Below are positions 1-24,228 of a stretch of DNA of 24,228 bases, in pieces. Below the pieces are notes generated by a model. That model worked only from the letters and a program-made list of their open reading frames with translations. It did no database searches and was not told the origin of the DNA. This stretch comes from a virus. Lineage: Duplodnaviria > Caudoviricetes. Where the stretch lies: the IMG/VR virus record IMGVR_UViG_3300020045_019965, positions 1 through 24,228 of that record; one strand, 5' to 3'. Numbering within the stretch: position 1 is the first letter of the stretch; each line of letters starts with the position of its first letter. A program made the position numbers and the translations under genes.

Positions 1-1
1 T

Positions 2-145
2 GAAGATGTAAACGGTAATGTAGTAGCCTTTGGCGGCCGTCGTGCTGATGAAGCTGAAGGCCCTAAATACATCAATAGTAAGGAAACCGAAATTTATTCT
101 AAGTCTAAAGTGCTGTATGGCCTGTTCCAGGCTAAAGTTGTTTAG
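2..145 (+). pseudogene. dnaG: DNA primase (DnaG-type) internal fragment, cut by the window start and by an inversion junction near 136
   Basis: Frame 2 reads EDVNGNVVAFGGRRADEAEGPKYINSKETEIYSKSKVLYGLFQAK, matching the DnaG catalytic-core motifs G-x-vvaFggR, pKYlNS-x-ET and LYgl-x-x-Ak. It stops (VV*) immediately afterwards. Confidence 0.88.
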
Positions 146-328
146 CAGGATCGAGAATAAAAAAAGACCTACCGTAATAAAGCCACTTATAAAAGCCATT
201 AGCTGGTAGTGGAAACGCGCCTGCAAAACGGTTGCAGTAAAGTGCTTGCGGGTAAATATGGCGGTGCAGCTTAGCGAAAATATTACTAAGGCCGCCAGTG
301 CGTATTGGGTGAAATCAATTAGTGTCAT
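137..328 (-). CDS. Small membrane protein with two hydrophobic segments; 3' end probably lost at the junction near 136
   Basis: ATG at 328 overlaps the end of the 315..836 gene and reads MTLIDFTQYALAALVIFSLSCTAIF...LMAFISGFITVGLFLFSILLNN. The frame has no stop before the window edge, so it is absent from the ORF track. Confidence 0.55.
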
Positions 329-836
329 TGTTGGATTGGTGTTGATTGTAGATGTTGTAAAACTCTGTTTTGGTAATTTCCTGAAATATACTGTCAGGTT
401 GTGGGTCAAATTCATCATCTATTCTTACCAGAATAATGCAGTCAAACACATCTAAATAAGGATAATTAAAAGGAGTGCCGTAAACCTGGCGCTTCTTCAA
501 AGGGAAAAGTTCAAGTGTTTTATGAAAACTCCAATTTGGTAGTTTATTAAAAAACTCAGCAATTTCTTTACCTTTTTTAGTGCGTTTATTAGGTTCAATA
601 AAACCGGTTTGTTTTGCAGGTTTCATTCCTTCTATAATTTCATCGCTTTTTATTCCACATATTTGTGGTATAGCGTTAAATGCTGATGTATAGGCTAAAT
701 ATTCAGGCCCCAACTCCTTACCGAAGAACTCTTCTACACTTTTCATATTCGTCTCCCGCTGGTCATGACGTTTTGTTACATAAGCCATTGCATCTTTGTA
801 AAGTGTACTATTTATGTCTGTTATTTTAAAATACAT
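315..836 (-). CDS. Hypothetical phage early protein (173 aa)
   Basis: ATG-started ORF tightly packed in the leftward early operon; no family recognised. Confidence 0.8.
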   Translation of the reverse strand: MYFKITDINSTLYKDAMAYVTKRHDQRETNMKSVEEFFGKELGPEYLAYTSAFNAIPQICGIKSDEIIEGMKPAKQTGFIEPNKRTKKGKEIAEFFNKLPNWSFHKTLELFPLKKRQVYGTPFNYPYLDVFDCIILVRIDDEFDPQPDSIFQEITKTEFYNIYNQHQSNNDTN

Positions 837-840
837 GTCT

Positions 841-1353
841 TTACTTTTTAGAGGTTATTGCTCTATAGGCGTTCAAAAATTCAGCTTCGGCTTTTGCAGG
901 GCTCCAGTACACACCATCGTGCCCGATTACACAATGTTTCCACTCCTGTTCCATCGCATATTTATCTGCGGCATCCACATATTTGTGTTTAGGGTATTCA
1001 AACCTGAATTTTGCCGCAATAATATGCATCAGGCGATGCTCTATACCTTTGTAATCAGGCAACAATGCTTTTAGCGGTGAGGGGATATCTAACATATAGG
1101 CTTCGGCAGCATCGTGCATTAGGGCATCAAACTTATGATCTGCAGGTGCAGCAAGCATTACCATGACGCTGTGCTGTGCCACGCTGTAAAAATGCTCTGT
1201 GTGCCCGGCAAAGCGCGGTATGTTAGCCAGTGCATGGGCAATGTCTTCAATCAGTATGGTGTCGGGGTGCATATCGGTATACGAGAAGTATTTGCCGCTA
1301 AAGGTGCGGATGCATCCGGGGGTGTAAAGGTTTTCAACTTGTGTTGTACTCAT
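841..1353 (-). CDS. HD-domain phosphohydrolase (YfbR/YfdR-like 5'-deoxynucleotidase family)
   Basis: Motifs EDIAHALA..RFAGH, YSVAQHSV, ALMHDAAEAY..DIPSPLK and a distal AD are typical of prophage HD hydrolases. Confidence 0.9.
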   Translation of the reverse strand: MSTTQVENLYTPGCIRTFSGKYFSYTDMHPDTILIEDIAHALANIPRFAGHTEHFYSVAQHSVMVMLAAPADHKFDALMHDAAEAYMLDIPSPLKALLPDYKGIEHRLMHIIAAKFRFEYPKHKYVDAADKYAMEQEWKHCVIGHDGVYWSPAKAEAEFLNAYRAITSKK

Positions 1354-1369
1354 TATATATGTTGTTTGG

Positions 1370-1963
1370 TTATACTAATATCATTTCGTCCATTGCCATG
1401 CGCACAAGCCCTGTAATGCTGTTAACGCCTGCATGGCGGAATATTTTACGTTTATGGCTGTCGAGGGTGGCAGGGGCTATGCAAAGCTTATCAGCTACTA
1501 CTTTATCAGGTTCATCTGTTGCCAGGAGCTGTATAACCTGCAATTGGCGTTCAGTAATGGGTTTGCCTGCAAGGGTTATGCTTTTGGTTTCCCACTTAAG
1601 GCAGCGGCACGATGCACCACACACAAAGTTTTCAGGTTGGCCGGCATTACCCAGGGTATCAAAATCAGGGTTATGGTCTGCCGTGCCATACAGGCAAAAA
1701 GCGTATTCTTCAAGGGCTTCATCTTCCGGAAGGTGGCGCAGGTCGAAAAGTGCCACGACATCGCTACGGTACTTTTTATTGATCTCTGCTTTAAGTACCG
1801 GGTGCAGGTTTGCAAAGGGCACCGTGTTGCCGTTTGTAATAGCATATACGCGGCGGGTTTCGCGCACCCCTATAAGCTCTGTGTTATGGTCGCCGGGTAA
1901 TATTCCGGCTATAACACGGCAGGCTTGTGCAGGTTGTTTAAAATCTGTAGATTTGCTGAGCAT
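1370..1963 (-). CDS. Transcriptional regulator with C-terminal LuxR/GerE HTH and Cys-containing N-terminal domain
   Basis: The C-terminus ITERQLQVIQLLA...DKVVADKLCIAPATLDSHKRKIFRHAGVNS matches the LuxR HTH pattern. The N-terminal part has FCLYG and CGASCRC. Confidence 0.88.
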   Translation of the reverse strand: MLSKSTDFKQPAQACRVIAGILPGDHNTELIGVRETRRVYAITNGNTVPFANLHPVLKAEINKKYRSDVVALFDLRHLPEDEALEEYAFCLYGTADHNPDFDTLGNAGQPENFVCGASCRCLKWETKSITLAGKPITERQLQVIQLLATDEPDKVVADKLCIAPATLDSHKRKIFRHAGVNSITGLVRMAMDEMILV

Positions 1964-2029
1964 AATAAGATATTATTAGAAGTGATTAATTTTTATGCAC
2001 CGCCCGAAGTTTCCGCTTCGGGTTTTTTT
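1948..2029 (+). ncRNA. Predicted short antisense RNA unit (promoter plus terminator) opposite the start of the LuxR-type gene
   Basis: TAGATTTG (-7 consensus) at 1948-1955, then hairpin CCCGAAG (2003-2009) / CTTCGGG (2016-2022) followed by T7 (2023-2029) on the + strand. Confidence 0.45.
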
Positions 2030-2271
2030 ATGCCTAATAGTTCATCGCGCTCATTAATTTCTTTCTTCCTGGAGGCGGCGACATCAAACAATGCTTTTTC
2101 TATATCTGGATTTTGCCTGTCGCCGGTAAGTACATATGAAATTGCAGCTCCTGTATGGGGTTCGCCCTTACGGTTTACCACCATTCTTTTTGTAAGCAAT
2201 GCTTTAACCTCAGTACAGTAATTATTACCCAGCAATAATTTTAGTGCCTTTGTTTGTTCCGGTGTAATCAT
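1993..2271 (-). CDS. Cro-like small DNA-binding protein (92 aa)
   Basis: Small basic ORF, first gene of the leftward operon and divergent from the repressor. It has an HTH-like segment, GAAISYVLTGDRQNPDIEKA. Confidence 0.65.
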   Translation of the reverse strand: MITPEQTKALKLLLGNNYCTEVKALLTKRMVVNRKGEPHTGAAISYVLTGDRQNPDIEKALFDVAASRKKEINERDELLGIKKPEAETSGGA

Positions 2272-2306
2272 GGAAAAACATTATTTAGAATTAATATTAT
2301 TTGTTG

Positions 2307-2387
2307 TAGATTTGTTATCATCTTGTTAAAGCAAATATATTAACAATATTGATATAATTACACAACATTGATAACTTTTTTTATCAA
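2307..2387. promoter_or_regulatory. Lysis/lysogeny switch region: opposing TAnnTTTG promoters and operator-like repeats
   Basis: TAGATTTG on + (2307-2314) and TATATTTG on - (2339-2332). Repeats ACAATATTGATA (2343-2354), ACAACATTGATA (2362-2373) and inverted ACAAGATGATAA (2326-2315). Inverted pair TTGATAA (2368-2374) / TTATCAA (2381-2387). Confidence 0.65.
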
Positions 2388-2389
2388 AA

Positions 2390-2845
2390 ATGAGTACACA
2401 AGGGGAAAGATTACGGGAATATCTTGAAAGTCAACATGATAACATGACAAAATTTTGCGAAGAAAATGAGATTTCGCAAAATTCGCTGAGTGCAGTATTC
2501 AATAATAAGCGGCCTTTAGGCATGGAATTCTTCATGAAAGTGAAAAAAGCCGAACCTAATATGGATGCAAATTATATATTGGACGGTAAAGCTCTTATCA
2601 ATATTGATAAATCGCATAATGGTGACTTAGGTACAGCAGAAGATCCTATTGAAAATTTATTCTTAACTTATTTAAGCAAACCAAAATCGATAGACATAAT
2701 GAAAGAACAAGTTAGAGAGGTGCTAATGCAACTGGGCGACGGCCCCGAAGCGTTGCACATAACCCCGGGCGATGAGAATAGCCCACTGATGGATAAGCTT
2801 AGCAAAATAGCAGAGCAGCACACAAAAAAAAGGGATAGCAAATAA
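2390..2845 (+). CDS. CI-like repressor, XRE-type HTH N-terminus, no S24 peptidase domain
   Basis: GERLREYLE...MTKFCEENEISQNSLSAVFNNKRPLG...PNMDANYILDGKA is an XRE HTH pattern. The gene is divergent from the Cro-like gene and lies next to the integrase. Confidence 0.8.
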   Translation: MSTQGERLREYLESQHDNMTKFCEENEISQNSLSAVFNNKRPLGMEFFMKVKKAEPNMDANYILDGKALINIDKSHNGDLGTAEDPIENLFLTYLSKPKSIDIMKEQVREVLMQLGDGPEALHITPGDENSPLMDKLSKIAEQHTKKRDSK

Positions 2846-2847
2846 TG

Positions 2848-3075
2848 CACTCCCCACAAACTACCCAATACAATTTGTAAGTAAATAATAATCAGGGATG
2901 TACTCGTGTAAATATGATACAGTCGAGGTCACTTTTTAATGATTTGCATAAGGCGATCAATTTACAGGATAACTGTAAGTTGGTCGCCTTTAGCGTTTTA
3001 GAAGCAACCGTAAAAAATTCCTTATATGTATCGTATTTTAAAAAACACGCAACACTCCCCAATCTACTCCCCAAT
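2848..3075. other. Probable attP site: arm-type repeats flanking a tRNA-3'-like core
   Basis: CACTCCCCA (2848-2856), CTACCCAAT (2861-2869), CACTCCCCAAT (3053-3063) and TACTCCCCAAT (3065-3075) flank CAGTCGAGGTCAC (2920-2932). The region sits directly upstream of the integrase. Confidence 0.6.
2950..2990 (+). terminator. Long hairpin, probable terminator downstream of the att core
   Basis: AAGGCGATCAATTTACAG - GATAA - CTGTAAGTTGGTCGCCTT forms an 18-bp stem whose two mismatches are both G-U pairs on the + strand. The U-tract is weak. Confidence 0.6.
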
Positions 3076-4228
3076 GAATTTTAGTGGAAAGTTAACATGC
3101 AAAATCGTGCAGAAAACAGACAGGATACGTAAAGACGGCACAGGACCCATTTATGCCCAGGTATTCCTGAATGGTGAAAAGAAAATGCTTCCGGTACATT
3201 TAAGTGTAGTACCTACCGACTTTGATAAGCTTAAGCAGCGGGTAAAAAAGTCGCACCCGCTATATCAGGATTATAATATGATTATTGAAAAAATGCTGGG
3301 CGATATAAACACCATAGAGATAAACTACAGGCTGGGTAATGTGGCCCTGAATATCGAAAAGCTGGAGATAGAAATAAAACACCCGTCTTCGCGGCTTGAC
3401 TTTGTGGCATTCTGGGAACAGGAAATGGAGAGGCAAAAGGAAATTTTAAAGCCAGGCACGTATCGCCAGCAAATGACTATGCTGCAAAAGCTTAAGGATT
3501 ATAAAGGCACAGTACTATTTAAAGACATCAATGAAGATTTTTTGATAGCGCTAAAAAAACACTTCAAAAAGAAGCTTAGAAACCAGGATAATACCATTGC
3601 ATCATTTGTGAAATCTTTTAAAAAATATCTGCACATAGCCGAAAAAAGAGGTATTGTAACGCCTTTGGCTTACGATGACATACAGGTAAAAAGCTTTAAT
3701 AGCGATCGTACCTACCTGAATGCTGTAGAACTGCGCAACCTTAACGAGTTTTGGCACAGTGAATTTATTTCAGCTACCCACAAAGTAATATTGGCGCAAT
3801 TCCTGTTCTCCTGCTTTACCGGCCTGCGCTTTACTGATGTGCAGCGTCTAAGCCCTGATAACTTTATTGATAATGTGCTGGTATTTAGTGCCGAAAAAAC
3901 AGCCAAACTACAGCGCGTGACCCTCAGTAATAGTGCCCTGCAGTATGTAGATCCCATACACATGTTTGGCGCGAACTTTACCAACGAATTTATAAATAGG
4001 GAACTAAAAGTGATTTGTAAATTCAGGGGCATTAGCAAACATGTAAGCTTTCACGTTTCCCGGCACACCTTTGCTACAAATTTCCTGATATCAGGCGGGA
4101 GGGTAGAGCATCTGCAAAAACTACTGGGGCATTCTAACATACGTGAAACTATGGTGTACGTACACATTGTAGAAAGCATAACAGACACGCAGGTGCATAA
4201 AATGGATGATCTGCTAAAAAGCGAGTAA
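3074..4228 (+). CDS. int: Tyrosine integrase (arm-binding, SAM-like and catalytic domains)
   Basis: Catalytic motifs FTGLRFTD, HVSRHTFAT, LLGHSNI and TMVYVH are present. N-terminal RKDGTGPIYAQV is typical of Bacteroidetes arm-binding domains. ATG 3074 is preferred over 3026, which would read through the arm repeats. Confidence 0.96.
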   Translation: MNFSGKLTCKIVQKTDRIRKDGTGPIYAQVFLNGEKKMLPVHLSVVPTDFDKLKQRVKKSHPLYQDYNMIIEKMLGDINTIEINYRLGNVALNIEKLEIEIKHPSSRLDFVAFWEQEMERQKEILKPGTYRQQMTMLQKLKDYKGTVLFKDINEDFLIALKKHFKKKLRNQDNTIASFVKSFKKYLHIAEKRGIVTPLAYDDIQVKSFNSDRTYLNAVELRNLNEFWHSEFISATHKVILAQFLFSCFTGLRFTDVQRLSPDNFIDNVLVFSAEKTAKLQRVTLSNSALQYVDPIHMFGANFTNEFINRELKVICKFRGISKHVSFHVSRHTFATNFLISGGRVEHLQKLLGHSNIRETMVYVHIVESITDTQVHKMDDLLKSE

Positions 4229-4253
4229 TGGTTTTCCATTACTCGCTTTTTTT
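4216..4253. terminator. Bidirectional intrinsic terminator between the integrase and the late operon
   Basis: Perfect 16-bp inverted repeat AAAAAGCGAGTAATGG-TTTT-CCATTACTCGCTTTTT between convergent genes. Confidence 0.9.
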
Positions 4254-6171
4254 ACAACACCAGCGCTACCAGTTCTAATTTGACCTCAAAATTATCCTGC
4301 GGCGTTTGTTTTGCTTCTGTACTGCGCACCAGGTATGCCTGCCTGCCCATATATACCCGCTGCACCTTGTTTATATTGTAGAGTTCCTGCCCGGTAAATG
4401 GCCCCGTAACGGTAATAACCGACCCGTTGATGCGTGCCTGCATTACCTTTTTCCAGTTTCGCGCATAAATACCGCCTGTACCAGTAATTGCTGTGGTGCG
4501 GCCGTTGTATTGCGGGCTAATAAATGGTTCTGTAAAACCATCAGCAGTATCAGGTTCGTATATCATCAGTCCAATGCCCTGTTTGTCTTCCATGGCATCG
4601 AGCGCAGCCGTCTTTCCGTTATGGTCAACGACTTTAAAGCCCAATTCTATCTTTTGCACCAGATCATTTTCAGGATCTATATTTTGCTGCAGGCCGTTAG
4701 CGTCAAAATATATATAGGCATCGGTATCGTTGCCGTATTTAAGCACAAAACCTGAGTATGGCGGCGGCGTATATTCTGAAAATGCCAGGGCATCGGTAAT
4801 GGGAACTTTGTAAGCAGACGTAAGTTCATCCTGAGCATAGTTAAAAGAGGCCGTTTTGCTTAGTTCATCAAAGTCTATCTTAAGTGCGAAAGTGTTTTTT
4901 AGTTGCTTAAGCAGTGTAGCCACATCCCATTCAGGGGCAAAACGGCCTAAATTAATAGTGGGATGCATCATGTAAAACGGCTTATACTCCCGGTTAAACA
5001 CAATATTAAGCGCCGGCAGAAGGCTATCATTATCATCATCTATACCATAATGAAAATAATAAGGGTTGCCGGCAGCATCTTCATCAATTTCTACTGTAAA
5101 TGTGCCCTGAAAGCCTAAGGTGCCGGGATCATTAAAGTTTTGGTAAACGGGGCTAAGGTCGCCAAACAATGGGCTGTTGCTCGCACCATGTAACAGGAAA
5201 CTTACGGGGCTGTTTTCGTAGGTGCCGCTACGCAGCGGTTCTGCGGACGCAAAAGAAAACACATAAGTGCCGGCATTGTCTAAAATTACCGATTTTCTGT
5301 AATATCGATTACCTAACAGAGTGCCCTCATTATTGAAATCATCAAAATGTATGGTTTCCGGAGATGGCCCCACCATCACTTTACAAAGGTTATTTTTTTG
5401 AGAGAGCAGCATTAGGCGGCAGATGAAAGGATCTGTGACAAATGCGCCTGTGATCTTCCAGCCCTGAGACGCAAAAACATACTCCAGCAGTCCTAACAGG
5501 AATAATTGCGGTGCGGCCACATTGCCGTTAAACACCACAACGTTATCGCCGGTTACAGTATAATAGTTGTGAATAAAATCTTCATTTATAGGGTTGTAGC
5601 GGTTAACAAATTTCTCATAAAAGTACCACTCATCACCAATCTCCGGAGCTTCATCAAAAAACTGGTTATCCCACCGCATCTGAGGGAAACCATATTTTAC
5701 CTCCGGGTATATTTTTCGGTTAAAATCTAAAGGATAAGTAGCCCAGTCCAGATAACCGGGCGTTGTTTCAGGGTACTCTTCTGTAAACGGCACGGGCGTA
5801 GGGTCGTTAATAATAGAAACAACCGGCAGCAGGTCGGCACATTTTACGGACATTACAGAAAGCAAGGTGCTCCCATACTTAAGATCGCATTTTCGGTATG
5901 CAGAAAGGTACGCGCTTACGGTAAGCTCGCCATAATATTGCTGCCCTGCCTGTACCACCACCACGGGCACTACCTTTTTTTTACGCACAGAGGCCAGGTC
6001 TTTAGGACCCAGTGCCTGTTTTGTTTTTTGGTTTTCTATAATCAGGAAAGGGTAATTACTGTACGTTGTGGTGAAATCAGTTATAAATGTGTTGTTTTCC
6101 TGCTTAAGGGTTAGCGTTTCGTTTACAAAATCAAGTTCGATGCCGTTTGCAAATATGCGTATGAGTGCCAT
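4252..6171 (-). CDS. Phage tail protein (tail-tip / hub-like), 639 aa
   Basis: Second gene after the tape measure protein. The N-terminus IFANGIELDF...LTLKQENNTF...YSNYPF and the segment P.W.VATLLKQLKNTF resemble Bacteroidetes phage tail proteins. The function call is mainly positional. Confidence 0.65.
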   Translation of the reverse strand: MALIRIFANGIELDFVNETLTLKQENNTFITDFTTTYSNYPFLIIENQKTKQALGPKDLASVRKKKVVPVVVVQAGQQYYGELTVSAYLSAYRKCDLKYGSTLLSVMSVKCADLLPVVSIINDPTPVPFTEEYPETTPGYLDWATYPLDFNRKIYPEVKYGFPQMRWDNQFFDEAPEIGDEWYFYEKFVNRYNPINEDFIHNYYTVTGDNVVVFNGNVAAPQLFLLGLLEYVFASQGWKITGAFVTDPFICRLMLLSQKNNLCKVMVGPSPETIHFDDFNNEGTLLGNRYYRKSVILDNAGTYVFSFASAEPLRSGTYENSPVSFLLHGASNSPLFGDLSPVYQNFNDPGTLGFQGTFTVEIDEDAAGNPYYFHYGIDDDNDSLLPALNIVFNREYKPFYMMHPTINLGRFAPEWDVATLLKQLKNTFALKIDFDELSKTASFNYAQDELTSAYKVPITDALAFSEYTPPPYSGFVLKYGNDTDAYIYFDANGLQQNIDPENDLVQKIELGFKVVDHNGKTAALDAMEDKQGIGLMIYEPDTADGFTEPFISPQYNGRTTAITGTGGIYARNWKKVMQARINGSVITVTGPFTGQELYNINKVQRVYMGRQAYLVRSTEAKQTPQDNFEVKLELVALVL

Positions 6172-6175
6172 AATT

Positions 6176-7534
6176 TTACGTTATTGGTGTGGTGCGCACG
6201 TTAGACATATTAGAAGGATTGCCATACTCTTCAAGATAAAAATACCAAACGCCTGGCGAAAGGCTGGTATTTATGTTTACCGTGCCTGTTGGTGCTGTCG
6301 GCGCAAAAATAACAAGTGAAGAATATGAAGCGGCATTAATGTATTTATACTTAACCCGAAGTTCCTGAGGGGTAAAGCCATTGTTAAACTTGTAATGGAA
6401 AACAAGATGCCCACTACCGTTATTGTCCAAGGCGGTAAACTCAATATTAGGCAGCTGCGGCGTGTTATAAATATAGCCACCATTATCTATATCTGTACCG
6501 CGGGCCCGGGTAAACACCAGGGCTTCGTCAAACTGGTGCTGGCGGTCTTTATGTGCCAGAATCTTTTTAGTACCGGTAACGACTGTAAGCCATTCGGTGC
6601 CGTTTTTAAGGCGGGTATCTGGGCTTGTAGCTACCATATTGATAATGCCCCGCTCTTTTGCTTTCAGGCTGCCGCTGTTGATGGCGTAGGTATCTTCCTG
6701 GTTAATCTCATATACTTTTTCTGTGTCATCCTGCAAGGTGTAAGTTTCTACGGTAAGGCCGTTGCTTAACTGCATTTCTCCATCCGGATAGGCATACATA
6801 TAAAACCCGAAATTATTCTGGAAAGCGATTTCTTTCACAGGGTAATCCGGTAAGCGGTTAATGCGGAAGGTGCGGCGCAAAATACTGGTGCCGTTTACCT
6901 GTATGTTTGCGTTTATATAAAGTACATTGTAGCTAAGCCCTACAGGGGCGAGGTCAAACTGGTAGAGGTATACAATGCCACCTTTTGCAATACTGATGCC
7001 CTTACTATCCAGCACGCTGCCCTGATCTGTAGTTAATGTAAGGCTCAGGTTTTGGGCAGTAGGCCCTACATAAAATGCAAATGCTATTTTACCATCAACA
7101 GGCACCACCATAGTTACATCATCAAAGCCAAGCAACTGTAGCGGGCTGCTAAAACTGAAGGATGCCGGCACAATGTTGTACATCATAAAAAAAGCGGGCA
7201 GGGTAATGCTCTGCACTTCTGCGCCGGTGCTTAGCGCATATTCTTTAACCACTACCTGCACCTGTTTTATAAGATGCGTTTGCGCCTGCAGCAGGTTTGT
7301 GAACGTGTTTAAGAAAACAGGCGAAAAATAAGCGTTGTACAATTTCTTCAGGTCATGCTCTGCCGTGTAGGCATCGGTACGGCTCCAACCCTGTTCATCA
7401 AACAGGGCGTTATCTATGTAAATAAAGGCGCGGTAATAAAAACCCTCGCCGTTGCTGGACTGTATTTTTATTACCGTATTATTTGCATCCAGCATAATAG
7501 CACCGGCCTGCGGGGTTTGTAGGGCTGTTATCAT
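6176..7534 (-). CDS. Phage tail protein (distal-tail-like) with C-terminal beta-sandwich extension, 452 aa
   Basis: Directly downstream of the TMP with a 4-nt overlap. It has the IAFQNNFGF motif, and the last ~90 aa look Ig/FN3-like. Confidence 0.6.
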   Translation of the reverse strand: MITALQTPQAGAIMLDANNTVIKIQSSNGEGFYYRAFIYIDNALFDEQGWSRTDAYTAEHDLKKLYNAYFSPVFLNTFTNLLQAQTHLIKQVQVVVKEYALSTGAEVQSITLPAFFMMYNIVPASFSFSSPLQLLGFDDVTMVVPVDGKIAFAFYVGPTAQNLSLTLTTDQGSVLDSKGISIAKGGIVYLYQFDLAPVGLSYNVLYINANIQVNGTSILRRTFRINRLPDYPVKEIAFQNNFGFYMYAYPDGEMQLSNGLTVETYTLQDDTEKVYEINQEDTYAINSGSLKAKERGIINMVATSPDTRLKNGTEWLTVVTGTKKILAHKDRQHQFDEALVFTRARGTDIDNGGYIYNTPQLPNIEFTALDNNGSGHLVFHYKFNNGFTPQELRVKYKYINAASYSSLVIFAPTAPTGTVNINTSLSPGVWYFYLEEYGNPSNMSNVRTTPIT

Positions 7535-10500
7535 TGGTTAAGTTTTCCGTTTTGTTTTGAGGCCGCAAGGTCTGCTGCCAGTTTGTTTTGTCGCTCCAGG
7601 TCTTCATAACCGTATATGATCACGGGCGATACCGGGTTTTGAAGGTGTACAGCAATCGCTGACAGCATCGCTTTAAGCTCAGGATCTGCACCGGAATTAC
7701 CGGAATTATCGGAATTGATTGGAATTTGCTGAAATCCGTTGGAATTTTCAGGGCTTTCAGCCTTACCTGTGCGCACGCCTTCCAGCCATTCGGCGGTACG
7801 CGCTACAGCGGGCTGTGCCATCATTTTAGCCGGAATAACATACTCGTTAGGGTGAAACTCACTAACCTGCGCTACACCGCCATACTCATCCGGGTACTGC
7901 ACATTGCTGCCGGTGTAGCCGCCGTAAAAGAATTTGGCTTTTTTGGGCGCTTTAGTTTCGCTAATTTTTTTAAGCGATGCCGTGGTGCTTAATACTGCAG
8001 CAGCTATAGCGGCCGTCATGGCAAAACCACCGTCAAATTTTGGGTACTGGGCAAGGATGGAGGTAACGGCAAGGGCACCGTTAATAAGTGCCTGGGCAAA
8101 GGCCAGTTCTTTAGACTGCCCAAACAATTCACCCACTGCACCGGCAAGGCCATTAAGGGCGGAAAGCGACTGCTGTGTTTTTTCGAGCTCGCGGGCTTTT
8201 TCATCGGCCTTTTGCTTTTTATCCATAGCCTCAATAAAGCGGCTATACTGGTCGTACGTTATTTTTTTATCCTGGTACAGTTTATCGTACTGGGCCTTCT
8301 CATCTTTATAGGCCTGTTCCCGGCGCAGGCGCTCTTCTTCTTCTTTACTGGTGGCCTCAGCTATAGACAGATCATAACTAATCTGAGCCTGCTCTGCATC
8401 CCGCGCTTTTTCCTGCGCAGTATATTGTTTTTTTAATTCTTCAGTCTCTTTTGTGAATTCAATATCAGCGTTTTGCTTCGCCGTAAGATATTCGATGTCA
8501 GCCACACTGAGTTCGATATTCCCTTCCTTTTTAATAGCTATTACACCATCATTGGTCTGTTTTTCGATAGCCAACTCCTGTATTTTAGCCTGTTTAATAC
8601 CCTCGAGACGTTTTACCTCTTCTTCAACTGCCACAGAAGTAAGCTCTTTGTCCTTATCAATCTTAGTAGTATGTGCAGAAATATAGTAATCAAGATTTGC
8701 TTTAGCCAGAGATATTGTTTTTTCAAGGGCTTTTTTGGCTGCCTCCTCACGGTCTTTTTCTAATTTTTCAGCGGCTTCCTTAGATTTTTTGCCATACTCA
8801 TACTGCAATTTCAGGAGATTATTTGTAGCTTCTTCATATTTATCTACATCATCCTTATATAGCTGCTGCTGAAGTTTGTAAATCTGGCTTTCTACGTTAT
8901 AAGTATCTTGCCCCATAGCTTCGCGGCGATTTTTTGTATAGCTAAGCTGTTTAAGCTGATTTTCTAAAGTAGCGTTTAAAACTTCATTGTTAGCTTCCTT
9001 CTCTTTACTATCGACCTTTGTTGCTTCTGTAGCTGCACGTTGCTCCTCTGTCTGTACTCCAAGCGCCTGAGACATGAGATCAAGTGATTTGTTTGCCTCA
9101 TCGAGTTTAACTTTGTTAGACTTGGTCATGTTCTCAAAGCTCTTTAATTGTGCAATTAACCCCTGTACTTTTCGCAACTCAGAAGTGCGAAATAAACCGC
9201 CCAGTTGACGGGTGTTAATTTCTTTTTCTACATCTCCGGCTGATTTTTTAAGGTTATTAAAATCTATAACCGTCTGTAGGTTGTATTTTGCTTTAAGCTC
9301 TGTAAGGTTTTTAAATAAAGCGACAATCGAAGCTGCACGCGCTGCCTCAAACTCAGCGTAATCATTAGCTTTTCCCTGAACCTTTTCGGCTTCTTTTTGT
9401 AAAATTATGCGTTTAATATATTGGTCATTAACTTTGATAAGTTCCTTGTTTAAGTCTGAATTAGAGACTGTCTCAACATCAATATTTCCAATAAAATCAG
9501 GATATTCTTCTTTCAGCTGTATCAATAAGCGTTTTCGTTCTTCATTACTCGTATTTGTGGATGTAATTTTTGAAACCAGCTGGTTAAGTGATACCTGCTC
9601 ATCAAATAACTCATCTGATAACTGACGCGTAGGTGTCAGTAAATTAATCATAGCCGTGCCCATATCTATAAACCCTTTAATAGCCTTGCCTATAGGACCG
9701 TCGCCCTTTTCAATGCTTAGTATAAAACCTTCCCAAGCACCAGAAAAACCATCAATAGATCCTTTGATGCTGTTCATTTTTTCTTTAGCAAGTTTTTCGG
9801 CGCTACCAGCGCTATTTTCAAGTGCTTTAGTGTTTGCGTTAATTTTTTCGGAACTGTTAGCCAGAATAACTGCTACGGTAGCATTTTCCTTTCCGAAAAT
9901 TTCTGTTGCCGTAGATGTCTGATTCGTGCTATTCTTAACCTTATCCAGCATTTCCTGATACGGTTTACCCGCCTGGGCACTGGTAAGCAAAATATTCCTG
10001 AAACCTGTACCCGCAGTCTCGGCCGCTATGTTTTGATCTGCTAACGTGCCCAGAACCGCATTAAGTTCTTCAAACTTTATCTTTTCCTGTGCTGCTACAG
10101 CTGATACTTTAGGCAACGCAGTGCTAAGCGATTCAAAACTTGTGGCAGAAACATTGACCGAGTTAGCCATAATGTCGCTATAGCGTTGTGCCTGGCTTGC
10201 ATTTTCACTATAGGAATTAAGTTGCCCACCTACAAGCTCGGCCGCCTCGCCAAGTCCCGACTCTAAGGCGGTGGCGCTATTTAATATAGCACCGGTCATT
10301 TTTCGTATTTCGGGCTCAGTTTTACCCAGGCGCGCCAGCTCTGTTTGCAGTTCGCTTACCTCGGTAGCGCTGTAGGCTGTAGAGGCACCGTATTTTATAG
10401 CATCGTATGTTAGGTTACGTATCTGGGTACGGCTTTTGCCCATGATAGCCGCAAGGTCTGCCTGCTTTTGGTTGAAGTTTACCACCGTATTAAACGCGTC

Positions 10501-11400
10501 GCTTATAGCAGATTTAAAACTATCAACAGCGCCCTCAATAGAGAATGCCACCAACATGCCCGATGCAACTGGTCCAAGAGCTTCTTTAATACTGTCTAAA
10601 ATGCCAGGTGTACCTTCTATGGCTTCTTGTAGTTGCCCATGTTGTTGCGTTAATGCCGCTTCTTGTGCGTGCAGACGGACCAACTCTTCTCGGTAATTTG
10701 CCGAAGTGCTATCAAGTTCCCGGAGTTCTTTTTGTACCCCCTGCATTTCGAGTTCTACCCCGGCCAGACTGTTTTTCGATACTTGGTTAAGTCTTGTGGC
10801 CTCCTGGACATTATCGTTATATTCTTTCTGCTTTACATCAAGGGAAGCATATTCTTTACGCAGGCCTTCCATTCGTTCCTGATACTCAGCAGAAGTAGCA
10901 TCAAGCAAAGTCATTTCCTTTTTTACCTCTTCCATCCGAGCAGTCACACCTGCAAGGCTGTTTGCAGAAACTTCATCTTGCTGTGCCTGGGTATTTATAT
11001 TTTGTGAATATTGTTTTTGCTTATCAGAAAGTTCAACATATTCATTTTTAAGAACTTCAAGGCTTTGATTATAATCATCAGTCGAAGCATCCAGCTGGCG
11101 TAGCTCTTTTTCTACCGCTTTCATACGAACTTCTACACCTTGAAGGCTATTTTTTGCTATGCCAAGAGAACTGTTTGTGCCATTGATCTCATCTTTATAA
11201 TAAGATTGTTTCGTGGTCAGCTGGGCAAGGGTATCTTTCAACACCTCCATTTTAGTATCATAATCTTCAGTGCCCCTTACGAGCGCATTCATTTGCGCGC
11301 GGGTACTGCCTATTGCCTTTGTTATGCCAGACATGGAATTAACAACCTCAGTGTCGTTGATGTATATGGAAAGCCTGCGGGTTACATTATCGTTAGCCAT
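7531..11400 (-). CDS. Tail tape measure protein (TP901-type core), 1289 aa
   Basis: Long helical/coiled-coil protein with the core FNQKQADLAAIMG...GASTAYSATEVSELQTELARLG...AGTGFRNIL...GSAEKLAKEKMNSIKG. It has a C-terminal FFYGGYTG...HPNEYVIP motif. Confidence 0.93.
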   Translation of the reverse strand: MANDNVTRRLSIYINDTEVVNSMSGITKAIGSTRAQMNALVRGTEDYDTKMEVLKDTLAQLTTKQSYYKDEINGTNSSLGIAKNSLQGVEVRMKAVEKELRQLDASTDDYNQSLEVLKNEYVELSDKQKQYSQNINTQAQQDEVSANSLAGVTARMEEVKKEMTLLDATSAEYQERMEGLRKEYASLDVKQKEYNDNVQEATRLNQVSKNSLAGVELEMQGVQKELRELDSTSANYREELVRLHAQEAALTQQHGQLQEAIEGTPGILDSIKEALGPVASGMLVAFSIEGAVDSFKSAISDAFNTVVNFNQKQADLAAIMGKSRTQIRNLTYDAIKYGASTAYSATEVSELQTELARLGKTEPEIRKMTGAILNSATALESGLGEAAELVGGQLNSYSENASQAQRYSDIMANSVNVSATSFESLSTALPKVSAVAAQEKIKFEELNAVLGTLADQNIAAETAGTGFRNILLTSAQAGKPYQEMLDKVKNSTNQTSTATEIFGKENATVAVILANSSEKINANTKALENSAGSAEKLAKEKMNSIKGSIDGFSGAWEGFILSIEKGDGPIGKAIKGFIDMGTAMINLLTPTRQLSDELFDEQVSLNQLVSKITSTNTSNEERKRLLIQLKEEYPDFIGNIDVETVSNSDLNKELIKVNDQYIKRIILQKEAEKVQGKANDYAEFEAARAASIVALFKNLTELKAKYNLQTVIDFNNLKKSAGDVEKEINTRQLGGLFRTSELRKVQGLIAQLKSFENMTKSNKVKLDEANKSLDLMSQALGVQTEEQRAATEATKVDSKEKEANNEVLNATLENQLKQLSYTKNRREAMGQDTYNVESQIYKLQQQLYKDDVDKYEEATNNLLKLQYEYGKKSKEAAEKLEKDREEAAKKALEKTISLAKANLDYYISAHTTKIDKDKELTSVAVEEEVKRLEGIKQAKIQELAIEKQTNDGVIAIKKEGNIELSVADIEYLTAKQNADIEFTKETEELKKQYTAQEKARDAEQAQISYDLSIAEATSKEEEERLRREQAYKDEKAQYDKLYQDKKITYDQYSRFIEAMDKKQKADEKARELEKTQQSLSALNGLAGAVGELFGQSKELAFAQALINGALAVTSILAQYPKFDGGFAMTAAIAAAVLSTTASLKKISETKAPKKAKFFYGGYTGSNVQYPDEYGGVAQVSEFHPNEYVIPAKMMAQPAVARTAEWLEGVRTGKAESPENSNGFQQIPINSDNSGNSGADPELKAMLSAIAVHLQNPVSPVIIYGYEDLERQNKLAADLAASKQNGKLNQ
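10612..11340 (-). repeat. Four tandem 63-aa repeats in the TMP N-terminus
   Basis: Units start NSMSGI, NSLQGV, NSLAGV and NSLAGV at exact 63-residue spacing, with conserved L20, Y27, L34 and L41 in every unit. Confidence 0.85.
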
Positions 11401-11941
11401 TAATAAAACCTTTATCGTTAGTAGATGAGCCTAATGTGTAATTTATTCTGGATACGATCATTGCCGCCCGGATACCACCCACTTCATCAGCGAGGTCTTT
11501 TACAAACTTTCCGTTTTCTAATGCATCGTTTAAAAAATCTTTTTCTTTTACACGCGCACTAACACCTTTTTTTTTACTGCCCTCAAAACCATTATTAAGT
11601 ATGGGGAAAATATAATAAGGCACTGCTATGGTTAGGCTGTTTAAGAATCCGTTTACATATTGCGGCTTGACATTACTACGCAGGGCGAGGCCTGATCGTT
11701 TCTCTGTTTTTCTCCTTATAGAGGCTATAAGATTTGTTCGAAGCCTATAGGCAAAAGATGTTCCTATCCGAGCATCATCTGGATTTGCTTTTCCTGTAGA
11801 TACAAGAGTGTCTATTTTTTTTACTACAGCCCTAACCGTTAGTGGTTTTGTCCTGCCTTGGTACTCTTTAAGGGTTATACCGGCTCGCTTAGCAAAGTAA
11901 GCATCTGCCGCGCTATTTGTGTTTCTACCAGCCATGTGCAT
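11393..11941 (-). CDS. Hypothetical basic phage structural protein upstream of TMP (182 aa)
   Basis: ORF overlaps the TMP start and is preceded by the TGTCCTA promoter motif. It may be a neck or tail-completion protein (positional inference). Confidence 0.7.
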   Translation of the reverse strand: MHMAGRNTNSAADAYFAKRAGITLKEYQGRTKPLTVRAVVKKIDTLVSTGKANPDDARIGTSFAYRLRTNLIASIRRKTEKRSGLALRSNVKPQYVNGFLNSLTIAVPYYIFPILNNGFEGSKKKGVSARVKEKDFLNDALENGKFVKDLADEVGGIRAAMIVSRINYTLGSSTNDKGFING

Positions 11942-11951
11942 TATTTTTATG

Positions 11952-11987
11952 CTAAGGTACTGGCGTGGCGAGGGGTAAAATAGGACA
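11952..11987 (-). promoter_or_regulatory. Late-promoter motif copy 1 (TGTCCTA-N21-TACCTTAG)
   Basis: Same heptamer and 21-bp spacer as four other sites; lies upstream of the TMP operon. Confidence 0.75.
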
Positions 11988-11988
11988 T

Positions 11989-12014
11989 AAAAAAAACCAC
12001 CGCATGGGTGGTTT
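11989..12014 (-). terminator. Intrinsic terminator after the DUF4468-like gene
   Basis: AAACCACC/GGTGGTTT stem with a 5-nt loop, running into a T-tract on the - strand. Confidence 0.8.
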
Positions 12015-12043
12015 AATGAGAGTATCGTAAGAAAAAAGATATT

Positions 12044-12574
12044 TTACCAATTAGATTTTTGTTTTGGAGCATTCATAGCTTCGGCGATTGATTTTTTGAG
12101 TGATTCAATAGCTGCCAAAGTTTTTTCTTTATACGTTTCGTTTATACTTCTGGGCTTTCCGTTTTTTTTATAATAAGCCTCTTCACTAAACCAGTCAGAT
12201 GCGGGGAAGTTTCCATATTGCCCCGGGTAGGTGATGTCATAAATCTCATATTTATATCTACCATCCTTTGCTTGTATCTTTATTGAAAAGCTCATGGTAA
12301 TGTTTGTGAGCAACACGGTAAAATTAGTGTTACCCTTGCCTATTATTGTGCCCGTATCTTTGTCTTCCATCTCAATAACATTCTTAGCAGACTTAAAATT
12401 GTTTGCGAAAAATATTTTGGCACGGGCATAAAGCTCTGCCTGGCTTACGCTGTCTACAGCTACGACCTGATTAAAATTAATTGCCCCAGCTTCATCTACA
12501 GGAAAATCTTTAATAATCTGCGCATTTAAAGCACACATAAAAAACAACAGAACGAGTGTAGTAATTTGTTTCAT
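12044..12574 (-). CDS. Secreted DUF4468-like protein (moron)
   Basis: Signal peptide MKQITTLVLLFFMCALNAQ, followed by ELYARAKIFF..NFKSAKNVIEMEDKDTGTIIGKG and IKIQAKDGRYKYEIYDI, the DUF4468 pattern. It has its own terminator. Confidence 0.75.
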   Translation of the reverse strand: MKQITTLVLLFFMCALNAQIIKDFPVDEAGAINFNQVVAVDSVSQAELYARAKIFFANNFKSAKNVIEMEDKDTGTIIGKGNTNFTVLLTNITMSFSIKIQAKDGRYKYEIYDITYPGQYGNFPASDWFSEEAYYKKNGKPRSINETYKEKTLAAIESLKKSIAEAMNAPKQKSNW

Positions 12575-12607
12575 AATAAAATATTGATTTGTGGTTAAAA
12601 TTAAAGG

Positions 12608-12715
12608 TTACCAGCGCTTATTGCGGTGCCTGTATATGGCATCTCTAATGTAGAGCCCGGCAATGCACGCGCAAATGGCGGCGGGTATGGTTATGTAAAG
12701 GGGTAAATCGTTCAT
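12608..12715 (-). CDS. 35-aa single-pass membrane peptide (not in ORF track)
   Basis: MNDLPLYITIPAAICACIAGLYIRDAIYRHRNKRW*. The ATG lies 1 nt after the stop of the 68-aa gene; hydrophobic stretch followed by a basic tail. Confidence 0.6.
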   Translation of the reverse strand: MNDLPLYITIPAAICACIAGLYIRDAIYRHRNKRW

Positions 12716-12716
12716 G

Positions 12717-12923
12717 CTACTGCTTTTTTATCCGTTCCCTAAACGGATATTCTTTATTTAGATCAGTAATATACCGGCTTAGCCCGTCTTTATTTTGCAG
12801 CACATCGTTTAATGTAATGGTGCCGCGATCATCAGACAGGTATTTGTGCAGCAGGTCTTCATATTCTTTTATCCGGGCTTTTAATGCTGCATCTACAGCC
12901 TCGGCATCGTATTCTTTTTTCAT
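12717..12923 (-). CDS. Hypothetical protein (68 aa, moron)
   Basis: ATG-started ORF preceded by a -7-like TACCTTTA (12950-12943) just downstream of a terminator. Confidence 0.65.
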   Translation of the reverse strand: MKKEYDAEAVDAALKARIKEYEDLLHKYLSDDRGTITLNDVLQNKDGLSRYITDLNKEYPFRERIKKQ

Positions 12924-12952
12924 TGCGTTGTTAATGTGCTGTTAAAGGTAAT

Positions 12953-12984
12953 AAAAAACCGCCCCTACTAAAAGCAGGGGCGGC
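12953..12984 (-). terminator. Intrinsic terminator after the 93-aa gene
   Basis: CCGCCCCT/AGGGGCGG stem followed by T6 on the - strand. Confidence 0.8.
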
Positions 12985-13025
12985 AAAAAAGACAAACACA
13001 ATAAACAAACAAACATGAAAAAAAA

Positions 13026-13307
13026 TTACTCCTTTAACCTGGCAGCGAGGTGTGCTTTTATAAATATATCTTTCCTGATATCACGGTCGTAATTATAAGG
13101 CTTTGCCGGGGCAGGGCTTATTTCGCGTTTACCAGCCTGCGGGTTTGTGGGCGCATAGGTAATATACACATCAATAACAATCGGAGCTGGCGGAGAAAAT
13201 ATTCGCACCACGGGGTAAGGTTGTACTTTATCTGCTGCAGCAGCGTTGCAGATGCCTAAAGACAAAAAGAAGAGTACCAGCGGTACCAAAAACTTAAATA
13301 ATTTCAT
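13026..13307 (-). CDS. Small secreted Pro-rich protein (93 aa)
   Basis: Signal peptide MKLFKFLVPLVLFFLSLGICNAAAA; has its own TGTCCTA promoter and terminator. Confidence 0.7.
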   Translation of the reverse strand: MKLFKFLVPLVLFFLSLGICNAAAADKVQPYPVVRIFSPPAPIVIDVYITYAPTNPQAGKREISPAPAKPYNYDRDIRKDIFIKAHLAARLKE

Positions 13308-13337
13308 GGTAATATTTTATATTAATTAATGTGATTA

Positions 13338-13373
13338 CAAACATAGAGGGAAGTGACTAACTGCTGTAGGACA
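13338..13373 (-). promoter_or_regulatory. Late-promoter motif copy 2 (TGTCCTA-N21-TATGTTTG)
   Basis: Heptamer at 13373-13367, 21-bp spacer, perfect TAnnTTTG at 13345-13338. Confidence 0.75.
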
Positions 13374-13401
13374 CGATTTTATGTTTGTAACTTGTTTAAG
13401 G

Positions 13402-13434
13402 TTTGTTAAACCTGCGGATATTTTTGTAAATTTG
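13402..13434 (+). promoter_or_regulatory. Host-type (Bacteroidetes primary sigma) promoter, antisense to the late operon
   Basis: TTTG (13402-13405) - 21 bp - TAAATTTG (13427-13434) matches the -33/-7 consensus. Confidence 0.75.
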
Positions 13435-13437
13435 CAG

Positions 13438-13766
13438 TATCAACTTGTTACCATACCCACAGTAGGTATATTAAGCTAGTGAATTTTGATAGGAGTTCCT
13501 GACTAGAACTACTTAGCAAATAACTAAATTAAATATGAAGATAATTAAACAACTCCCTCGAGTTCGAAAGAAATCGTAGCTTCATTAGCTTAAAAAGATA
13601 AACCCCCCGCTATCCTGATAACGGGGGGTTTTAGTTGCCACGTAGTGGGGCAGCGGCGGGAGGTAAGCGCAAGCGTAGCCTTTTAGAGCCATACGGCAAA
13701 GTCCGAAAGGACGCTTTAACCACGCTTGCCATCTAATACTTACTGCAGATGGATACCAAGTTGATA
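13438..13766 (+). ncRNA. Candidate large structured RNA / regulatory leader of unknown family
   Basis: Closing stem TATCAACTTG (13438-13447) / CAAGTTGATA (13757-13766). Further stems: 13471-13483/13581-13593 (13 bp), GGAGTT/AACTCC, 13600-13609/13622-13631 (10 bp), GTTGCC/GGCAGC and GGCAA/TTGCC. GNRA hairpins GC-GCAA-GC (13667-13674) and GTCC-GAAA-GGAC (13701-13712). Confidence 0.65.
13535..13579 (+). CDS. Possible 14-aa leader peptide (uORF)
   Basis: MKIIKQLPRVRKKS* preceded by an A/T-rich Bacteroidetes-type initiation region; lies inside the loop closed by the 13-bp stem. Confidence 0.3.
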   Translation: MKIIKQLPRVRKKS

Positions 13767-13874
13767 GACGGGGTTCCTCACCAGCTAATATTCCGCACTT
13801 CACGCCTAGTCAACGGGAAAAGGATATATGCGAGGCCCGGTTCTGCTTTCCCTATTTGGGTACCTATAGTATAA
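13749..13874 (+). CDS. 41-aa basic small protein (not in ORF track)
   Basis: MDTKLIDGVPHQLIFRTSRLVNGKRIYARPGSAFPIWVPIV* fills the space between the structured RNA and the terminator. It has a protein-like beta-hairpin pattern (LVNGKRIY). Confidence 0.55.
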   Translation: MDTKLIDGVPHQLIFRTSRLVNGKRIYARPGSAFPIWVPIV

Positions 13875-13899
13875 CCGAAAAACAAAACTTTTAGTTTAT

Positions 13900-13927
13900 A
13901 GCGAGTTTTCAGGGGCTCGCTTTTTTT
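13900..13927 (+). terminator. Intrinsic terminator of the antisense unit
   Basis: AGCGAG/CTCGCT stem, extendable by G-U pairs on the + strand, followed by a T-tract. Confidence 0.8.
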
Positions 13928-14423
13928 ATAGCACCGCGCTAAAATCCCACTTGTCGGCCTCAAAGCACAGTGGCTGGTTGCTTTTTAGGGTATACAGTAT
14001 ATTCCATCCATACATATTATCAAACCATGGTCCGAATTTTTCAAGCTTTACGCTGTCTACATCAAACAGGCCGTAAAGCCAGTGCGCGGGATCTTTGCGG
14101 TATTTTTCTAACAGGGTTATAATATCAAGGGCTATGCCCTCCAGTCTGCTTAGCACTTCTTCCTGCGCATCATAATCATCTGACGCACCGGTAAAGTCGA
14201 GCAACAAAAATGAAATATCCCGCGCGTTCCAGTGCGTGGTTTTATTAGCGTTTCGGCTTAACTGTGCGCTGTAGCTTTCGAGCATAAGCACCGGCGTGTT
14301 TACGCCACCGCGAAACTGGCTGGTAAGTTCTTCCATATCGAACCGGTAAAAGCCATTAATGCCCTTATGCCAGGTGGCAATATCTTTATGTAACCGGGTA
14401 ACGTTAGCGTGTGTTATGCTCAT
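13926..14423 (-). CDS. Phage structural protein, possibly tail terminator/completion-like (165 aa)
   Basis: In the late operon with a 4-nt overlap to the upstream gene. Acidic alpha/beta pattern with GPWFDNMYGW. Function is positional inference. Confidence 0.65.
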   Translation of the reverse strand: MSITHANVTRLHKDIATWHKGINGFYRFDMEELTSQFRGGVNTPVLMLESYSAQLSRNANKTTHWNARDISFLLLDFTGASDDYDAQEEVLSRLEGIALDIITLLEKYRKDPAHWLYGLFDVDSVKLEKFGPWFDNMYGWNILYTLKSNQPLCFEADKWDFSAVL

Positions 14424-15145
14424 GGCCTGCGGGTTTGTTTTTTATTTAGCGGATTGAGGTTGTCGTTAAACTCTTCCAGAAAGGTGTAGATATTTGTTTT
14501 TAGTGTAATGTTGTGTGCGCCAAATTTACCGCCAGCCATTTCCAGTATCACCTTGCCAAAACCTTGTTTAGGGCCCGATACCTTTTTTCCCGATGGCTTA
14601 AAGGCGTGTTTAAAACGCTTAACGATGGCGTTCTTACTTCCAAAATAAGCAGCCTCTATAGCCAGCAGGGTTTTAAGCGGGGTTTTAGCAAAACGTTTGG
14701 CGCGGGCATCAAGTTCAAAACGATCAAAGGTTTCGCCCTTACCGGGGTATAGCACGGCCGCAAGGTATTGCAGGGCATTACGATGCTTTTCTTTAAACCA
14801 GATGGCGTGAAGGTCTTCCGCTGCAGCAAACTCTTCAGCGGTAATATTAGCCAGGGCGCGGTAGGGTGCACGGCCTTTTATTGCAGGGAACAGTGTACGG
14901 TTATTTTCTTTATACACAAATGGGTAATGCTGGCGCAGCTCGCTTATGGGCACCTCTTTTAAAATGCGCATGGCGCGGTAGTTTTTGCGCCAGGTATACC
15001 AGCGGCACCCCATAAGGATAAGGAAAACGCGTATGTGGAATGCCGCACCTACTTCAACGGTATGAAAAAGCAGTGCCAGCTCCTGAAGCTGCACATCTGT
15101 AAGCGTATCCCACGAAGTAGGCAGTTTTATTTTAAGAGTTTTCAT
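14420..15145 (-). CDS. Conserved hypothetical phage protein (241 aa), possibly tail-assembly related
   Basis: Likely start is MKTLKIKLPTSWDTLT (ATG 15145), overlapping the spanin end. The LP.SW..LT..QL and LANITAEEF..AE motifs resemble Bacteroidetes prophage late genes. Confidence 0.7.
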   Translation of the reverse strand: MKTLKIKLPTSWDTLTDVQLQELALLFHTVEVGAAFHIRVFLILMGCRWYTWRKNYRAMRILKEVPISELRQHYPFVYKENNRTLFPAIKGRAPYRALANITAEEFAAAEDLHAIWFKEKHRNALQYLAAVLYPGKGETFDRFELDARAKRFAKTPLKTLLAIEAAYFGSKNAIVKRFKHAFKPSGKKVSGPKQGFGKVILEMAGGKFGAHNITLKTNIYTFLEEFNDNLNPLNKKQTRRP

Positions 15146-15686
15146 TGTGCTGCTTTTTGTAGATGACAAACCACAGGAACCAAATAAGGATACATGCACC
15201 AATGGCAAGCCCTACCCAGAACTGCACCGTAGTAGCCGCGCCCTTGCGCTGTGTAACCTTTGTAGCTATTACCTGATCTATGGCTATTTGTTTGCCCGTA
15301 GCGGCTTTGCTGTGTGTAATGGCAATACGTACCAGGGTATCACTTTTTTTACCGGTCTCGGTGCTATGTTGTGTACCCTGGGTTGTATTCCATGAATAGG
15401 TACCGTTTTGTACGGTGGTGGTTTTGCCTTCCGGGCTGGTAATAAGCATAGGCTTATCCGGGTTTATAGGGGTTAGCGTACCGCCGCCCGTGGTGTAGGC
15501 GTTGGTAGCTTCGCGCTTTTCTTCTTCATGGCTGGCGGCATGATCTGCTGTAGCAGCATCTGCAACTATGATAGCAGTATCTTTACCAGTAAAGTTTAGC
15601 GCGGTGCTGGATTTTGAAGTATGGCGTGTGCCGCAGCTGCTTACAATAAAGGCAAAACAGGCTACGGCTTTAATTAGGTTTTTCAT
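15132..15686 (-). CDS. Unimolecular spanin (u-spanin)
   Basis: N-terminal lipoprotein signal with lipobox VSS-C18, a Thr/Ser-rich periplasmic part and a C-terminal TM helix FWVGLAIGACILIWFLWFVIY-KK. It directly follows the endolysin. Confidence 0.82.
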   Translation of the reverse strand: MKNLIKAVACFAFIVSSCGTRHTSKSSTALNFTGKDTAIIVADAATADHAASHEEEKREATNAYTTGGGTLTPINPDKPMLITSPEGKTTTVQNGTYSWNTTQGTQHSTETGKKSDTLVRIAITHSKAATGKQIAIDQVIATKVTQRKGAATTVQFWVGLAIGACILIWFLWFVIYKKQHNENS

Positions 15687-15696
15687 AGTGTTATAT

Positions 15697-16083
15697 TTAT
15701 CCGTTCCAGCGGGCGCGTGTACCCCTGATATCGTAGTGTGTAAATGTTTTGTACCTACCGATGCCGCCCTGCTTCATTTTACCTTCGGCAATAAGGCGTT
15801 CTATGGCATCGGCAATAGCAGCAGGCGCGATGCCATCTACATGAAGATCGGCAGCACGGCCATAAAGATGCTGGCTCACTTTGCTGTGCCCGGGCTGTTT
15901 TTCATTATGTGCTACCGTACGGTACCCGCTGTTAATTCGGATGCTAACGCCCAAATGGTCGCGCAGTACCTGAAGGTTTTGCGCCAGTTCTTTAACGTTA
16001 GTGAGCGCGCTGCCTGTGGGCAATGTATGGGCAGCATCATTACAGGCAAATTCCTGAAGGGTGAAGTTTTTAGTTATTTTCAT
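15697..16083 (-). CDS. Endolysin, peptidase M15A (Zn D-Ala-D-Ala peptidase fold), 128 aa
   Basis: MKITKNFTLQEFAC start (ATG 16083, 1 nt after the holin stop); INSGYR, SQHLYGRAAD and FTHYDIRG zinc-ligand motifs. Confidence 0.93.
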   Translation of the reverse strand: MKITKNFTLQEFACNDAAHTLPTGSALTNVKELAQNLQVLRDHLGVSIRINSGYRTVAHNEKQPGHSKVSQHLYGRAADLHVDGIAPAAIADAIERLIAEGKMKQGGIGRYKTFTHYDIRGTRARWNG

Positions 16084-16084
16084 A

Positions 16085-16384
16085 TTATTCTTGTTTTGAA
16101 CCAAATTTGTTAATAAAATAGAGGTAAATCGTTTCGACGGCCTTAAGCCCTCCATAGCCCAGCAGAAAGCCAATGCCATACAGTACGTCATCGCCCAGGT
16201 CAAGCCAGCGGCCTACTAATGGGGTCAGGTAGTTAGCAGCAAACCCTCCTGACATAACCGAAATAAATTTTTGCCATTTATTAAGGTTGGTACTTTTTGT
16301 AAGTGAGGCAATACCCCCTGCAAAACCTGCCAAAAGCAGGATTACATCTAATCCTAAGTATTTTAATAATTCTATAATTTTCAT
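16085..16384 (-). CDS. Holin (99 aa, about three hydrophobic segments)
   Basis: Small multi-TM protein (LLLAGFAGGIASL; SGGFAANYLTPLV; YGIGFLLGYGGL) immediately upstream of the endolysin. Confidence 0.82.
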   Translation of the reverse strand: MKIIELLKYLGLDVILLLAGFAGGIASLTKSTNLNKWQKFISVMSGGFAANYLTPLVGRWLDLGDDVLYGIGFLLGYGGLKAVETIYLYFINKFGSKQE

Positions 16385-16614
16385 AGTATTTCGCTTTCAT
16401 ACGCCGCCTGCTCTTCGGGCGTTGCATCGTTAATAATTTCGCCCGTCTCTTCTACGATAACAGGTTTTGCCCAGGGCTCCATTACAATAAGATCGGTAAG
16501 GCCATAGCCCTGCGCTTCCAGTTCATCCTTACGCGCCTGCAGGCTCTCATCTTCAATATCTTCGCCCCACATTATTACACCTGTTGCGAGTTCGTAAATT
16601 CTCCAGCTTTTCAT
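16381..16614 (-). CDS. Small acidic protein after the tail fibre (possible fibre chaperone), 77 aa
   Basis: Tightly coupled between tail fibre and holin; C-terminal ATPEE motif. Function is inferred from position. Confidence 0.6.
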   Translation of the reverse strand: MKSWRIYELATGVIMWGEDIEDESLQARKDELEAQGYGLTDLIVMEPWAKPVIVEETGEIINDATPEEQAAYESEIL

Positions 16615-16615
16615 A

Positions 16616-19267
16616 TTAGATCTCTTTATTATTAACTATAGAAAACGACATTAGCGTAATATCATCGGCAGCGCTTGCCAGTTGTCCTGTAATGAAAATA
16701 TAATTTGTAACGGCCGGATTAAAGGATACAGAAGATATAGCCGCAGTACTTACCGCAGTATCAGTTAAAGCTGTTAGCCCTGTAGAACGTATTACCGAGC
16801 CTGTAAAATCTAATTTCGTACGTTCGAACGGTGCATACCTGGATGTTGCCGCTACAGTACCGCTTGCAATAGTAGAAGCCCCGGTAAGTGTGTTTGATGT
16901 GTTTGTTTTTATACGTATCGACTTGGTTGATGCAAGGCCCGTTGCGCTTACCATAGTCGAAAGATCCAAACGAAGCATACCTTTAGATACCGTGTTTGCA
17001 GGTACGGTTATTACAGCCAGTATTTTTTCTGTTGTACCATCGACCGAACCTATTACACTATCAGAAAGGCCTGCTTTTGAAGCAACGACCTTTGGTACGG
17101 TTGAGTGAACAGCCGCTGTGTACAAAGGGTCAATACTGATTACAGGTGCTACAGTTCCGTTTGTTACTATTATTTCTCCTGCTGCACCTGCCACAGAAGC
17201 AATACCACTACCTGTAATATCTCCTTCGCCTCTTATTGATTGCCCGTTAACGGTTTTAAACGTTAAATCATCCTTAAAATCAGTTAGGTATATTTTCTGT
17301 TTTTCCTTTTCAACTTTATTAGGAGGCGTACCTGTAGATGAGTAATTTTCTATAACCTTTTGGAACGTTGTGAAATCATCATACTTGCACGTCCAAAGCC
17401 CTGCTGTTGCAGAACCTTCTCCATTTAACCATATTTCCCCATATCGGGTAATAGTATTGTCGTTAGTAAACTGATTCGTTAGCGGAATACTTTCCTCCAA
17501 TGATAGCGTTGCGGCATTTATTCTAATTAAAAGTTTATTTGCTTCAGTTGTTCCTGTAGTATGATAAATCAATTTTCCGTTAAAAACACTTATCCAGTGA
17601 GGTATCGGGTTAGACGGATACACCGCGCCGGTACTAACATCAAGTCCTGTAACTTCGCGCTTTATTTGTAACGTGTTCATATCGCAAACAATTACCCCTG
17701 TTTGGTTACGCGTAATATCACTTGAAGCGTTAACGGTAGGGATATAGGCTTCATCATTATAAATTACAAAAGGTGTATTTTGGTATATCCTACGCCCTAC
17801 CGACTCCGTACCTGCAATGTTTATCTTTTCAAAATTTGTTAAATTTTCATCAACCCTTATAAAATACGACACGAAAGCGTTAGACGCGCTAACACCGCTG
17901 GTCATTAGCATATACAGTTTATTTTTGTAAGCAGTTATATATGTTGTAGCGCCTAAAAAAGGCACGGCAACAACTTCATAATCGCTTAAGTCGTAAAGGT
18001 TTGCTTTTACTACCTGTGTTGCTATGGTAGAAGATGATGTTCGGGTGCATAAGTAAAAGAAACCCCTATGTAAAACCGACCCGTGAAGTCTTGCAGACGT
18101 AACGCCGGTAATTGTTACACCTTCCAGCAATTGAAACTGATAAGTACCAACCGTCAGAACGTTCTTTATTATTTTACAATTCCTTAGAGCCAATAAGTAA
18201 AATTTATCCTCACCCTCAATATAGGATCTGCCCTGTATAAAAATATCATTATCAATATAATCAACCCATCCAAAATCTATAGAGGCTGGTAAATAAGAAC
18301 TCAAATCTAAATACCTGTACTCGTCTGTTTTATACATCAACGTCTTAGGAGATACAGACTGAGATAAAGTAGACAGGAAAAAATCTTTTGGTAAATCTTT
18401 TGGCAGGGCTTCGATATCACTTACCATGGCAAAAGTATCATCAGCGGGCTTTGCAGGGACTGTATGTGTTACGGTTTCCGGATTATCTGCTGGTAATGCT
18501 TCAAATTCAATTCGCGCCTTTTTACCAACTGCCTGTTTGCTTTCAATGCCTCTGCCATCAACGTCAATAAAATTGCCTGTTTCAGTATCTAACCACGCCG
18601 TTGTTTGGTCTGTAATTGTAGAACCCGCTGCCATTACCTGATTAGCATTTGGGATGTAGATAGCTGGTGCGGTAGTATCGGGACCTGCCTCAAAATTAGC
18701 ACTGGTAAGCATCGTAGGATAGCTGCCGCCATAGAACCCGTTAGGCCCTTTAAAGTAGACCATGTACGTATGGCCATCATAACTATACCTGAAAAAATAT
18801 ACCAGGTCAGGGTTGCTCAGGTCGCGGTCATCGCTATTGGCTGCAGGAAGGTAATCGGCGGTATTTATAGTACCCAGTTCGATTACTTCAGTATTGCCGC
18901 TACTGGCCACGTCTGCAGGCGTGGCATTTTGAGGGCAGAAGAAAAATATATGATCTTCAGTAACCGGTGTGCCACCGTGGCCCCACTTACCTTTACCAGG
19001 TCGGAAGAGATAAATATACTTACGTACCGGCATCGTACCCAGAACAACAACAGCAATAACTACCGGCGTTTGAATTTCCGAAACGATCAACGTTACGCCA
19101 TTTACCAATATAGCTACCTGGGCTTCGGTTAATGGCTGGCCATCATTATCGGTTACTGTAAAAGATATATCTGCAAGCTTATTGTTTTGCTGAAATTCAA
19201 CCCCCGGGTTATCGCCATTATCTTCGCACCCGCATGCTGCATTTGTTGATGTAGTGTGTACTCCCAT
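16616..19267 (-). CDS. Tail fibre / receptor-binding-like protein (883 aa)
   Basis: Modular protein with a central beta-rich, propeller-like region, the fibre motifs FKTVNGQSIRGEGDI and SVAG..GEIIVTNGTVAPVIS, and a Ser/Thr-rich beta C-terminal domain. Confidence 0.7.
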   Translation of the reverse strand: MGVHTTSTNAACGCEDNGDNPGVEFQQNNKLADISFTVTDNDGQPLTEAQVAILVNGVTLIVSEIQTPVVIAVVVLGTMPVRKYIYLFRPGKGKWGHGGTPVTEDHIFFFCPQNATPADVASSGNTEVIELGTINTADYLPAANSDDRDLSNPDLVYFFRYSYDGHTYMVYFKGPNGFYGGSYPTMLTSANFEAGPDTTAPAIYIPNANQVMAAGSTITDQTTAWLDTETGNFIDVDGRGIESKQAVGKKARIEFEALPADNPETVTHTVPAKPADDTFAMVSDIEALPKDLPKDFFLSTLSQSVSPKTLMYKTDEYRYLDLSSYLPASIDFGWVDYIDNDIFIQGRSYIEGEDKFYLLALRNCKIIKNVLTVGTYQFQLLEGVTITGVTSARLHGSVLHRGFFYLCTRTSSSTIATQVVKANLYDLSDYEVVAVPFLGATTYITAYKNKLYMLMTSGVSASNAFVSYFIRVDENLTNFEKINIAGTESVGRRIYQNTPFVIYNDEAYIPTVNASSDITRNQTGVIVCDMNTLQIKREVTGLDVSTGAVYPSNPIPHWISVFNGKLIYHTTGTTEANKLLIRINAATLSLEESIPLTNQFTNDNTITRYGEIWLNGEGSATAGLWTCKYDDFTTFQKVIENYSSTGTPPNKVEKEKQKIYLTDFKDDLTFKTVNGQSIRGEGDITGSGIASVAGAAGEIIVTNGTVAPVISIDPLYTAAVHSTVPKVVASKAGLSDSVIGSVDGTTEKILAVITVPANTVSKGMLRLDLSTMVSATGLASTKSIRIKTNTSNTLTGASTIASGTVAATSRYAPFERTKLDFTGSVIRSTGLTALTDTAVSTAAISSVSFNPAVTNYIFITGQLASAADDITLMSFSIVNNKEI

Positions 19268-19271
19268 GCCT

Positions 19272-19307
19272 CAAAATTGATGTATTTATGATTTTTTAAA
19301 TAGGACA
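19272..19307 (-). promoter_or_regulatory. Late-promoter motif copy 3 (TGTCCTA-N21-CAATTTTG), ATG 4 nt downstream
   Basis: Heptamer at 19307-19301, -7-like box at 19279-19272, start codon at 19267. Confidence 0.75.
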
Positions 19308-19312
19308 GTGTT

Positions 19313-20242
19313 TTACATTCCAAAAACAGCATTATTCACGTTGGGCGTGCGCACAGTGTTTGCCGTGGCAGGGAGCGCGTTAGGGTAATCTGTGAAAGAA
19401 TTAGGGTTGTCGGATATTAACCTTTTAGCCATAGCCAGATAATTACCTGCATTTTCTTCGGCTTTTCGGGCGGTCGTACTTAAAAAGTCTTTATTCACTT
19501 CCTGCACTTTATCATTAGGCAGCTGGTCAAACTGTATTTTAATGCCGGCAGGGGTAATAACAAACAAGCCCTCTTCGCAAATCTTGGCTACAGTAAAATG
19601 TACAAGGGCTTTTTGCAGGGTTCGTTTAAGACTTGTTTGCACATCATCCAACACACCCGTTTTTAAATGCTGGAGAAGCTCAGCAGAAAAGACATAAAGG
19701 TGCTGGTCTTCGAGTTGCCTTAAAGAAGGCTGTAACGCCAGGTAGGTTTGCCTACTATCAAAAATTGCGTAGTACTTATTAAATGTTGATGTGCTGTTAA
19801 CCAGTAGTTCGGTCTGCTCTGTGTAAAGTTCAGACCCTGCCCAGCCAGGAAATAGCGTTTTGTTTTTTTCCATCAGAGCCAGAAGCATATCCATAGCCGT
19901 ATGACCTGCTTTTAAAAAACCGCGCCTGATATCATTTTGCTGCTGCCATCCTACAGGCTGACGTTTTTCATTTACAGTACTTGCAGGGCCGCTGCTGTCT
20001 ATTTGTACACTGCCTACAGGAAAATAAATGTAAAATGCGAAGTTTGTAAGGGCTGATTGCAGGTAATACCGCGCCTTGTTTAGTACATCTGCGCCTATCG
20101 CGGTAGCTTCATCAGCTAAAACTACATGTAGATCGCCTACATAACGGGCAGTATATTGGTCTACAGCCATGGTAATGTACGGTTCAATGGCCTCAAAAGG
20201 AAAGGATTTCATTACAGACACGTGTTTTTTTATGTCTTCTAT
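19313..20242 (-). CDS. DUF6712-like phage protein (probable head-tail adaptor) lacking its first six codons
   Basis: Similarity to the copy starting at 22080 (MAILST-IEDIKKHVSVMKSF) extends to 20242 and then breaks, so the true ATG is missing. The gene normally follows the portal, as at 22080. Confidence 0.7.
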   Translation of the reverse strand: MEDIKKHVSVMKSFPFEAIEPYITMAVDQYTARYVGDLHVVLADEATAIGADVLNKARYYLQSALTNFAFYIYFPVGSVQIDSSGPASTVNEKRQPVGWQQQNDIRRGFLKAGHTAMDMLLALMEKNKTLFPGWAGSELYTEQTELLVNSTSTFNKYYAIFDSRQTYLALQPSLRQLEDQHLYVFSAELLQHLKTGVLDDVQTSLKRTLQKALVHFTVAKICEEGLFVITPAGIKIQFDQLPNDKVQEVNKDFLSTTARKAEENAGNYLAMAKRLISDNPNSFTDYPNALPATANTVRTPNVNNAVFGM

Positions 20243-20349
20243 CTGAAAATATAATAATTAATGGTTTTTTCAGGTGTCATATAATTGATAAAAAGCGCCT
20301 TAACACATTTTAGGCTATAATAACCATCGTTTTAAGCATCGCAAATTCA

Positions 20350-20385
20350 TGTCCTATTAAAAAGAGGCGGCAATTAGGAATTTAG
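20350..20385 (+). promoter_or_regulatory. Late-promoter motif copy 4 (TGTCCTA-N21-GAATTTAG), ATG 4 nt downstream
   Basis: Heptamer at 20350-20356, -7-like box at 20378-20385, start codon at 20390. Confidence 0.75.
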
Positions 20386-20389
20386 CAGC

Positions 20390-20740
20390 ATGGAAAATGT
20401 TACAATTTCTTTAAAAGATGCTCTGGAAATATTTAGCCTCCGGGATAAATTCGGCGCGCCCGTGCCTTTCGACATCAGCGTGTACACATTCAGCCGTACC
20501 AAGAAAACAGGCGGTGAGCTTAAAGAATACCATAACGCAACCTACCTGCCGTCTGCATCAGGTGAAAAACAAATCGTGGACACCCTCGAAAACATTTTAG
20601 ATCCTATAAAGATTGCCCGAGACCCTAATCATCACGACAATTTTACACGCAATCTTCAATTAAATGATGGTTTAGGCGGCATCAAAAAGATCAACATTCT
20701 GTTTATCGATACCATTAACAATAAAAAAGTTATTTACTAA
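20390..20740 (+). CDS. Hypothetical phage protein upstream of the portal (116 aa)
   Basis: TAATG coupling to the portal gene; RDPNHHDNFTRN...INILFIDTINNKKV motif. Confidence 0.75.
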   Translation: MENVTISLKDALEIFSLRDKFGAPVPFDISVYTFSRTKKTGGELKEYHNATYLPSASGEKQIVDTLENILDPIKIARDPNHHDNFTRNLQLNDGLGGIKKINILFIDTINNKKVIY

Positions 20741-22080
20741 TGAAAGATGTCATAGTAAGAAGTATACCAAACGGCATCGCGGCCGCTAAATCAAGTGGAA
20801 ATGCAGGGGTTGATATCGTTACCACTGTTCAGTTAGAGGTCAAAGATAAATCCAGTGGTATTTTAGTATCGTGGGGCAAGAATAACGACATCCCGCAGCA
20901 GATATTTGCCCAGGCAAAACAAAATGGTAGTGTTAGTAATGCTCTGCGTATTAACCGAAAGGCCCATTACGGTAAAGGCTTTATACTTTATCGCATTAAT
21001 ACCAGTACCGGCAAAAAGGAAATTGAAGTAATAGGCGATGATGATGCCTCGGCTAATGCTATTTTTGAACTGTTCAGAAAATCACAGATGCCGAAATTCT
21101 GGCGTGAAACTATTGCCGACTTAGAGGCCTGGTCTATTGCATTCCCGGAATACATCCTTAGCGAAAATTTTGAAACGATCAACCGGGTTAACCGTCAGAA
21201 AGCTGCATGGTGCCGTTTTGAGATACCGGATGAAAACGGAATAATAAATCATGTTTATATATCTCAAAAATTTGGCCGCGAGGGTGCATCTGTCAGCATT
21301 GACAGCAAATTTGTATCGCAGGTAGATTATATCGATCCTGCATGGAACGCTGAACAGGTTAAGGAGCATTGTAAAAAACATAAGATTAAAAAATTCATTC
21401 GCCCGGTGTTTTACCCTATGGTAGATGAGGCATTCTACCCTAATGCAGAATGGCATTCTATTTTTGAAAGCGGATGGCTGGAAGTTTCAAACTCAGTTCC
21501 GGAATATAAAAAGCACTATTTTAAAAATATGTCTTCGCCTAAATACCAGGCCGATGTAGATGAGCGCTATTTTGAAACCATATACCGTGAGCAGTGGTCA
21601 ACGTTTACGTTTGAGCAGCGCGATGAAATCAGGAAAGCCTTTGATACCGCAATTGTTAATGGTTTGTCGGGTAATGAAAATGCAGGTAAGCTGATCAGGG
21701 GCATTATGCTTGTTGATGATAAAGGCCAGCCATACCCTACCCTCACCATCAAGGCCATCGAAGATGGTACTAAAGACGGCCAGTACCTTGCAGAGGCAGA
21801 ATCTGCGAACGGCGAAATTTATGCAGCCCTTGGTGTAGACGCCTCAATGACCACAGGCGGGGTGCCGGGCGGTAAGCTTGGTGCAGGCAGTGGTAGCGAT
21901 AAGCGCGAAGCCTTTAATATACTACAGGAGCTTAAGGCCTCAGACCGCGAAACTACCTTAGAGATTTTCGACTTTATGAAAGAATACAATGCCTATCCTG
22001 CTGACATCAAAGGCGGGTTTGAAAACATTGTGCTCACTACCCTTGATGTTAACCCTACCGGAATCCAAAAAGCAATATAA
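20740..22080 (+). CDS. Phage portal protein (446 aa)
   Basis: Size and the motifs WGKNNDIPQ, FYPNAEW, LSGNENAGK, I..ALGVD and GSGSDKREAF are typical of Bacteroidetes prophage portals. Confidence 0.78.
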   Translation: MKDVIVRSIPNGIAAAKSSGNAGVDIVTTVQLEVKDKSSGILVSWGKNNDIPQQIFAQAKQNGSVSNALRINRKAHYGKGFILYRINTSTGKKEIEVIGDDDASANAIFELFRKSQMPKFWRETIADLEAWSIAFPEYILSENFETINRVNRQKAAWCRFEIPDENGIINHVYISQKFGREGASVSIDSKFVSQVDYIDPAWNAEQVKEHCKKHKIKKFIRPVFYPMVDEAFYPNAEWHSIFESGWLEVSNSVPEYKKHYFKNMSSPKYQADVDERYFETIYREQWSTFTFEQRDEIRKAFDTAIVNGLSGNENAGKLIRGIMLVDDKGQPYPTLTIKAIEDGTKDGQYLAEAESANGEIYAALGVDASMTTGGVPGGKLGAGSGSDKREAFNILQELKASDRETTLEIFDFMKEYNAYPADIKGGFENIVLTTLDVNPTGIQKAI

Positions 22081-22421
22081 TGGCTATACTTTCTACCATA
22101 GAAGACATAAAAAAACATGTGTCTGTAATGAAATCTTTTCCTTTTGAGGCCATTGAGCCTTACATTACCATGGCTGTAGACCAGTATACAGCCCGTTATG
22201 TTGGCGATTTACATGTGGTTCTAGCAGATGAAGCCATCGGTGTAGATGCAGTCGTACTCAATAAGGCGCGGTATTACCTGCAATCAGCCCTTACAAACTT
22301 CGCATTTTACCTTTATTTTCCTGTAGGCAGTGTGCAAATAGATAGCAGCGGCCCTGCAAGTAGTGTAAATGAAAAACGCCAGCCTGTAGGATGGCAGCAG
22401 CAGAATGATATAAGGCGCGGT
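22080..22421 (+). pseudogene. N-terminal fragment of a second, diverged DUF6712-like allele
   Basis: Near-identical protein to 19313..20242 up to NDIRRG, then joined to inverted tail-fibre sequence. Confidence 0.85.
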
Positions 22422-23616
22422 GCAATTCATTACCGTGCAGGCGTGGAGACGAAACGCCATCGATGGTAACACCTTCAAGCAATTGGAATTGAGAACTACC
22501 AACCGTCAAAACATTCTTTACTATTCCGCAATCCCTGAGCGCTAAATAATAAAATTTATTATCCGTCAATGATCGGCCTTGTATAAAAATATCGTTATCA
22601 ATATAATCTATCCATCCAAAATCTATAGAGGCAGGCGGTAAATAAGCACTTAAATCAAGATACCGGTTTTCGTCCGTGGTGTACATAATTGTTTTAGGCA
22701 GCACAGACTGAGAAAGAACAGCCAAACGTAAATCTTTCGGCAAATCTTTTGGCAGGGCTTCGATATCGCTTAGCATTGCGTGCGTATCATCCTGATCTTT
22801 TACAGGATATTTATACTTTACAAGGTCAGGGTTGCTGCCGGGAATGGCGGGAAATTCAACTAAGAATTTTTTACCATTGGCCTGTTTGCTTTCAAGACCT
22901 TCAGAACTCACAACAATGCGATTACCGTTTTCAGGATCTACCCACGATGTGGATTTGCCAAATATGTCTGCGCCTTCCTGCATCACTTCATCGGCATTCG
23001 GGATGTAGATAGCAGGTGCGGTAGTATCGGGACCCGCCTCAAAATTAGCGCTGGTAAGCATGGTAGGATAGCTGCCGCCATAGAACCCATTAGGCCCTTT
23101 AAAATAGACCATGTAAGTATGGCCGTCATAACTGTACCTGAAAAAATATACCAGGTCAGGGTTGCTCAGGTCGCGGTCATCGCTATTGGCTGCAGGAAGG
23201 TAGTCGGCAGTAGATAAGGTGTTCAGCTCGATCACTTCAGTATTGCCACTATTGGCCACATCTGCCGGGGTGGCATTCTGCGGGCAAAGGAAAAATATAT
23301 GATCTTCAGTAACCGGTGTGCCACCGTTGCCCCACTTACCTTTACCAGGGCGGAACAAATAAATATATTTACGCACGGGAACCGCGCCCAGGACAACGAC
23401 CGCAATAACTACAGGTGTCTGTACTTCCGAAACAATTAAAGTAAGGCCGTTAACTAATGTAGCAACGTCGCCCGCGGTTAAGGGCTCACCATCATTATCT
23501 GTTACCGTAAAAGATATATCTGCAAGCTTATTGTTCTGCTGAAATTCTACACCAGGATTTTCAGTGTCTCCGTTGCATCCGCATTCGCTATTGTTAGCGG
23601 TTGTATGTATTCCCAT
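22416..23616 (-). pseudogene. N-terminal ~400 aa of a second, diverged tail-fibre allele
   Basis: Aligns with 16616..19267 from MG(I/V)HTT to RLHG..LHR and is truncated at the junction 22416-22421. Confidence 0.85.
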
Positions 23617-23620
23617 GCCT

Positions 23621-23656
23621 CAAAATTGATGTATTTATGATTTTTTAAATAGGACA
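23621..23656 (-). promoter_or_regulatory. Late-promoter motif copy 5 (homologue of copy 3)
   Basis: Identical to 19272-19307 although the flanking codons carry many synonymous changes. Confidence 0.75.
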
Positions 23657-23662
23657 GTGTTT

Positions 23663-24076
23663 TTACATTCCAAAAACAGCATTATTCACATTGGGTGCGC
23701 GCACAATATTTACCGTAACAGTAAGCGAGTTAGGGTAATCTGTGAAAAAATCAGGGTTATCAGATATTAATCTTTTAGCCATAGCCAGATAATTTCCTGC
23801 GTTTTCTTCAGCTTTTCGGGCGGTCGTATTTAAAAAGTCCTTATTAACTTCCTGCACCTTATCATTAGGCAGTTGGTCAAACTGTATTTTAATACCGGCA
23901 GGGGTAATAACAAACAGGCCCTCTTCGCAAACCTTGGCTACCGTAAAATGTACAAGGGCTTTTTGCAGGGTTCGTTTCAGACTGGTTTGCACATCATCCA
24001 ACACACCCGTTTTTAAATGCTGAAGAAGATCACCAGAAAAAACATAAAGGTGCTGGTCTTCGAGTTGCCTTAAAGA
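23663..24076 (-). pseudogene. C-terminal fragment of a diverged DUF6712-like allele
   Basis: Aligns to 19313-19726 (SLRQLEDQHLY...NNAVFGM); the 5' part is replaced at the junction 24070-24076. Confidence 0.85.
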
Positions 24077-24228
24077 GCATTGTAAAAAACATAAGATTAA
24101 AAAGTTTATACGTCCCGTGTTTTATCCTATGGTAGATGAGGCATTCTATCCTAATGCAGAATGGCATTCTATTTTTGAAAGCGGATGGCTGGAGGTATCT
24201 AACTCGGTACCGGAATATAAGAAGCATT
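24070..24228 (+). pseudogene. Internal fragment of a second portal allele (runs off the window)
   Basis: KEHCKKHKIKKFIRPVFYPMVDEAFYPNAEWHSIFESGWLEVSNSVPEYKKH is identical in protein to 21361-21516. Confidence 0.9.

Follow-up and report, generated by a model that had tools for sequence, protein, structure and literature searches.

A conserved structured leader predicted to lock its own 41-amino-acid gene in phages and mobile elements of Flavobacteriales type

The mRNA of the type I toxin-antitoxin system hok/Sok folds on itself and is silent at full length, and hok/Sok, aapA1/IsoA1, and most type I toxin families encode small hydrophobic membrane peptides. In the C4 and CI systems, short loops of a leader-derived RNA pair downstream in the same transcript and silence a small gene. 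The C4 RNA of P1 and P7 and the CI RNA of P4 are named as RNase P substrates (PMC5499578), and the C4 antisense RNA is listed as Rfam family RF01695 (PMC2864571). In aapA1, the full-length mRNA is silenced by its fold, and kissing loops and 3' processing are involved (PMC5416894). AbiD1 has a leader with an internal terminator and a short transcript, and its structure-limited translation is switched on by a phage protein or by cold (PMC2661086). In AbiF/RCd22, silencing by a leader RNA with an internal terminator was tested experimentally (PMC12373285).

The window (the whole stretch of DNA analyzed, 24,228 nucleotides) covers 24 kb of a temperate phage and includes genes for an integrase, a tape measure protein, an M15 endolysin, a holin, and a portal protein; the virus record from which it comes is 27% complete. 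Within the late region lies a unit of ~490 bases that comprises a promoter, a leader of ~310 nt, an ORF of 41 amino acids (aa), and a terminator. The unit is on the + strand, opposed to the surrounding minus-strand late genes, as a first-pass annotation made from the sequence alone had described. Its features are the following.

13402..13434, + strand: Bacteroidetes primary-sigma promoter, with -33 TTTG at 13402-13405 and -7 TAAATTTG at 13427-13434
13438..13469, + strand: 5' anti-start element (5' strands of P1/P2), pairing with 13757-13766, 13749-13752 (start codon), and 13736-13745
13471..13593, + strand: P3 stem 13471-13483:13581-13593, closing a variable A/U-rich domain (predicted fold and comparison)
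13494..13510, + strand: P3a hairpin, with loop 13500-13506 complementary to mid-ORF 13806-13812 (kiss K1)
13600..13638, + strand: P4, central GC hairpin, terminator-like in both directions, with loop 13613-13618 complementary to 13909-13914 (K2)
13634..13730, + strand: P5 (13634-13639:13649-13654, from covariation and fold) and the variable P6 domain (13662-13730)
13749..13874, + strand: ORF of 41 aa, a basic all-beta protein of an unnamed family, with motif xIFRxSRxVNGKxIY...FPxWVP
13797..13823, + strand: mid-ORF hairpin, with loop 13806-13812 (codons L-V-N) as the K1 target
13900..13927, + strand: 3' intrinsic terminator, stem-loop 13900-13921 plus a T-run, with loop region 13909-13914 as the K2 target

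Elsewhere in the window, three small minus-strand genes (12044-12574, 12717-12923, and 13026-13307; one DUF4468) occupy the interval between the unit and the tail genes and look like further cargo, and a strong hairpin terminator is located at 12958-12984. The right end carries second, diverged, and broken copies of the 883-aa, 302-aa, and portal-region genes (22291-23616, 22080-22469, 23663-24004, and 24030-24227; the regions compared are 16616-20221 and 22080-24227), which appear to reflect either duplication or a chimeric assembly of two related phages. A search for loci related to the neighboring 165-aa gene obtained none.

The unit is bounded by a promoter and a terminator. TTTG and TAAATTTG are separated by 21 nt, as previously claimed, and agree with the Bacteroidetes -33/-7 consensus TTTG/TANNTTTG (PMC6847099). 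The spacing of 4-5 nt given in the same source places the predicted transcription start at 13439-13440, so the start annotated earlier, 13438, is near but 1-2 nt early. The + strand terminator is present where it had been placed, as a stem-loop (13900-13921) followed by a T-run.

The leader is predicted to fold into a multibranched structure. Folding of 13436-13770 has a z of -6.97, with 0 of 100 shuffles as good, and the pairing 13438-13447:13757-13766, the 13-bp stem 13471-13483:13581-13593, and the 10-bp stem 13600-13631 drawn in the first pass are all present. Two GNRA tetraloops that had also been drawn (GCAA and GAAA) can be formed but are outside the minimum-energy fold and are unconserved in homologues. 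Likewise, the description of an RNA followed by an ORF names two elements that are both there but understates their overlap, as the start codon and codons 3-6 are themselves part of the closing helix. The reverse strand of the same region folds equally well (z = -7.39), with 16 G-U among 105 pairs versus 7 among 115 on the + strand; G-U mismatches, once offered as a sign of the + strand, do not serve as one here, and the strand is unreadable from the window sequence alone. We assign the unit to the + strand because of its promoter, ORF, and terminator, and because of U-G/U-A variation in homologues. An Rfam search of the window returned nothing at the gathering threshold; relaxing it to E<=10 added just terminator-like matches below that threshold. 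The units in 14 related loci had no match on the unit itself, in keeping with the earlier statement that the RNA belongs to no known family; the sole Rfam match in these loci is Flavo-1 in L023, >1 kb from the unit. Direct repeats in the window are just short two-copy ones of 9-15 nt, with no tandem repeated protein-binding motifs.

The unit recurs as 14 distinct Flavobacteriales-type units, which are the window unit, L008, L015, L016, L018, L029, L030, L033-L038, and L044. Duplicates (L031 and L032, identical to L015, and L039, identical to L030) and rows outside the family (L007, L019, L045, and probably L052; L010-L014 are integrase N-termini) were left out. The first relative came from a degenerate motif scan, and later alignments added viral contigs, genomes, and metagenomes; the closest named relatives of the window unit are Flavobacterium and Chryseobacterium records. 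Each unit has a -7 box, a leader of 258-337 nt, the ORF, and a terminator, and the box is TAnnTTTG at this distance from the ATG in 14 of 14 units if the near matches of L033 and L044 are counted.

Across units, the shape of the leader is conserved and its letters are not. Leader identity to the window is 0.50-0.60, versus 0.49-0.57 for shuffled leaders. The order of helices is identical in 12 of the 12 units folded and consists of the pairing of the 5' end with the first codons, a stem closing the variable A/U-rich domain, the GC hairpin P4, P5, and P6. Compensatory changes in the stems, proposed in the first pass as a check on the RNA, were found in 14 units: 94% of cells in P4/P5 are paired, 8 of 15 pairs change on both sides (5 of 7 in P5), and slid controls give 42-59%. 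The alternation of U-G and U-A in P4/P5 of homologues favors the + strand.

Searches on the RNA and its DNA found few further copies. RNA model R1 matched 2 of 150 Flavobacterium-genus genomes, both training loci, and detected no ORF-less copy of the RNA in the remaining 148; each genome that matches the unit has one match. Among annotated phages and plasmids, blastn and tblastn found chance matches only, and DNA patterns built on the core of the window unit gave 0 loci. An exact terminal-repeat pattern found 5 loci in viral contigs, none matching the unit by nhmmer, and L001, L002, and L005 among them were read as giant-virus tandem repeats. In two of these contigs (L002:1700-3842 and L005:1700-3130), palindromic repeats with a unit of ~52 nt form long tandem arrays. 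In sequencing run X1, one 247-nt contig corresponds to 13447-13692 at 98%, with nothing else of 19.9 kb, and runs X2 and X3, from two unrelated studies, contain homologues of the P4-P6 core (13587-13685, ~92%) with different flanks; these contigs have no bearing on ends, strand, or expression.

The first ~200 nt of the RNA hold three elements that are complementary to the downstream half, and each varies with its own target. The first ~32 nt (anti-start) pair with positions -20 to +30 of their own ORF with a mean energy of -23.0 kcal/mol, versus -9.7 ± 4.0 kcal/mol for noncognate ORFs. The cognate ORF is the best in its row for 12 of 14 units, and 0 of 100,000 permutations were as good. The predicted cost of opening -15 to +18 around the AUG in the window is 18.1 kcal/mol in the full RNA and 10.3 without the 5' half. 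Over the 14 units, opening the initiation region costs 7.4-20.7 kcal/mol versus 3.8-11.1, and the cost falls after trimming of the 5' half in every one. An mRNA fold that sequesters the initiation region, one of the criteria of type I toxin-antitoxin systems, is therefore found here by prediction and covariation.

The second element, K2, is the complementarity between the P4 loop and the 3' terminator. It was proposed from five units before seven more (L029, L030, and L033-L037) were retrieved, and it amounts to at least 5 Watson-Crick bp in all 12 test units (p 1e-5; chance probability per unit of 0.013-0.108). The paired sequences fall into the classes CCUGA/UCAGG, CCCGA/UCGGG, CCUUA/UAAGG, and CCUGU/ACAGG. 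K2 is also present in the held-out units L038 and L044, giving 14 of 14 units and 5 classes, as L044 adds CCAGA/UCUGG; in L044, the target is in the 3' arm of a terminator hairpin that is long, outside the apical loop.

The target of the third element, K1, is the loop of a hairpin in the ORF and derives from three codons ending in a conserved Asn. This hairpin is weakly paired in the window and well formed in local folds of the 13 other units. With a fixed leader window and a target set from the protein alone, K1 spans 6-8 Watson-Crick bp in 13 of 14 units and 9 target classes; L015 has just 4 bp. The cognate sum is 93 (permutation mean of 62.8) and was never reached in 200,000 permutations, for a match that was spotted by eye on the very units tested, with L017 as the sole outside check. 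With one unit for each of the 9 target classes, the sum is 59 versus 39.6 (p 1e-5), which lessens, and does not fully correct for, the relatedness that all of these permutation tests ignore. L030 and L036 have a second 7-bp leader match elsewhere in the ORF. In the divergent unit L017, both K1 (7 bp, P 0.025) and the anti-start pairing (z -5.2) are retained, and no K2 was seen by eye.

Comparison among units thus bears out the helices, three covarying complementarities, a real coding sequence, and the co-occurrence of RNA and ORF. The structure first described for the RNA is confirmed, but the description had missed the two covarying loop-loop complementarities, K1 and K2, which on comparative grounds are its most distinctive feature. 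The predicted fold and its contacts are very probably real.

P4 resembles a terminator in both directions. On the + strand, 5-7 of the 8 nt after it are U; the U-tract of the minus strand (5-7 of 8) is at least as good, and termination at P4 on the + strand is uncertain. A stop there is predicted to yield an RNA of 172-236 nt (198 in the window) that includes all three complementary elements, and its first 25 nt are predicted to be unpaired at 0.44-0.75, versus 0.10-0.39 in the full RNA. Mainly because all three complementary elements precede P4, we infer that a short RNA may act in trans. Attenuation by an upstream ORF was considered and is not supported (a uORF of at least 7 codons ends near P4 in 7 of 14 units versus 4.2 expected, p 0.09).

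The ORF at 13749-13874 is under purifying selection. In 27 core codons of the 14 units, pN/pS is 0.057 and pairwise differences number 590, 433, and 1424 on codon positions 1, 2, and 3. The protein has 44 related proteins at E<=0.01 but no family match in Pfam, PHROGs, NCBIfam, PADLOC, or PDB sequences; 4 of 16 relatives match the unnamed phrog_4533 weakly. AlphaFold2 predicts five beta strands and no helix (pLDDT 95.6). The net charge is +4 in the window and +4 to +9 across units, and maximum KD19 is 0.36 in the window and 0.11-0.97 across units, with no membrane helix. Fold searches, in which so short a query searches weakly, gave nothing at E<=0.001 and a best Z of 2.2. The best BFVD rows are uncharacterized phage proteins, the ESM Atlas has unnamed clusters of 37-42 aa at 0.87-0.90 (low recognition, a lead only), and phmmer against 1.84 billion representatives gave 1 match. 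No toxin-like family or fold match was found in the sequence-family and fold searches. The family is rare, even by counts that include short-leader members, distant members, and a few false matches. For the genera of G001 and G004, these are 6 of 401 and 3 of 240 genomes, respectively; for the order, 5 of 351; for the phylum, 10 of 400; and for the class of G1323, 2 of 151.

Units are associated with mobile and defense genes. Phage, transposase, integrase, or defense markers are near 11 of the 12 units scanned (L036 is ambiguous), a tally biased by loci drawn from a viral collection. Phage lysis or head genes are near the units of the window, L008, L015, L018, L029, and L034, IS1595 transposases are near L033 and L037, an integrase is near L016, a putative AbiC gene is near L030, and an Argonaute gene is near L035. 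In L035:1-2610, genes for a prokaryotic Argonaute (Piwi) and for NOV_C precede the unit, and these surroundings are likely a defense island.

The protein family extends beyond the lock. L025-L027 (e.g., L027:1416-1660) encode members with a C-terminal CHHC/CYYC-type motif and a short leader near IS1595 transposases; in L027, the upstream region pairs just past the stop codon (z -3.1). Judged from predicted pairing, these loci are a second RNA architecture for the family. The full lock is missing from L025-L027, L009, and L056. In a clostridial-type viral contig (L009:2273-3123) and an alphaproteobacterial genome (L056:1501-2752), a member immediately follows genes for an HTH protein and for an IrrE/ImmA metallopeptidase (Pfam Peptidase_M78 in L009; the HExxH and Xre-like ORFs of L056 were read by eye), and these members are possibly an unannotated third gene of Xre-IrrE modules. 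In three genomes of Bacteroidota (centers of L028, L053, and L054), distant members immediately follow ribonucleotide reductase genes. L049:1268-1680 has a zinc-finger-like N-terminus, pairing of the 5' end with the start, a strong terminator at its center, and a loop that matches the 3' untranslated region over 6 nt, and is possibly a third version of the lock. In a test that scored 10 of 12 distant members (L054 and L055 were outside it), nine besides L017 had no significant mid-ORF match, and anti-start pairing among these nine was detected in L049 alone (z -2.3). The protein can therefore exist without the lock. A convergent 57-aa ORF, which we take to resemble C. difficile type I toxins, adjoins a clostridial homologue (L006:577-750).

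The best reading of the unit is an mRNA that silences itself, with a leader that would hold back an effector and may also be released as a short RNA. A silenced toxin- or Abi-like mRNA is favored over an independent RNA because the main pairings of the leader target the ORF and terminator. Silencing of the ORF by the leader is likely. The fuller reading, a mobile one-promoter gene whose doubly kissed and untranslated mRNA would hold back a likely toxic 41-aa protein until a trigger, is tentative and has slightly less than an even chance; the weak link of the silenced-effector model is the action of the protein. The initial suggestion of a lysogen RNA and small-protein module holds for a conserved module of structured RNA and ORF, but a conserved minus-strand promoter and a hydrophobic helix, expected of classical type I systems, are lacking.

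In the proposed mechanism, P1/P2 would form once the start codon is transcribed and block initiation, as Bacteroidetes initiation is tuned by local structure (PMC6847099). K1 and K2 would then clamp the full-length message, and because K2 needs the terminator to be transcribed, it would mark a complete mRNA. Part of transcription likely stops at P4 and would yield an RNA of ~200 nt with three antisense elements and a freed 5' end, which could silence other copies in trans and so act as an antitoxin from the same promoter. Translation could be unlocked by loss of the short RNA, end-trimming, or a phage RNA-binding protein, and the trigger is probably phage infection or transcription shut-off. 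The basic beta-sheet protein, with no membrane helix, may act on a nucleic acid or protein target and arrest the infected cell, with abortive infection or maintenance of the element as the predicted outcome. It is rather doubtful that the unit represents a new type of single-promoter, RNA-controlled defense or addiction system, with a 5' half antisense to three sites, two kisses, an antitoxin released by leaky termination and acting in trans, and a new non-membrane effector family. If it does, specificity between co-resident elements would be encoded in the loop sequences.

An alternative that appears unlikely keeps the RNA lock and makes the protein a regulator (anti-repressor-like or a DNA/RNA-binding switch), with the short leader RNA as an immunity factor against incoming matching units in the manner of P1 C4 or P4 CI. 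It would account for short, unit-specific loops complementary to downstream sites of their own transcript, for a basic protein, and for distant relatives directly after HTH and IrrE/ImmA-type peptidase genes. However, C4-family covariance models from Rfam match neither the window nor related units. The unit also ends at its own terminator after the 41-aa ORF, with no icd/kil or antirepressor gene downstream and no match to such families, units are in late regions and transposons rather than immunity regions, and Foldseek matches to HU/IHF are insignificant (E ~2.6).

Improbable, too, is a full-length folded RNA that functions as a scaffold or sensor, with the 41-aa protein as an RNA-binding cofactor limiting its own synthesis (an RNP or a type III-like pair). 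Units share little primary sequence in the leader, whereas RNAs that bind ligands or catalyze reactions usually keep theirs; conservation lies in the complementarity of the leader to the ORF and terminator, and the protein family occurs also without the RNA. In favor of this reading are the compact tertiary fold that two kissing loops and multibranch helices would give, the small arginine/lysine-rich beta structure of the protein, and the precedent of the leader RNA RCd22, which binds the protein encoded downstream of it (PMC12373285).

A classical type I system would require a second strand. A minus-strand RNA, or read-through from a convergent late operon, would end at P4 and kiss its loop, and the terminator loop of the mRNA would mimic the antitoxin loop and shield the mRNA until 3' trimming, with aapA1/IsoA1 as the precedent for 3' processing and kissing loops (PMC5416894). 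P4 would be a good minus-strand terminator, and a convergent lysis or late operon faces the unit in the window, L008, L015, L018, and L029, but L030, L035, and L037 have no convergent neighbor. A strict minus-strand TAnnTTTG is absent from 11 of 14 units, the window included, which may have a non-consensus promoter instead, and in the other three it is 182-319 nt past the ATG in unrelated places. In addition, K1 and the anti-start pairing require no second strand and the protein has no membrane helix, which makes this arrangement decidedly improbable. Lastly, a non-autonomous, MITE-like DNA repeat with folding as a by-product, as might be suggested by the TA-bounded 10-bp terminal inverted repeat and by strands that fold equally well, is largely refuted, as its "ends" vary among units and track ORF codons, matches are one per genome, the ORF is under purifying selection, and the exact-ends pattern found just giant-virus tandem repeats.

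The self-silencing mRNA reading is directly testable in F. johnsoniae because covarying loops of 5-9 nt allow exact swap-and-rescue mutants. In the literature searched, the peptide motifs of the protein are in no paper, queries on kissing and terminators gave analogues at most, and there is no description of RNA-silenced small-gene modules in Flavobacteriales or of kissing by an mRNA leader with both the coding sequence and the terminator loop of the same mRNA. Three P4 motifs are absent from the searched supplement files of PMC10690425 and PMC8040213, whose largest files, outside the search, may list the RNA unnamed.

The locus shares parts of its design with each of the closest described systems. 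Like AbiD1 of Lactococcus lactis, it has a gene behind a structured leader with a candidate internal terminator (PMC2661086). In AbiD1, the initiation region spans 76 nt and contains local hairpins as well as a ribosome-binding site (PMC2661086), whereas the leader of the window is ~310 nt and pairs into the ORF and terminator, and the 41-aa product has no Abi family match. Like AbiF/RCd22 of a Clostridioides difficile prophage and type III toxin-antitoxin systems, it is prophage-borne and has one promoter for a leader and a read-through mRNA, the short RNA being a prediction here (PMC12373285). RCd22 acts in cis and in trans, as proposed for the leader of the window, and neutralizes the large AbiF by binding through repeated motifs (PMC12373285). 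In contrast, the leader of the window is complementary to the mRNA itself and has no tandem repeats, no AbiF homology was found, and the 41-aa product, with no Pfam, NCBIfam, or PADLOC match, is no large toxin of the Abi_2/AbiF or ToxN type.

With aapA1/IsoA1 (PMC5416894) and hok/Sok, the unit shares loop-loop recognition and a small ORF whose long mRNA folds on itself and, in the unit, is predicted to be silent at full length. Those systems have an antitoxin on the opposite strand, whereas the unit has no conserved antisense promoter and its complementary loops are on one strand; its product, unlike type I toxins, is a predicted soluble beta structure. As in C4 and CI, leader loops are complementary to downstream sites of the same transcript, but the host range is Bacteroidota, the targets include a coding-sequence hairpin and a terminator loop, there is no icd/ant operon, and the unit is located in a late region or as transposon cargo. 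Because it departs from AbiD1, AbiF/type III, type I, and C4/CI systems in some of their defining features, the unit is filed as a member of none. On the comparative evidence, it is a real, probably RNA-locked small-gene module without description in the literature searched. Two additions would follow: a new family of small proteins, whose relatives in Clostridia and Alphaproteobacteria neighbor IrrE/ImmA peptidases, and a translation lock, compact and programmable, for a phylum in which Shine-Dalgarno sequences are not used.
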